The notes under the pieces: generated by a model
Seen by the model: the letters and a program-made list of their open reading frames with translations, nothing else
Told to the model about the DNA's origin: nothing
Database searches by the model: none
Source of the DNA: an uncultured Alphaproteobacteria bacterium
GTDB lineage: Bacteria > Pseudomonadota > Alphaproteobacteria > CAAHEQ01 > UBA3637
NCBI GenBank assembly: GCA_944390205.1
Contig: CALXPF010000001.1
Location: 1 to 49,917, forward strand
DNA: 49,917 nucleotides
Reading direction: 5' to 3'
Made by a program: the position numbers and the translations under genes
Part shown: positions 1 through 49,917 of the stretch, piece after piece
Layout of the letters: every line of letters begins with the position of its first letter
Numbering within the stretch: the first letter of the stretch is position 1

Positions 1-64
1 GGAGCGCTTTGTCATCCTCACCGCTATAAGCTTTACTGAACCACGCGTCTAACGCGTGGTTTTC
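1..64. repeat. Left arm of a 64-bp inverted repeat; the partner is the last 64 bp of the window (49853..49916)
   Basis: The reverse complement of 1..64 equals 49853..49916 at 63/64 positions; only pos 7 (C) versus 49910 (A) disagrees. Similarity stops exactly at 65 / 49852. The arm contains its own hairpin (39..61). Confidence 0.9.
39..64 (+). terminator. Intrinsic-terminator-like hairpin inside the left repeat arm
   Basis: AACCACGCG-TCTAA-CGCGTGGTT (9-bp stem) followed by TTTC. It could terminate a + strand transcript entering from the left edge. Frame 2 (2..52) is open and ends at TAA 50..52. Confidence 0.4.
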
Positions 65-74
65 TAGATACAAT

Positions 75-126
75 AAATCGACCGTACAATCGGTCGATTT
101 ATCTCAGAAAAACAAGATCGTTTTTC
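75..126 (-). terminator. Two consecutive hairpins just downstream of the asmA-like stop codon
   Basis: GAAAAAC-AAGATC-GTTTTTC (107..126), and a perfect 10-bp stem AAATCGACCG-TACAAT-CGGTCGATTT (75..100). The latter is followed on the - strand by TTATTGTAT. Confidence 0.4.
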
Positions 127-131
127 GTCTT

Positions 132-2684
132 TTAATAAGAATCCGCTCGTCGCTCGATAACCCCTCCGAAACCGGATCTTTGAGGGGTTGGTTGGATTTG
201 TTGTTGCAAGGCCTGTGCATCAAACCGATTCACGTACAAATAGGCCTTTTCAATTTTGCGGTACGCCTCGGCGGCCGCCGCGACTATCTTCTCTCCCTGC
301 TCTTGTGTCACATTTTGTTTCATCAATTGGTTTGCCTTTTGAATCGTTTCAATGTTTTTTTGAACGGCCGGAATTAACTTACCGATGATTTCAATTTCGG
401 GAGCGACTTGATACATTTGTTGCATACGGCCCAGCATTTCCTGACTTTGTTTTTCATAAACCAACAACGTTTTGCGATCTTCAAAGAAAATATCTTTTTC
501 GATTTCTTTCAAAGCCTCGTTTGCTTTTAAAACAGCCAATCTGGACTGTTCCATAATTTGAATGTATTGCGCATCCGTCAGATTTTCTTTGATGGCCATT
601 TCATTCATAATCGTCACGGCATCTTTGGCATTTTGCAATAGATAAGAAGCCTTGTCATTTGAAACTTCCATCAATCTGTTTTCAACCGAACGAACCGCCT
701 CATTGGCTGATTGAACGGCTTCCTTCATCTGGTTTTCACGCGTTTGTTGAGCCGCTTGAAGTGCTTGTGCCGTCATCTGCTCTTGTTGTCTTGCCTGTCT
801 GGCCGTTCCCTGATCCACAATCTGGGCAATCGCCATCGATAAGTCCGTAAAGTTCGTCTCATACGTTTTTTTCGAAGGCGTTCCCTTAATCAATAAAGCA
901 AACGGCGGTAAATGACTTAGCCCCTCCAAAGAAATCGGCATGGCGACATCTAAAGCTTGAGATGAGATTTTCCAAGACAACTGCATCGGATTGGAGTAAA
1001 CGCCTTTCGCTTTTAAAGACATATCCACAAAGCGAACAACTCCTTCAGAAATCGAAAATTTACCCATTATCGTATCAATAGCCGTCTTTCCCGAGCTCAG
1101 TAAACGCTTCATTTGATTTTCGAATGAGGCTTGCGTATCCATATTCTGAATAACAGATTGAGCCATCAACGGAACGGCAGATAAATCTACCCCGATCCAT
1201 TGGGCGTTATTAACGACAAGCTCTCCGCTTCCGTCTAACGAATTTAAAATCTCTGCCGGTGTTTTACCATGTCCGGAAGCATTTAATTTCAAAGAAGCAA
1301 AGCCGTTTCCGAAAGCCATTCTGTTTAACAACAAAAAGTCACTCCGAAGCGGAATATTCGTGATATCCGCTTCCACCTTTAAAATCGGCTCTTGAACAAA
1401 AGACAAGGAGCCGGAAACTTTAAACGGCGATGTTGCCTCACCCCGTTGTTCCCCCGACAAATCAACCAGTGTCAAAATTTTGTCCCGAACGGTTAAATAA
1501 CAAGAGGCATTTCTCAAATCTATCGTTTGATATAAAAATTGATCCGTATCCAACTTCATATCAATATCCCATGTTGCAAGCGCACTTAAATCCAACGGTT
1601 TTTGAGAATCTAACGGAGATCCCGTAAAGCCAAAAAGACCGTCCGGTAAAAATTTACTTGCATCAACCGAGGGGCTTGTCAAATGAGCCACCAGTTTTTG
1701 TCCTCCCTTGTCCGTAAACGCAATATCTCCGTTCAAGCGCTGAATGCCGACAGAAGTCGAGACATCGCTTAACGTAAAATCTTGAGCGGTTCCGTTTAAC
1801 GTCCCTTTCATTTTAAAAGATCCGTCCAGAGCCGGCAAGATCTTCTCTTGCGGATAAATCAATTGAAGCGCCGTTTGAAAATTCGGATGGGCGACATCCA
1901 AAACCAAGTTTTGATACAATGTCTGATTTTCACCCTCCACGATCGTTCCGTTTAAACGACCGTTAAAATCGGAAACCGTCGCCTGAGCCGAAACGTCCCA
2001 CTTGTTATCGACCATATTAAGCCGTGTTGTTAAGAATGTTTCCTCTGCCTTATTTAGCCAGTTCCATGCACTTGTCAATCCGGCACGTTGCATAAACAAG
2101 GGGGTTTGTTTGGCGGCAAAATCCAAAGCGAAATCCGAAATTTTCAAATGAGATCCCATTCCGCTGACAGATCCGGCGGCATTTAATGTAGCGGTAGCCA
2201 TATTTTGTAATTGCAACTTGTCAAAAGTTAAGACGCCCTTATTCAGTGTCGCCAATACTCCCGTTCTCGCAATCGGCAGATTCAAAAGAGTGGCTTCGGC
2301 TACTTCTAATCGAATTTGAGCATCAAAATCGTTTAACCGTGTTTCCTTTTCCAACTTTTGCTTCAACAACTTCGGAAGCTCTCCGATATCAATCGGCTGA
2401 GAGGGGGCTTTATACCCCAGATATGAGTCAAAATTTACATTTTTAGCTTTCAAATCAGCCACAAATGATACTCTTGGTTTTAAAGAGACCGAAATCGATC
2501 CGGAAACGGAGGAAGCATCAATTACCGCTTGATCCAACGCCAGTCGGAAAGTCGCTTCCGGCAGATAAACGACAGAGCCTTTAATCGTTGTTTTTTTTAA
2601 AAACTGATCCGGAACATGAGCAACGTCCAAACCGGACCACGTTAAAAGAGTCCTTAAATCCTTGGTGTCTAACCGAACAGCCAA
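132..2684 (-). CDS. AsmA-family outer-membrane-biogenesis/lipid-transfer protein, C-terminal ~900-codon part (downstream of an in-frame TAG)
   Basis: The ORF-track start is a TTG. The same frame stays open for 48 more codons upstream, up to the TAG that ends ORF 2829..3971. The sequence is a beta-rich Gly/Ser/Asn/Asp-type repeat with an AsmA C-terminal-type block 'LNASGHGKTPAEILNSLDGSGELVVNNAQWIGVDL'. Stop is TAA at 132..134. Confidence 0.6.
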   Translation of the reverse strand: MAVRLDTKDLRTLLTWSGLDVAHVPDQFLKKTTIKGSVVYLPEATFRLALDQAVIDASSVSGSISVSLKPRVSFVADLKAKNVNFDSYLGYKAPSQPIDIGELPKLLKQKLEKETRLNDFDAQIRLEVAEATLLNLPIARTGVLATLNKGVLTFDKLQLQNMATATLNAAGSVSGMGSHLKISDFALDFAAKQTPLFMQRAGLTSAWNWLNKAEETFLTTRLNMVDNKWDVSAQATVSDFNGRLNGTIVEGENQTLYQNLVLDVAHPNFQTALQLIYPQEKILPALDGSFKMKGTLNGTAQDFTLSDVSTSVGIQRLNGDIAFTDKGGQKLVAHLTSPSVDASKFLPDGLFGFTGSPLDSQKPLDLSALATWDIDMKLDTDQFLYQTIDLRNASCYLTVRDKILTLVDLSGEQRGEATSPFKVSGSLSFVQEPILKVEADITNIPLRSDFLLLNRMAFGNGFASLKLNASGHGKTPAEILNSLDGSGELVVNNAQWIGVDLSAVPLMAQSVIQNMDTQASFENQMKRLLSSGKTAIDTIMGKFSISEGVVRFVDMSLKAKGVYSNPMQLSWKISSQALDVAMPISLEGLSHLPPFALLIKGTPSKKTYETNFTDLSMAIAQIVDQGTARQARQQEQMTAQALQAAQQTRENQMKEAVQSANEAVRSVENRLMEVSNDKASYLLQNAKDAVTIMNEMAIKENLTDAQYIQIMEQSRLAVLKANEALKEIEKDIFFEDRKTLLVYEKQSQEMLGRMQQMYQVAPEIEIIGKLIPAVQKNIETIQKANQLMKQNVTQEQGEKIVAAAAEAYRKIEKAYLYVNRFDAQALQQQIQPTPQRSGFGGVIERRADSY

Positions 2685-2828
2685 TTTTAAATTTTTCTGT
2701 TTTTCAATAAATCCCGTTTGCCCCGAGAAGGAAAAAGATGTTTTTCCGGGTAAAACGGCTTTTCCGTTTTGAACGCTGAACCGATTATCCGTGAAGATAA
2801 TATCGGCAGATACGTCTTTAATTGTATC

Positions 2829-3965
2829 CTATCCGATTTTAAGATTCTGAATCGCCGTTTTTAACGTAAGCTCTTTATTTTTAAAATCTTCGGAAGGCGT
2901 CAACACGAGTTTTTCAAACCGATCAAAAAAAGGAGCCCACAACGCATAATCAATTTGATTAAGGGCCACCCCGCCTTTAAAAACTTCTTGTGTCCCTTGC
3001 AGGGTTCGAGATAAGCTACCCGTCAAAGCAACCGCATCATCACTGTCCCCCAACCGAACGGTAATACTTTTAAGAGCATCCGAAAGCGGTGTTAATTCAA
3101 GACCCAAATTCCCGACGGACGGTTTATTTAAACTCTCATGAATGGTCGGTAATTGAAGCGCACTTAACAAGGTATTCGGGGCAGTTAATGAAAACGATCC
3201 GTCTGCCGTCATAAAGCGGGTCCGATCATCCGGCGTGAAAGCGCCCGTTAAATCCATATTCAAGCCACTTTGTTTTTCTTTTAAGTTTAAAGAAAAATCT
3301 ATCGGTGTATCATTTTTGAGCCGTTTCATATCAAAGGAGGCAAAAATAGTCTGCTTTAACAAATTACCCTGCCCGTTAAAACGATAAGGGCCCTTTAAAG
3401 AATCCAATGATAAATCGCCGTTTATTTTTTCAATCATCATTGAAACACCGGTTATCTCGTTAACATATTCTACCGAACCGTTTTCTATCGTGAGCTGATC
3501 GATTTTTGTCTGATTCACTTGCGTTGTCGTATTCATCAACATATTTTTATCGATCAGATCATCTTGAGCCGAAAAAAACGGGAAATTCCAGTTAGAGCGA
3601 TTATCCGCCAATCGCTCCAAAACAAAATGAGGTTGCTCAACATGAATAGACTTGACGACAAGCGGTGTTTTGAATAAAGATTCCCACTCAATTTGAACCG
3701 AGACGGTCTTTGCCGTCATCATCATCTGACGCGGACTTCCCGTCTGATTGGTTAAACTGACATCAGACAACACAAGTGTCGGCAACGGGAACCATTTAAA
3801 GGACGTGTTTCCTCTGATCGAAAACGTTCGTCCGGTCAATTCGGATACCGTTTGAACGACTTGTTGTTGATAATTTCCGGCATTAAAAGAACGAATAAAG
3901 AAAAACGCGAGACCACCCAAAAGACATAAAACCAGAATAAAAAAAGTAGTTAAAAATTTTTTCAT
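2829..3965 (-). CDS. AsmA-family protein, N-terminal part (membrane anchor plus start of periplasmic domain), ending at TAG in frame with 132..2684
   Basis: N-terminal TM helix 'FLTTFFILVLCLLGGLAFFFI' followed by beta-rich sequence. The SD AAGAGG abuts the first ATG (3971), so the second ATG (3965, MKKFL...) is the likelier start. Stop is TAG at 2829..2831. Confidence 0.6.
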   Translation of the reverse strand: MKKFLTTFFILVLCLLGGLAFFFIRSFNAGNYQQQVVQTVSELTGRTFSIRGNTSFKWFPLPTLVLSDVSLTNQTGSPRQMMMTAKTVSVQIEWESLFKTPLVVKSIHVEQPHFVLERLADNRSNWNFPFFSAQDDLIDKNMLMNTTTQVNQTKIDQLTIENGSVEYVNEITGVSMMIEKINGDLSLDSLKGPYRFNGQGNLLKQTIFASFDMKRLKNDTPIDFSLNLKEKQSGLNMDLTGAFTPDDRTRFMTADGSFSLTAPNTLLSALQLPTIHESLNKPSVGNLGLELTPLSDALKSITVRLGDSDDAVALTGSLSRTLQGTQEVFKGGVALNQIDYALWAPFFDRFEKLVLTPSEDFKNKELTLKTAIQNLKIG

Positions 3966-4086
3966 GCGCATCCTCTTTCAAACTATTTTTTTTACTTATA
4001 GCACACCCCCCCTTTTTTGAAAAGAGTTTTTTTCTCTTTTTTCTGCTTTCTCGACAAAAAAAACTTACATAAAAACAAAAAAATAT

Positions 4087-5547
4087 TTAGGCGTTTTTCT
4101 TCCATAAAAACGGGAAGCAAACAACAATAATGGCGATAAATTCCAAGCGCCCCAACAACATCGCCACGGACAAGATCCATTTGGCCCCCTCGGGAAGTGC
4201 CGCAAAGCTTTGATCCGGACCGATTATATCACCCAGCGCCGGTCCGACATTTGAAATCGCCGTGATAGCTCCCGATAAAGACGTCACAAGATCCAAATCA
4301 TAGAGCGACAATCCCAACGTCGTTAAAACAAGAGTGATAAAGAATAAGCCCAAATACACCAAAACACTCACGACAATTTCATCCGTCACCGGTTTTTCTC
4401 CGTATCTCGGCACAAAAACGCCATGGGGTTGAACATGACTTTTTAATTTTGCCACAATCGTCTTCCCCAAAATGGAAAAACGAAACATTTTTATTCCTCC
4501 CGACGTAGATCCCGTACAAGCCCCCAACGACATGAGGAACAAGAAGAAAACAACCGAAAAAGTTCCCCAATTTTCAAAATTTTCCGTCACAAATCCGGTA
4601 GAAGTCACAACCGAAACGACACTAAACGCCGTAGAGCGAATGACATCATGAATAGATCCCTGAAAAGAAGTTTCATAGAACCGAACACTTGACATAATAA
4701 AAACGGCAGTCAACAAAACAATCAGATATAATTTAATTTGTTCGTTATTTTTAACGGGTCGCCACTGTCTTTTAAACAAATAAAGTCCCAAAATCAACGG
4801 CAATCCCCCGATCACCATAAATATGATTAAAATCCATTCAATGAGGGGGTTTTTAAAATAAGCGATAGAAGCATCATGTGTGGAAAATCCGGCGGTTGAT
4901 AGCGTGCTCATGGCATGATTCACGGAATCAAAAATACCCATTCCGGCTCCCCATAAGCACACGGCACACAAACCGGTCATTCCGACAAAATAAATAATGA
5001 TCGGCCACATGCTTTTAGCAATCGTCGTTGTGTCCCGTTCCGATTCGGCCGATGATTCCGTTGCAAAGAACTGCATTCCGCCGATATGAAGTGTCGGCAA
5101 AATCAAAATAGCCACCATGATAATACCGATTCCGCCCATATACTCGGTTAAAGATCTCCAAAACAACAGCCCCGGAGACATATGATCTAAATTTGTTAGA
5201 ACGGTTGCGCCCGTTGTCGTCAACCCCGAAACAGACTCAAAAAAGGAATCTCCGAATGAGAGCTGATAACCCGAAAAATAAATAGGCAACGCACAAAAAA
5301 AGGAGTATGCGAACCAAACGATTGTTGTCGTTAAAAACATCTCTTTGGTTCGAAGAGGGGTTTTGACCTGATCCGTAATCAGCAAAATAATCGATCCGAC
5401 ACACACGGTGACGGCGGATATAATGGAAAACCGAGAAGCCGAATCATACTGCTTATAAAAAAAATCAACGCCGGCCGGCAATATCATGCTTAAACCACAA
5501 ACAACCGTGATAAACCCAACTATCGAAAAAATCAGTCGAAACCGCAT
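4087..5547 (-). CDS. trkH: Trk-type potassium uptake membrane protein TrkH
   Basis: Polytopic membrane protein with four pore-loop-like motifs: 'GLTTTGATV', 'LSTAGFST', 'VTSTGF', 'TGSTSGGIKMFRF'. ATG 5547 is preceded by GAGGG; the ORF-track start at 5598 is a TTG. Confidence 0.85.
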   Translation of the reverse strand: MRFRLIFSIVGFITVVCGLSMILPAGVDFFYKQYDSASRFSIISAVTVCVGSIILLITDQVKTPLRTKEMFLTTTIVWFAYSFFCALPIYFSGYQLSFGDSFFESVSGLTTTGATVLTNLDHMSPGLLFWRSLTEYMGGIGIIMVAILILPTLHIGGMQFFATESSAESERDTTTIAKSMWPIIIYFVGMTGLCAVCLWGAGMGIFDSVNHAMSTLSTAGFSTHDASIAYFKNPLIEWILIIFMVIGGLPLILGLYLFKRQWRPVKNNEQIKLYLIVLLTAVFIMSSVRFYETSFQGSIHDVIRSTAFSVVSVVTSTGFVTENFENWGTFSVVFFLFLMSLGACTGSTSGGIKMFRFSILGKTIVAKLKSHVQPHGVFVPRYGEKPVTDEIVVSVLVYLGLFFITLVLTTLGLSLYDLDLVTSLSGAITAISNVGPALGDIIGPDQSFAALPEGAKWILSVAMLLGRLEFIAIIVVCFPFLWKKNA

Positions 5548-5656
5548 TATTCCCTCATCTTTTTGGCCTATCTTATTTTTAATTCTTTTAAAATGCAATA
5601 AAAAAGTGTATACCTAAAATAAAGAGAGATGAATGGACGGGAAAACAGGATAAACC

Positions 5657-6322
5657 ATGAAATATTTTGACGCACATATGCACGTTGTTGACGTTAAATT
5701 GATTTATGAGGCTCAGCGAAAAGACGTTAGCACGTTTATTTGCAACGCGACTTCTCAAAAAGATTGGAATGCCGTTTTGAGTCTATCGGATCAGATACCC
5801 GGCGTTTACGCCTGTTTGGGCATCCATCCGTGGTATGTTAATACGGTTTCCGATGATTGGCGATCCCGCTTAGAAGCCTATTTAAAGTATCGTCCCAATC
5901 TAATGATCGGAGAAATCGGATTGGATTTATTAAAACCGGACTTTGAGCGTCAAAAAGAGGTGTTTCGTTCTTCTTTGGAACTTGCGTCACAATACAATCG
6001 AACGGTTCATATTCATTGTGTTAAAGCGTGGGATGCCCTTTTTGAAATTTTATCCGAATTTAAAAATCTCAACTGTCTTTTCCATCGTTTTTCCGGCGAT
6101 GCCGTTGTCGCTCAAAAATTAAGATTTACCAATTCGTTTTTTTCGGTTATGAATAAAAACGTGCTGGATATTCTGCCGGATAATCGTATTTTGGTTGAAT
6201 CGGATTCACCGGACGGCATTCGATCTCCCGCTTTTATTCCGGAACTGGTCGAAAAGCTCCGGTTGGATCCCTCTTATTTGGCTGAGAATTTTGAAGAATT
6301 TATCACACGAATCGGATCATAA
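5657..6322 (+). CDS. tatD: TatD-family metal-dependent hydrolase/DNase
   Basis: 'FDAHMHV', 'GEIGLD', 'VHIHCV', 'LVESDSP' motifs in TatD order; 221 aa. Confidence 0.75.
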   Translation: MKYFDAHMHVVDVKLIYEAQRKDVSTFICNATSQKDWNAVLSLSDQIPGVYACLGIHPWYVNTVSDDWRSRLEAYLKYRPNLMIGEIGLDLLKPDFERQKEVFRSSLELASQYNRTVHIHCVKAWDALFEILSEFKNLNCLFHRFSGDAVVAQKLRFTNSFFSVMNKNVLDILPDNRILVESDSPDGIRSPAFIPELVEKLRLDPSYLAENFEEFITRIGS

Positions 6323-6335
6323 GGAAATAACGTTT

Positions 6336-7115
6336 ATGTCGGAAACATTTTTATCGCGAACACAATTACTGCTGGGGGAAGACGCCGTTCAAAAATTTCA
6401 ACAATCGTGCGTTATGGTGGTCGGATGCGGTGCCGTAGGCGGTTTTGCGGTTGAGGCGCTTGTCAGAGCCGGAATCGGATCTCTCATTTTGGTGGATTTC
6501 GATGTTGTCAAACCAAGCAACGCCAATCGTCAACTGGCTGCGACACAGGAAACGCTGGGACTAAAAAAAACGCATGTTTTAGCCCGACACGCCAAACAAA
6601 TCAATTCCGACATTCAAATTAAAATTTTAGATATGCTCGTTAATGATGAGACTATTGATATTTTGCTGGCACATTCGACCGATTACATTATTGATGCCAT
6701 TGACTCGCTCAATTCCAAAACGCTTTTGATCGAAAAATTGGTGAAGCGGAATCGCCCGTTTATTTCATCAATGGGAGCCGCCCTCCGAACCGATCCAAGC
6801 AAAATTCAGATTGTTCCGCTCAAAAAAACAATTGAATGCCCGTTGGCTGCCTTTTTACGAAAAAGATTAAGAAGACGCGGTGTTTCTTTAAATTTTCCGG
6901 TCGTCTACTCATCGGAACATTTAACGTCAACTATTGGGCTGGGTGAAATGGCAGAAAATGATCTACCGGGCGGAAGAAATCGTCATACGTTGGGATCTCT
7001 CTCCACCATTCCGGGGATTTTCGGCCTTTTATGCGCCCATTATGTTTTGATGGCTCTCAAAAATCAACCGCCTCAAAACTCGACAACAAACACAATTATT
7101 TCTGCTGAAGGATAA
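6336..7115 (+). CDS. tcdA: tRNA threonylcarbamoyladenosine dehydratase (ThiF/HesA family, TcdA/CsdL-like)
   Basis: 'VVGCGAVGGFAVEALVRAGIGSLILVDFDVVKPSNANRQ' Rossmann/ThiF motif, with the rest collinear with TcdA ('DYIIDAIDS', 'ECPLAAFLRKRLR'). The internal ATG 6336 with AAGGA upstream avoids overlapping tatD. Confidence 0.75.
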   Translation: MSETFLSRTQLLLGEDAVQKFQQSCVMVVGCGAVGGFAVEALVRAGIGSLILVDFDVVKPSNANRQLAATQETLGLKKTHVLARHAKQINSDIQIKILDMLVNDETIDILLAHSTDYIIDAIDSLNSKTLLIEKLVKRNRPFISSMGAALRTDPSKIQIVPLKKTIECPLAAFLRKRLRRRGVSLNFPVVYSSEHLTSTIGLGEMAENDLPGGRNRHTLGSLSTIPGIFGLLCAHYVLMALKNQPPQNSTTNTIISAEG

Positions 7116-7118
7116 ATA

Positions 7119-9506
7119 ATGGATATTTTTGATTTAGAAGATCTCCCCACCATCAATCGGGAAACGGCTGAGACAGAACCACCTTTTTTAGCCGATTTAA
7201 ATCCGGAACAACGACAAGCCGTTCTGACAACGGAAGGACCTTTATTGGTTTTATCCGGCGCCGGAACCGGAAAAACAAAAGTTTTAACAACACGAATTGC
7301 ATTTCTCATTTACCAAAAGCTGGCAAGACCATGGCAAATTTTGGCGGTCACCTTTACCAATAAAGCTTCTCGAGAAATGAAAGAACGATTAGAAGCGATG
7401 ATCGGCGCAGACGCTCGATCGGTTTGGCTCGGAACTTTTCATTCGATCGGTGTCAAAATTATTAACAAATACGCCCCGTTGTTAGGACTGGAATCTAATT
7501 TTATCGTTCTGGGAACGGATGATCAAGAGCGTCTTTTAAAACAAATTTTATCAGATGCCGGCGTTGATACAAAAAAATATCCCCCCGCCACTTTATTGGA
7601 TATCATTCAACGCTGGAAGGATAAAGGCCTTCCCCCCGAATCCGTCACATCGGCATACAACACAACCTTTTGTGATGGACGGGCATTAGAATTTTATCAA
7701 ACGTATCAACGCCGTTTAAAAGCGTTAAATGCGGTTGATTTCGGTGATTTATTACTGCTGCCACTTCTCCTTTTTCAAAGCCATCCCGACATTTTAGAAA
7801 CATATCAAAATCAATTTAAATATATCTTAGTGGACGAATATCAAGACACAAATATCGCACAGTATCTTTTACTCAGATTGCTCGCTCAAAAAAACAGAAA
7901 TATTTGTTGTGTCGGAGATGATGATCAATCCATCTATTCGTGGCGTGGGGCGGAAGTGGAAAATATTTTAAGTTTTCAAACAATTTTTAAAGACGCTCTT
8001 CTTATTCGATTGGAACGAAATTATCGATCCACATCCCATATTTTGGGAGCGGCTTCCGGCCTCATCAGCCATAATGCGGGGCGATTGGGAAAAACGTTAA
8101 GAGTTGCCGACGCCCAAATAGATTCGGGAGAAAAGGTTATTGTTCATGGCTTTTGGAACGGAGAACAAGAGGCCGAAACAATCGTGGAAGAAATCGAAAA
8201 TGCTCACCGCTTGGGAACGCCCTTGTCGCATATGGCCATTTTAGTCAGAGCCGGTTTTCAAACACGTGCTTTTGAAGAAGTCTTAATGCGCTACGGCGTC
8301 CCTTATAAAATTATCGGGGGCTTTAAATTCTATGAACGGGAAGAAATTAAAGATGCCATTGCTTATCTGCGACTGATTTCCAATACAAATGATGATTTAG
8401 CGTTTATGAGAATCATCAACAAACCCAGACGAGGAGTCGGTGATCAAGCCATGCAATCATTGACGAGCACGGCAAAAGAAAAGCATATCAGCCTTTATAA
8501 CGCTATTGCTTGGTCCGCTTTAAGACCCACTCTTCGAAAAACATTGGACGCTTTTATTGAACAAGTTAAAAACTGGCAACAACAGTCTCAGACATTGGAA
8601 CCGAAAATCCTTTTACAACAAATTTTAGAAGAATCCGGATATCTAACACTTTGGCGTCAAGAAAAATCAATTGATTCCGAAACACGTTTGGAAAACTTAA
8701 CAGAACTTTATAATGTATTGGGTGAATTTCAAAACATTCGTGACTTTATAGAATATGCTTCTTTAGTGACGGACACGGATGAAAAAACGGATGGAGATCA
8801 ACTCGTCGTCATGACGCTTCATGCCTCAAAGGGACTTGAATTTGATCAGGTTTATCTCCCCGGTTGGGAGGAAGGCCTTTTCCCGCATCAAAAAGCAATA
8901 GACGAATCCGGCGATTTCGGATTGGAGGAAGAACGACGTTTGGCCTATGTCGGATTAACAAGAGCCAGAAAACGAGCCTTTATTTCATTTGCCCAAAACA
9001 GACGCGTGTACGGACAATGGCAATCGGCCGTTGCCAGTCGCTTCATTGATGAATTACCCCCTGAGCATATCAACAACGAAACACAAGCGGAAATGGGCGG
9101 ATATCACATGAAGCTGACGGATATAGAGGTCTCTCGTTCACGCTCTGAAACAACATCATGGGGAAAAAGCTCTTTCCAAATATCCGGCAATCGTTTCAAA
9201 AAAGATCTTCCCATCTTTGGATCTCGACATCGTCTCAAACAAAACAATTTATTTTGGAGCAAAAATTCTTCATTGAATGATGATGACACCGCAGAGATCG
9301 ACTCGATGTGGGAAACTGATTTCAATCAAAATTCTGTTTTAACCGCCTCTCGCCCCCCAAAATCTCGTCGCCTCGGGAAAAGAGTCTATCACGAAAATTT
9401 CGGATACGGAACGGTTGTTAAAGAAGAAGGAAACCGTCTTGACGTTCGATTTGATTCTGTCGGAATCAAAAAAGTATTGGCTCGTTATCTGGAAGAAATT
9501 ACATAA
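7119..9506 (+). CDS. uvrD: UvrD/PcrA/Rep-family ATP-dependent DNA helicase II
   Basis: 'LNPEQRQAV', Walker A 'GAGTGKTKV', 'VDEYQDTN', 'GDDDQSIYSWRGA', 'RNYRS', 'TLHASKGLEFD', 'EERRLAYVGLTRAR'. C-terminal Tudor-like 'GKRVYHENFGYGTV'. Confidence 0.9.
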   Translation: MDIFDLEDLPTINRETAETEPPFLADLNPEQRQAVLTTEGPLLVLSGAGTGKTKVLTTRIAFLIYQKLARPWQILAVTFTNKASREMKERLEAMIGADARSVWLGTFHSIGVKIINKYAPLLGLESNFIVLGTDDQERLLKQILSDAGVDTKKYPPATLLDIIQRWKDKGLPPESVTSAYNTTFCDGRALEFYQTYQRRLKALNAVDFGDLLLLPLLLFQSHPDILETYQNQFKYILVDEYQDTNIAQYLLLRLLAQKNRNICCVGDDDQSIYSWRGAEVENILSFQTIFKDALLIRLERNYRSTSHILGAASGLISHNAGRLGKTLRVADAQIDSGEKVIVHGFWNGEQEAETIVEEIENAHRLGTPLSHMAILVRAGFQTRAFEEVLMRYGVPYKIIGGFKFYEREEIKDAIAYLRLISNTNDDLAFMRIINKPRRGVGDQAMQSLTSTAKEKHISLYNAIAWSALRPTLRKTLDAFIEQVKNWQQQSQTLEPKILLQQILEESGYLTLWRQEKSIDSETRLENLTELYNVLGEFQNIRDFIEYASLVTDTDEKTDGDQLVVMTLHASKGLEFDQVYLPGWEEGLFPHQKAIDESGDFGLEEERRLAYVGLTRARKRAFISFAQNRRVYGQWQSAVASRFIDELPPEHINNETQAEMGGYHMKLTDIEVSRSRSETTSWGKSSFQISGNRFKKDLPIFGSRHRLKQNNLFWSKNSSLNDDDTAEIDSMWETDFNQNSVLTASRPPKSRRLGKRVYHENFGYGTVVKEEGNRLDVRFDSVGIKKVLARYLEEIT

Positions 9507-9508
9507 AC

Positions 9509-10027
9509 CTATATATCACAAAAATTCAAATTGCAAGAATCCGGCGTTTTATAAAATTCAAATGTCATTTCATTTTTTTCTTCGGAACAAGCCTCTGCAA
9601 CGGATATAGCATCCACCCCCGGAATTCCGTCAAAAATGACCTGCTTTCCATTCACGCGAATATAACGAGGCGTTGTCCAATCCGAGTTCAAAACCTGCTC
9701 ACAAACACCTTTTGTCACATCACTCACCGTAAATCCGAAAAAATCGACCCCTACAACCTGATAAGTCGTTAATCCATTTCCATTTCGAATATGATCGGGA
9801 ATACTACTGACATCCAAATCACCCCCTCGAATCATTTGAGAGCTTAAATCCACCACATAGTAATTCAATTCTGCAATTAAATCATTCGCTTTTAATTTAT
9901 TCATTCCCCATTGATATCCGGCAATTCCAACCAAAGACAATACTCCCATGATAACCAAAACACCTAACATTTCCGTCATGGTCCGACCTTGTTCTTCTGC
10001 AAGAGGGTGAGTTTGAAAGTGTTTCAT
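9509..10027 (-). CDS. Orphan type-IV-pilin/pseudopilin-like protein (short paralogue of 34514..36331)
   Basis: Short charged leader, then 'G RTMTEMLGVLVIMGVLSLVGIAGY': Gly, Glu at +5, and a ~20-residue hydrophobic helix. The full length is collinear with residues ~23-185 of the 605-aa ORF, including the C-terminal 'C..N.C[DE]I'. AAGGAG SD; TAG stop. Confidence 0.6.
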   Translation of the reverse strand: MKHFQTHPLAEEQGRTMTEMLGVLVIMGVLSLVGIAGYQWGMNKLKANDLIAELNYYVVDLSSQMIRGGDLDVSSIPDHIRNGNGLTTYQVVGVDFFGFTVSDVTKGVCEQVLNSDWTTPRYIRVNGKQVIFDGIPGVDAISVAEACSEEKNEMTFEFYKTPDSCNLNFCDI

Positions 10028-10201
10028 GTCAAATCTCCTTATCCATCCATAGAGGGAAGTTTACAAAAAGATTCAAAAAAATACAACAAAAAATTATGAA
10101 GAGTCGATTTCTCGCATCGTCTTATGATTTTCCCAAATAAACGCTTGCGTCTTTTGGAAAAATTCGATACACTCTAAGTCAATTTATCAAAAAGGCTTCA
10201 A

Positions 10202-11449
10202 ATGATTTTTTCAAAGACAGAACGACTTTTGGCATTCAGATATTTAAAATCTCGCAAGAGAACAGGCTTTGTTTCCGTGATCACGGGTTTTTCGTTTTTG
10301 GGAATTATGCTCGGCGTTGCAACGCTGATTATCGTGATGAGTGTTATGAACGGATTCAGAGCAGAGTTAATGGGACGTGTTTTGGGGTTAAACGGCGAAT
10401 TCGGTATTTATCCCTCTTGGGGATCTCAATTATCCGATTCGGAGGTTTATTTACAACGACTCAAAACCCTTCCCAATATTGAACAAGTCGTTCCGGTCAT
10501 TGACGGGCAAGTGATGGCCTCTTCACCGGAAACCTCTGCCGGTGTTATGGTTCGAGGAATCAGACAAGCCGATTTTCAAAAAAGATCTTTATTGATAGAC
10601 AAATATCAAGGACTTCCGATTGAAGAGCTGGCCGATGACGGGATTGTCGTGGGATGGCGACTGGCACGCAAGTTGGGCGTTCGTGCCGGAGACACGCTCA
10701 CGCTTGTTTCTCCGAAAGGGAACATTACGGCGTTTGGCACCATTCCCAAAATGAAAGCGTTTACGGTTATCGGGACATTTGATACCGGCATGTTTGAATA
10801 TGACGGGAACTTTATTTTTATGCCGCTTTTACAAGCCCAACGTTTTTTTGCCTATGGAGATAAAATTTCCCATTTGGAGGTCTTTGTCAAGGATCGTGAC
10901 CAATTAACAAACACAATCGAATCTGCTTTTCCGCTAATCGGCAATAATGCACAAATACACGACTGGCGCTATACCAATCAAGCCTTTTTTAATGCCATTG
11001 AAGTCGAACGAAACGTAATGTTTTTAATTTTAACCTTAATCATTATCGTGGCAGCATTCAACATGATTTCGGGATTGGTTATGCTGGTTCAGGACAAGAC
11101 AAAAGATATCGCGGTTTTACGAACGATGGGGATGAAAAAAGGGGCGATTCAACGTATTTTTCTGATGTCCGGCTTAACGGTCGGGCTGATGGGGACGATT
11201 GCGGGAGTTATTTTAGGACTTTTGTTCTCTTATAATATTGATGCTATTAAAGAAGCATTGGAAAACTTATCCGGAACCGAATTATTTGCCGCAGAAATTT
11301 ATTTTCTCTCTCATTTGCCGGCCAAGGTTGATTTAACGGAAGTTTCTCTCATCGGAGGCATGTCACTTTTGCTCTCCCTTTTGGCAACGCTTTATCCTTC
11401 TTGGAAGGCCAGCAAGACAGATCCCGTGGAGGCTTTACGTTATGAATAG
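10202..11449 (+). CDS. lolC: Lipoprotein-releasing ABC transporter permease (LolC/LolE family)
   Basis: FtsX-type permease with a large periplasmic loop after TM1 and the conserved end '...[16 protein letters not shown]'. It overlaps lolD (ATGAATAG). Confidence 0.85.
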   Translation: MIFSKTERLLAFRYLKSRKRTGFVSVITGFSFLGIMLGVATLIIVMSVMNGFRAELMGRVLGLNGEFGIYPSWGSQLSDSEVYLQRLKTLPNIEQVVPVIDGQVMASSPETSAGVMVRGIRQADFQKRSLLIDKYQGLPIEELADDGIVVGWRLARKLGVRAGDTLTLVSPKGNITAFGTIPKMKAFTVIGTFDTGMFEYDGNFIFMPLLQAQRFFAYGDKISHLEVFVKDRDQLTNTIESAFPLIGNNAQIHDWRYTNQAFFNAIEVERNVMFLILTLIIIVAAFNMISGLVMLVQDKTKDIAVLRTMGMKKGAIQRIFLMSGLTVGLMGTIAGVILGLLFSYNIDAIKEALENLSGTELFAAEIYFLSHLPAKVDLTEVSLIGGMSLLLSLLATLYPSWKASKTDPVEALRYE

Positions 11450-12149
11450 AACTATTTTAAAAGCACCCTGTTTGGAGCTCAATAAAATTGCACGTATTTA
11501 CGGGAAAGGCGAAACAAAGCTGACGGTATTGAAAGAAGTCGATTTAACCATCCGTTCCGGAGAAATTGTTGCATTGGTCGGCCCGTCCGGCTCGGGAAAA
11601 TCAACACTCTTACATATTGCGGGTCTTTTAGACACCCCCACAAAAGGTAAAATTTTTATTCAAGGAATGGATATGTCAAAAGCCAGAGACGGCCTGCGAA
11701 CACAAATGAGACAAAAAGCAATCGGCTTTGTTTATCAATCCCATTTATTGCTCCCTGATTTTAACGCATTAGAAAATGTAATGTTGCCACAACTCATTGC
11801 CGGTGTATCGTTCAAGCAAGCACGTCAAAAGGCAGAAGCCTTACTGGATCGCGTAGGTCTTAAAAATCGATTAACGCACCGATCCGGTCAATTATCGGGC
11901 GGAGAACAACAACGCGTCGCCATTGCCAGAGCTTTAGCAAACGATCCCGCCCTTTTATTGGCAGACGAACCAACCGGTAATTTGGATCCTCAAACATCCG
12001 AATCCGTTTTTGAAATGCTCTTATCCATGGTTCGGGAGACAGGCTTATCCGCATTAATTGCAACCCACAATCCCGATTTAGCCCATCGAATGGATCGACA
12101 AGTGAGTGTCGTGGATGGGTGTCTGATCGAAAGAGGTCAAGATGCTTGA
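11442..12149 (+). CDS. lolD: Lipoprotein-releasing ABC transporter ATP-binding protein LolD
   Basis: Walker A 'GPSGSGKST', signature '[15 protein letters not shown]', Walker B '[12 protein letters not shown]'. Directly downstream of, and overlapping, lolC. Confidence 0.9.
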
Positions 12150-15100
12150 ACCCGAGTTTATTCATTTACGTGTTCACACGGCTTATTCCATTCTGGAAGG
12201 GGCTATCAAAGTTAAAAACTTGGCAAAAAAAATGGCAGAGGATAAAATTCCGGCCGTCGGTATTGCCGATACGAACAATATCTTCGGAGCCATGGATTTT
12301 GCAATCGAATGTACAAAACAGGGTGTTCAACCTATTTTAGGATGCCAATTACTGATTAAATCACCCGTTCGGGAGCCTCATCCGATGGGAGATGAAAAAC
12401 CCCGCTTTGATAAAATGGCGCTCATTGTTCAAAATGAGCAAGGATACCAAAATCTACTTCTTCATTTTCGAAATTTTTATATGGGAGAGGGTCGTGAAAC
12501 CACCCCTCATTTAACGTTTGAAGAACTGCTAACACATACGGAGGGGCTTATTCTACTAACCGGTGGGGCAGAAGGATTATTAGGTCGACCGATTTTAGAG
12601 GGACATCCCGAATTTGCACGAGATCTGTTAATTAAAATGCAAGGAGCCTTTCCCAATCGACTTTATGTGGAAATTCAACGGCACGGACTGGAAAATGAAA
12701 CCGCAACGGAGCCGTTTTTCTTAAAATGGGCTTATGAATTAAATATTCCGTTGGTTGCGGTTAACGAGCCTTATTTTTTAACACCGGATATGTATGAAGC
12801 GCAAGACGCCCTGTTGTGTATTGCGGAAAAAACCTATGTGGACGAACAAAACAGGAGGCACTTAACACCGGAGCACTATTTAAAGTCTCCCGAAGAGATG
12901 AAAGCCTTGTTTTCTGATTTGCCGGAAGCCGTTCAAAACACGGTCCAAATAGCCAAACGCTCATTCTTTTTAGCCGGAAAGAAAAAACCGGCTTTTCCGA
13001 ATTATGACTGCAAAGGAAAAACGGAAGACGAGGTTTTAAAAGAAATGGCGGAAACCGGTTTTGAGATGCGGATGAAAGGACGCTCCGAAGAAGAGAGAAA
13101 ACGCTATCATGACCGCTTGGAATATGAATTGGGAATCATTAAGCAGATGGGGTTCCCCGGCTATTTTCTCATTGTGGCCGATTTTATTCAATGGTCTAAG
13201 GCACACGGTGTTCCGGTAGGGCCGGGACGGGGTTCGGGAGCGGGATCCGTTGTTGCGTGGTGCTTAACGATTACAAATATTGATCCACTTCGTTTCAATT
13301 TGCTTTTTGAACGTTTTCTCAATCCGGAACGTGTTTCCATGCCTGATTTTGACGTAGATTTTTGTCAGGAGAACCGCTACAAAACCATAGAATATGTTCA
13401 ACGACGCTACGGAGCGGACCATGTGGCTCAGATTTTGGCCATTGGACAGCTTCAAGCCAAGGCGGTCATTCGAGATGTCGGACGTGTTTTACAAATTCCA
13501 TATCCGGTTGTTGATCGGCTGAGTAAATTGGTTCCGAATGAATTGGGAATTTCACTTCAAGAAGCCCTTGATAAAGAGCCGGAATTTCAAAAAGAAGCAA
13601 ACGCAGATGAAGCCATTAAACGCCTTTTAGAGATTGCTCTTAAACTGGAGGGATTATATCGAAACATTTCTATGCATGCGGCTGGTGTTGTCATCGGAAA
13701 TAAACCGCTTGAACAAATTGTTCCGATCTACAAAGATCCGTCTTCCGATATGCCAATCACACAATACGACAAACATTTTGTGGAAGATGCAAGTTTAATT
13801 AAATTTGACTTTTTGGGTCTTAAAACGCTTACCACCATCGAAAAAACGATGGAATTGGTTCGACAACGCATCAAAGATCTACCGGACATCAATGATTTGC
13901 CTTTGGATGATCCCGAAACATATGCGTTATTAAAGACAGGGAACACAACCGGTGTTTTCCAATTGGAAAGTACGGGGATGCGTAAAATTCTCCATGATTT
14001 ACAACCGGACAAAATTGAAGACATTGTGGCGTTGGTCTCATTGTACAGACCGGGGCCGATGGATAGTATTCCCAGTTATATTGCGCGTAAAAAAGGGGAA
14101 GAAGAACCTGATTATATGCACCCGATGCTTGAGGGGATTTTAAAAGAGACTTATGGCATTATGATTTACCAAGAACAGGTGATGCAAATTTCACAGGTGA
14201 TGGCCGGATATACGTTAGGCGGAGCGGATCTGTTGAGACGAGCCATGGGGAAAAAGATCAAATCCGAAATGGACAAGCAACGATCTATTTTTATTGAGGG
14301 GGCGATTAAGAATAACGTCAAAAAAGAGACGGCCGAGCTTGTTTTTGACAAAATGGCCAAGTTTGCCGAATATGGCTTTAATAAATCGCACGCAGCCGCT
14401 TACGCTTATATTGCCTATCAAACGGCTTATTTAAAAGCCCATTATCCGTTGGAATTTATGGCGGCAACGATGACCCTTGATAAAACAAATACGGATAAAC
14501 TGGCCTTTTTTAAAGCTGACGTTGAAAAGATGGGTTTTAAAATTCTACCGCCTGACATCAACAGATCGGGAATTAATTTTACGGTTGAAAACGGCTCTTT
14601 ACGCTACGCTTTATCGGCAATCAAAAATGTTGGGGAAGCCGGCATGGCTGCCATTGTTGCCGAACGAGACAAAAACGGTCCGTTTCGATCTCTTCAAGAT
14701 TTTTTCACGCGAGTGGATGTCAGCGCTTTAAACAAGCGATACATTGAAAATTTAGCTAAAGCCGGTGCCTTTGAATCCATAGAAAAAAACAGAGCTAAGA
14801 TTTTTGAAAATATTGAAACGTGTCTAGCTTATGCCTCTCAAGCAACCGAAAGTCGTAAGAGTTCTCAAATCAGTTTATTTGGTCAAGACAGTTCGTTTAC
14901 AGCACTCAAGCTCAAAGAAATTCCGGACTGGGGGCATCTGGAAAAATTAGAAAAGGAAATGGAGGCGTTAGGGTTTTACTTATCCGCCCATCCGTTGGAT
15001 TCCTATGAATCTGTTTTTGAAAGACTTCGAGTGGTTTCCTCAGCCGATCTGCCGGATATGATTCGAGCAACCGGAAGTATTCGGGTTCAAGTGGCAGGAA

Positions 15101-15564
15101 TCGTCTCATCCGTACGAGAGCGAATCAGCCAAAAAGGAAATAAGTTTGCCTTTATAACCGCATCGGATAAATCCGGCACTTATGAATTTATGTGTTTTTC
15201 AGATCTCCTGGCATTATCTCGAGAAAAATTAAAATCAGGTCAACCTCTTTTATTAACATTGACAGGTGATAAAAAACCGGATGATGATAATATTCGTTTA
15301 TCCGTGCAAAGTGTTGAATATCTTTCCGAAGTCATGTCCAAAACAGTCTCCAGCTTATTGATCACTCTCGATTCCCCCCTTCCCCTTCAAGAAATAAAAC
15401 AAATACTGGAGAAAGATCAACGAGGAAAAAGCTCGGTTTTCATTATTGCCAAAACAGAGGAATATGATGTTGAAATTGTTCTTACACAAAAATATACTCT
15501 TTTGCCACACACAATAGAGGCTCTCCAAAAATTGTCAGGCCCCCTTGATATTAAGCAGGTTTAA
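12142..15564 (+). CDS. dnaE: DNA polymerase III alpha subunit
   Basis: 1140 aa. PHP domain 'HLRVHTAYSILEGA', 'GPGRGSGAGSVVAWCLTITNIDP', 'PDFDVDF', 'FNKSHAAAYA'. Its start overlaps the lolD stop (ATGCTTGA). Confidence 0.95.
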   Translation: MLEPEFIHLRVHTAYSILEGAIKVKNLAKKMAEDKIPAVGIADTNNIFGAMDFAIECTKQGVQPILGCQLLIKSPVREPHPMGDEKPRFDKMALIVQNEQGYQNLLLHFRNFYMGEGRETTPHLTFEELLTHTEGLILLTGGAEGLLGRPILEGHPEFARDLLIKMQGAFPNRLYVEIQRHGLENETATEPFFLKWAYELNIPLVAVNEPYFLTPDMYEAQDALLCIAEKTYVDEQNRRHLTPEHYLKSPEEMKALFSDLPEAVQNTVQIAKRSFFLAGKKKPAFPNYDCKGKTEDEVLKEMAETGFEMRMKGRSEEERKRYHDRLEYELGIIKQMGFPGYFLIVADFIQWSKAHGVPVGPGRGSGAGSVVAWCLTITNIDPLRFNLLFERFLNPERVSMPDFDVDFCQENRYKTIEYVQRRYGADHVAQILAIGQLQAKAVIRDVGRVLQIPYPVVDRLSKLVPNELGISLQEALDKEPEFQKEANADEAIKRLLEIALKLEGLYRNISMHAAGVVIGNKPLEQIVPIYKDPSSDMPITQYDKHFVEDASLIKFDFLGLKTLTTIEKTMELVRQRIKDLPDINDLPLDDPETYALLKTGNTTGVFQLESTGMRKILHDLQPDKIEDIVALVSLYRPGPMDSIPSYIARKKGEEEPDYMHPMLEGILKETYGIMIYQEQVMQISQVMAGYTLGGADLLRRAMGKKIKSEMDKQRSIFIEGAIKNNVKKETAELVFDKMAKFAEYGFNKSHAAAYAYIAYQTAYLKAHYPLEFMAATMTLDKTNTDKLAFFKADVEKMGFKILPPDINRSGINFTVENGSLRYALSAIKNVGEAGMAAIVAERDKNGPFRSLQDFFTRVDVSALNKRYIENLAKAGAFESIEKNRAKIFENIETCLAYASQATESRKSSQISLFGQDSSFTALKLKEIPDWGHLEKLEKEMEALGFYLSAHPLDSYESVFERLRVVSSADLPDMIRATGSIRVQVAGIVSSVRERISQKGNKFAFITASDKSGTYEFMCFSDLLALSREKLKSGQPLLLTLTGDKKPDDDNIRLSVQSVEYLSEVMSKTVSSLLITLDSPLPLQEIKQILEKDQRGKSSVFIIAKTEEYDVEIVLTQKYTLLPHTIEALQKLSGPLDIKQV

Positions 15565-15611
15565 AATGACTATAAACGATTCTACTTTTGTATCATAAAA
15601 AAAGGACTAAA

Positions 15612-17354
15612 ATGAAAAAAGTACTGTTTTGCTTATTATTGATTTTTTCTTCCTTAACCTTACAAGCCGAAGAAATAAAATTGTTTTTAAATCATCCAAA
15701 CTGGCAGCATCCTTATTTATTAAAAAACAACCGTCTTTACAGTGAAGATCGTAAAAACAATGCGGATGTTTTGTTCTATGATGAGAAAACACTGGTCGTC
15801 AAATGGGATCAATACGGGACGGAGTTATTTAAAAAAACAGGAGATTCATTTTCCTTGGGAGATATTGGGGAAAAAACGATTGAAGAAGAGTATCAAAAAC
15901 TGGAATATTCTTTTCAAAATCCCTTTATTTTAGTCAATCCCTATGAAAGAAATCCTTTGGTAGCCCTTATTCGTTTTCCGACAGAACAAGAAGCTAAAAT
16001 CAGTATTCGAATTAAAGGGATCTCACCGGCTCCCGATATTACGCATACGTTTGAGACGTATGAAACCGAACATTTCATTCCTGTTTTAGGTCTTTATCCG
16101 AATTATAAAAACACTGTTGAAATCACCGCATTATATAAAGACGGAACACAAGAGACTGCCACACATACCATCCAAACACAGCCACTTAAAACAAACATCT
16201 TTTATAGGGTGACGGACAAAAAAGACACACAAAATCATTATTATTTCGGAAATGCCGGAGAAAATAATGTTTATGATGAATTCGGATATATTCGTTTTGC
16301 GTTTCAATCTGCTCGATTTACTTATTGGTTTGATGACTACCTAATCAAGGAATTGCCGAGTAAAGGAATTTCCGTCTATAATAAACTCGGTAAATTTATT
16401 CGATTTATTCCTTTTAACGCTTTGGCGGATCAAAAAACATTTAAAAGTTATGAACATGCCGTCTCTCAGATTTCCAAAAATCATCACTTAATTATCGGCA
16501 CCTTACAAAATACCTTTTATCAGGACAGCGACGGTCCTAAAAAAACCGCCTATGATATGATATTGGATCTGGATCAAACGGGAGAAAGAAAAATCTTCGA
16601 CATGGGTCATATTTTGAACCCGTTTCGCAGAGTGGCCTTTAAAATCGAACCGGATGTGTTGGATTGGGCTCACACCAATTCCGTTCGATATCTTCCCCAA
16701 GATCAATCTCTCCTTATTTCACTCAAATACATCGGATTTATTAAAATCGACTATCCTTCCGGACAATTAAAATGGATTGCTGCTCCACACCTTCAATGGG
16801 ATCGCTCTCAAAGAGACGGGACGGGTTCGGCATTAACCGATAAATTACTTACCGCCGTTGATTCTCAAGGGAATCCTCTTCCGGATCCCGTTCAAAAAGG
16901 ATATATTCGGTCTAAAGAATTTATGTGGCCGATCAACAACCATGATGCTCGCTCCCTCGGGAACGGATTATACAGTATCTATTCCAACAACGGATTGATA
17001 TATGACAAAACCGTTCAGACACAAAATAAAAGCGCCGTTTTAATTTATAAAATAGATGAAAACAAAAAAACAATTCAAATGGTTGATTACTATCCGTTAG
17101 ATCATTTGGCTCCGTGGGCGTCCAGTGCTGTTTATATGCCGGAGACAAATGACTTTTTTATCTATAGCGCCAGCATAGAAGATAAAAATCAAAAATACTA
17201 TAACCAACTTCAGCGCGTTGACACACAAACAAAGGAAGTCCTTTTCAGTGCCCTGTTATTTATCCCGCACAATAAGATTGATGGCAGCTACCACTATCAT
17301 ATGTATCCGATTTCATTTTATGAGGGGATGAAAACAGACAAGGTACCGGACTAG
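15612..17354 (+). CDS. Secreted arylsulfotransferase (ASST)-like beta-propeller protein
   Basis: Signal peptide 'MKKVLFCLLLIFSSLTLQA'. 'NPFILVNPYERNPLVALIRFPT...ISIRIKG...HFIPVLGLYPNYKNTVEI' resembles the ASST N-terminal domain. ATG 15612 is preceded by AAAGGA; the ORF-track start is a TTG. Confidence 0.55.
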   Translation: MKKVLFCLLLIFSSLTLQAEEIKLFLNHPNWQHPYLLKNNRLYSEDRKNNADVLFYDEKTLVVKWDQYGTELFKKTGDSFSLGDIGEKTIEEEYQKLEYSFQNPFILVNPYERNPLVALIRFPTEQEAKISIRIKGISPAPDITHTFETYETEHFIPVLGLYPNYKNTVEITALYKDGTQETATHTIQTQPLKTNIFYRVTDKKDTQNHYYFGNAGENNVYDEFGYIRFAFQSARFTYWFDDYLIKELPSKGISVYNKLGKFIRFIPFNALADQKTFKSYEHAVSQISKNHHLIIGTLQNTFYQDSDGPKKTAYDMILDLDQTGERKIFDMGHILNPFRRVAFKIEPDVLDWAHTNSVRYLPQDQSLLISLKYIGFIKIDYPSGQLKWIAAPHLQWDRSQRDGTGSALTDKLLTAVDSQGNPLPDPVQKGYIRSKEFMWPINNHDARSLGNGLYSIYSNNGLIYDKTVQTQNKSAVLIYKIDENKKTIQMVDYYPLDHLAPWASSAVYMPETNDFFIYSASIEDKNQKYYNQLQRVDTQTKEVLFSALLFIPHNKIDGSYHYHMYPISFYEGMKTDKVPD

Positions 17355-17376
17355 AAAATAAAGAGCGGATAAATAA

Positions 17377-18375
17377 TTAAAAATTAAAGCTCATATTGAT
17401 TCCGTATCCCAATTGACCGTTTTGTGTCAACATCGGTTGAGAATGGAAAGCCAGAGAAGAATTGATCGGTTTTTCCTCAGGCCAAATCATTTGTGTCACC
17501 TCTGTCATCGGGTCCATTAAAAAGAGTGCCGTTGTCCCAAGTGCTTCAGAGTCCCACAATTCACCGTCATTTTCCAAAATATTTCTTTTTGTGACATAAA
17601 ACCACTCGCCCAATACGGCTCCGCCGACAGGTGTCACGATTAAATCTTGAATGGAGGGACGTTCCGCAAACGACTCAATTCCGTATTCCCAAAAAAATGT
17701 CGATAACGCAAAAGAATACATAAAAGAAGAAAAAGCATTTGCACCGGCCGATCGAGCGCCCATATAATAGATGGCACCGACATAAGGATGTGCAATATAA
17801 TTTAAAAACAGATCGTCTTTATCCCAAACGGGAGCATGAGAAACATTATCCCACCATTTTGAAAACGGGCTCTGTCCATCATCTTCCCAATTTGTAAAAC
17901 TGGAGGGCATCATATATAAAATCGCCATGGTTCCGACACCGGCCCCCACCAAAAGTCCCGTATTTTTAAGTAATAAATCACGATCAATTTGTTGTTCATC
18001 CAACGAATACGGTCTGTCATAGATACTTAAAGAGGAGTTCCCCTCGGTATCGGCAAAAATAAAATCCGAAGGAAGAGAGGTATTCACCTGTTGAGACATA
18101 TAAAAATCGGCTTTTTTTTCAGAAAAAATCTGTTGAGAGAATTTGTTTTCCACCGGCAATTGTTGGTTGGAAGAAGAGCGGATCTCATTATTTTTTTGCA
18201 TCTGTATTTGATACCATGTCTTACAAAAATTAACACCTTGATCTTCCTTTATTTCTGAGAAATCGGCTGGTTGTGACGCCTTTACCACACCGGCATCAAC
18301 CGTCTCACCCCAACAACATCCGATTACAATAAAAGAAAAACCCAAAAAATATCTAATAAATAAACATGGTCTCAT
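17377..18375 (-). CDS. Putative lipoprotein, DUF3943-like
   Basis: Lipobox-like 'FIVIGC'. C-terminal half 'WWDNVSHAPVWDKDDLFLNYIAHPYVGAIYYMGARS...FWEYGIESFAERPSIQDLIVTPVGGAVLGE' resembles my recollection of DUF3943. Confidence 0.45.
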   Translation of the reverse strand: MRPCLFIRYFLGFSFIVIGCCWGETVDAGVVKASQPADFSEIKEDQGVNFCKTWYQIQMQKNNEIRSSSNQQLPVENKFSQQIFSEKKADFYMSQQVNTSLPSDFIFADTEGNSSLSIYDRPYSLDEQQIDRDLLLKNTGLLVGAGVGTMAILYMMPSSFTNWEDDGQSPFSKWWDNVSHAPVWDKDDLFLNYIAHPYVGAIYYMGARSAGANAFSSFMYSFALSTFFWEYGIESFAERPSIQDLIVTPVGGAVLGEWFYVTKRNILENDGELWDSEALGTTALFLMDPMTEVTQMIWPEEKPINSSLAFHSQPMLTQNGQLGYGINMSFNF

Positions 18376-18548
18376 TCGATATTCCCATAATCAACGTGTT
18401 GACAAAATTTTTCTAAAAGACGGAAAATACAATTATATGTTTGCATACCATACCTGTTTTTTACAAAATTAACAATAAAAAAACAACTTCATGTAAATTT
18501 TTCTTGATAAATCATCACATTTTTTTTAAAACAAAAGAGTAATCGGCT

Positions 18549-20138
18549 ATGGAGGGTTTCGTGCGTTTTTGGGGTTGTCTTCTGTTCTTGTTTATATGTG
18601 TGTTTCAAAGTCATCCGATGTTTGCCTACACAATTCATCTCATGCACACGAATGATTTACACGCCCATTTTTTACCAAGTGATCAAAACAGTCAAGTATG
18701 TACGGACCAATCGCCGAATTGTGCCGGCGGATTAAGCCGGATCAAAACACTTATTGATCAAGAACGGGATAAATACAAAGATCTGATCTTATTGGATGCC
18801 GGCGATCGATTTTCCGGAACAATTTTTTATACCCTTCGAAAAAGTCAAGACTTGGCTCCCATTTTAAAAACATTTCGTTACGATGCTCTCACCATTGGCA
18901 ATCATGAATTAGATGACGGAACGGGAGAATTTCGTTCTTTTTTTGATAAGGTAGATACATCGGTCGTTGTCTCAAACGTTCGTTTTTTAAAAGATTCCGC
19001 TTTGGACAAACAAATTACCCCCTCCAAAATCATCACACGAAACGGGAAAAAAATCGGAATTATCGGCGTTCTGACGGAAGAGACACAAACCGCCTGTGAA
19101 CACGCCGATGAAATTGAGATTGAAAATGTTCAACGGGCCGTCGCTCGTGAAATTCAACACTTAAAAAGACAAGGTGTTCACGTTATCATTGTATTATCGC
19201 ATATCGGATATGAAGCGGATCAAAAATTAGCGCAAACCGTTCCGGGAATTCATATCATTGTCGGCGGACACTCTCATACCGTTTTATCGAATGATCCCGA
19301 TAATAAAGAAGCGGTCGGAGACTATCCGACTGTTGTCATCAATTCCGAACAAAAACCCGTTTTAATCGTCACCGCCGGTGTCTTTGGCCGTTATGTCGGT
19401 CGATTAGATGTTGAATTTAATGAACAAAATATCCCCGTTTCATGGAGTGGAAACGCCCTCTTCGTTCACTCATCCATCAAGCCGGATCCGGCCATCGAAA
19501 GACGGGTCAATTATGCGTATCAGCTGGTTGAACGACAGGGGCAAGAAAAAATCACAACGTTAAAAGAGGATCTTTTAATGACTCCTCAAAAAAGTTTCTG
19601 TTCCGAATCGTGTCATATCGGCGAGGTTCTTTCAAACGCTCTCCTTCAAGGAGCGAGTGACGCCGATATGGCATTATTAAACGCGGGTGGAATTCGCGCC
19701 GGTCTCTCTAAGGGCGAGGTGACGCTTTCCGATCTTATTGATGTTTTCCCGTTTGATTCAAAAGCCGTTCTCATTCAAATGACGGGACAACAACTGATCG
19801 ACTATCTGTCATACGCACTGAAATCGTACTCATCAACGGATCGAACCAACACCTTTTTACAATCTGCCGGTCTTTCATATTCGTTTGACGCAGAAACACG
19901 ACAGCCCTTTAACATTTTAATTCATGGGAAACCCCTTCAAAAAAATAGAATATACACGATTGTCACCGCCTCTTTTTTAGCAAACGGGGGCGATGGTTTT
20001 CCCGCCTTTAAGCCGATTAAAACGTTTCCGCAAACACTTCGTGGTATTTTGCATCAACAATTAAAAAAGAATCCGATTCCCAGTTTTAAAAACAATATTC
20101 AAAAAGAAGAAGCGTCCACACTTAAAAAAGCGGCATAA
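18549..20138 (+). CDS. Secreted bifunctional metallophosphatase / 5'-nucleotidase (UshA family)
   Basis: Signal peptide, then 'HTNDLHA', 'DAGD', 'GNHELD', 'GGHSH' calcineurin-like motifs, plus a C-terminal 5'-nucleotidase substrate-binding domain ('LNAGGIRA', 'FLANGGDGF'). Confidence 0.8.
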   Translation: MEGFVRFWGCLLFLFICVFQSHPMFAYTIHLMHTNDLHAHFLPSDQNSQVCTDQSPNCAGGLSRIKTLIDQERDKYKDLILLDAGDRFSGTIFYTLRKSQDLAPILKTFRYDALTIGNHELDDGTGEFRSFFDKVDTSVVVSNVRFLKDSALDKQITPSKIITRNGKKIGIIGVLTEETQTACEHADEIEIENVQRAVAREIQHLKRQGVHVIIVLSHIGYEADQKLAQTVPGIHIIVGGHSHTVLSNDPDNKEAVGDYPTVVINSEQKPVLIVTAGVFGRYVGRLDVEFNEQNIPVSWSGNALFVHSSIKPDPAIERRVNYAYQLVERQGQEKITTLKEDLLMTPQKSFCSESCHIGEVLSNALLQGASDADMALLNAGGIRAGLSKGEVTLSDLIDVFPFDSKAVLIQMTGQQLIDYLSYALKSYSSTDRTNTFLQSAGLSYSFDAETRQPFNILIHGKPLQKNRIYTIVTASFLANGGDGFPAFKPIKTFPQTLRGILHQQLKKNPIPSFKNNIQKEEASTLKKAA

Positions 20139-20187
20139 TTCTCCAATGTTTGCAAAAACAATTTAATTGCGGTAAAAAAATAATTTT

Positions 20188-21465
20188 TTAAGCCGGTTTC
20201 CCTCGATATTCAACCGGATAGACCGTTTCTTTTTGAGAAACTTCTATTTTCTTTTGGCGAAAAGAAATCAAGTAGAAACCATTGGAGGCAAACGCAAGAC
20301 TGTATCCGATTAACATTGCCCAGAACGGAGAAAATTGATCTCCGAGCCATCCGATAAATAACGAACACATGGAATACATGCCCCCGTTCAATAAAGAGGA
20401 CAGAGACAAAATGGTTCCTCTTTCACCCAAAGAAGCCTCACCTTGCAAAAAGACGCCGGAGGCCGGACTATAGATACCGAAACAACCGGAAGCCCCCGTC
20501 TTTAAAAATAAAGTTCCGATATTGGAAAGAGAAATACCGATTATGTTTAAAAGATTATCCAATAAGGCCCCCGCCAAAATCGTTCGTTCAATTCCGATCC
20601 ATTTTCCGATTCGAGCCGAAAAATAACTGGTTAAACTATTCATTAAATGGCCTAAAAACCGCCAAATACTCAAAGACCATTCGGGAACAAGCGTTTTGTA
20701 AAAATTAGCACTAAACGTAAAGGAGGCTTCATTTAATCCGAAATAAGAGGCCTCCGCCAAAGAAAACCATAAAAGACGTTTGTTATTAAACAGATATACA
20801 ACTGCTTTTTTGATATGCTTAAACGGATTGATGGTTGTTGCTTTTTGTTTGAGGGGATCTTTCAAAAAAAGTGTTGTCACAAAAGCAACCGTAATCGGAA
20901 ACAAAGTTGCAATCATCGCGGTTTTTAAAGAAATAAAAACAAAAATACTTCCCACCAACGCGCCCAACGCAAGCCCTAAGGCAGACAGGGATTTACATCG
21001 GGAAATAATCCGGTGATATTCCTCTTTACGATGAAGATCAATTAAACTCTCATACACCAAAGAATCATTATTGGTTGTTCCCATGGAGCGGTAAATTCCC
21101 ATAAACAACGCCCCCACAACCAAAACCTCATAAGAACCGGCAAAAGCATATAAAAAGGCGGCGATCAATCGAGCCAATGTACAATAAATCGTAACCATTC
21201 TTCGCCCGAATTTATCTGATAAAAATCCGACCGGAACACCTAAACAAGCCCCTGTCATATAGCCGATTGCATATAAACTCATGGCACGCATATAACTGCC
21301 GGTGACGGACGCAAAATAAATCACTTCGATCGGAAGAGAAAATTGCATTTTCCAAAACAATTGATACAGGTACATCAGCGGAATATTCCGCTCCAAGCGA
21401 TTATTCGTTTGGAGAGCATGAATAAATTTTTTAAAAAAAGTAAACGATGTTAACAATCCCTGCAT
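20188..21465 (-). CDS. MFS transporter
   Basis: ~12 predicted hydrophobic segments. MFS motif A-like 'GFLSDKFGRRMV' between TM2 and TM3. Confidence 0.7.
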   Translation of the reverse strand: MQGLLTSFTFFKKFIHALQTNNRLERNIPLMYLYQLFWKMQFSLPIEVIYFASVTGSYMRAMSLYAIGYMTGACLGVPVGFLSDKFGRRMVTIYCTLARLIAAFLYAFAGSYEVLVVGALFMGIYRSMGTTNNDSLVYESLIDLHRKEEYHRIISRCKSLSALGLALGALVGSIFVFISLKTAMIATLFPITVAFVTTLFLKDPLKQKATTINPFKHIKKAVVYLFNNKRLLWFSLAEASYFGLNEASFTFSANFYKTLVPEWSLSIWRFLGHLMNSLTSYFSARIGKWIGIERTILAGALLDNLLNIIGISLSNIGTLFLKTGASGCFGIYSPASGVFLQGEASLGERGTILSLSSLLNGGMYSMCSLFIGWLGDQFSPFWAMLIGYSLAFASNGFYLISFRQKKIEVSQKETVYPVEYRGKPA

Positions 21466-21643
21466 GGTTTATATCATATATCTTGTTTCTTTTTAAAAAT
21501 CAATTTTTTTTACAAGATCGAATCAAATAAAATAAGGAATCAAGAAAAAAGGATACATTATATCTCCATACAAAAAAGAAGCGTTTTTTTATGATTGATT
21601 TTTGCATAAAAATGTATGATAATCCGTTTCAATCGGAGAAAAC

Positions 21644-22645
21644 ATGACTCATCAGCAGAATAACTCAGATATTGACATTCCCAAATTTCTCATTTTTTTA
21701 GAGAATCTTCTCAATGAGCCCATTTGGGATGTCTACCGATTTTCCAAAGGATCTTCCTCTTATAATTTTAAGATCACGACATCTCGTCGAACCATTCTTG
21801 TTAAATTACTCAAAAAACATTCGATGGTTGGGTTTAACCGTATTTATCAAATTATGAATCGATTAGAAAAAAATCCCGAGTTAAAATATGCCCATTTACA
21901 AAAAATAAACGGGGAGCCTTATTTTGTTTATCAAAATTATTATGGTATCATCCTAGATTACATTCAAGGAGAAGCTCTTTCTTCTTATGAAATCGCCCGC
22001 CGTCATTTCAGGCAAATTCTCCACCTGTATGCCCTTTTTCAAAAAACGGATTTTTCAAACTGCCAAGCCCTCCTCCCTCCTTATGATTTGGAAAAAATAT
22101 GGCAAGAGGCTTTTGATTCTCTTCAAGAGCAAGAGGCTCAAATAAAAACTCACGGCGGATTTCAAAAAATAATATTTCAAAGATTGTTTTCTCTTATAAA
22201 AAAGCATCTTCTTCAATTAAAAAATGAACCGCTTCAACGAAAGCCCGATCGAATGGCCGTTATTCACGGAGATTTTCATAATAATAATTTATTGTTTCAA
22301 AAAGAAAAACTGGTTGCCTTAATTGATTTTGAAGAGGTCGGATACGGTTATCCAACCGAAGATCTGATGCGTTTTATCTTATGCCTCATCGAACGACTTC
22401 CCATCTGGATTACCCCTTTTTCCTATGTTGGAGAATGGATTGAATTATCACAAAAACGGTTTTCGTTTACCGAAGAAGAGTGGGTACTGGGACTCAATTC
22501 TTTTTCTGTTCAAAAAATTCAAAAAATACTGCGTGGCAAGTACAAACTTTTTTCACTCAAACATTTAAAAAAAATGATCCAACTCGTCTTTTATTTCCAC
22601 CTGCATAAAAAAATAGGCGGGCTCATCAAAGAGAAAATAAGGTAA
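21644..22645 (+). CDS. Kinase-fold phosphotransferase (APH / choline-ethanolamine kinase / homoserine kinase II family)
   Basis: Catalytic-loop 'VIHGDFHNNNLLF' followed by 'LIDFEE', typical of the APH-like fold. Substrate not inferable. Confidence 0.6.
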   Translation: MTHQQNNSDIDIPKFLIFLENLLNEPIWDVYRFSKGSSSYNFKITTSRRTILVKLLKKHSMVGFNRIYQIMNRLEKNPELKYAHLQKINGEPYFVYQNYYGIILDYIQGEALSSYEIARRHFRQILHLYALFQKTDFSNCQALLPPYDLEKIWQEAFDSLQEQEAQIKTHGGFQKIIFQRLFSLIKKHLLQLKNEPLQRKPDRMAVIHGDFHNNNLLFQKEKLVALIDFEEVGYGYPTEDLMRFILCLIERLPIWITPFSYVGEWIELSQKRFSFTEEEWVLGLNSFSVQKIQKILRGKYKLFSLKHLKKMIQLVFYFHLHKKIGGLIKEKIR

Positions 22646-22679
22646 TTTTTTATTTTAAAATATCTCTTGAAATTTCGAC

Positions 22680-24281
22680 TCAAATAAGACTTTTTTGCGG
22701 TAAAACATCCGGATGAGACAACTGCGCCAAAATGAGAATGGTATGAATTACGTCTTGACTGTTGTATGGTTTTTCCAAGCCGGCCTCAAGACGAGCCTCC
22801 CCGCCTTGAAGCGTGTTTATATACTCTTGAGAACACCACAATAAAAACGGAATTTCCGTCATGGGTTTATTCGCCAGCTGGGAATGTCCCAAAATTTTCT
22901 TGGTATCCGTATCGAAAATATCTTCGCCATGGTCACTTAAATACAATAAAAATCTTTCACCCGAAACGGCTTTTAACAGGGTTATCATTTGCGCCAACAC
23001 ATAATCCGTATACCTGATACTGTCATCATAAGCATTTAACAGAGCATGCCCTTCTTTTGAAAGATTTTTTCCGGAAAACGGTTCCTTAAAATGTTTAAAA
23101 GAGGCCGGATACCGATTGGCATATGCGGAATGAGATCCGATCAAATGGACAAAAATAACTTTTTTAAGAACGGTTTGATCCGATAAAACTTTTTGAAAAT
23201 CGGGCAACATATCGCCGTCAAATCCCGTTTTTTCAAATCGTTTCATCCCGCTGAAATTAAATGATTTTTCCCAAGAGGCTTGCTTTGAAACGGCGGTGAT
23301 TAGCGTATCGGACAAAGCATATTGATTTGAAAACCAATATGTTTTAAATCCTGCCTGATTAAAGAACTCCACAATAGACCCTTTTTGATATAAGTATTCG
23401 GGATGTTCGGAATCCATAAACGTCAACACCCGCTCCAAAACCGGCAGGGTCTGAGCAAACGGGGAGATCACGTTTTTAAACGTATAAATTTTTTCTCCCG
23501 TTTTTTTCAAGAACTCATTTGTGTCCCGCGGGTATCCGTACAACGAAAAATGGGATCGATTGGCAGATTCCCCGATAACAATCACATATGTTTCCGGTTC
23601 TTTCGGATCGACTTTTGAAACGATACCTTGAAAAGGAGGCGCTTTTTTCTGATTCACCCAATTTTTCAATTCGGAATACGTTTTATGATACGCATACAAA
23701 TGATAAAAAACGTTACTGTACGGATTTAAAATATAGCCATCTTTAAATTTAAATCCCGTTTTAAATAAATTACGCACAAAAGGAACGGCACAAACGACAC
23801 ACAGGACACCGCCGATTATTTGTTGCATCAAGGATAATTCGAGTGGTTGTAAAAGCAAAAGAAAGACAAGTGGAACCCCCAAAAAAAGAGGGGCTAAAAT
23901 AAACAGAATCGTCGGAACATTTTGGCTCATAAACTCCTTTGTTTCTTTCATATTAGAAACAAATAACGTAAAAAACGTATTTAATCCGATTCGTGTTTTA
24001 AACAGGTAAATATGACTGATTTCAATAAACATGAGCGGGACAAAACAAAAATGGATAAAAAGCATATAGGCCTTTGCAAATGTCGGAAAAACAAACAACG
24101 GAAGAGCCACCAAAAAACAAACCGGAAATGTCCGGACAACATCTTTTAAAAACAATTTAAAAAAGAGAGGATCTTTTAAAGAGGCTTCCGACAAACTCCG
24201 AAAAAACGTATAAAGAAGCGGTAAAAAGCCAATCCATAAAATATATCCGAAACATAAAAATAAATTTGACATAGAGCTCAT
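22680..24281 (-). CDS. Phosphoethanolamine transferase (membrane-anchored sulfatase/alkaline-phosphatase superfamily)
   Basis: N-terminal ~5 TM segments, then 'VIVIGESANRSHFSLYGYPRDTN', 'FVHLIGSHSAY..RYP', 'YDDSIRYTDY', 'SDHGE'. Confidence 0.8.
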   Translation of the reverse strand: MSSMSNLFLCFGYILWIGFLPLLYTFFRSLSEASLKDPLFFKLFLKDVVRTFPVCFLVALPLFVFPTFAKAYMLFIHFCFVPLMFIEISHIYLFKTRIGLNTFFTLFVSNMKETKEFMSQNVPTILFILAPLFLGVPLVFLLLLQPLELSLMQQIIGGVLCVVCAVPFVRNLFKTGFKFKDGYILNPYSNVFYHLYAYHKTYSELKNWVNQKKAPPFQGIVSKVDPKEPETYVIVIGESANRSHFSLYGYPRDTNEFLKKTGEKIYTFKNVISPFAQTLPVLERVLTFMDSEHPEYLYQKGSIVEFFNQAGFKTYWFSNQYALSDTLITAVSKQASWEKSFNFSGMKRFEKTGFDGDMLPDFQKVLSDQTVLKKVIFVHLIGSHSAYANRYPASFKHFKEPFSGKNLSKEGHALLNAYDDSIRYTDYVLAQMITLLKAVSGERFLLYLSDHGEDIFDTDTKKILGHSQLANKPMTEIPFLLWCSQEYINTLQGGEARLEAGLEKPYNSQDVIHTILILAQLSHPDVLPQKSLI

Positions 24282-24364
24282 CCGGTCTTAAATTAAAATA
24301 TCCCGTCAGTATAGAAAAATGTCTTTTATTTGTCAAGGAACCGAAAACTTTTTAAGGAATACCC

Positions 24365-25612
24365 ATGTCTCTTCTCATTAAAAATGCTCTTATCAACGGA
24401 AAAAAACAAGATTTATACGTCTATCAAAATCGCATTCAACACATTTCTCCTAACATTTCAAAACAGGCAGATGATGTTATCGATGCCTCTCAAAAAGCCC
24501 TTCTTCCGGCATTTTACAATACGCATACGCATGCGGCCATGGTTGCATTAAGAGGATTGGGAGAAGACAAAGAGCTCAATGAGTGGCTCACTCAAGATAT
24601 TTGGCCGAGAGAAGCCAAAATGACGCCTGAGCTCATTTATCAAGCCTCTCGATTGGCCATTTTGGAAATGATTAAAAGCGGAACCGTTTTTTTCTCAGAT
24701 ATGTATTTTTATATGCCGGAAACAATCAAAGCGGTTGATGAAATGGGCGTGCGAGCCGCCATATCGGTTGTCGGAATGGATCTGTTTGACCCCCGACAAA
24801 CGCAAGAGAAAAAAAAGCAAATGCGCTCCTTTTTTGAAACACCCGTACCAACCGACAGAATTATCAAAACAGTCGCCTGTCACGGACTGTATACTGTTTC
24901 GGAGGAGCTGTTTTTATTTGCAATCAACTTAATGAAAGAACAAAAAACATTTTTACACATCCATGCTGCCGAAACAAAGCAAGAAACAGAAGACTGTTCG
25001 CAAAGATATGGTATATCAATCGTGGAACAACTGAATAAATGGCATGCTTTGGGACCTAAAACCATTTTGGCTCATGCGGTTCATTTATCCGAGAAGGAGC
25101 GTGAAATCATTGCGGACACTCAAACAGTTATCGCTCATTGTCCGATATCAAATTTAAAATTAAATTCCGGTCAAATGCCTCTTGATGATTATCTGGAAAG
25201 AGGCATAACCGTCACCTTGGGAACGGATGGCGCCGCTTCCAATAACAGCCTCAGTATGCTCGGTGAAATGAAAATAGCAGCCCTGTCTGCTAAAAATCAA
25301 GCGAACAATATCAAAGCCGGTAAGGTTTCCGACATTTTTCGAATGGCCACACGTTCCGGAGCAACCGCTTTTGGATTGGACGCCGGTGACATTCGAGAAG
25401 GAGCTTTGGCCGATTTTATTTTGGTTGACTTGACAAATCCTCTTTTAATGCCTCCATACGATTTAACGGCAAATTTAGTTTATTCGGCGGATTCTTCTTG
25501 TATTACGGATGTTTGTTGCAACGGGAAAATGATTATGAAAGAAAGAACCGTTAACCAAGAAAAAGAAATAAAAAAGGCGTTTACGGAGGCTCTTGAAAAA
25601 AGCATTCAATAA
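24365..25612 (+). CDS. mtaD: Amidohydrolase-family deaminase (5-methylthioadenosine/S-adenosylhomocysteine deaminase-like)
   Basis: 'NTHTHAAM', 'HIHAAET', 'LAHAVHL', 'LGTDGAASNNSLSM' metal-ligand motifs in MtaD/TRZ-ATZ order. The exact substrate is uncertain. Confidence 0.6.
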   Translation: MSLLIKNALINGKKQDLYVYQNRIQHISPNISKQADDVIDASQKALLPAFYNTHTHAAMVALRGLGEDKELNEWLTQDIWPREAKMTPELIYQASRLAILEMIKSGTVFFSDMYFYMPETIKAVDEMGVRAAISVVGMDLFDPRQTQEKKKQMRSFFETPVPTDRIIKTVACHGLYTVSEELFLFAINLMKEQKTFLHIHAAETKQETEDCSQRYGISIVEQLNKWHALGPKTILAHAVHLSEKEREIIADTQTVIAHCPISNLKLNSGQMPLDDYLERGITVTLGTDGAASNNSLSMLGEMKIAALSAKNQANNIKAGKVSDIFRMATRSGATAFGLDAGDIREGALADFILVDLTNPLLMPPYDLTANLVYSADSSCITDVCCNGKMIMKERTVNQEKEIKKAFTEALEKSIQ

Positions 25613-25637
25613 AAGCCATAACTAAGGGGGGGATTTG

Positions 25638-26363
25638 ATGACATTTCAAAAGAGCTTAACTGTTTTTGAAAAAACTTTTAGTCCGTTTTTTTTGTTGGGA
25701 ATTTTTATTTTGTCTTTTTTTGAACCCCTTGTTCAATCTTATGCAAAGTCGGATCATGAGATAATTTTCTATGGCGTTATTCCGCTTTTAAATGCCTTTT
25801 TAACCCTCCTAAGCGTTAAAATCGGTTTTTATTTTATCTTAAAATACATTCCACACTCAGGATTCCTCTCCTTAGAGAAAAGAACGATTTATCTCACTTC
25901 TTTCTTGGCCGGATTAAGCTCTCCATTCATCGGAACTGCTTATGGGATTTATCCCTTAGGCATTTTTATTCTTTTTTTAATACTTTGTCGCATCCGATCC
26001 TTTTTGCTTCAAGCCAAACGTCTTTTACAAAGAAATGATGTCAACAGTCGACAAGATGTTATTGACTTTTTAAGTTTCTTTTTACACTTAATCATCGCTT
26101 TTTCGGTCATTAATTTATTGCTTCAAAACATTGATCATCGAATGGACGGCGGTCATGAATTTAATTTTGGATTGGGAATTTATGAAATTTTCAATACGAT
26201 TTATTTTACGATTGCAACCGTCACGACAGTCGGCTACGGAGATATTGTTCCCCAAACATATCTGTCAAAAATGATCATCGCCTTTGAATGTTTGATCAGC
26301 TATGTCACCTTTGGTTTAATGATCGGCATCATCACAAAAGGCGTTAATTTCCATCGCCGATAA
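25638..26363 (+). CDS. Potassium channel (pore-loop ion transport protein)
   Basis: Selectivity filter 'TVTTVGYGD' between two C-terminal TM helices, with additional N-terminal TMs. ATG 25638 follows AAGGGGGGG; the ORF-track start is a TTG one codon earlier. Confidence 0.8.
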   Translation: MTFQKSLTVFEKTFSPFFLLGIFILSFFEPLVQSYAKSDHEIIFYGVIPLLNAFLTLLSVKIGFYFILKYIPHSGFLSLEKRTIYLTSFLAGLSSPFIGTAYGIYPLGIFILFLILCRIRSFLLQAKRLLQRNDVNSRQDVIDFLSFFLHLIIAFSVINLLLQNIDHRMDGGHEFNFGLGIYEIFNTIYFTIATVTTVGYGDIVPQTYLSKMIIAFECLISYVTFGLMIGIITKGVNFHRR

Positions 26364-26446
26364 ATTAAAAAATTATTTTTGACTTCGGTTGTCGTCATTT
26401 GTCATTTTTTGTTTCATTTTGCCGTGTCGCGTTTTGGAGAAAAGTT

Positions 26447-26455
26447 TGATATAAT
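26447..26455 (+). promoter_or_regulatory. Extended -10 promoter element TGATATAAT (a second TATAAT lies at 26461..26466)
   Basis: Exact TGnTATAAT match in an ORF-free spacer, ~70-90 nt upstream of an intrinsic terminator. Confidence 0.35.
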
Positions 26456-26518
26456 ATCTCTATAATCGATTTAGTCTACTTTCTTTTTCTTTCTAAATTG
26501 ATTAAATCCGAATCTTTT

Positions 26519-26552
26519 AAGCCGTCCCGCGAACAGGTCGGTTTTTTATTTT
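26519..26552 (+). terminator. Intrinsic terminator upstream of the tail-fibre-like gene
   Basis: AAGCCGTCC-CGCGAACA-GGTCGGTT hairpin (one T/T mismatch) followed by TTTTTATTTT. Confidence 0.5.
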
Positions 26553-26616
26553 ATCATCTATTCGGGCTCACTCATTTTTTATTGATAAAAATCATCACAT
26601 GACGAAAGGACAAGAC

Positions 26617-27495
26617 ATGCAAATAAACACCATTACACTCACGGGGGGAACAAAAGCAAGGGCCAAAGATGTTAACGACAACATCAACATTTTAAAAAAT
26701 GCGATTTATTCTTTGGAAGAAACCGTCAACGAATATAAACAAGCCATTGAAGAGCTCAAAAAAAAACCGACACGAGAAATGTTTGACATCTATTTTTCAC
26801 TAGACGGGAATGCCCCCACGGGAGCCTATCCGCTTTGGACGGGGGAATGGATCAGCCATTGTTCATCCATTTATCCCGATTTTTGGACAGAGCTTGGAAA
26901 CCGGATTCAAAACAATGCCGTTCAAGCCATTACGGAAGAAGAATATGAAGAAGCCCTAGAAGAGTTTGGTCAATGCGCTTCTTTTGTTTATGACGAATTA
27001 AACGACCGTGTTCGACTTCCCAAAATCACACGGTTTATTTCATCCATTGAAGAGATAACCGACTTGGCAAGCATTGAAAATGACGCCATGCAAAACATTA
27101 CCGGAAAATTCGGAGGAACCATTTGCGGAGATCCGGACGGCGCGTTTGAAACGGAAGCAGATTTTGTGGGTGGCATTCGAACAGGGGGATATCAAGGGAG
27201 ATATTATCGTTTCGATGCCTCTTTACAAGTCAGAACGGCCGATGAAACACGCCCTAAAAACGTTCGATTAGCGTTGTTTTTACAAGTTGCCAATAATACC
27301 GGCGAAATAGCGTCCATGAACACACAGCTGATTGCGGAAGAATTATCCTCATCCTTAGACAGTTTAAAAGAAGCCGAAACAACCGCCCTCACAGCGATTC
27401 AAACAGCTACGGATGAAGCATTAAAACGTCTTGAAAGCACATCTTCTCTAAACGATATCCAAGAGGCGCTGGAAACAATCAACGGATCTTTTTGA
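26617..27495 (+). CDS. Phage tail-collar / tail-fibre-like protein with flanking coiled coils (orphan)
   Basis: 'YPLWTGEWISHCSSIYPDFWTELG ... FVYDELNDRVRLPKITRFI' follows the tail-collar pattern (P.GW..C.G....YP.LF..LG ... F.LPDLRGRF). 'ENDAMQNITGKFGG' follows. N- and C-terminal heptad-like segments. AAAGGA SD favours ATG 26617 over 26599. Confidence 0.45.
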   Translation: MQINTITLTGGTKARAKDVNDNINILKNAIYSLEETVNEYKQAIEELKKKPTREMFDIYFSLDGNAPTGAYPLWTGEWISHCSSIYPDFWTELGNRIQNNAVQAITEEEYEEALEEFGQCASFVYDELNDRVRLPKITRFISSIEEITDLASIENDAMQNITGKFGGTICGDPDGAFETEADFVGGIRTGGYQGRYYRFDASLQVRTADETRPKNVRLALFLQVANNTGEIASMNTQLIAEELSSSLDSLKEAETTALTAIQTATDEALKRLESTSSLNDIQEALETINGSF

Positions 27496-27520
27496 TAATC
27501 TTCAAAAGCCAAAAGGTCCT

Positions 27521-27566
27521 CTGTCATCTGCCCGATAAACGGGCGGATGATGGGTTTTTTATTTTT
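27521..27566 (+). terminator. Strong intrinsic terminator between convergent genes (probably bidirectional)
   Basis: ~14-bp stem CTGTCATCTGCCCG-ATAAA-CGGGCGGATGATGG (with G-U pairs) followed by GTTTTTTATTTTT. Confidence 0.7.
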
Positions 27567-27577
27567 GGCTCTTTTTG

Positions 27578-28231
27578 TTAATCTCTTTTTGTTTGTAAAA
27601 AATCCCGAACGGTCGGCATCATTTTTTCAACCATCACTCGAACCCCTTTGGCGGACGGATGGGCATGATCCGATAAGAAATAATCCGACTGCATATTAAG
27701 GGTAATCGGCGTTAAGTCAAACAATCCATCCATGAAAAAAGGATACAGCATCAAATCATATTTTTGTGCCAAATCCCGATACATTTGTTGAAACGCGTTC
27801 CGATATGAGATCGGAGCGGTTGGCGGTGCCTGCATACCGATTAACAAAACGGGAATATGATTTTGTTGAAACGTTTCGATCATTGTTTCCAGATTTTTTT
27901 GAGTTTCTTCGATCGGTCTTTGTCTCAACGCATCATTGATTCCCAACTCAAGCAAAACGGCTGACGGCTTTTTTTTGAGAGCCTGATTTTGACGCCGAAC
28001 GCCCCCTGCCGTTGTCTCTCCGCTTTTGCTGGCATTAAGCACTTTAATATTTGAAAATTCTTGCTTTAAAGCCTCTTCTAAACGATTATAAAAAGAATCC
28101 TCTTTCGGCAACCGATATCCGGCGGCCAAACTGTCTCCGTAAACCATCAATACAAACGGCTCTTGAGACGAGGCCGGAAAAATATAAAAACACATCCATA
28201 AAAAACTAAATAACTTTATAAAAAAGCGCAT
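27578..28231 (-). CDS. tesA: SGNH/GDSL hydrolase (TesA-like arylesterase / thioesterase I / lysophospholipase L1)
   Basis: Signal peptide 'MRFFIKLFSFLWMCFYIFPASS', block I 'VYGDSLAAGY', 'GINDA', block V 'DHAHPS'. ATG 28231 is preceded by AAGGGGA. The 77-codon N-terminal extension in the ORF track is non-coding-like. Confidence 0.8.
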   Translation of the reverse strand: MRFFIKLFSFLWMCFYIFPASSQEPFVLMVYGDSLAAGYRLPKEDSFYNRLEEALKQEFSNIKVLNASKSGETTAGGVRRQNQALKKKPSAVLLELGINDALRQRPIEETQKNLETMIETFQQNHIPVLLIGMQAPPTAPISYRNAFQQMYRDLAQKYDLMLYPFFMDGLFDLTPITLNMQSDYFLSDHAHPSAKGVRVMVEKMMPTVRDFLQTKRD

Positions 28232-28349
28232 TCTTTCCCCTTTCTTTTTATACCTTTTAAAAACCGATTTATTATACCATGCTTCAACCGAAAAAAAAGA
28301 TTTTTTTATTATTGTTTCTTGAGTGTTGAACCATTTATTTAAAAAAAGA

Positions 28350-28377
28350 TTGAAATTCCGATAATTTTTTTTATAAT
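28350..28377 (+). promoter_or_regulatory. Sigma70-like promoter for the uracil-DNA glycosylase gene
   Basis: TTGAAA (28350..28355), 16-nt spacer, TATAAT (28372..28377). Confidence 0.45.
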
Positions 28378-28489
28378 GACAAAATCCATGAAAAGAGTGG
28401 GTTCTGCTTTTCAACTCATCTGCTTTTACCCGATCCGCTTCTTCAAAATCGTTATTCTTCAAAAAGCGGACACAAAAGAGGAAAATAAA

Positions 28490-29086
28490 ATGTATGAAGA
28501 ATTAGATCTTATTCAAAAAGAAGTTTCGACATGTACAAAATGCCCCCTATGTCAATCTCGTCACACGGTTGTTTTTTCGGATGGTGTCCCGAACAATAAA
28601 TTGATGTTGATCGGAGAAGCCCCCGGCTATAATGAAGATATGCAAGGGAAACCTTTTGTCGGCAGAGCCGGACAGTTATTGGATAAGATTTTAGAATCGG
28701 TCGGTCTTTCTCGAGAAAAAGATATTTATATCTGTAATACGATTAAGTGCCGTCCACCCGAAAACAGAGACCCGTCTCCGAGTGAAAAAGAAGCCTGTCG
28801 ATCTTATTTAGACGCCCAAATTCGCATTTTAAAACCTAAAATTATTCTCTTATGCGGAAAAGTTGCCCTCACTTCCTTTATGAATACCCCTTTGGGTATT
28901 TCCAAATTAAGGGGACAATGGTTCGATGGACCGTATGGTTCTAAAATGATGCCTATTTTTCATCCCTCCTATTTACTGCGAAATCCGTCTAAAGAAGTCG
29001 GTTCTCCCAAATGGTTGATGTGGCAAGATATGAAAGAGATCAAAAAAGCCTACGATTTGCTTAATGAAACGGAACACACCGAATAA
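28490..29086 (+). CDS. udg: Uracil-DNA glycosylase, family 4 (Fe-S type)
   Basis: 'CTKCPLC', 'GEAPGYNED', 'PFVGRAGQLL', 'HPSYLLRNP'. ATG 28490 is preceded by AAGAGGAAA. Confidence 0.85.
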   Translation: MYEELDLIQKEVSTCTKCPLCQSRHTVVFSDGVPNNKLMLIGEAPGYNEDMQGKPFVGRAGQLLDKILESVGLSREKDIYICNTIKCRPPENRDPSPSEKEACRSYLDAQIRILKPKIILLCGKVALTSFMNTPLGISKLRGQWFDGPYGSKMMPIFHPSYLLRNPSKEVGSPKWLMWQDMKEIKKAYDLLNETEHTE

Positions 29087-29289
29087 AAGTAGATAGCCCC
29101 ATACAAGCGATTCAAAAAAATAAAAAACAAAACCGATTTTAAAAATGAGAAAAGAAACAGACCGGTGTCAACAGGACGAATGAGAATAGAAATGAGAGCA
29201 GAAACGGAAATTGGATCGGGAACGGGACTCAGAACAAAAAAGGGCAAAAGAAAAATCCTGACACATAAAAAATCGGAGGCATAAAACAA

Positions 29290-30417
29290 ATGTTTTTTTT
29301 CATGATTATGATATCCGGCTTGATCGGAACGGGATATACCTCATTTCGTCTTTTACATCGTCAACCGCTCCGTTTCGGATATAAGGTTCTGATAACCGTT
29401 TTTATTTTAGCCTGTTGGTTTATGCCGGCCTTTATCAGGGACAGAGGGGTGTTAAGCGGTGTTCCGTTTATTGCTCTTTCTTATATCGGATATTTTTTAT
29501 TTGTTTTTTTCTTTTTATTATTTATCTTTTTAATCACACGAGACATCATCTGGTTTTGTATTCGTTTTATTCAAAAGAGAATCAATCCTGATTTAAAACC
29601 TGTTTCCAGTCATTTTCTCCGACAAGCAAACTTAATCACATTGATTATCACATTGACCCTTACGACATACAGTCTTTACGAAGGAACAAAAGTTCCCGAT
29701 CTAAAAGAAATAACGCTTTACTCTGATAAAATTCAAGAACCTGTTCAAATTGTTTTGTTAACAGATTTACATTTATCGAGATCCCTCTCTCAGACAAAAC
29801 TGGACGGGATTATTGATCGAGTCAATAATCTTCATCCCGACATTATTTTGCTGGCAGGAGATATTATTGACGATCAAGAAAAGCACATTCAAAATTTAGT
29901 ACAAAGCATGTCAGGACTCAAAGCAAAAAACGGTGTTTTTGCCACCTCGGGGAATCATGAATTTTATGTCGGGCATGATCAAGTTCTTAAAAATTTCAAA
30001 AAAATGAACGTTATTTATTTATTCAACGAAGGACATCTCACTCAAAAAAATGTTTTTATTGCCGGTATTCCGGATCATAAACAAGTTCGCCGAATTCAAA
30101 AAAAAGCGGATATCCGACAAGCGTTAACAAATGCTCCGTCAACCGCATATAAAATTCTTTTATCACACACCCCCTCGTTTATTGATCAATTAACTCCTCA
30201 TCAAATTGATTTGCAAGTTTCGGGACACACGCATGGCGGACAGATTTTTCCGTTTCATTATTTAGCTTGGCTTTTTAACGGATATTTAAACGGTCTTTAT
30301 ACCGTTAACGGAATGAAGCTTTATGTGTCTCGCGGATCGGGACAATGGGGTCCGCAAATGCGTTTTTTGGCCCCGTCTGAAATAACTCTGATAAGACTCT
30401 CTCCTTTTAAACATTAA
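29290..30417 (+). CDS. Membrane-anchored metallophosphoesterase (YkuE/YaeI-like)
   Basis: Four N-terminal TM segments, then 'LLTDLHLS', 'LAGDIID', 'SGNHE', 'LLSHTP', 'SGHTHGGQ'. GGAGG SD. Confidence 0.85.
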   Translation: MFFFMIMISGLIGTGYTSFRLLHRQPLRFGYKVLITVFILACWFMPAFIRDRGVLSGVPFIALSYIGYFLFVFFFLLFIFLITRDIIWFCIRFIQKRINPDLKPVSSHFLRQANLITLIITLTLTTYSLYEGTKVPDLKEITLYSDKIQEPVQIVLLTDLHLSRSLSQTKLDGIIDRVNNLHPDIILLAGDIIDDQEKHIQNLVQSMSGLKAKNGVFATSGNHEFYVGHDQVLKNFKKMNVIYLFNEGHLTQKNVFIAGIPDHKQVRRIQKKADIRQALTNAPSTAYKILLSHTPSFIDQLTPHQIDLQVSGHTHGGQIFPFHYLAWLFNGYLNGLYTVNGMKLYVSRGSGQWGPQMRFLAPSEITLIRLSPFKH

Positions 30418-30756
30418 GTGAACTAAAAAGATCATCCCCTCTCATGAGAATATCTCAGCAAAATAACAACGCCTATACGCACAAAAAAATCTGCTTTTTT
30501 CTCATACAAACAAAGCCATTTCTATTTTGAACCCTCTACTCCTCGTTTCAAAACCACTTAATACACCTCACTTCAACTATTCACACCAAACACCTCTTTA
30601 ATCATAAAAAAGAGGCACCTGTCATGTCACAAGTACCTCTCTCGGAATAAAGACTCCGCCACTCAACTCAGCTTGACCGCTTAGCGCCGGACTTGACATC
30701 CATCCAGACAAAAGTCATCTGTTTATGAGATGATCCCTTTTCCGAATGTTGATGGC

Positions 30757-31380
30757 TTAATTTCTCTCCGATCTGAATTGAGTCATCTTTTTTTGTAATG
30801 CCGGATTGCTCTTTGTCTTTCCGAGCAATAAGTTAACAGCTTTAACATCCCCTCGCTCGGAAGCCATCATAAGAGCCGTTTTACCCTCATTGTCCTTAAG
30901 ATTTACATCAGCACCGGCTTTCAAAAGAATTTCTATGGAATCGGTGTATCCGTTAGATACGGCGTCCATTAAAGGCGTCACACCCCGTTTATCTTGCCGA
31001 TTCACATCAGCTCCATGCTCTATAATCGCTTGCACAACTTCGGCATCGTACATAAGAGCATACTCCAAAGCCGTCTTACCAAAGCAATCTACGGCTTTAA
31101 CATCCGCCCCTCGTTCCAACAACGCCGGAACATATTCCTTCACATGCTCACCGCGACGCAATGCCCACATCAACGGGGTCCGTGCTCCCTTATCCCGATA
31201 ATTAACATCCGCCCCTTTCTCAATTAAGTCATCAATCTTTTGAGTGGCAACCGCTCGTTTTTCCGGATGACCGGTCCACACAAACTCAAGCAATCGCTTG
31301 GAATATAAATCTACATATACTTCATACAAGCTTTTTTTTGCTTTATAATCGGGTTCGTTTAATGTTTCATGTTGTTTCAT
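30757..31380 (-). CDS. Ankyrin-repeat protein (about 4 repeats)
   Basis: Repeated 'G.TPLM.A...G....V..LLE.GADVN' units, e.g. 'GARTPLMWALRRGEH', 'GKTALEYALMYDAEVVQAIIEHGADVN', 'GVTPLMDAVSNGYTDSIEILLKAGADVN', 'GKTALMMASERGDVKAVNLLL'. Confidence 0.9.
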   Translation of the reverse strand: MKQHETLNEPDYKAKKSLYEVYVDLYSKRLLEFVWTGHPEKRAVATQKIDDLIEKGADVNYRDKGARTPLMWALRRGEHVKEYVPALLERGADVKAVDCFGKTALEYALMYDAEVVQAIIEHGADVNRQDKRGVTPLMDAVSNGYTDSIEILLKAGADVNLKDNEGKTALMMASERGDVKAVNLLLGKTKSNPALQKKMTQFRSERN

Positions 31381-31624
31381 TTTTATCTCCTTCTGGTTAA
31401 AAATCCTCTTGTTACGTCTATACCCTCTTTTTTAAGAGTATCACATCTCAATATTTTGTCAACTGTTTTTAGCACGCTCAATCAACTTAACTAAAGGAGT
31501 CGTTTCCGCCGAATAAGTTTCAAAAAAATCCTCGCAAACTTTTTAACACACGTCACTCTGTTTTTCAAACCAAGTCGATACTTTCACCCCGCTTGTTCAC
31601 ATAAAAACCTTCCGATTTAATCAT

Positions 31625-31657
31625 AAAAAACCCTCCTTGAAACAGGAAGGTTTTTTT
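31625..31657 (-). terminator. Intrinsic terminator downstream of the antiporter gene (A-run/T-run flanked, potentially bidirectional)
   Basis: AAAAAA-CCCTCCTTG-AAA-CAGGAAGG-TTTTTTT. Confidence 0.55.
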
Positions 31658-31673
31658 ATGGGCCTTTTTTGCT

Positions 31674-33131
31674 TTATACCGAAATCAATCCGTGTGAAAA
31701 AGCGTAAAGAGCAACGAGAGCCGTCACAATAATAAAAATTGCCAAGGCTTTTTCGGGATCGGAAAAAATCGGCTCTTTCGGCGCATATTCTTTTCGGGCC
31801 AGAATATAGAACGGTATTCCGATTGCAATAAAGACAACAGCCATCAAAAGGTAGCTGAGGCCGGCTGCATAAATTAACCAAACGGCATAAACAGCCCCTA
31901 AAACAGCCGTCATCAAAGCGCTAAATCGACTAATTCCGATACGGGTCGGAAACTCATGATCCTCACAAATTTTCCAAAGATACAAGCACGACATAAAATA
32001 CGCCGGCAAAACCATCACACCCGTAATGGAGAGCATTGTATTCCATGCATTATTGGCAAAATAAACAAAGATCATGGCAATTTGCATTAAAATGCTGGTC
32101 GTCCAAAGAGAGACATTCGGAGATCCGGCCTTGTTCTCCCGTGCAAACACTTTCGGAAAGGATTGATTTTGAGCCATGGCAAAGGGCATTTCCGCAACAA
32201 TCATTGTCCAAGAAAGCCAACTGGCCAAAATAGCAATAATCACACCGACATTCATCAACCAAGCTCCCCAAGGACCGACAATATGTTCCAAAACACCGGC
32301 GGTTGACGGATTGGGAATAGCGGCGAGCTCTGCTCTTGTCATATATCCGAACGGCAAAATAGACAATAAAACATAAATGGCCAAACACCCTAAAAATCCG
32401 ATCAACGTGGCACGCCCGACATCCGACTGACTTTGTGCTCGTCCCGATAACACAACGGCGCCCTCAATACCGATAAAAGCCCATAATGTCACCAACATTG
32501 TGTTTTTCACCTGTGTTTCCAATCCGCCTAATTTATGTTCACTGAGTTTTCCCCAAAAATCAAAATCAAACTGATCCGTGTTAAAAACAGCGCCAACAAT
32601 AATAATGAATAAAACCAACGGAACAATTTTGGCAATCGTTACGACCAAGTTAATAAAAGCTGCTTGCTGAACGCCTCTTAAAACCAAAAAGTTGAAAAAC
32701 CAGATCAAAAAAGACCCACCGATAATGGAGTATAAATTATTTCCGCCCGTAAAAACACCCGGAAAAAAATAATTAAAAGCATCCATGGTAATAACGGCGT
32801 ATCCGACATTTCCGAAGATCTGACAAAGCCAATAACTCCATCCGATATTAAACCCCATGTAGGGGCCGAATCCGGAACGGGCATACATATAAATTCCCGA
32901 CGTTAAATCCGGTTTTGCATTTGATAAGATCCGAAACGTATTTGCAATAAAATACATTCCGAATCCCGTCACCAACCAAGCGATCATAACGGCTCCGGCG
33001 GCGGCACTTTGCGACATGTTTTGAGGCAGAGAAAAAATCCCGCCTCCGATCATTGAACTGACGACAATGGCGGCTAAACCGAATACACCCAATTTATCGC
33101 CCGTTGACATTTGCTTTTTTTGCTCTGCCAT
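31674..33131 (-). CDS. aaxC: APC-superfamily basic amino acid/amine antiporter (ArcD / chlamydial AaxC-like arginine:agmatine exchanger)
   Basis: 'KLGVFGLAAIVVSSMIGGGIFSLPQNMSQSAAAGAVMIAWLVTGFGM...KPDLTSGIYMYARSGFGPYMGFNIGWSYW' follows the ArcD/AaxC N-terminal pattern. ~13 TM segments. ATG 33131 has an AAAGGA SD. Lies directly downstream of the decarboxylase gene. Confidence 0.7.
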   Translation of the reverse strand: MAEQKKQMSTGDKLGVFGLAAIVVSSMIGGGIFSLPQNMSQSAAAGAVMIAWLVTGFGMYFIANTFRILSNAKPDLTSGIYMYARSGFGPYMGFNIGWSYWLCQIFGNVGYAVITMDAFNYFFPGVFTGGNNLYSIIGGSFLIWFFNFLVLRGVQQAAFINLVVTIAKIVPLVLFIIIVGAVFNTDQFDFDFWGKLSEHKLGGLETQVKNTMLVTLWAFIGIEGAVVLSGRAQSQSDVGRATLIGFLGCLAIYVLLSILPFGYMTRAELAAIPNPSTAGVLEHIVGPWGAWLMNVGVIIAILASWLSWTMIVAEMPFAMAQNQSFPKVFARENKAGSPNVSLWTTSILMQIAMIFVYFANNAWNTMLSITGVMVLPAYFMSCLYLWKICEDHEFPTRIGISRFSALMTAVLGAVYAVWLIYAAGLSYLLMAVVFIAIGIPFYILARKEYAPKEPIFSDPEKALAIFIIVTALVALYAFSHGLISV

Positions 33132-33158
33132 GTGATATCCTTTCTCTATAAAAGACAC

Positions 33159-33184
33159 AAAAAGGGAATCCAACCAGATTCCCC
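33159..33184 (-). terminator. Hairpin plus T-run between aaxB and aaxC (internal attenuator/partial terminator candidate)
   Basis: On the - strand: GGGGAATC-TGGTTG-GATTCCC followed by TTTTTGTG. Confidence 0.4.
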
Positions 33185-33198
33185 TTGCCTAACAGCCT

Positions 33199-33786
33199 CT
33201 ATTTTTTGGGAACGGCAACCGGAGCCGTTTCAAAATTCAAAAATCCAAGACACGTTAAAGAATATCCGAAGGCTTGTGTAATATTGACATAATTGTGATA
33301 AAATTGAAAATCACTGTGTTGTTTCACTCCTCGAATATCCAATTCATGATTAAGCGATTTAGTCAACCACATTTCGGCATGTGCTTTTGCAATATCATCA
33401 TCAATAAACGTATCAAAGAACTCTACATACTCAGCAGCCCAACCGCCAATGAACCGACCGGATTTATCTTCACCCCAGACAACACCGACACCGGTTGCGA
33501 TTGCTTTGTGATCTTGTTGCCGTGCTCCATGACCGGCCATAATTACCTCTAATACGGCTCCGTGTTTAAATTGATCTTGAACTTGTTCGACCGGAACAAT
33601 ATTTCCGAACAATTCCGGCGGTAAAACAGACGTATACGGAATTACGTTAAAATCTTGAATTTTCGCTTCCAATAACGCCGAGTCATAACAAAATGTTTCA
33701 AAGGGTTGAGGGGGAATACCGTCTTCCGACAAACCGGCTCCGCCCGTGTGAAACGCTAATGTGGGATATCTTGTTCCTACTTGCAT
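33199..33786 (-). CDS. aaxB: Pyruvoyl-dependent arginine decarboxylase, chlamydial AaxB type
   Basis: 195 aa. '[58 protein letters not shown]', with Thr52-Ser53 at the position of the AaxB self-cleavage site. '[10 protein letters not shown]', '[10 protein letters not shown]'. GGAGG SD 7 nt before ATG 33786; the longer ORF-track N-terminus is non-coding-like. Confidence 0.7.
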
Positions 33787-33941
33787 AATAAACCTCCATA
33801 AAATAAAATTGCACAATTGCAACCAATGGTTGATATAAAATAAAAATACACGCGTTTCAATATATCCTTTAGTTGAAACTCTCTTGATTCGGATCAAAAT
33901 TGATTTTATATCCACAATGCATATTGAAAGGGAGAAAAACA

Positions 33942-34283
33942 ATGAAACATTTATTACTATCCGGCACAATGGCCATCGGGATTATGATGGCAGGTTCGGT
34001 TTCAGCCTCGACCATGTCAACAAGCGGAACCGTCACCGCCACACAAAACGGTGTTTTGGAAATTAAACAAGGAGACGGTGAAGTCAAAACATTCTCCATC
34101 ACACCGGAGACACGCTATCGTCAAAAGAAGATGACAGAGAGCACACAAGCTTCCACCGAAAATGAAACACAAGATGACAGCTATTTTGAACCGATTGTCG
34201 AAGAAGACGAATGGGTTGAAGTATATTATACCCCCAACGGAGACACACTCGTTGTGGAAGATGTCATTATTTATGAAGATTAA
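33942..34283 (+). CDS. Small secreted protein of unknown function
   Basis: Signal peptide '[23 protein letters not shown]'. AAGGGAGAA SD. Acidic C-terminus. Followed by a terminator. Confidence 0.55.
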
Positions 34284-34308
34284 AGAAAAAAACACTTTTA
34301 AGACATTA

Positions 34309-34349
34309 AAGGAAGGGGAGAGCCATTTTTTCTCTCCTTTCTTTTTTTT
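34309..34349 (+). terminator. Intrinsic terminator
   Basis: AAGGAAGGGGAGAG-CCATTTTTT-CTCTCCTTTCTT followed by a T-run. Confidence 0.6.
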
Positions 34350-34365
34350 GCTTCAAATGAGTTTA

Positions 34366-34395
34366 TTGACCTGTTTTTCTAAAAATTATTATAAT
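34366..34395 (+). promoter_or_regulatory. Sigma70-like promoter of the large pilin-like gene
   Basis: TTGACC (34366..34371), 18-nt spacer, TATAAT (34390..34395). Confidence 0.5.
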
Positions 34396-34513
34396 ATTTA
34401 GAAAATGAGTTTAAAAATAAAATAAAATCGTCTCAATTTCATATAAAATTCTTGCCTTTAAAGACCTGTTTGTTGTATAAAAGAGAAAAGCGTTTAAAAG
34501 AAAAGGGGAAACC

Positions 34514-36331
34514 ATGCGTATATTTAACCGATTGATTCATTCATTTCACAAAGATCGTTTACAACCCGCTCGTGCCGAATCAGGCCGAACAATGGTTGAA
34601 ATGATCGGTGTCATCGGCTTGATCGGACTGATCAGTATTATCGGTATCGGTGGTTATAACTATGCCTTAAATTCATATCGGGCCAATACCCTTAAAACAG
34701 AAATTAATATGTATGCCGTTGATACGAGTATGCAACTCAAAAAACGAGGATCTAAGGTTTCCTCTCTTCAAGACTTACCGACACAAACCCGATCCGGATA
34801 TCCCATGACAATTCGAGATTCGGATAAATCAAGATTTTTTATTGTTGAAGTAGGATCGATTCGTCCAAGTGTCTGCTCTAAAATTTTTTCCACCGGTTGG
34901 CCTTTGGTGACGGCAATTTCGCTTAACGGGGCTCCCTTGACACAAGATCAAATCGAAAACGGGGCCAATATCGGTGATTTGTGTACGGATGAAAATGCCG
35001 TTGCTCTGGAATTTCATGTTTCATTAAAACCATGCGCCGGAGACAATTGTGAAATTTCTTCCGAAACGGGTGATGGAGGGACAACACCGGAAGAACCGGA
35101 CAATCCGGAAGAACCGCTTCCGGATGGGGAATGTCCGGAGGGACAAGTTTATTATGAAGGCGGATTAACGGCTAAATGCGTGGATGCATGCCCCGGAAAC
35201 AAAGTTATGGGATATGAGGGAAATTGTTATTCCTGTGACAATGTGGTTGTTGATTATGCCGAAAATATAGATTCTGTTTGTTCCAAATGCGGAATGAATT
35301 CATTTTATTCCGAAGAGATTGATTCATATATGTGTTGCCCGACTTCCGCAGGGAGCAATGAAGAAGTCAACCGTCTGTGCGGATATGGCGTGGAAGAAGA
35401 GGATGAACCATGCCCCGGAGAAAACGAGTATCGAGATCTCAACACGGGCGAGTGTGTCGAGGATTCTTGTCCGGCAGGAACGTTTGTGATTGATCGGAAT
35501 GGAACGTGTGCCCCCTGTCCAACCGAAGGCAATCCGATCTCGGATGCTATAAACTCCGATGTGCCGGACACCTGCCGAAAATGCTCAAACGCCGCATTAA
35601 CATCTTCAAATGATGTCGATTTGTGGATTAGCAATCAATTGTATTGCATGTATTGCCCCTCCCCCCGTGTCGTCTGTGGGACTCAGTGTTGTGCGGAAGG
35701 AGAAAAATGCCAAATCAACTTTACAGGCGATCCAATTAACTCGTGGTGGCAATATACATATTCTTGCGTCTCTCAAGGATGTCAGACAGATGCAGACTGT
35801 TCAGGGGATAAACCGAGATGTAATAAGGAAACGGGACAGTGTATGGGCTGTCTGACAAACGCTGATTGCAATAATGGATCAGAAACGGGAGATTATTTCT
35901 GCAACCTATATGGAACAAGGTCCACCCTTTTGAGCTATGGTACATGTGATCCGGCCACACCTACTCACGTTATATCTTCACCCAACGACTATTCCAGTGT
36001 TAACGATCAATCCTATACATATGTTATTTCAGGAAACCTTCTTACTTGGTGGGGTGGAGAAAACTTCTGCAAGGCTCACGGGATGAGTTTAGCGCCCATT
36101 TATGATTTTTGTGATGAAAACACCGAATATGGGAATACCGTTTCCACATCTTCATATGTTCCGGATGGCGATGGAAAACTTTTGACATGTTGGGAAACGG
36201 GAATTATACCTTTTTGTGCTGGTAATGGATGTAGAACCGGCACAAGGCGCGGCCAAGGCTCTAATTATGTAATCGGACAATATACTCAAGTCATACAACT
36301 TGCCGAACCCCATCCCGTTATCTGTCGATAA
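34514..36331 (+). CDS. Type-IV-pilin-like protein with a long C-terminal cysteine-rich repeat region and a C-type-lectin-like end module (putative adhesin)
   Basis: 'SG RTMVEMIGVIGLIGLISIIGIGGY' class-III-signal-like N-terminus. Residues ~23-185 are paralogous to ORF 9509..10027. Then an acidic/Pro linker, then ~38 Cys in CxxC / C..CP patterns. The end module runs 'YTYVISGNLLTWWGGENFCKAHGMSLAPIYDFC...PHPVICR'. AAGGGGA SD. Confidence 0.65.
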   Translation: MRIFNRLIHSFHKDRLQPARAESGRTMVEMIGVIGLIGLISIIGIGGYNYALNSYRANTLKTEINMYAVDTSMQLKKRGSKVSSLQDLPTQTRSGYPMTIRDSDKSRFFIVEVGSIRPSVCSKIFSTGWPLVTAISLNGAPLTQDQIENGANIGDLCTDENAVALEFHVSLKPCAGDNCEISSETGDGGTTPEEPDNPEEPLPDGECPEGQVYYEGGLTAKCVDACPGNKVMGYEGNCYSCDNVVVDYAENIDSVCSKCGMNSFYSEEIDSYMCCPTSAGSNEEVNRLCGYGVEEEDEPCPGENEYRDLNTGECVEDSCPAGTFVIDRNGTCAPCPTEGNPISDAINSDVPDTCRKCSNAALTSSNDVDLWISNQLYCMYCPSPRVVCGTQCCAEGEKCQINFTGDPINSWWQYTYSCVSQGCQTDADCSGDKPRCNKETGQCMGCLTNADCNNGSETGDYFCNLYGTRSTLLSYGTCDPATPTHVISSPNDYSSVNDQSYTYVISGNLLTWWGGENFCKAHGMSLAPIYDFCDENTEYGNTVSTSSYVPDGDGKLLTCWETGIIPFCAGNGCRTGTRRGQGSNYVIGQYTQVIQLAEPHPVICR

Positions 36332-36357
36332 GGCCCTATCATTTATCAAAAAGGAAA

Positions 36358-36382
36358 GAGAGATCATCGGCGATGATCTCTC
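36358..36382 (+). terminator. Perfect 11-bp hairpin downstream of the pilin-like gene (no T-run on the + strand)
   Basis: GAGAGATCATC-GGC-GATGATCTCTC. Confidence 0.35.
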
Positions 36383-36629
36383 GTAAAGATAGGTGATTGC
36401 CGTCTAAAAGCGCCTAGCTTTTCTACAACATCACAGCACACAAATGTTTTGAGCAAAAACAATCTTTGTCAAAACACAAAAAATATCTATTGAAAGGATC
36501 CTTTATAAAAATACGGATACAATTAACTTAAATATCTTGTCTTATGCCTCAATTACATAAAAAATTTCATCTATATCCATTTCGATAAAAACTCTTGATT
36601 TTCTCCGCTTTTTAGGGCAAACTCATCTC

Positions 36630-37730
36630 ATGAAAAATAAATATTTTTTAAAACGTCTTCTCCTCATTCCGATCACCCTTTTCGGAATTATGGCTCTTAA
36701 TTTTTTATTCGCTCAACTGGCACCGGGCGGTCTGGTAGAGCAAATGATGATTCGTTTGGAGACAGGACAACCCTTAGACGCAACCGCTCGTTTTTCCGGA
36801 ACAACCGCCGGCGATATTGCCACCGGATCACAACAAGAAATTTCTTCTTCGTACCGCGGGGCTCAAGGTCTCAGAGAAGAACTCAGAAAGGAATTGGAAA
36901 AACAATTCGGTTTTGATCAACCGGCGTGGAAACGCTTTTTTATCATGATGAAAAATTATCTGTTATTCGATTTCGGAACCAGTTTCTATCAAGATAAAAA
37001 AGTAATTGATCTAATCTTAGAAAAAATGCCCGTTTCTATTTCTCTCGGGGTGTTAAGTACCCTTTTAATCTATTTGATTGCCATTCCGCTCGGAATTCGA
37101 AAAGCCGTCAAACAAGGGTCTGCTTTTGACGTCACAACCAGTTGGATTTTGACAATCGGTTATGCCATTCCCTCTTTTTTATTTGCTATTTTTTTAATCA
37201 TTGTTTTTGCCGGCGGGAGATATTTGGATTGGTTTCCATTAAAAGGTCTTGTCTCGGATAACTGGGAAACATTTTCGTCTTTCCATAAAATAACCGATTT
37301 TTTGTGGCATATGACCCTCCCCGTGATTGCCCTGACAGTCGGCGGTCTTGCCGGATTAACCTTTTTAACCAAAAACGCTTTCTTAGAGGAGCTCAGTAAA
37401 CAATACTGCAAAACCGCCAAAGCAAAAGGGGTTTCCGTAAATGGTATTTTATACGGCCATGTTTTTCGAAACGCCATGCTGATTGTTATAGCCGGCTTTC
37501 CGGCCATGCTGATCGGCATGTTGTTTACCGGCTCCGTCTTAATAGAAGTGATTTTTTCTTTAGACGGCCTCGGCCTGCTCGGTTTTGAAGCCGTCCAAAA
37601 CAGAGATTATCCCGTCGTATTCGGAACGCTTTATTTATTTGCACTTTTAGGATTGGTTTTAAACTTAATCAGTGACTTTATGTATACGCTCGTAGATCCG
37701 CGCATTCATTTTGATAAAAGGATGTCCTAA
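36630..37730 (+). CDS. yejB: ABC peptide/microcin-C-type importer permease (YejB-like)
   Basis: 366 aa, DppB/OppB-like topology with a long periplasmic loop after TM1. Conserved EAA-type region 'AKAKGVSVNGILYGHVFRNA'. Confidence 0.7.
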   Translation: MKNKYFLKRLLLIPITLFGIMALNFLFAQLAPGGLVEQMMIRLETGQPLDATARFSGTTAGDIATGSQQEISSSYRGAQGLREELRKELEKQFGFDQPAWKRFFIMMKNYLLFDFGTSFYQDKKVIDLILEKMPVSISLGVLSTLLIYLIAIPLGIRKAVKQGSAFDVTTSWILTIGYAIPSFLFAIFLIIVFAGGRYLDWFPLKGLVSDNWETFSSFHKITDFLWHMTLPVIALTVGGLAGLTFLTKNAFLEELSKQYCKTAKAKGVSVNGILYGHVFRNAMLIVIAGFPAMLIGMLFTGSVLIEVIFSLDGLGLLGFEAVQNRDYPVVFGTLYLFALLGLVLNLISDFMYTLVDPRIHFDKRMS

Positions 37731-38758
37731 TGATGATTCATCCGCTTTTAAAATATCGTTGGAATATCTTTAAAAAAAACAAACGAGCCTATCTGTCTCT
37801 GTGGCTTTTGATTGCCATCGTCCTTGTTTCTTTTTGGGCCCCGCTTATCGCTAATGACAAGCCTCTGATATTGTCTTATAAGAACAATATTTATTTTCCC
37901 CATTTTTCTTTGGTGACGGATCAAATGTTGGGCGGACAACTTCCGACCGAAGCGGACTACACCGATTCTTATACCCTTAATCAAATCAATCAAAACGGAT
38001 GGATGGTTATGCCTCTCATTCCCTATCATGCCAATACGGTTGACTACTTTAGTGTATCTCCCTTTCCGGATGCCCCTTCCGAAAAACATTTGTTGGGAAC
38101 GGATGATCAGGGTCGTGATGTTTTGGCGCGCCTCTTATACGCTCTTCGCCTTAGTCTTTTATTTGGCTTTTTATTAACTTTTTTCGCCTCCGTCATCGGT
38201 GTTTCGGTGGGTGCCATACAAGGGTATTTCGGTGGGAAAACGGACTTGATCATCGGTCGCTTTTTAGAAATATGGACATCTTTGCCACAACTCTTTATTC
38301 TGATTATCATATCAAGTCTGATAACTCCCGGATTTTTTTCTTTATTGTTTATTTTATTATTATTCAGCTGGTCCTCTTTAACCGGCGTTGTCAGAGCCGA
38401 ATTTTTAAAAACAAGGGGCCTTGATTACGTTAAATCCGCCAAGGCATTAGGTGTCAGTGATTTTCGCATTATCATACGACACATTTTGCCAAATGCACTC
38501 GTCGCAACCATTACCTACATTCCCTTTATGCTGTCGGGAGCCATCGTCGCTTTATCTGCCTTGGATTTTTTGGGGTTGGGACTCCCACCCGGAACACCCA
38601 GTTTGGGAGAAATGATCCGACAAGGAAAAGAAAACTTACAAGCACCGTGGTTGGGATTGACCGCTTTTTCTGTCTTAACTGTTTTACTCTCTCTTTTGAT
38701 TTTTATCGGAGAGGGCATTCGAGATGCTTTTGATCCCCATAAGCGAGGTGCCGTATGA
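37730..38758 (+). CDS. yejE: ABC peptide importer permease (YejE-like)
   Basis: 'LLGTDDQGRDVLARLLY', typical of DppC/OppC/YejE permeases; 'AKALGVSDFRIIIRHILPN'. TAATG overlap with yejB. Confidence 0.7.
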   Translation: MMIHPLLKYRWNIFKKNKRAYLSLWLLIAIVLVSFWAPLIANDKPLILSYKNNIYFPHFSLVTDQMLGGQLPTEADYTDSYTLNQINQNGWMVMPLIPYHANTVDYFSVSPFPDAPSEKHLLGTDDQGRDVLARLLYALRLSLLFGFLLTFFASVIGVSVGAIQGYFGGKTDLIIGRFLEIWTSLPQLFILIIISSLITPGFFSLLFILLLFSWSSLTGVVRAEFLKTRGLDYVKSAKALGVSDFRIIIRHILPNALVATITYIPFMLSGAIVALSALDFLGLGLPPGTPSLGEMIRQGKENLQAPWLGLTAFSVLTVLLSLLIFIGEGIRDAFDPHKRGAV

Positions 38759-40269
38759 ATCTGCTGGAAATATCAAAATTATGGATTCATTTTCCCACCT
38801 TTGCACCGGTCAAAGGTGTCTCTTTGGCCGTCAAATCGGGCGAGTTTGTCGCTCTGGTCGGAAATAGCGGATCCGGCAAATCCACTCTGGCTCAAGCAAT
38901 TTTACAATTACAAGATCATGCCGTCTATAAAGGGTCTATCTTGTTTAAACGACAAAATTTACTGTCTCTCAATAATGATCAAATGAATCAAATCCGAGGA
39001 TCAAAAATCAGCATGATCTTTCAAGAGCCGATGAGCAGTCTTAATCCCCTTCATAAAGTCGGTAATCAAGTGTTGGAGGCCCTAAAATTACATACAAACC
39101 ACGCTTCTCAAAAAAAAGTTTTAGAGCTTTTCCGCCTCGTTGAATTAAAAGATAAAGAACGTATCTATCATTCTTTCCCCCATGAGCTTTCGGGCGGACA
39201 ACGGCAACGAATCATGATCGCAATGGCCTTGGCCGGTCAACCGGATCTTCTCATTGCAGACGAGCCGACGACGGCTTTGGATGTTTGCGTCCAAGCCCAA
39301 ATCTTAAAATTACTGAAAACACTTCAACAAAAATTAGGATTGGCCATTTTGTTTATTACACACGATCTGTCCATTGTTCGTCAAATGGCCGATCGAATTT
39401 ATGTGATGAAAAGCGGACGAATTATCTCGACACGCATTCCGCCCGAAGAAATCATTCAAATTAAACAAGCTCCTCACCCAAAGACACAAATGAAACCGGT
39501 TTTAGCGGTCCATAATCTGACCGTCAAATACGGAAACAGGATAGCGGTTGATCAAATTTCTTTTTCATTATATGCGGGACAGACCATCGGAATTGTCGGT
39601 GAAAGCGGATCCGGAAAATCTTCTTTAGGGCACGGGATTCTTCGCCTCGTTCAAGCACAGGGAGAAGTCCTTCTCGATAATAAAAATTTTCTGGCCCTAT
39701 CCGGTCACGATCTTATGAGGGCTCGATCCAAAATTCAAATGGTTCTCCAAGATCCCGCCGGATCCTTAAACCCACGCATGAGCGTTTTTGATATTATCTG
39801 CGAAGGATTAAAAATTCATTACCCGCAATTATCACAAAAACAAGTTCTTTCTCGTGTTAAAAATATTTTAAGAGAAGTAGATTTAAAGCCCGATATCATG
39901 GCCCGCTATCCGCACGAATTATCCGGCGGACAAAAAACACGTGTCGCCTTAGCTCGTGTTTTAATTTTAAAACCCGCCGTTATTATTTTTGATGAAGTGA
40001 CAACCTCACTGGATATCATGACACAACAACAGTTAATTTCACTTCTCAATTACCTTCAACAAACATACCAAATGGCTTATGTTTTTATTACTCACGATCT
40101 CAAGGTGTTATGCGAAATTGCAGATCACATTTTGGTAATGAAAGACGGGCGTATGATAGAATTTAATGAAACACGTCACATTTTAACAAATCCTCAGAAA
40201 TCATATACAAAACAGCTTCTCAGCTCATCTCTGCTCAAGTTTTCGGAGACGGCACCGAAAACATCTTGA
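38755..40269 (+). CDS. yejF: Fused double ATP-binding-cassette protein (YejF-like)
   Basis: Two ABC domains: Walker A 'GNSGSGKST' and 'GESGSGKSS'; signatures 'LSGGQRQR' and 'LSGGQKTR'. ATGA overlap with yejE. Confidence 0.8.
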   Translation: MNLLEISKLWIHFPTFAPVKGVSLAVKSGEFVALVGNSGSGKSTLAQAILQLQDHAVYKGSILFKRQNLLSLNNDQMNQIRGSKISMIFQEPMSSLNPLHKVGNQVLEALKLHTNHASQKKVLELFRLVELKDKERIYHSFPHELSGGQRQRIMIAMALAGQPDLLIADEPTTALDVCVQAQILKLLKTLQQKLGLAILFITHDLSIVRQMADRIYVMKSGRIISTRIPPEEIIQIKQAPHPKTQMKPVLAVHNLTVKYGNRIAVDQISFSLYAGQTIGIVGESGSGKSSLGHGILRLVQAQGEVLLDNKNFLALSGHDLMRARSKIQMVLQDPAGSLNPRMSVFDIICEGLKIHYPQLSQKQVLSRVKNILREVDLKPDIMARYPHELSGGQKTRVALARVLILKPAVIIFDEVTTSLDIMTQQQLISLLNYLQQTYQMAYVFITHDLKVLCEIADHILVMKDGRMIEFNETRHILTNPQKSYTKQLLSSSLLKFSETAPKTS

Positions 40270-40343
40270 TCCTTTAATCATCCCTCTTTGATCATCCCCG
40301 TAAACCGCCATATTCTAACGCAAGCGGTGTTATCCGTGCGTGG

Positions 40344-40556
40344 TTCCGAACAACGCTCACCCCTCCAAGGGTATCATAAAACAAACAACAGGTAGCCTGC
40401 ACTCACCTGCCGGCACAAGTACCCTTTTCTCTCTTCCGAACAACGCTCGCCCCCGCCAAGGGCGTCATAAACCAAACAGCCAACAGGTATGCCTGCACTC
40501 ACCTGCCGGCACAAGTACCCTTTTCTCTCTTCCGAACAACGCTCGCCCCCGCCAAA
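40344..40556. repeat. Intergenic tandem repeat, units of 90 and 96 bp plus a 26-bp partial third copy
   Basis: 'TTCCGAACAACGCTC' recurs at 40344, 40434 and 40530. The last ~45 nt of units 1 and 2 are identical ('CCTGCACTCACCTGCCGGCACAAGTACCCTTTTCTCTC'). Confidence 0.85.
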
Positions 40557-40631
40557 AGCTTCCGAGCCAACTGACGAAACGGATATGTTTTCATTTTTTT
40601 GCCGATGCCGAGAGTGTTCCGCTCAAATCAT

Positions 40632-40666
40632 AAAAAAACCGCTTCTTTTCAGAAACGGTTTTTTTG
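40632..40666. terminator. Bidirectional intrinsic terminator between yejF (+) and rplS (-)
   Basis: AAAAAAA-CCGCTTCT-TTTC-AGAAACGG-TTTTTTT. Confidence 0.65.
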
Positions 40667-40680
40667 GCTTGTTTGAAACT

Positions 40681-41058
40681 TTATTCTGCTTCGTCAGCAT
40701 ATTTTTCTTTATCTTCGGCAATACGAGCAGCTTTACCGAACAATTGACGCAAATAGTAAATTTTAGAGCGTTTTACTTTACCGCGACGAACAACTTCAAT
40801 ATTGGCGATATTCGGAGAATAGAGCGGGAAAATACGCTCAATCCCTTCACCAAAAGAAATCTTACGAACCGTAAAAGTCGAGTTAAGACCGTCATTACTT
40901 CTGGCAATACAAACACCTTCATAAGCCTGTAAACGTTCCCGACCCTTATCTTCAATAATTTTACACATGACTTTAACCGTATCACCGGCCTTAAAATCAG
41001 GAATCTTTTTTCCCAATTTATCGATTTGTTCTTGTTCCAATGTTTTAATTAAATTCAT
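40681..41058 (-). CDS. rplS: 50S ribosomal protein L19
   Basis: '[12 protein letters not shown]...[11 protein letters not shown]...[16 protein letters not shown]', a typical L19. Last gene of the rpsP-rimM-trmD-rplS cluster. Confidence 0.95.
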
Positions 41059-41059
41059 T

Positions 41060-41761
41060 TTAAGATCCTTTCTTAATATTTTTCTGATCCAGATATTTTG
41101 CCCACAAGTCTGGTCTTCTTGTTTGTGTTATACTTTCTGATTGTGCCAACCGCCATTCTTGAATAAGACGATGATGCCCCGACAATAAAACAGGCGGAAC
41201 TTCCCGTCCCTCCCAATTTTGCGGTTTGGTATACTGCGGATACTCTAAAAGCCCGTTCGAAAAACTCTCTTCCGATAATGATTCTTGATTCCCCATAACG
41301 GTCGGTAAAAGACGAATAACGGCATCCAATAATGTTAAAAGAGCCGGCTCACCGCCCGATAAAACAAAATCTCCGATACTGATTTCTTGAATCTTCCACT
41401 TTTCAATAATGCGTTCATCAATTCCTTCAAATCGACCACACAAAAACGTCATTTCCGAAAATAAAGAAAATTCTTGCGCCGCTTTTTGATCAAAAAGACG
41501 ACCCCGAGGCGATAAATAATATAAAGGGCCCTCTTTATAAACAGCCGACAAAGCCGCATCCAAAACAGCAGGCTTCATCACCATTCCGGCACCTCCGCCA
41601 AACGGTGTATCATCAACCGATTGATAATGATCTGTTGCAAAATCACGAATATTAACGACATTGAGTGTCCACTTTTTCTCCGCCAATGCCTTACCGGCAA
41701 GAGAATATCCCAAGCACCCCGGAAACATTTCAGGAAAAAGTGTTAATACGTTAATCTTCAT
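41060..41761 (-). CDS. trmD: tRNA (guanine37-N1)-methyltransferase
   Basis: '[13 protein letters not shown]', '[14 protein letters not shown]', '[11 protein letters not shown]', '[11 protein letters not shown]'. ATG 41761 (the ORF-track start at 41767 is a TTG). 11-nt overlap with rimM. Confidence 0.95.
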
Positions 41762-42266
41762 GAACAACCTCTTTCATGCCATCCGGCACAACAATTTCAA
41801 TCGTTCCCTTTTCAATATCAACGACCGGAAAAGTGGCTTGAGAAAAATCAAACGGCAACACCTTCCCGTTCTTTAATTGTATTTCCAAGATATCACCGGC
41901 TCCAAAATTTTCGACCGCTTTGACAACCCCGAAATCACGAGTCCCTTCCATCACTTTTAATCCGATTAAATCAAAGTAATAGAACTCATCCGTTTCTTTT
42001 TGGGGTAAACGATTTTTGGGAATATACAAATTAACCCCCTTCAATCGTTCGGCCGATGTTCTGTCCGAAACACCTTTAACGGTTGCCAGCAAGAGATCTT
42101 TATGCGGATTCAATACGTGAATCTCAAAGAGTTGCTTTTCTTGTTTATCTGTAAACGGCCCCAGCACGGATAAATCCATCGGATTTGTCAAAAACGGTTT
42201 GATTTTGACGGCACCTTTAATACCATGCACATTTACAATTTGACCGACACAGACAAGATGGGACAT
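41751..42266 (-). CDS. rimM: 16S rRNA processing protein RimM
   Basis: 'VGQIVNVHGIKGAVKIKPFT', 'DEFYYFDLIGLKV', PRC-barrel end. Conserved position between rpsP and trmD. Confidence 0.9.
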   Translation of the reverse strand: MSHLVCVGQIVNVHGIKGAVKIKPFLTNPMDLSVLGPFTDKQEKQLFEIHVLNPHKDLLLATVKGVSDRTSAERLKGVNLYIPKNRLPQKETDEFYYFDLIGLKVMEGTRDFGVVKAVENFGAGDILEIQLKNGKVLPFDFSQATFPVVDIEKGTIEIVVPDGMKEVVHED

Positions 42267-42275
42267 TTTTATTCC

Positions 42276-42701
42276 TTATTCGGCAGAAGATGAAGCTTCC
42301 GATGATCCTTGAGCCGCTTCTTCGGCAGCTTTTTTAGCTTCTTCAGCCGCTAAACGAGCAGCTTCCGCTTTTTCTTGAGCTTCTTTTAAGCGTTCTTGAG
42401 CCTTTGCTTTCGGAGCGGATTTTTTCGGTTGTTCACGAACAGCCGGTTTTTCCGCCAATCCGACCAAAGCAAACAACTTTTGAACTCTCTCCGTCAATTC
42501 GGCACCTTGAGCCATCCATTTTTTGGCGATGTCTTCATGAATACGAAGAGCATCTGCGTGATCTTTCGGCAATAACGGATTATAAAAACCGACAACTTCG
42601 ATAAAGCGACCATCTCTCGGAGAGCGTTTATCTGCAACAACTATTTTATGAAACGGACGTTTTTTAGATCCGCCCCGAGCTAAACGAATACGAACTGACA
42701 T
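42276..42701 (-). CDS. rpsP: 30S ribosomal protein S16 with a long Ala/Glu/Lys-rich C-terminal tail
   Basis: '[42 protein letters not shown]', then a ~60-aa low-complexity tail. Confidence 0.95.
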
Positions 42702-42971
42702 TTATTTTTTTTCCTTTCTTTTTTGTCTTTTCCATTTACCTGTCAAAAAACCGTATACAAAAATTGCACCAATGTATGCACCCGCACAGATTGATGTATC
42801 TCCTCAGAGACTGAATAATTCAGCTTTTTGAAAGATATGCTTTTTTAGCATAAAAAAAAGCCGATGTCAAGCAAAAACAAACCTATTCAAATAACATTAA
42901 ACGCTTATTTTAAAAATCAGGCTATTTAAGGTTAAAAAAGTCACATTATAAAAACACAACTCACATGATGA

Positions 42972-44372
42972 TTATTTAAACGGCGGAAGCCCCCCAAAAG
43001 GATTATGTCCGCCCCCGAAAGGATTTGCCCCACCCATCAGCTGACCAGCCTTTTTCATCATGGACATCATTCCGAACGGACCCATTTTCTTGAACTTTTT
43101 CATAACCATCGCCATTTGTTCGTACTGCTTCAACAATCTGTTAACGTCATTAACGGTGACACCGGCTCCGTTGGCGATCCGTTGTTTGCGAGAGGCTTTT
43201 AATAAATCGGGATTTTTTCTTTCTCGAGGCGTCATGGATAAAATAATGGCTTGTTGTCTTTTTAACAGTTGATTATTTAAATCCGAGTCTTTGATCTTAT
43301 CTTGTATTTTAGACAGCCCCGGAATCATTTTCATAATTCCTTGAATATCACCCATCTTTTCAATTTGACGCAATTGATCCAACAAATCATTCAAATTGAA
43401 TTGCCCCGACAACATTCTTTCTGCCGTCTTTTGGGCGTCTTCCTGATTGATTTTTTCAATGGCCGTCTCAACCAATCCGACAACATCTCCCATTCCCAAA
43501 ATACGATCTGCAACCCGTTTGGCATCAAAAGCTTCAAGGGCATCTGCTTTTTCACCCACTCCCAAAAACTGGATCGGGCACCCCGTCACGGCTCTCATGG
43601 ATAAAGCGGCTCCGCCTCTGGAATCACCGTCAACTCGTGTCAAAACAATCCCCGTAATTCCAACCTTCTCCGAAAAGGATTTTGCCAAATGAACGGCATC
43701 TTGCCCCATCAAAGAATCAACAACCAACAGGGTTTCACTCGGATGAGACATATCTCGAACAGAAGCCACCTCTGCCATCATGTCCGTGTCAATATGCAAC
43801 CGACCGGCCGTATCCAAAATCAAAATATCGTACAAGCCGGCTTTAGCTTCCCGCAGGGCCCGTTCCGTAATCTGAAGCGGCTTTTGACCCGCGACAATCG
43901 GCAAAACGGATAGATTGTTTTTGACCCCCAATTCTGCCAATTGATCCTGTGCGGCCGGACGGTATGTATCCAAGCTGGCCAATAAAACTTTCTTGCCTTT
44001 TTTTTGAAATCGAACCGCTAATTTGGCAGAAGACGTTGTTTTTCCGGATCCTTGCAACCCGACCATTAAAATGACGGACGGCAACTGTTTTAAGTTTAAC
44101 TCGGTTGATTCACCCAACAACTTCACCAATTCATCATGGACAATCTTAACAACCATTTGAGCAGGAGAAATAGATTTAATCACCTGCTCCCCAATGGCCT
44201 TTTCCCGAACAGACGCAATAAACGATTTAACAACGGGCAAAGCCACATCCGCTTCCAAGAGAGCGATTTTAATCTCGCGCATCGTTTCATCAACAGATGA
44301 TTCCGTTAAAATTCCGCGCCGTGTCAATTTGTCAAAAACGGAAGAGAGTCTTTCTGATAATCCCGCAAACAT
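42972..44372 (-). CDS. ffh: Signal recognition particle protein Ffh
   Basis: 'MFAGLSERLSSVFDKL', 'GLQGSGKTT', 'DTAGR', 'TRVDGDSRGGAALS', Met-rich M domain. Confidence 0.95.
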   Translation of the reverse strand: MFAGLSERLSSVFDKLTRRGILTESSVDETMREIKIALLEADVALPVVKSFIASVREKAIGEQVIKSISPAQMVVKIVHDELVKLLGESTELNLKQLPSVILMVGLQGSGKTTSSAKLAVRFQKKGKKVLLASLDTYRPAAQDQLAELGVKNNLSVLPIVAGQKPLQITERALREAKAGLYDILILDTAGRLHIDTDMMAEVASVRDMSHPSETLLVVDSLMGQDAVHLAKSFSEKVGITGIVLTRVDGDSRGGAALSMRAVTGCPIQFLGVGEKADALEAFDAKRVADRILGMGDVVGLVETAIEKINQEDAQKTAERMLSGQFNLNDLLDQLRQIEKMGDIQGIMKMIPGLSKIQDKIKDSDLNNQLLKRQQAIILSMTPRERKNPDLLKASRKQRIANGAGVTVNDVNRLLKQYEQMAMVMKKFKKMGPFGMMSMMKKAGQLMGGANPFGGGHNPFGGLPPFK

Positions 44373-44539
44373 TTTATAATCCTCAATTTAATTATCGTTT
44401 TTTTCAAAAATATACAAAACATCTCCGATAAAGTCAAGGGGAAGCCCTTATTTCCTGATCGAGAGCGAGACATTTCGACCAATACGGCATTCAAAGAAGA
44501 TCGAGTATCGGCATCCCATATGCCGATGATCGGCGAGCT

Positions 44540-44965
44540 CTACTGTCTAACGCGGGAAGAGTTGTTTTTTGACAGTAAAGAGACCGCACGGCCTTTGCGA
44601 ACACATCTTGCATTTACTATTGCCAAACACTCCATATAATCGGAAAACGTCACCAATTCTTTATTTTGAGCCGTTGCCACCATTAACACCTTTTTGGCTA
44701 ACTTAATGCCATCCGTCAATCCGGCCAATCCCGCCTCATCAACATCCGCTTTTTTGTGATTCACACTTAAATTCATCGGTTTTTTTAATTGTGTGATGAC
44801 CGCACTGTAAAGAGTCATCAAATGTCTCATCGTCTCCTCGTTGCTTGACAACAGCTCCTGCGCATGACGATCAAACAATCGGGACCGCAAACAAAATCCG
44901 ACAAAACCGATTTGATCGTACGCTCCGTTTTTGCTTTTAATCATATCTAAAAAATTTTCAGACAA
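44540..44965 (-). CDS. Hypothetical protein (no recognisable motif)
   Basis: 141-codon ORF with a coding-like composition. Start uncertain (TTG 44965 or ATG 44944, neither with a clear SD). TAG stop followed by the hairpin ATCGGCAT-CCCAT-ATGCCGAT (44507..44527). Confidence 0.4.
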   Translation of the reverse strand: MSENFLDMIKSKNGAYDQIGFVGFCLRSRLFDRHAQELLSSNEETMRHLMTLYSAVITQLKKPMNLSVNHKKADVDEAGLAGLTDGIKLAKKVLMVATAQNKELVTFSDYMECLAIVNARCVRKGRAVSLLSKNNSSRVRQ

Positions 44966-45325
44966 TCGCCGAACAGCCGAACGACCATTTTTTGTTTTTT
45001 TTTCTTACTGTTCGGGTTTTTGGGCCATACGGGACAAAATACAAAAAGAGACCATGGATTCCGAAAAAAAATCTTGTGCAAAATCATTCATCGCCGAACC
45101 TCCGCCGTTATATGATTGGAAAACAATTAAAAAAATTGGGAATGATTATATACCTTTTTTTAAAAAAAATCAATTTTTTTTATGACAGATCACAAAATGA
45201 TCGTTCACACTTTCAAACCCCACATATTATCTCGTTTCTCTCAAATGACAAGAAATGTCCGACACATAAAAAAAGCGTTGTGTTTTAAAAAAAAATCAGA
45301 TATACTGACTTCATTCTAAAAACAG

Positions 45326-45340
45326 AACAATAAAGGAACA
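45326..45340 (+). promoter_or_regulatory. GAAC-N7-GAAC direct repeat (alphaproteobacterial LexA/SOS-box-like) immediately upstream of recA
   Basis: GAACAATAAAGGAAC ends 5 nt before the recA ATG and overlaps the AAAGGA SD. Confidence 0.3.
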
Positions 45341-45344
45341 AAAT

Positions 45345-46379
45345 ATGGAAAAAGATAAAGCATTGGAAGCGGCGCTCAGCCAAATCGAACGAGCCTTCGG
45401 CAAAGGATCCATCATGCGTTTGGGTCAAAAAGACAACGCTATTGAAATACCGTCCATTTCAACCGGATCATTGGGGTTGGATCTGGCTTTGGGGATCGGC
45501 GGATTGCCTCGAGGTCGTATTGTTGAAATTTATGGTCCGGAGAGCTCCGGTAAAACGACATTAGCCTTACATGTTGTTGCCGAATCTCAAAAAAAAGGAG
45601 GCGTATGCGCTTATATTGACGCAGAACACGCTTTAGACCCGATTTATGCCGGAAAATTAGGTGTTAAAATTGACGATTTATTAATCTCACAACCGGACAC
45701 GGGAGAGCAAGCACTTGAAATTGCGGATACACTTGTTCGATCGGGAACGATTGATGTTTTGGTCGTGGATTCGGTGGCAGCCTTAGTTCCGAAAGCCGAA
45801 CTGGAAGGAGAAATGGGCGATTCTCACATGGGTCTTCAAGCTCGCTTGATGAGTCAGGCTTTGCGTAAGATTACAGCTTCGGTTGCAAGAGCCAACACCC
45901 TTGTTATTTTTATTAACCAAATTCGTATGAAAATCGGCGTAATGTTTGGCAATCCCGAAACAACAACGGGCGGAAACGCACTTAAATTTTATGCCTCCGT
46001 CCGCTTGGATATTCGTCGTATCGGAGCCATCAAAGACAAAGAAAATACCGTTGGAAATCAGACACGGGTTAAAATTGTTAAAAACAAAGTGGCCCCCCCG
46101 TTTAAAACGGTTGATTTTGACATTTTGTACGGCGAAGGAATCTCTAAAACGGGAGAGCTGTTGGATTTAGGAATTAAAGCCGGCATTGTCGAAAAAGCGG
46201 GTTCTTGGTTCTCGGCAAAAGGAGAGCGAATCGGTCAGGGGCGTGAATCGGCAAGAGCGTATTTAAAAGCGCACCCGGAATTGGCAAATGAGATTGAAAA
46301 AACGGTTCGAGAACACGCCAAAGATATTTCACAAAAATTAATTGTGGCCGATGAAGCCGCCTCAACGGAAGCGGAATAA
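45345..46379 (+). CDS. recA: Recombinase RecA
   Basis: '[23 protein letters not shown]', Walker A 'GPESSGKTT', 'IDAEHALDP', '[13 protein letters not shown]', '[24 protein letters not shown]'. Confidence 0.97.
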
Positions 46380-46394
46380 GTCGGCTATTTCCCG

Positions 46395-46425
46395 AAATGT
46401 CCGGCGTCCGCCGGACATTTTTTAT
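46395..46425 (+). terminator. Intrinsic terminator after recA
   Basis: AAATGTCCGG-CGTCCG-CCGGACATTT followed by TTTTA. Confidence 0.8.
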
Positions 46426-46491
46426 TGACAAAACCGTTAAAAAAGCTTAAAAAAACACAGAATTTTTTAATCAGAACAGATGTGAGGACAC

Positions 46492-49134
46492 ATGAGTAAA
46501 AACATCACGGCACAAATCAGAAAACAGTTTATCGATTACTTTCAAAGACAAGACCATACCATTGTTCCGGCCAGTTCGTTGGTTCCCAAAAACGATCCGA
46601 CTTTAATGTTTACCAATTCGGGAATGGTGCAGTTTAAAAATTATTTAACCGGTGCCGAAAATCCCCCGTTTCCGAGAGCCGCAACCATTCAAAAATCGGT
46701 TCGAGCCGGCGGAAAGCACAACGATTTGGATAATGTCGGATATACAAAACGACACCATACTTTTTTTGAAATGTTGGGAAATTTTTCGTTCGGAGATTAT
46801 TTTAAAGAAAAGGCCATATACTATGCATGGGAGTTATTAACCAAAGAAATCGGTTTGGATAAATCCAAATTATTGGTGACGATTTTTCACACGGATGATG
46901 AAGCTTATAAATTGTGGAAATCCATCGCCGGTTTAAAAGATGAGGACATTATTCGTATCGCTACCAAAGACAATTTTTGGCAAATGGGCGATACGGGCCC
47001 TTGCGGTCCCTGTTCCGAGATTTTTTACGATCACGGCGAGCAGTATTGGGGCGGTCGCCCCGGCACACCGGAAGAAGACGGTGATCGGTTTATTGAAATT
47101 TGGAATCTCGTTTTTGATCAATACGAGGATTTGCCGGATGGTCGTCGCATTGAGCTTCCTAAAAAATGTATTGATACCGGTTCCGGATTGGAACGGATCA
47201 GTGCCATTTTACAAGGGACGAATGATAATTATGAAATTGACATTTTTAAAACCTTGATCGGCAATGCCGCCGCTTTAACGGGTGTGGATCCGAACGGCGA
47301 ATATAAAACCTCGCTCCGTGTTATAGCCGATCACTTGCGATCTACTTCTTTCTTGTTGGCCGATGGTGTCATGCCTTCAAACGAGGGACGCGGATACGTT
47401 TTGCGACGAATCATGCGCAGAGCCATGCGTCACGCTCATTTAATCGGATACAAAAAACCGCTCATGTACCAATTGGTTCCGTCTTTGATTGAAACGATGG
47501 GTGAGGCCTATCCGGAATTGATAAAACATCAAAAACTCATTACGGAAGCCCTAAAACTTGAAGAAGAAAAATTCAAACAAACATTGGACAAAGGACTTAA
47601 GTTATTAGATGAAGAAACAGCCTTGTTAAAAGAGGGAGATTCTTTATCCGGAGAGGTTGCCTTCAAACTATATGACACATACGGTTTCCCATTGGATTTG
47701 ACACAAGACGCCCTTCGCAATAAAAACATGACCGTTGATACACGCGGATTTGAATTGGCCATGAGCAAACAACGAGCGGATGCACGGCGATCATGGGTGG
47801 GATCCGGAGATAACGCGGATGAAAAAATATGGTTCCGAATAGCGGAAAAGACGGGATCAACGGAATTTTTAGGCTATGAAACGGATGAGGCAGAAGCTCA
47901 AATTTTGAGCTTGGTGCATGACAATAAAGAAGTTGAAAAAGCACAAGCCGGCGAAACAATTTACCTTGTCGCCAATCAAACCCCTTTTTACGGAGAAATG
48001 GGCGGACAAGTCGGTGACACGGGAACAATCACGACAAAAAATGCACGGATTTCAGTCTCCGATACCGTTCGAAAAGCCGATTCAAAATTAATTGTTCATA
48101 TCGGAACGGTAGAACAAGGAGAAGTATTAAACGGAGAAACGGGAGTCTTCCAAATTGATTCAAGCCGTCGTTTCAACATTCGGGCACATCACTCGGCAAC
48201 TCACCTGTTGCAAGCGGCTCTTCAAAAAGTTCTGGGCCCTCAGGTTCATCAAAAGGGATCATTGGTGACACCCACCGGATTCCGGTTTGATTTTACCTAT
48301 CACAAAGCCATGACTCAAGAGGAGATTTTACAGGTTGAGACTCTTGTGAATCAAATGATTTTATCCAATCGTCCCGTTATAACCGAATTGATGACACCGG
48401 AAGCCGCCATTCAACAGGGGGCCATGGCTCTTTTCGATGAGAAATACGGAGAAACGGTTCGAGTCGTCTCCATGGGAAGCGGAAAAGAGAGATTATCTTG
48501 TGAATTATGTGGCGGAACACACGTACAGGCGACCGGAGATATCGGATTGTTTCATATTCTCTCCGAAAGCGGTATTTCCTCGGGAGTCAGACGAATTGAG
48601 GCAATTGTCGGCTTGCCGGCCCTTCAAAAAGAGCAAGAACAAACGGCCTTAATCTCTGAATTAATTCAAACGCTTAAAACAACGGGGGAATCCGAGATTT
48701 TAAGTAAAATTCACACCTTAATGGACGATAAGAAACAACTGGAAAAAGAGGTTTCCGATTTACGGCAAAAAGTTGCCATGAGCGGATCCGGATCGGCAGA
48801 AGAGCAATCAGAAACAATCAACGGCGTTGCTTTTGTCGGACGTTTATTGTCACAAACGCCGGCAAAAGAGCTCAAGCCACTGGCAGATGCTTTCAAGAAG
48901 AAAATCGGTTCCGGTGTTATTGCGTTAATTTCAACGGACTCAAATAAAGTATCCATTGTTGTTGCGGTCACACCCGATTTAACAGACCGATATAACGCCA
49001 TTACATTTGTTCAAAAGGCTTCTGAGCTGGTTGGCGGTAAGGGCGGAGGCGGTCGACCCGATATGGCACAAGCCGGCGGATCGGATATCAGTAAAGCCTC
49101 ACAGATTTTACCTCTTTTACGAACGTTTTTATAA
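46492..49134 (+). CDS. alaS: Alanine--tRNA ligase
   Basis: 880 aa. 'FTNSGMVQFK', 'QKSVRAGGKHNDLDNVGYT.RHHTFFEMLGNFSFGDYFK', 'FWQMGDTGPCGPCSEIF', editing-domain 'HSATHLL', 'CGGTH'. Confidence 0.97.
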   Translation: MSKNITAQIRKQFIDYFQRQDHTIVPASSLVPKNDPTLMFTNSGMVQFKNYLTGAENPPFPRAATIQKSVRAGGKHNDLDNVGYTKRHHTFFEMLGNFSFGDYFKEKAIYYAWELLTKEIGLDKSKLLVTIFHTDDEAYKLWKSIAGLKDEDIIRIATKDNFWQMGDTGPCGPCSEIFYDHGEQYWGGRPGTPEEDGDRFIEIWNLVFDQYEDLPDGRRIELPKKCIDTGSGLERISAILQGTNDNYEIDIFKTLIGNAAALTGVDPNGEYKTSLRVIADHLRSTSFLLADGVMPSNEGRGYVLRRIMRRAMRHAHLIGYKKPLMYQLVPSLIETMGEAYPELIKHQKLITEALKLEEEKFKQTLDKGLKLLDEETALLKEGDSLSGEVAFKLYDTYGFPLDLTQDALRNKNMTVDTRGFELAMSKQRADARRSWVGSGDNADEKIWFRIAEKTGSTEFLGYETDEAEAQILSLVHDNKEVEKAQAGETIYLVANQTPFYGEMGGQVGDTGTITTKNARISVSDTVRKADSKLIVHIGTVEQGEVLNGETGVFQIDSSRRFNIRAHHSATHLLQAALQKVLGPQVHQKGSLVTPTGFRFDFTYHKAMTQEEILQVETLVNQMILSNRPVITELMTPEAAIQQGAMALFDEKYGETVRVVSMGSGKERLSCELCGGTHVQATGDIGLFHILSESGISSGVRRIEAIVGLPALQKEQEQTALISELIQTLKTTGESEILSKIHTLMDDKKQLEKEVSDLRQKVAMSGSGSAEEQSETINGVAFVGRLLSQTPAKELKPLADAFKKKIGSGVIALISTDSNKVSIVVAVTPDLTDRYNAITFVQKASELVGGKGGGGRPDMAQAGGSDISKASQILPLLRTFL

Positions 49135-49151
49135 GAGAAAATCTCATCAAC

Positions 49152-49177
49152 GGAGCCAACTGATCGTTGGCTCTTTT
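49152..49177 (+). terminator. Intrinsic terminator after alaS
   Basis: GAGCCAAC-TGATC-GTTGGCTC followed by TTTTTAT. Confidence 0.8.
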
Positions 49178-49223
49178 TATGGCCGAAATCAAACGACTGT
49201 CAGAAGACTGTTGTACGTGGCGT

Positions 49224-49800
49224 TCCCTCTTTGGGGGCTTAGCATATCTCTTTTAAAAGACCGCACATTATAAGAAATACACACCTCCTTGGGGCTTGTC
49301 GTTCTTCTTTATCAAGTCAGATTTTTTGAGTGCCCCCCTTAGAGCTCGTCATGTCTCTTTTAAAAGACCGACCGTTGTAAGAAATACACACCCTCTTGGG
49401 GCTTGTCGTTTTTCTTTGTCAAGTCAGATTTTTTGAGTGCCCCCCTTAGAGCTCGTCATGTCTCTTTTAAAAGACCGACCGTTGTAAGAAATACACACCC
49501 CCTTAGGGCTTGTCGTTTTTCTTTGTCAAGTCAGATCCTTTTTGGGTGTCCCGCCCCCTTTGGGGCTCGTCATGTCTCTTTTAAAAGACCGACCGTTGTG
49601 AGAAATAAACGCCCCTTAGGACTTCTCGTTCTTCTTTATCAAGTCAGATCCTTTTTGGGTGTCCCGCCCCCTTTGGGGCTCGTCATGTCTCTTTTCAAAG
49701 ACCGACCGTTGTAAGAAATAAACGCCCCTTTAGGGCTTGTCGTTCTTCTTTATCAAGTCAGATTTTTGAACACCGCCAATTGGGGCTCTCTTTTTTGAAG
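49224..49800. repeat. Nested tandem-repeat array: ~5 units of 107-114 bp, each made of two related ~48-60 bp half-units
   Basis: The anchor 'GTCATGTCTC' (first copy degenerate, 'AGCATATCTC') lies at 49241, 49348, 49455, 49569 and 49682. Half-units share the core CCCYTWGGGGCTYGTC. Short GC hairpins include GCCCC-CTTT-GGGGC at 49553..49566 and 49666..49679. Confidence 0.9.
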
Positions 49801-49818
49801 TCTCCTTTCTATGCAAAA

Positions 49819-49846
49819 GGCCCCGCCGAAAGTGGGGCCCTTTTTG
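49819..49846 (+). terminator. Intrinsic terminator between the repeat array and the right terminal repeat arm
   Basis: GGCCCCGC-CGAAA-GTGGGGCC followed by CTTTTTGTATT. Confidence 0.6.
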
Positions 49847-49852
49847 TATTCT

Positions 49853-49916
49853 GAAAACCACGCGTTAGACGCGTGGTTCAGTAAAGCTTATAGCGGTGAG
49901 GATGACAAAACGCTCC
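49853..49916. repeat. Right arm of the 64-bp inverted repeat (partner 1..64)
   Basis: See the left arm. 63/64 identity in inverted orientation, including the same hairpin, here on the - strand. Confidence 0.9.
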
Positions 49917-49917
49917 A

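Follow-up and report, generated by a model that had tools for sequence, protein, structure and literature searches.

A single in-frame TAG interrupts an AsmA-like bridge-type lipid-transfer gene in an uncultured gut alphaproteobacterium: probably a very recent nonsense allele or a base error rather than a programmed signal

The AsmA-like proteins of Escherichia coli, YhdP (about 1266 aa), TamB, YdbH, AsmA, YhjG and YicH, have an N-terminal anchor, a long beta-groove and matches to the Pfam AsmA family. A gene found in a contig of an uncultured Alphaproteobacteria bacterium (the window, 49,917 nucleotides analysed in full) is like them in all three respects and close to YhdP in size, but differs from AsmA-like proteins in possessing a helical tail of ~240 residues without a Pfam family, and in being cut by a premature stop codon. 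The DUF490 match of TamB is absent from it, and it is the equivalog of neither YhdP (25.2 bits with TIGR02099, for which the cut-off is 519.15) nor E. coli AsmA (19.5 bits with NF008091, cut-off 412). The AsmA-like paralogues of E. coli are redundant (PMC8593681, PMC8912898).

On the minus strand, positions 3971..132 translate as one frame of 1279 codons with the TAG at 2831..2829 as its sole internal stop, and the two ORFs called there, 2829..3971 with ATG 3971 as start (380 aa) and 132..2684 with a TTG as start (850 aa), lie in that same frame. Translation reproduced what the first-pass annotation had described: a single 1279-codon frame, one in-frame TAG, a bridge of 48 codons (DTIKDV...KNLK), and then the TTG. 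Its ORF 2829..3971 was right in frame but probably not in start: the real gene is likely to run from ATG 3965 to 132 (1277 codons, with the TAG at codon 379, or 381 if counted from ATG 3971), because the Shine-Dalgarno sequence AAGAGG (3977..3972) is 6 nt ahead of ATG 3965 whereas it abuts ATG 3971, which is too close, because the orthologues all begin with MKKF, and because the first of the two genes in the deposited annotation (378 aa and 850 aa) agrees with this start. A chance juxtaposition of two ORFs is ruled out, because proteins of 1267-1383 aa, each from a single gene, align with the read-through product over the full length. No other long frame in the 50-kb window is interrupted by an in-frame TAG. 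The features of the locus are listed in Table 1.

Table 1. Features of the interrupted AsmA-like gene, in window coordinates.
Feature	Position	Strand	Basis or remark
Whole AsmA-like gene frame	132..3965	-	1277 codons + TAA (134..132), interrupted once; collinear with orthologues
Shine-Dalgarno AAGAGG	3972..3977	-	6 nt upstream of ATG 3965
N-terminal transmembrane anchor (predicted), residues 2-26	3888..3962	-	AF2 helix 2-26; Kyte-Doolittle maximum
Upstream piece, 378 codons: anchor and first third of beta-groove	2832..3965	-	Pfam, dN/dS
Premature TAG	2829..2831	-	context GGA TAG GAT; serine codon in five sister contigs
48 sense codons, TAG to TTG 2684	2685..2828	-	without ATG, GTG, TTG or Shine-Dalgarno sequence
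Remainder of beta-groove (predicted), residues 380 to about 1039	849..2828	-	AF2 strands; Pfam AsmA C-terminal region, 26.2 bits
C-terminal helical tail (predicted), residues about 1040-1277	135..848	-	AF2; kept in all orthologues
End point of two other same-strain assemblies	2865	.	34 nt 5' of the TAG in gene sense

The locus is one gene for an AsmA-like bridge-type lipid-transfer protein consisting of an inner-membrane anchor, a hydrophobic beta-groove and a lineage-specific helical tail. The upstream piece matches Pfam AsmA (PF05170) with 87.1 bits (E 1.6e-24, profile 4-195), passing the cut-off of 29.8, and DUF748 (PF05359) with 56 bits; the downstream piece matches PF05170 over profile 440-603 with 26.2 bits, just below the same cut-off when the fragment is taken alone, and intact relatives carry precomputed matches to both families. 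The Kyte-Doolittle 15-residue maximum of 2.94, at ILVLCLLGGLAFFFI in the N-terminus, is that of a membrane anchor. In AF2 models of the read-through frame (pLDDT 84.6 and 83.5), beta strands extend from residue 48 to about 1039. The predicted groove of ~1000 residues is continuous and, in the read-through frame alone, has the length needed to bridge the periplasm; a product ending at the TAG holds about one third of it. The stop itself falls in a modelled hairpin turn between strands 364-377 and 380-392, where the pLDDT is 91-95. In Foldseek, the AF2 model has its top PDB match in LPD-3, a bridge-like lipid transporter (E 2e-12). The tail, modelled by AF2 as one helix of ~60 residues followed by five of ~25 residues, has a conserved RGxIxR end and returned no match in a Pfam search.

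Each of the 18 relatives retrieved has a single gene of about 1270-1380 codons (1267-1383 aa for the orthologues), in agreement with the proposal that this is one AsmA-family gene and not two; orthologues consistently divided into two genes, which would have spoken against that proposal, were not encountered among the 18. Fourteen orthologues (1267-1383 aa) share 33-36% identity with the read-through product, a sister protein of 1277 aa is 93% identical, and a single-protein scan gave the sister MAG as its sole match. The sister protein occurs in four variants on five contigs that come from independent samples, and all of these, as well as a GTDB representative MAG, have it intact; the five sister-lineage contigs (89.6% nucleotide identity) are collinear with the window, with no indel over 3834 nt. 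Inspection of the orthologous codon, as the first-pass annotation had suggested, found a sense codon at the site, encoding serine in 5/5 sister contigs; a stop occupies it in none of the 18 relatives, and the aligned column is variable across the family (Ser, Asp, Gly, Lys or Asn). The frame is disrupted by comparison with intact close relatives, as in a pseudogene.

Relaxed selection and extra lesions, which would also mark a pseudogene, were not found downstream of the TAG. In the comparison with the sister lineage, dN/dS amounts to 0.039 upstream of the stop and 0.086 in the 898 codons downstream, both inside the span of values for the neighbouring genes TrkH (0.034), TatD (0.044) and UvrD (0.088), and to 0.105 in the 48-codon stretch that follows the TAG. 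None of the 52 family-invariant columns downstream is changed in the window, and neither an indel nor a further stop is present there. Single-base changes able to create a stop downstream number 402, and the lack of a second stop sets an upper bound of about 0.022 substitutions per site (95%) on neutral drift; dS between the lineages is 0.43-0.61. Only a very young lesion or an error is compatible with this lack of decay, and the description of the lesion as very recent holds, provided that the stop is real. A complete lack of downstream decay is also expected from an error, which counts against a genuine allele.

The 37 ORFs of the window end in TAA (26), TAG (6) or TGA (5), and the LolCE product (415 aa), which covers profile positions 2-411 of 411, terminates at TAG 11447..11449, exactly at the end of the profile. 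The earlier view that TAG is a normal stop elsewhere, and that code reassignment is therefore unlikely, is upheld by this closure of a conserved gene where it is expected. Decoding of TAG as an amino acid, by reassignment or as pyrrolysine, has the open frame and nothing else to recommend it; TAG closes conserved genes at their expected ends, no other long gene in the 50 kb has an in-frame TAG, and the aligned Ser/Asp/Gly/Lys/Asn column holds no conserved special residue. This reading is scarcely credible, and was rejected as effectively refuted by stop usage, the end of LolCE and the single in-frame TAG. Leaky near-cognate read-through of a real stop, or an amber-suppressor tRNA, would yield some full-length protein and make the allele a hypomorph rather than a null; the perfectly kept downstream frame and the position of the stop in a variable column, in a turn where an inserted residue is probably tolerated, are in keeping with it, but recency explains the preserved frame equally well, 0/18 relatives have a stop at the site, an efficient suppressor would be costly where TAG ends five other ORFs of 37 (LolCE included), no tRNA gene occurs within the 50-kb window, and the TAG is followed by G, a context in which E. 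coli terminates comparatively efficiently. Such read-through is unlikely. That the two pieces are translated separately and assemble into a working bridge, an option listed in the first-pass annotation, would accord with the two genes (378 aa and 850 aa) of the deposited annotation, but no orthologue is split, the first possible restart is the TTG 144 nt (48 codons) past the stop, which has no Shine-Dalgarno sequence, and, as had been noted for the second half, no start preceded by one was found within about 150 codons after the TAG. Promoter- and terminator-like matches in a scan of 1..4300 equalled those of shuffled controls and lend no support to a second transcription unit; the downstream piece has no signal peptide or hydrophobic anchor (Kyte-Doolittle maximum 1.23, versus 2.94 at the N-terminus) with which to reach the periplasm, and the cut would fall in a hairpin turn inside a continuous beta-sheet of the predicted groove. 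A functional split is therefore very improbable.

Two other contigs of this strain, which run ERR4096375 also contains, were found through the neighbouring TatD gene, an ENA scaffold of 44,966 bp and a Logan contig of 5,115 bp. One (L005) matches the window without a difference from 2865 on and the other (L004) over 2865-11239, and both end at 2865, 34 nt short of the TAG; neither lends independent support to the stop, which a single contig shows. The shared end points to a gap in coverage, or to heterogeneity, at precisely that spot, and the ENA scaffold has N gaps nearby. Searches for identical copies of the 380-aa and 378-aa products gave no match, two pattern scans of JGI metagenomes for contigs spanning the site found nothing, and the literature on the sample accessions held nothing relevant; fragment-sized homology searches with the junction and with the N-terminal piece also found nothing, a result of low weight given that one of them missed the 367-aa cut product on L004 and L005 as well. 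The organism would have an intact, full-length gene if the base came from a wrong call, from polishing or from the consensus step, or if the MAG consensus had taken up a minority variant. The singleton status of the stop among otherwise intact copies and the absence of any decay downstream fit such an error, the common end of the two same-strain assemblies and the N gaps of the ENA scaffold are both compatible with thin or heterogeneous coverage, and the two lineages share identical runs of 202, 124 and 122 nt in the 3' third of the gene, such that mixed populations could confuse assembly. However, consensus errors in short-read assemblies are seldom substitutions, as opposed to indels, and the flanks are collinear and lineage-specific on both sides, with no chimeric join visible at the codon. 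An error is possible, at clearly less than an even chance. The explanation given a little more than an even chance is that the TAG is genuine, an evolutionarily very young singleton nonsense allele. A base-rate argument points the same way: a k-mer assembly needs reads behind the TAG path, and real single-lesion pseudogenes probably outnumber substitution errors in short-read MAG consensus sequences.

If the base is genuine in the reads, as seems probable, a nonsense mutation would have become fixed, or would still be segregating, in the sampled population. Translation would end once the anchor and the groove's first third had been made, giving a fragment too short to reach the outer membrane and presumably non-functional, and the remaining 898 codons would not be made, or their product would stay in the cytoplasm, because they have neither a start signal nor an export signal. 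With the fragment too short and the rest not made or not exported, the allele would be null. By analogy with E. coli, its loss may be tolerated through redundant AsmA-like paralogues. A quite improbable variant is a real loss-of-function allele that segregates in a gut population because selection favours it, for example as an escape from a phage or host factor that uses the envelope bridge. In that case the assembly-graph break in a second sample, 34 nt from the TAG, would come from intact and broken haplotypes present together, and AsmA-like paralogues would more generally be inactivated time and again by adaptation.

The stop is an ordinary finding and matters little: at most, the strain lacks, or seems to lack, one envelope lipid-bridge protein out of a set that usually has several redundant members. 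For annotation, the deposited 378-aa and 850-aa ORFs are to be treated as one interrupted AsmA-like gene, and inferences about envelope biology are premature until the stop is verified in reads. The protein family is of more interest than the stop; it joins an AsmA-like bridge to a conserved helical tail of ~240 residues in uncultured gut Alphaproteobacteria.

Pseudogenisation had been presented in the first-pass annotation as expected under genome reduction. That framing was rejected: long ORFs cover 89% of the window, which has no other interrupted gene and also carries sulfatase, arylsulfotransferase, MFS and similar genes.

The stop is best regarded as a very recent knockout or a base error and not as a programmed signal, any programmed or functional reading being unlikely. 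Its likeness to programmed read-through or recoding (selenocysteine, pyrrolysine, prfB-type) is superficial, and consists of one in-frame stop in a long intact frame; here no relative has the stop, neither a recoding element nor a tRNA was observed, and the residue at the site is a variable one in a loop. Recent single-lesion pseudogenes and nonsense alleles in bacterial genomes and MAGs share with this gene one disabling substitution, intact nearest orthologues and no further decay, and the present case is one without detectable relaxed selection.

Translation of the minus strand bears out the central observation of the first-pass annotation, that one AsmA-family frame is split by a single TAG: the two ORFs share a frame with one internal stop (context GGA TAG GAT), and the peptide quoted for the 48 sense codons between the TAG and the TTG at 2684 is the one encoded. 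Translation probably begins at ATG 3965, because of the spacing of the AAGAGG motif, the N-terminus MKKF of all relatives and the depositors' 378-aa call; the gene would then comprise 1277 codons, with the TAG as codon 379. In the depositors' annotation the two pieces stand as distinct proteins, 378 aa and 850 aa in length. The read-through product aligns at 96-100% coverage with 14 single proteins, which are 1267-1383 aa long and share 33-36% identity with the window, and its closest relative (1277 aa) is 93% identical. Five contigs, from four Logan samples and a GTDB representative MAG, represent the sister lineage and encode four variants of the protein, with the gene intact on all five; these genes and that of the window are all 3834 nt long, with zero indels and 87.9-89.7% nucleotide identity, and every sister gene has a serine codon opposite the TAG, at a column that is variable in the family alignment (Ser, Asp, Gly, Lys, Asn and others). 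The relatives are thus single genes, not consistently two, and the claim of one AsmA-family gene holds.

The upstream piece matches the Pfam AsmA profile (87.1 bits, E 1.6e-24, profile positions 4-195) as well as DUF748, and the downstream piece matches its C-terminal end (positions 440-603, 26.2 bits). The YhdP and E. coli AsmA equivalogs are ruled out, with 25 bits against a cut-off of 519 and 19.5 bits against 412, respectively. AlphaFold2 models from an 18-sequence alignment (pLDDT 84.6 and 83.5) place the TAG in a turn between strands 364-377 and 380-392 (pLDDT 91-95), a position that in the predicted fold interrupts a continuous sheet and is not a domain boundary. The helical tail (pLDDT mostly 80-90) is kept in 14 of 14 orthologues, including the LLQNAxDAL...LAIKENLT block, and matched no family when searched against Pfam; it may be, for example, a partner-binding or outer-membrane-proximal module.

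Features of the AsmA-like gene and of the surrounding window
Feature	Window position	Residues or codons	Basis or detail
Common frame of ORF 2829..3971 and ORF 132..2684	3971..132 (-)	1279 codons	translation
AAGAGG motif	3977..3972 (-)		6 nt upstream of ATG 3965; abuts ATG 3971 without spacing
Internal TAG	2831..2829 (-)		
Transmembrane helix		2-26	AlphaFold2
Unbroken run of long beta-strands		48 to about 1039	AlphaFold2
Helical tail	135-848 (-)	about 240 residues	AlphaFold2; one helix of about 60 residues and five of about 25
Mosaic divergence from sister lineage	132-960, e.g. 439-640		3' quarter of the gene
LolCE stop codon (TAG)	11447..11449		
ThiF-family ORF	6195-7115 (+)	306 aa	listed from TTG 6195
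64-nt terminator-like element	1-64 and 49853-49916		both window ends, inverted orientation

TAG is, as had been claimed, a normal stop elsewhere in the window: LolCE (415 aa) covers profile positions 2-411 of 411 and terminates at one, and the 37 window ORFs end in TAA (26), TAG (6) or TGA (5). Since TAG ends other genes, the earlier dismissal of code reassignment stands. The window contains no other interrupted long frame, the remaining same-frame neighbours being ordinary adjacent genes. Past the TAG, no ATG, GTG or TTG occurs until a TTG 48 codons on; the sequence in front of it, AAAAACAGAAAAATTTAAAA, contains no Shine-Dalgarno motif, and the earliest start with a similar signal lies about 150 codons downstream, in agreement with the remark that neither such a signal nor an ATG opens the second half. 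Promoter-like matches are as numerous as the shuffled expectation, and a hydrophobic leader is missing from the downstream piece, where the KD maximum is 1.23. A functional split, which had been kept as an option, is not supported, given the lack of a Shine-Dalgarno-borne restart within about 150 codons, the lack of a leader and the position of the cut inside the sheet. A 378-residue product would span about one third of the groove, with the outer membrane out of reach.

The downstream 898 codons are undecayed. Against the sister lineage, dN/dS by the Nei-Gojobori method is 0.039 upstream of the stop (dS 0.61) and 0.086 downstream (dS 0.43), and in the neighbouring genes it is 0.034 for TrkH (dS 0.61), 0.044 for TatD (dS 0.59) and 0.088 for UvrD, whose dS of 0.24 is below that of the other two (about 0.6). 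Downstream of the stop, 52 columns are invariant across all 14 other sequences, and the window agrees with every one; none of the 402 possible stop-creating single-base changes is present. Neutral drift after the stop is bounded at about 0.022 substitutions per site (5% level; lower with indels counted), which amounts to a few per cent of what separates the window and sister lineages. With so small a bound, the TAG is either extremely young or an artefact, as the annotation's very recent lesion or error had it.

Between these, a genuine young nonsense allele is somewhat favoured, a ranking that rests on base rates: pseudogenes with a single lesion are common, and short-read consensus sequences seldom carry substitution errors. 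The latter also speaks against a base error. Two other assemblies of the window strain, an ENA scaffold (ERZ28614322, 44,966 bp) and a Logan contig (ERR4096375, 5,115 bp), both terminate at window 2865, which in gene sense leaves them 34 nt short of the TAG; this common end suggests that the graph branches or that coverage lapses there, and so keeps alive an error or a minority, segregating variant, which is possible at appreciably lower probability. From 2865 onward the Logan contig and the window have the same sequence; the scaffold is identical to the window at 2865-11239, differs by one base at 11240 and has a gap from 11382. No contig in the searched collections besides the window spans the TAG site, a result of little weight for the one homology search concerned, as it missed even the known 367-aa cut product of both same-strain contigs. 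Read-through of the TAG is improbable; a tRNA scan of the window found no tRNA. All other readings together take a very small share. Base 2865 is itself one of the sites that distinguish the window from the sister lineage, and the cause of the common end may be a branch, a coverage gap or a structural variant. In the ENA scaffold (L004) LolCE is called at 430 aa, not 415, through the N gap and the out-of-register sequence that follows it (window 11382-11450), evidence of modest scaffold quality near the lolCE 3' end.

Of the first-pass interpretation, the single gene, the lesion that is very recent or else an error, and the absence of reassignment are therefore retained; the functional split and genome reduction are not supported. 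ORFs of at least 120 aa cover 89% of the window, which does not resemble a genome in decay and encodes an arylsulfotransferase, a sulfatase, a 5'-nucleotidase, an MFS transporter, an amidohydrolase and AlaRS, among others. This stop is in itself an ordinary finding. The window is the entire 49,917-bp contig, and its 64-nt end element points to a dispersed repeat where assemblers break; the sister lineage carries at its asmA end a hairpin that is laid out in a similar way but has a different stem, and four of its Logan contigs (L001, L002, L006 and L007) have 3' ends about 155-200 nt beyond asmA. The ThiF-family ORF as listed overlaps TatD, and in the relatives it is called at 259 aa, equivalent to a start at window 6336. 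Codons 1001-1278 of the AsmA-like gene have dS of 0.04-0.18 to the sister lineage, compared with 0.42-0.86 elsewhere in the gene, and the window and two comparison contigs (L001 and L003) share identical stretches of 202, 124 and 122 nt; the 3' quarter resembles a tract recently recombined between the window and sister lineages.

The top match of the N-terminal model in the PDB is LPD-3, a eukaryotic bridge-like lipid transporter (E 2e-12, probability 1.0). Passages in the cited papers propose AsmA-like bridge proteins as a phospholipid route between the inner and outer membranes via a continuous hydrophobic groove, and describe those of E. coli as redundant and jointly essential (PMC8593681, PMC8912898, PMC11126948, PMC13507460). 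The domain matches and the modelled groove of the window protein agree with that class.

Follow-up and report, generated by a model that had tools for sequence, protein, structure and literature searches.

What is a decarboxylase-antiporter gene pair of the chlamydial type doing in the genome of a gut alphaproteobacterium, and how did it come to be there? The AAX system has so far been regarded as a speciality of pathogenic Chlamydiaceae, and the ancestor of these bacteria is said to have gained aaxABC horizontally from a donor of unknown identity; in Chlamydia pneumoniae, AaxABC reportedly carries out arginine:agmatine exchange, as worked out by Giles and Graham in 2007 and by Smith and Graham in 2008. 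The window (the whole stretch of DNA analysed, 49,917 nt) belongs to a metagenome-assembled genome of about 1.3 Mb from the uncultured gut and rumen Alphaproteobacteria, here called G000, which is only 79% complete, so that gene absences in it lean partly on relatives; these come from rumen, gut and faecal metagenomes. The sequence-only reading saw in the pair a plausible transfer between phyla, among co-resident intracellular bacteria, that would have brought the module into a new context. We consider it very probable that the two genes form the core, decarboxylase plus antiporter, of a system for arginine:agmatine exchange of the AAX type that has long been resident in small-genome uncultured gut and rumen Alphaproteobacteria.

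Both open reading frames of the pair were found where they had first been read, on the same strand and separated by a spacer of 67 nt:

33199..33786, minus strand: aaxB (ATG 33786, stop 33199), a 195-aa pyruvoyl-dependent arginine decarboxylase proenzyme, assigned by PF01862 and by identity to chlamydial AaxB
33793..33797, minus strand: Shine-Dalgarno motif GGAGG, 6 nt before the aaxB ATG, read from the sequence
31674..33131, minus strand: aaxC (ATG 33131, stop 31674), a 485-aa antiporter of the APC superfamily (APA family) with about 12 transmembrane segments, assigned by TIGR00905 and by identity to chlamydial AaxC

Given that GGAGG lies 6 nt from it, ATG 33786 is favoured as the start of aaxB over a longer 256-aa ORF that begins with TTG. 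The product scores above the gathering threshold of Pfam PF01862 (PvlArgDC) over residues 8-147 (85.3 bits, cut-off 22.7). Its alignment with C. trachomatis AaxB spans 159 aa at 71% identity and needs only one 1-residue gap, which bears out the near-collinearity with chlamydial AaxB, Thr52-Ser53 included, that the sequence-only reading had noted. Truncated C. trachomatis ORFs were reached with a query of the N-terminal 100 aa; the best 120 matches of an initial homology search were all alphaproteobacterial, with identities of at least 78%. Residues 51-53 read Y-T-S and align to Thr52-Ser53 of the C. trachomatis protein, the cleavage site given for AaxB by Giles et al. 2009 in their study of AaxABC of Chlamydiaceae (PMC2720952), and of 35 aligned family members all carry T52 and 34 carry S53. 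Self-cleavage is thus predicted between Thr52 and Ser53, with Ser53 giving rise to the pyruvoyl group. The Gly-Gly at positions 114-115 is also conserved, and the glycine of chlamydial position 115, whose change to Arg inactivates the serovar D enzyme (PMC2720952), is Gly here.

The AlphaFold model of AaxB is of moderate quality (pLDDT 65.8, falling below 50 at residues 27-67, around the cleavage loop), and in a fold search against the PDB it matched significantly only the M. jannaschii PvlArgDC structures 2qqd and 1n2m (E 4e-6 to 2e-5, probability 1.00, TM 0.5-0.64). As modelled, AaxB has the PvlArgDC fold. A phmmer comparison of AaxB with PDB sequences gave no match at E <= 1, and on the equivalog models TIGR00286 and NF009064, which describe the archaeal-type enzyme, it reached about 30 bits, below their cut-offs of 107 and 207.

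The second gene encodes a transporter that passes the model for basic amino acid/polyamine antiporters (TIGR00905, 582 bits against a cut-off of 409) and aligns to C. trachomatis AaxC over 455 aa at 56% identity with no gap. The two genes are a genuine AaxB-AaxC pair of the Chlamydia type in a proteobacterial, here alphaproteobacterial, genome. The transporter might instead be an ArcD-type arginine/ornithine antiporter, or the pair might serve another substrate such as histidine/histamine, given that ArcD comes closest by score among the curated transporter families (TIGR03810, 533 bits), that a histidine-histamine antiporter model is matched with 470 bits, and that other gut bacteria have "aaxC-like" transporters beside pyruvoyl histidine decarboxylases (PMC8465708). 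However, both scores lie under the curated cut-offs (591 for ArcD), true ArcD forms a clade of its own on a long branch (100/100) while the window protein groups with chlamydial AaxC to the exclusion of ArcD (100/100), arginine deiminase and carbamate kinase were not found, and the adjoining enzyme is of the PvlArgDC family and 71% identical to the AaxB family, of which the C. pneumoniae member has been shown to decarboxylate arginine (PMC2720952). We therefore regard an ArcD-type function or another substrate as very unlikely, and exchange of arginine for agmatine is the activity predicted for AaxC.

With respect to the transporter of the E. coli AR3 system, AaxC is only a distant relative from an ArcD-like branch and not a member of the AdiC family (NF007929, 156 bits, far under the cut-off of 574; 118 bits against AdiC in PDB sequences), although Y93, W202, E208 and W293, which serve gating and binding in AdiC, recur in it as Y100, W217, E223 and W308. 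The logic of cytoplasmic arginine decarboxylation coupled to electrogenic arginine/agmatine antiport would be common to AdiA/AdiC and this locus, whereas AdiA is PLP-dependent and AaxB is a small pyruvoyl enzyme.

The metabolic context of the pair also bears on its function. Searches of G000 found no agmatine deiminase, agmatinase/arginase, arginine deiminase or carbamate kinase, and the first three were likewise not found in five relatives that are 94-100% complete; PF00491 (agmatinase/ureohydrolase) and PF04371 (agmatine deiminase) had no match in G000 or in these five near-complete relatives, and no match to PF02274 or arcC was found. As no gene for agmatine or arginine catabolism was detected, export is the only detected fate of agmatine, and the antiporter has no detected arginine deiminase pathway to serve. 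These absences fit an exchange of arginine in for agmatine out.

They also speak against a second alternative, in which AaxB would feed agmatine to polyamine biosynthesis and the permease would only import arginine. The archaeal enzyme PdaD is biosynthetic, serving polyamine synthesis, and is not known to have a partner antiporter or a porin. Such a role is thus known for archaeal PvlArgDC, the M. jannaschii protein was matched in the PF01862 control, and more distant bacterial PvlArgDC homologues occur without an adjoining antiporter. AaxB and PdaD have the Pfam family, the fold and the cleavage-site serine in common, but their sequence identity is about 18%, and the archaeal site is Ser-Ser instead of Thr-Ser. 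Since PF00491 and PF04371 had no match in the genomes named above, and the decarboxylase is tightly linked to a transporter of an exchanger family and co-occurs with a dedicated porin, we consider a polyamine role improbable and retain arginine:agmatine exchange.

The dedicated porin is not a neighbour of the pair in this genome. No AaxA/OprB match was detected within the window, and to this extent the statement of the sequence-only reading that the porin is absent was accurate. It does not extend to the genome, because a genome-wide search identified a single AaxA-model match, on contig 12 (G000:C12:17611-18873), encoding a 420-aa protein with a signal-peptide-like N-terminus. This protein matches NF051888, "porin AaxA", over model positions 86-438 of 440 with 288 bits (E 1.5e-85), which falls under a cut-off of 600 bits that is tuned to Chlamydia. 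With C. trachomatis AaxA it shares 34% identity, and in the tree it joins chlamydial AaxA (100/100) and not an alphaproteobacterial OprB paralogue. The AaxA profile model matched 71 of the 80 genomes of the host's order and none of 14 control genomes, and the two genera that lack AaxB, with genomes 98-100% complete, also lack AaxA. Orthologues of aaxA adjoin aaxBC in 29 of 80 related loci in various arrangements, lying upstream, downstream of aaxC or divergently; two relatives (L002 and L078) have the exact order aaxA-aaxB-aaxC, while contiguity of the three genes is absent in G000 and its congener G001, in which aaxA is on a different contig.

Two further features flank aaxB:

33161..33186, minus strand: intercistronic stem-loop in the aaxB-aaxC spacer, from a terminator-like scan (11-bp stem, 4-nt loop, then a T-rich run)
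33939..34283, plus strand: predicted secreted protein of 114 aa, divergent from aaxB, with a signal-peptide-like N-terminus, from the ORF list

The stem-loop resembles a leaky terminator or an element that stabilises mRNA 3' ends. Across 78 related loci the aaxB-aaxC spacers have, despite their differing sequences, a median length of 58 nt, a median folding energy of -17 kcal/mol and, relative to shuffled sequences, a median z of -3.7. The divergent gene upstream of aaxB is predicted to encode a small secreted protein, as had been noted. It belongs to no Pfam or NCBIfam family, and Pfam at E <= 5 was empty for both upstream secreted proteins; it recurs beside aaxB, since in 22 of 80 related loci a homologue with 26-39% identity (81% in L001) is found immediately upstream of that gene in divergent orientation.

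The distribution of the module is the main evidence on how it came to this genome. The decarboxylase is present in 69 of 80 species and 14 of 16 genera of the host's order, in 78 of 80 related loci aaxC is the gene directly downstream of aaxB, and the aaxB-aaxC module was also found in four other small-genome alphaproteobacterial families outside the order. The pair stands among conserved proteobacterial genes, an outcome that the sequence-only reading had itself named as its refutation: aaxBC is a long-resident trait of the host's order and not a recent import. The relationship with Chlamydiaceae across phyla that the sequence-only reading had perceived is real, whereas the transfer into this genome that it proposed is contradicted by this distribution.

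Had this genome recently acquired aaxBC from Chlamydiae, that would account for the high identity to the chlamydial proteins (71% and 56%) and would agree with the first description of the AAX system in Chlamydiaceae (PMC2720952). In base composition, GC across the locus is ordinary and without anomaly, the synonymous-codon fit of the pair departs from the genome mean by no more than about 2 SD, and aaxB suits the genome better than the average gene (z +2.0), but the GC3 of aaxC and aaxA is high (95th-98th percentile of the genome, aaxC at the 95th), a point in favour of acquisition. Besides the presence of the module in 14 of 16 genera and four further families, the trees argue against it, given that the alphaproteobacterial sequences span a much wider diversity than the chlamydial clade, which is monophyletic (100/100) and nested among them, and that Alphaproteobacteria are monophyletic in 0 of 200 bootstrap trees. 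Taken together, recent acquisition from Chlamydiae appears very unlikely, and long residence in the alphaproteobacterial lineage is the reading that we adopt.

In a tree of concatenated AaxA, AaxB and AaxC with outgroups, the chlamydial operon is nested inside alphaproteobacterial diversity, and not the reverse, as the direction implied by the sequence-only reading would have it. An AU test of the concatenated set rejected alphaproteobacterial monophyly with chlamydiae as sister (p=0.0066); without the long-branched rows f19 and L078 the value was p=0.094 and the topology was still nested. Single-gene AU tests gave p=0.13 for AaxC and p=0.10 for AaxA, and the base of the AaxB tree is a polytomy. 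An indel bears on the same question: AaxB of crown Chlamydiaceae carries one inserted residue near position 96 that is absent from the window AaxB and from L103, a deep chlamydial contig that keeps the alphaproteobacterial-type state. These sequence comparisons hint that the transfer of aaxABC may have run from alphaproteobacteria to Chlamydiaceae, and we give even chances to the small-genome gut Alphaproteobacteria, or close kin, having been the donor lineage.

Compared with Chlamydiaceae AaxABC, the system of these bacteria consists of three homologous proteins with the identities to C. trachomatis given above, in which the 195-aa AaxB carries Thr52-Ser53, aaxB is followed by aaxC and the porin is of the OprB family. 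It differs in that its host here is a gut alphaproteobacterium with aaxA on another contig, in that the alphaproteobacterial aaxB-aaxC spacers measure 40-105 nt and contain a strong hairpin whereas the chlamydial ones measure only 9-15 nt, and in that AaxB lacks the crown-Chlamydiaceae insertion and has Phe at the position of chlamydial Trp128, which is Phe or Tyr across alphaproteobacterial AaxB.

From the characterised system of C. pneumoniae we infer by homology the self-cleavage, substrate specificity, transport stoichiometry and physiological role of the system here. AaxB would cleave itself between Thr52 and Ser53 to form its pyruvoyl cofactor and would then convert cytoplasmic L-arginine to agmatine with the consumption of one proton, and AaxC would swap external arginine (+1) for internal agmatine (+2), so that each cycle would remove one cytoplasmic proton and export net positive charge, providing acid resistance and/or proton-motive force. 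The AaxA-type OprB porin of contig 12 would pass the substrates through the outer membrane, and the conserved aaxB-aaxC hairpin probably raises the ratio of decarboxylase to transporter.

Taken by itself, the aaxBC result of the window is a sound but ordinary annotation, the AAX system being already known. Its wider meaning lies in the finding that all three aax genes are near-universal in widespread uncultured gut and rumen Alphaproteobacteria with genomes of 1-2 Mb, in a diversity that far exceeds that of chlamydiae. This would give the AAX system an ecological home in bacteria that face gastric, abomasal or fermentative acidity and are without other arginine pathways, and it points to microbes as a source of gut agmatine. 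These Alphaproteobacteria are also candidates for the lineage that donated a chlamydial trait implicated in host interaction.

The aaxB-aaxC gene pair that the sequence-only reading had described in the window is confirmed by the ORF list and translations, the interpretation offered with it is supported in part, and the locus belongs to the already known aax system. The pair and its surroundings comprise:

33786-33199, minus strand: aaxB, putative pyruvoyl arginine decarboxylase, 195 aa (ORF list and translation)
33131-31674, minus strand: aaxC, putative arginine:agmatine antiporter, 485 aa (ORF list and translation)
33186-33161, minus strand: hairpin with an 11-bp stem, then a T-rich run, in the 67-nt aaxB-aaxC spacer (terminator-like scan)
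33939-34283, plus strand: 114-aa protein upstream of and divergent from aaxB, N-terminus resembling a signal peptide (ORF)
34514-36331, plus strand: Cys-rich, acidic 605-aa protein (ORF)
30757-31380, minus strand: 207-aa ankyrin-repeat protein, just downstream of aaxC (ORF)

A GGAGG is read 6 nt upstream of the aaxB ATG, and the product matches Pfam PvlArgDC at 85 bits. A 35-sequence alignment was the basis of its AlphaFold model, whose quality is moderate (pLDDT 65.8, low around residues 27-67); the sole significant PDB matches of this model are structures of the pyruvoyl arginine decarboxylase of M. jannaschii (E 4e-6 to 2e-5). The aaxC product passes the TIGR00905 cut-off for basic amino acid/polyamine antiporters (582 bits) and misses the equivalog cut-offs for both ArcD (533 < 591) and AdiC (156 < 574). 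Equivalents of AdiC Y93, W202, E208 and W293 are kept in the alignment to AdiC; judged from sequence, these residues are compatible with arginine/agmatine handling, without discriminating within the APA family.

The likeness to chlamydial AaxB, including Thr52-Ser53, was borne out, with 71% identity to the C. trachomatis protein (56% for AaxC) and Tyr-Thr-Ser at residues 51-53. Chlamydial sequences were reached with an N-terminal 100 aa query, which led to truncated C. trachomatis ORFs and then to their contigs. As reciprocal query, C. trachomatis AaxB matched first other Chlamydia AaxB (84-93% identity), then two metagenomic proteins (78-79%) whose contigs are syntenic with chlamydiae (neighbours: aro genes, DAO and Ldh), and third hundreds of alphaproteobacterial proteins (73-76%). 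Across the 35-sequence alignment (mean identity 79%) T52 and G114-G115 are invariant and S53 is absent only from one chlamydial sequence with a 4-residue deletion; alphaproteobacteria have Phe or Tyr in place of chlamydial Trp128. The Chlamydia-type AaxB of L107 (4001-4576, P0401, 191 aa) has lost four residues including Ser53 (Y-T then K-E-L); by its sequence it is probably unable to form the pyruvoyl group, and it may be another independent aaxB inactivation in a chlamydial lineage. The C. trachomatis contig L101 has a stop at aaxB codon 128, as described for serovar L2 (PMC2720952), and a second one, L102 (8001-8588), combines a stop at codon 160 with Arg115, the inactivating serovar-D state (PMC2720952). 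No antiporter was found beside more distant PvlArgDC homologues (<=58% identity). Some distant homologues are much longer proteins (P0133, P0136 and P0145, 387-479 aa) in which the decarboxylase domain is C-terminal, and a 141-aa PvlArgDC labelled Bilophila wadsworthia (P0347) shares 67% identity with the N-terminal 100 aa query.

The pair had also been read as lacking the porin AaxA, which holds for the window, where a profile search found no OprB/AaxA gene, but not for the genome. The genome-wide Pfam OprB search returned one gene, on contig 12 (G000:C12:17611-18873, 420 aa), which covers nearly the whole NCBIfam model NF051888 'porin AaxA' (E 1.5e-85) and shares 34% identity with C. trachomatis AaxA across 375 aa; its 288 bits do not reach the model's 600-bit cut-off, which is tuned to Chlamydiaceae. 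NF051888 matches 71 of the 80 genomes of the order versus none of 14 control genomes (the Pfam OprB model matches two of the 14), and the two genera without AaxB, with 98-100% complete genomes, are also without AaxA. AaxA orthologues adjoin aaxBC at 29 of 80 related loci in varied arrangements:

L002, L078: aaxA immediately upstream on the same strand (chlamydial order)
some of the 29 loci: aaxA upstream at 1-4 kb
e.g. L038, L041, L048: aaxA immediately downstream of aaxC
L072, L079: aaxA divergent

Some family members encode a further OprB porin (L131-L136, e.g. G068:C3:110593-111534), about 400 aa long and scoring 140-185 bits on the AaxA model; because it forms a separate clade (100/100*), it is an AaxA paralogue within the same lineage. 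Directly after the unlinked aaxA lies a PF03706 gene (lysylphosphatidylglycerol-synthase TM-region family; G000:C12:18883-19809, L081:1915-2841), another envelope-charge function beside the porin.

A recent transfer into this genome is contradicted by the distribution of the pair, an outcome that the sequence-only reading had set as grounds for rejecting its proposed inter-phylum transfer. The order consists of one family of 80 species with genomes of 0.7-2.0 Mb, and PvlArgDC is present in 69 of its 80 genomes and in 14 of its 16 genera; aaxB has an above-average codon fit to its genome (z +2.0). The locus as a whole has an ordinary GC content, and aaxC and aaxA have high GC3 with a codon fit that is unremarkable or only mildly atypical. 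The MAG, of which the window is contig 1, is 1.31 Mb and 79% complete. Of the best 80 related loci (species genomes), nearly all carry the label uncultured Alphaproteobacteria, with sources in rumen, abomasum, colon, rabbit and human (Hadza) gut; AaxB identities across the 80 are 77-97%, and at 78 of the 80 aaxC lies directly 3' of aaxB. One exception is L080 (5944-8356), in an alphaproteobacterial MAG labelled Rickettsiales, where genes for a 176-aa unknown protein and GAPDH follow aaxB in place of aaxC. In a class-wide sample of 401 genomes, PvlArgDC is confined to five families, whose genomes all measure 1.2-2.0 Mb. Thus aaxBC is a long-resident trait of this alphaproteobacterial lineage.

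Across the 78 loci the median spacer between aaxB and aaxC is 58 nt long, compared with 9-15 nt in chlamydiae; the spacers of the 78 loci almost always fold strongly (median -17 kcal/mol, z -3.7) even though their sequences are unrelated. We infer that the hairpin acts as a leaky terminator or mRNA 3' stabiliser, favouring AaxB over AaxC. Among the neighbours, the 114-aa secreted protein, for which no family was found, has homologues in the same divergent position at 22 of 80 related loci and may be functionally tied to the aax module. The 605-aa protein begins like a prepilin/pseudopilin leader (G-R-T-M-V-E-M, then a hydrophobic helix), has no family in Pfam or NCBIfam, and has a 95% identical counterpart in the congener locus L001, other relatives giving weak partial matches only. 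Ankyrin-repeat genes also occur near aaxC in the relatives L001, L018, L028 and L053; such a gene is unusual in a free-living bacterium, a hint of interaction with a eukaryotic host.

Agmatine deiminase, agmatinase/arginase and arginine deiminase were found neither in the window's MAG, which also yielded no carbamate kinase, nor in five 94-100% complete family members, while control genomes were positive in every search. No further fate for agmatine was thus detected, nor any ADI pathway in which the antiporter could take part. The locus is best read as a putative exchange system, in which arginine would be taken up by the antiporter and decarboxylated with consumption of a proton, and agmatine would be exported, possibly providing acid resistance and/or membrane potential. 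The C. pneumoniae system has been shown to carry out arginine:agmatine exchange with this outcome (PMC2720952), and E. coli AdiA/AdiC has an analogous role.

The Chlamydiaceae ancestor gained aaxABC horizontally from an unknown donor, according to the literature, and full-text searches found no description of aaxABC in gut Alphaproteobacteria. In the AaxB tree the ingroup has support of 99* and its base is a polytomy. The AaxC tree, rooted on true ArcD, places the chlamydial clade (100/97*) among alphaproteobacterial families, and the AaxA tree, rooted on an alphaproteobacterial OprB paralogue, places it within two starred alphaproteobacterial clades; AU tests of alphaproteobacterial monophyly gave p=0.13 (not rejected) and p=0.10, respectively. 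When the three proteins were concatenated (39 taxa, 1079 columns, composite outgroups), the chlamydial clade was sister to the family f19 and grouped with the family f58, alphaproteobacterial monophyly appeared in 0/200 bootstraps, and the AU test rejected it (p=0.0066). After removal of the long-branched f19 and L078 the clade was still nested, with f58 at 95/99*, and the AU test gave p=0.094. Long-branch attraction between the chlamydial clade and the outgroup would bias the tree towards a sister, not a nested, topology. The deep chlamydial contig L103 has the indel state near residue 96 seen in alphaproteobacteria. We give an even chance to a transfer from alphaproteobacteria to Chlamydiaceae, a direction that depends on the composite outgroups, on one common history for the three genes and on MAG taxonomy without labels, and that exchange among alphaproteobacterial families could affect.

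Follow-up and report, generated by a model that had tools for sequence, protein, structure and literature searches.

The window analysed here, a stretch of 49,917 nt from an uncultured Alphaproteobacteria bacterium (contig CALXPF010000001.1), contains at 34514..36331 of the forward strand an ORF whose 605-aa translation begins like a pilin, continues with a long cysteine-rich region and ends like a C-type lectin. The question raised by this locus is what such a protein could do, and whether there is a machine to build it into a fibre. The original prediction took it for a pilin carrying an adhesive head, possibly at the tip of the fibre. An adhesive-head pilin, probably located at the fibre tip, stays the best reading in view of the pilin fold, the relation to C-type lectin-like domains (CTLDs) and the machinery detected in the closest genome, and the product of the gene is quite likely a modular minor pilin, serving a type IVb pilus as an interchangeable tip adhesin. 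The features discussed below are:

9509..10027, reverse strand: pilin-only paralogue of 172 aa, with a GRTM.EM signal and a Cys pattern common to the 605-aa protein
34308..34344, forward strand: terminator-like hairpin, 15-pair stem followed by the T-run TTTTTTGCTT (-19.2 kcal/mol, z -2.4)
34366..34395, forward strand: candidate sigma-70-like promoter TTGACC-18-TATAAT, 11/12 consensus matches, about 118 nt upstream of the ATG
34514..34585, forward strand: leader peptide, residues 1-24, putative class III (prepilin-type) signal ending with Gly24 (family Gly -1, HMMER register)
34586..35068, forward strand: pilin module, residues 25-185 (AlphaFold, Foldseek, paralogy with 9509..10027, invariant Cys)
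35069..35128, forward strand: acidic, proline-rich linker GDGGTTPEEPDNPEEPLPDG, residues 186-205 (sequence reading)
35129..35953, forward strand: cysteine-rich stalk, residues 206-480, 32 Cys (sequence reading, model)
35954..36331, forward strand: C-type-lectin-like module, residues 481-605 and the stop codon (family profile, Foldseek)
36358..36382, strand not assigned: palindromic hairpin with a perfect 12-bp stem (z -4.4), 27 nt past the stop codon

Pilin module and its paralogue

The pilin module possesses Arg +1, Glu +5, a long N-terminal helix and a four-stranded sheet. Its AlphaFold model (pLDDT 87.6) consists of a 54-residue helix (8-61) and four strands, and the best 15 Foldseek matches in the PDB are all type IVb pilins, namely CofA from ETEC, TcpA or PilS (E from 4.8e-4, TM 0.45-0.58). 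The predicted structure indicates that the N-terminus, previously described as pilin-like, is a real type IVb-like pilin and more than a membrane anchor. Cys121 and Cys157 form the invariant pair of the module, with Cys174 and Cys179 representing a second pair.

The collinearity of this part with the 172-aa ORF, noticed earlier by eye, was also found with BLASTP, according to which residues 17-181 share 32% identity with it over 169 aa (E 2e-26) in an alignment reaching the common end C..N.C[DE]I. The paralogue has sub-threshold N_methyl, TIGR02532 and PpdD-like matches and is a candidate fibre subunit or a further minor pilin. Neither of the two proteins matches the Pfam models PilS (PF08805) and Bundlin (PF05307). 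An annotated E. coli type 4b major pilin matches members of the family to which the 605-aa protein belongs (tblastn, down to E 2e-13) as well as the family profile (hhalign, E 7.6e-4).

Class III signal

The leader MRIFNRLIHSFHKDRLQPARAESG is followed by RTMVEMIGVIGLIGLISIIGIGGY, which gives Gly at -1 (G24), Arg at +1 (Arg25) and Glu at +5 (E29), with the hydrophobic maximum at residues 27-45. The entire class III layout proposed originally, including the charged leader, the Gly, Glu +5, the hydrophobic helix and Arg +1, can be read in the ORF. HMMER aligns the leader region in register with the N-termini of geopilin and TcpA, and the length of 24 residues falls within the 15-30 residues of the long leaders that define type IVb pilins. 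Judging from the sequence, cleavage would occur after Gly24.

The +1 residue in known pilins is Phe, Met, Leu, Val, Ile, Tyr or Trp, and a hydrophobic residue there is a criterion for type IV pilins, whereas the 605-aa protein has Arg25. Arg lies outside the range known at +1, and no prepilin peptidase is known to cut Gly|Arg. Among 102 family N-termini, picked with a profile that leaves out the signal region, Gly -1 and Glu +5 are present in all 102 and Arg +1 in 101; the latter is also found in 145 of the 148 best matches of an exhaustive profile search, giving about 98% for the family. The curated prepilin signatures N_methyl PF07963 and TIGR02532 do not match the 605-aa protein, and its 172-aa paralogue reaches 12.0 bits (cut-off 21.2) and 14.9 bits (cut-off 16.3), respectively. 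No mention of the signal motif string was found in the literature searched.

Linker, stalk and end module

The acidic, proline-rich linker described earlier is present and corresponds to the start of the C-region model, where pLDDT is below 50. The previous estimate of about 38 Cys in the C-terminal 420 aa proved exact, residues 186-605 having 38 of the 42 Cys of the protein. The stalk contains two CP..C..CP..C..C hairpin units, CxxC pairs and one C.TD.DC...C...G.C..C unit, and is modelled mainly as short β-hairpins with pLDDT of 57-92. Its residues 206-295 were found only in this protein and in its 77% relative, which keeps the complete architecture.

The assignment of the repeats to the furin-like, GCC2-GCC3 or VSP type was not reproduced: the whole 605-aa protein yields no Pfam family at E<=1, and the furin-like, GCC2_GCC3 and Giardia VSP models are absent in it and in 57 relatives. 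The relatives contain scattered Myxo_Cys_RPT, EB and Dickkopf_N matches; TIGR04201 (Myxo_Cys_RPT) is matched by five of the 57 family members, with the 605-aa protein being below the model threshold. The term "eukaryote-like", originally applied to this region, describes a general look, no ancestry being demonstrated.

The end module (WWGGENFC...ICR) has a conserved first half and a divergent second half. When the 54-member family profile (A4) was compared with the PDB, all 60 matches were CTLDs, the best full-domain match being mosGCTL-1 (E 4.7e-5, positions 11-113). The family shares with CTLDs the W..A..FC..G..L.s opening, a WIGL-like Trp, the aLCe closing and the Cys1-Cys4 pair, and a profile built without the 605-aa protein matches its residues 494-539 at 37.5 bits. 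CTLDs also make up about 40 of the 50 best Foldseek matches of the end module, but with E of 0.1-0.7 and TM (target) of 0.3-0.54, and pLDDT of the model falls below 50 at residues 537-547. The C-type-lectin-like end claimed earlier is supported at the family-profile level, where the relation to CTLDs, as judged from profile comparison, is significant, but in the 605-aa protein alone the resemblance is limited to residues 494-539.

No match to Pfam Lectin_C (PF00059) above the gathering score was obtained for the 605-aa protein or the 57 relatives. The Ca2+/sugar motifs EPN/QPD and WND occur neither in residues 481-605 nor in the family consensus, which gives no reason to infer carbohydrate binding. 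The CTLD-like domain of the family also occurs in related genomes as stand-alone proteins with a Sec signal. With a pilin module, a linker and a module known outside pilus biology, the 605-aa protein has the composition of a modular pilin as defined by Raynaud et al. (2021).

Family and repertoire

Far from being a one-off fusion, the gene belongs to an unnamed family of thousands, with 5721 clusters at 50% identity matching the family profile in the exhaustive search. This size is visible only from that search, as the word-indexed ones were near-empty: the 605-aa protein gave nine matches, and the 172-aa paralogue found nothing but itself. The prepilin signature is broken by Arg +1, which hides the family from standard annotation: the 605-aa protein has no Pfam or NCBIfam match, and its relatives are almost all nameless.

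At least 570 family loci were detected in species-representative genomes, nearly all of them from gut Alphaproteobacteria. The number of copies, often in tandem, is at least eight in the closest genome and about 15 in the MAG SIG53. The closest available genome, GCA_949286245.1, is a separate assembly with 89-95% nucleotide identity to the window and contains an orthologue of the 605-aa protein which is 94.5% identical and has an intact reading frame. Clustering of all ORFs in the loci revealed no conserved non-family neighbour of the family genes, and the gene content near the 605-aa gene varies between close strains. The family probably supplies these uncultured gut Alphaproteobacteria with many alternative adhesive pilus tips.

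Assembly machinery

In agreement with the original prediction, no pilus or T2SS genes were found in the window either by Pfam analysis of its ORFs or by tblastn, and the 605-aa gene is solitary, adjoining no pilus gene. A tblastn search of 1.25 Mb of related loci with the E. coli Hof and Gsp proteins detected no machinery, which is weak evidence of absence; the machinery was first found by a further scan of metagenome contigs. Fibre machinery in the genome, on which the original prediction was made to depend, is present in GCA_949286245.1, where contig 19 harbors an operon coding for TcpQ, a type IVb secretin, PilO, an unnamed gene product, an ATPase and a T2SSF platform protein. The operon is located on a different contig from the orthologue of the 605-aa gene. 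Its genes follow the order seen in an E. coli operon annotated as type 4b, and the ATPase is 37% identical to BfpD.

The TcpQ-type operon recurs in other gut MAGs and contigs. Secretin homologues were found in other MAGs of one project (P0183, P0200, P0177) and in GCA_949286245.1 (P0196), one homologue being named by its source "PilN family type IVB pilus formation outer membrane protein". The operon is 63-91% conserved over hundreds of clusters and is surrounded by housekeeping genes in differing chromosomal contexts. A small divergent gene coding for a PF04956 TrbC-like protein lies upstream of it in every locus with an upstream flank examined, and ComEC is encoded a few kb downstream in locus L180. 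In locus L144, four GRSM pilin genes come immediately after those for PilO, a protein of 306 aa, a T2SSE ATPase and a T2SSF platform protein; of these four short pilins, three were scanned, and all three match Pfam PilS, one of them matching Bundlin as well. Both the CofA/TcpA/PilS fold and the TcpQ/PilO-type accessory operon are characteristic of the type IVb subclass.

A fragment of an A24 peptidase with the GAGDVKM motif is located on the related metagenomic contig L129 together with a family gene. Neither the window nor the operon loci nor the examined parts of GCA_949286245.1 yielded a prepilin peptidase gene, and no pilin lies inside the operon loci either.

Proposed mechanism

The precursor would enter the inner membrane via its hydrophobic N-terminal helix, and an A24 prepilin peptidase would cut it after Gly24, with Arg25 becoming the new N-terminus. 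Folding of the stalk and the head would take place in the periplasm, where as many as 21 disulfides could form. The fibre itself may consist of the small pilin-only paralogues and be built by the TcpQ-like protein, the PilN-type secretin, PilO, a PilP-like protein, the long ATPase and the platform protein. Because of its approximately 420 extra residues, the large subunit would most likely be inserted first and end at the tip, as proposed for CofB, TcpB and R64 PilV. There, the stalk would extend the compact C-type-lectin-like head, whose ligand might belong to host mucus, a gut eukaryote or another microbe, and the many paralogues with one type of pilin module and different heads would provide a repertoire of interchangeable adhesive tips.

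Comparison with known systems

Modular pilins acting as adhesins are a published concept (Raynaud et al. 2021, PMC8179133; PMC9934059), and the combination IPR012902-IPR001304 (pilin and C-type lectin) is listed three times in Dataset S1 of Raynaud et al. (PMC8179133), so the architecture is not undescribed, as it had seemed originally. As in the 605-aa protein, lectin modules are among the known grafts of these pilins, from which it differs in being of type IVb, in having Arg +1 and in escaping the IPR012902/N_methyl signature behind that census. PilB and PilC of Streptococcus sanguinis, with a vWA module and a ConA-like lectin module, respectively, likewise consist of a small pilin, a short linker and a bulky ligand-binding module. 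Unlike them, the 605-aa protein has a long disulfide-rich stalk between the pilin and the head, and many copies per genome are found here compared to two modular pilins in S. sanguinis.

CofB of ETEC CFA/III (described in PMC8179133), TcpB of Vibrio cholerae and PilV of R64/Salmonella belong to machines of the same type IVb order (TcpQ-like protein, secretin, PilO, ATPase, platform protein), and each of them is a large pilin that carries additional C-terminal domains and is believed to initiate assembly and to reside at the tip. These systems have one minor pilin inside the operon, whereas here tens of pilin copies are scattered over the chromosome. The extra domains of CofB are a β-repeat and a β-sandwich, in contrast to the Cys-rich stalk and CTLD of the 605-aa protein. 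The alternative C-termini of PilV change binding specificity, and variation is achieved via a shufflon in R64 and via paralogues here.

The opening and closing motifs and the Cys1-Cys4 pair of the family are also those of CTLDs such as mosGCTL-1, PLA2R, snake-venom botrocetin and the compact bacterial CTLDs of intimin and invasin. Compared to these CTLDs, the long-loop region is short and the second half of the module in the 605-aa protein is not alignable. Units of the C..D.DC...C...G.C..C form also occur in Myxococcus TraA (Myxo_Cys_RPT, TIGR04201), a polymorphic surface protein in which they make up a stalk under a variable recognition domain, although TraA is no pilin but an outer-membrane protein that is sorted as a lipoprotein and has a PA14 head.

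It is possible, if rather speculative, to go further and regard the family as a previously unrecognised pilus-tip display system, in which one conserved type IVb machine would serve tens of modular pilins in each genome, encoded at dispersed sites, transcribed independently, and having a private Gly|Arg signal and differing disulfide-rich heads (CTLD-like, EGF-like and others), and switching between the paralogues could change binding or evade immunity. In that case, the private class III signal would imply a peptidase with altered specificity, and the system would correspond, at the level of a gene family, to the R64 shufflon and to the variant surface proteins of eukaryotes.

Alternative explanations

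An R64-like thin pilus serving mating or bacterial contact is suggested by the R64/IncI-type gene order of the machine, the PilO accessory protein, the PilN-family name of one secretin homologue and the TrbC-like and ComEC genes flanking the operon. The heads would then bind partner-cell surface glycans, as PilV variants do, and not host tissue, and the many C-termini on one pilin module do recall the logic of the PilV shufflon, in which alternative C-termini are placed on one pilin. This is nevertheless unlikely, since the conservation of the operon among housekeeping genes in differing contexts is more in keeping with a core trait than with a conjugative element, and the operon flanks examined showed neither a relaxase nor other genes for transfer. 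Such a pilus differs from the modular tip adhesin preferred here only in its target.

Even less probable is that the protein is derived from a pilin and never polymerised, with the helix acting as an inner-membrane anchor or as the handle of a bindosome-like assembly and the Cys-rich part residing in the periplasm or at the surface. A mere anchor would not keep Gly -1 and the membrane-buried Glu +5 invariant throughout the family together with the full pilin fold and its disulfide, even if Arg +1 is non-canonical and the curated prepilin models stay below threshold. The solitary position of the gene, distant from any pilus gene, and the dozens of large paralogues per genome, where type IVb systems usually have just one minor pilin, would suit an anchor, for which archaeal sugar-binding proteins with class III signals offer a precedent. 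In L144, however, the ATPase and platform genes are immediately followed by short pilin-only members with the same signal, and lectin-like and EGF-like modules would make little sense if confined to the periplasm. It is highly improbable that the gene is decaying or has lost its function, as a member of a family with rapid turnover that only chance has preserved in this strain, as the divergent second half of the lectin-like module and the differing gene content nearby might suggest, because the frame is intact over 605 codons behind a good ribosome-binding site (GGGGA ahead of the ATG), the number of Cys is even, the orthologue in the sister genome is intact and the 77% relative keeps the architecture.

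Significance

The modular tip adhesin reading opens functional access to a widespread gut lineage with no cultured member, whose largest visible gene family appears to consist of pilus-borne adhesins. Modular pilins and the pilin and C-type lectin architecture were already known; the type IVb affiliation, Arg +1, the Cys-rich stalk and the expanded family distinguish the present case from them. Because the prepilin signature fails at Arg +1, thousands of proteins are missed by surveys of pilins and modular pilins, and if Gly|Arg is indeed cut, the known specificity of prepilin peptidases would be widened. Host or microbial glycans and proteins are possible binding partners of the heads, which could explain the retention of the lineage in the gut.

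Flanking signals

The gene had been described as a single-gene unit with its own promoter and hairpins on both sides. These sites were all found, but promoter-like sites are not enriched in the AT-rich stretch (five compared to 6.7 expected from shuffles), so TTGACC-18-TATAAT remains a candidate only, and the downstream hairpin at 36358-36382 has no U-tract on the forward strand. The upstream hairpin at 34308..34344 closes the preceding 113-aa gene and in this way sets the pilin gene apart transcriptionally.

Two devices for variation were also considered. An invertible promoter is not supported, as the only inverted repeats near the promoter are AT-rich and overlap the -35/-10 region, with no recombinase nearby. 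A diversity-generating retroelement with the gene as its C-type-lectin-fold target was rejected, since no template repeat exists in the window, where no part of the gene has a second copy, and no reverse transcriptase is found among its genes. Nucleotide homology with the sister genome stops at the stop codon, the alignment with locus L002 ending at position 36331.

The pilin module of the 605-aa protein

The ORF at 34514..36331 (+) is real and codes for a 605-aa product, the N-terminus of which reads MRIFNRLIHSFHKDRLQPARAESG / RTMVEMIGVIGLIGLISIIGIGGY and has the prepilin-like layout named in the original prediction, with a charged 24-residue leader, Gly at −1, Arg at +1 and Glu at +5; the hydrophobic stretch has its maximum at residues 27-45. 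The proposed collinearity with the 172-aa pilin-only ORF at 9509..10027 (-) was confirmed by BLASTP (32% identity over 169 residues, E-value 2e-26), the match extending to the common C..N.C[DE]I end. The AlphaFold model of the N-terminal module (mean pLDDT 87.6), predicted from a shallow alignment of 31 modules (alignment A2), has an N-terminal helix of 54 residues and, after it, a sheet of four strands. All 15 of its top PDB fold matches are type IVb pilins, namely ETEC CofA and its filament, V. cholerae TcpA and S. Typhi PilS (E-values from 4.8e-4, TM-scores 0.45-0.58), and on this predicted fold the module is a pilin. Cys121 and Cys157 are invariant throughout the family, in agreement with the usual pilin disulfide. 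Curated prepilin signatures stayed below threshold for the 605-aa protein, the evident reason being the Arg at +1.

A large family with a conserved signal

Searched exhaustively with the family profile, a set of 1.84 billion representatives yielded 5721 family clusters at E ≤ 1e-3, 3361 of them at E ≤ 1e-10. The sequence E[ST]G-RSMVEMLGVLAIIGVLSIGGIAGY opens nearly all of the best 150 of the 5721 clusters, and Arg occupies position +1 in 145 of 148 among the best matches. The signal residues were also counted in family ORFs picked by a profile restricted to the globular part, which gave 102 distinct N-termini with Gly −1, Ser/Thr +2 and Glu +5 in all 102 and Arg +1 and Met +3 in 101 each, although the loci behind this count were retrieved by the pattern GR[ST]M[VT]EMLG, which means that each locus's central gene had been selected beforehand.

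At least 570 family loci are present in species-representative genomes, nearly all of them in MAGs that by their record titles are uncultured Alphaproteobacteria, from the guts of humans, sheep, deer, buffalo and rabbits, and at least 447 further loci in metagenome contigs. The 1.25 Mb of related loci contain 121 family ORFs with a length from 120 to more than 1640 aa and up to 112 Cys, frequently located in tandem arrays, some of which are clusters of short pilin-only genes. No conserved non-family neighbour was detected around the family genes when the ORFs of the related loci were compared. Clusters of four short pilin-only genes (120-193 aa) are found in the related loci L082 (15995-18173), among unrelated genes, and L144 (5829-8114), directly after the platform gene; these genes are candidates for fibre-forming major pilins.

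Type IVb machinery in related genomes

As predicted, gene annotation of the whole window revealed no pilus or secretion genes. The metagenomic contig L144 possesses, in this order, genes coding for PAP_PilO, a 306-aa protein, a T2SSE ATPase and a T2SSF platform protein, directly followed by four GRSM pilins, of which three were scanned and all three match Pfam PilS, one of them also Bundlin. In the gut MAG locus L033, a family gene is 5.4 kb away from genes for a TcpQ-domain protein, a secretin and PilO. The secretin has 589 homologous clusters (63-91% identity), and the five homologues examined, four of them from other organisms, on contigs of gut MAGs or metagenomes, all sit in the same operon.

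Gene order of the conserved type IVb operon
Position 1: small PF04956 TrbC-like gene, divergent
Position 2: protein of ~325-460 aa
Position 3: TcpQ-domain protein
Position 4: secretin
Position 5: PilO
Position 6: protein of ~300-340 aa
Position 7: long ATPase, 769-1019 aa
Position 8: T2SSF platform protein

This order is that of an annotated E. coli plasmid type 4b operon; the operon ATPase is 37% identical to BfpD, and the E. coli plasmid 'type 4 pilus major pilin' matches family members with tblastn E-values down to 2e-13. The secretin homologue P0196 is located on CASECF010000019.1 of GCA_949286245.1, the MAG with the orthologue of the 605-aa protein. Another, P0186, is on a 196,327-bp contig; P0007, a relative bearing a C-type lectin-like domain (CTLD), is on a contig of equal length, probably the same one. 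Neither a pilin nor a prepilin peptidase was found inside the operon loci, which include contig 19 of GCA_949286245.1 (L180), and no peptidase was located in the parts of this genome that were covered. The single trace of a prepilin peptidase was a fragment that has a GAGDVKM motif and adjoins yqeY-dnaG-rpoD at one end of contig L129, and this contig carries a family gene too.

The operon occupies 6797-18194 in L180, with ComEC a few kb downstream, and is also found in L168, L170, L173, L174 and L177. Its upstream PF04956 gene is TrbC/VirB2-like, the unusually long ATPase has a low-complexity N-terminal extension, and several loci have a pair of genes for a response regulator and a histidine kinase beside the operon.

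The stalk and the lectin-like head

The acidic, proline-rich linker was located at residues 186-205, with 400 residues after it, and the estimate of about 38 Cys proved exact for residues 186-605 (42 in the whole protein). The model of this part, also built from a shallow alignment (57 sequences), has a mean pLDDT of 72.8 and consists for the most part of short β-hairpins. The 605-aa protein has no Pfam or NCBIfam match, and 57 relatives show only scattered ones to EB, Dickkopf_N and teneurin-type EGF (Pfam) and Myxo_Cys_RPT (NCBIfam, five members); the furin, GCC2-GCC3 or VSP label is therefore unsupported, and the Cys-rich region can fairly be called a disulfide-rich hairpin stalk.

All 60 PDB matches of the profile of the C-terminal module (A4, 54 family members) are CTLDs, the best with E-values of 1.4e-7 for PLA2R (summed across several of its domains), 4.7e-5 for mosquito mosGCTL-1 (whole domain) and 2.8e-4 for botrocetin, as are about 40 of the 50 top Foldseek matches of the C-terminal model, each weak alone (E 0.1-0.7). 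The suggested lectin-like end is supported at the level of the family profile, but in the 605-aa protein only residues 494-539 match, at 37.5 bits, when this protein and its closest relative are left out of the profile. The second half of the module is lineage-specific, residues 537-547 have pLDDT below 50, and the module contains no EPN/QPD or WND motifs.

The domain is present in 49 of 125 family ORFs (~40%); others have EGF-like inserts or end in a different '..DG.YC[VI]L[KN]' head, which appears to be a second head class. The latter ends very Cys-rich members in L009 (9938-11887), L011 (9947-11884) and L043 (3924-8852), with 64 Cys in ~650 aa and at least 112 in at least 1642 aa. Small proteins (139-149 aa) in L093, L085, L107 and L110 consist of a Sec-type signal peptide and the same CTLD alone, so the head module also exists outside pilins in related genomes.

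Proposed function and known modular pilins

The invariance of Gly −1 and of the membrane-buried Glu +5, and the completeness of the pilin fold, argue that processing and polymerisation are under selection. From the computed fold, family, signal conservation and machinery we infer that the subunit would insert into the membrane, be cleaved at Gly24|Arg25, become oxidised in the periplasm and be taken up and assembled by the type IVb machine. Due to its bulk it would most likely sit at the fibre tip, where the stalk would present the compact lectin-like head to a putative ligand; large tip pilins have type IVb precedents in CofB, TcpB and PilV. That numerous paralogues combine one pilin module with a variety of heads suggests a repertoire of interchangeable tips, between which cells might switch.

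The pilin and lectin architecture, thought to be undescribed, is represented by three entries (pilin and C-type lectin) in Dataset S1 of Raynaud et al. 2021 (PMC8179133), where 'modular pilins' were defined (more than 1,200 proteins, 264 architectures, lectin modules among them). New features are the almost invariant Arg at +1, because of which the prepilin signature misses the family, the disulfide-rich stalk, the scattering of the pilin genes outside the operon and the extent to which the family has expanded in an uncultured gut lineage.

Genomic surroundings

The promoter-like TTGACC-18-TATAAT (34366-34395) and the hairpins flanking the gene (34308-34344 and 36358-36382) are present as described; promoter-like sites in the AT-rich spacer near the gene are not enriched compared to shuffles, and the downstream hairpin lacks a U-tract on the + strand.

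The nearest genome, GCA_949286245.1, with 89-95% nucleotide identity across the shared region, harbors at least eight family members; its orthologue of the 605-aa protein is 94.5% identical. The homology ends precisely with the stop codon of the 605-aa gene (36331-36630 versus 11818-12577 in its locus L002), which is followed there immediately by a second GRTM-type pilin paralogue (P0003-like) and in the window by an oligopeptide ABC permease operon. Two extra genes of that genome (423 and 484 aa, no Pfam match), located between the metallophosphoesterase and ankyrin-repeat genes, are absent from the window (30617-30690 versus L002 2812-5889).

The other window genes are those of an ordinary chromosome, with UvrD, LolCDE, DnaE, RecA, AlaRS, Ffh, TrmD, an ankyrin protein, an oligopeptide ABC transporter, and an arginine decarboxylase and its permease. 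The stretch just upstream of the pilin gene encodes the ankyrin-repeat protein and, after it, the pyruvoyl-dependent arginine decarboxylase and amino-acid permease (30757-31380 (-), 31674-33969 (-)); these eukaryote-like and acid-resistance-type features are compatible with a host-associated gut life. The window also encodes an arylsulfotransferase (15588-17354 (+)), a DUF3943 protein (17377-18375 (-)) and a sulfatase (22680-24281 (-)), which may be linked to sulfated host glycans.
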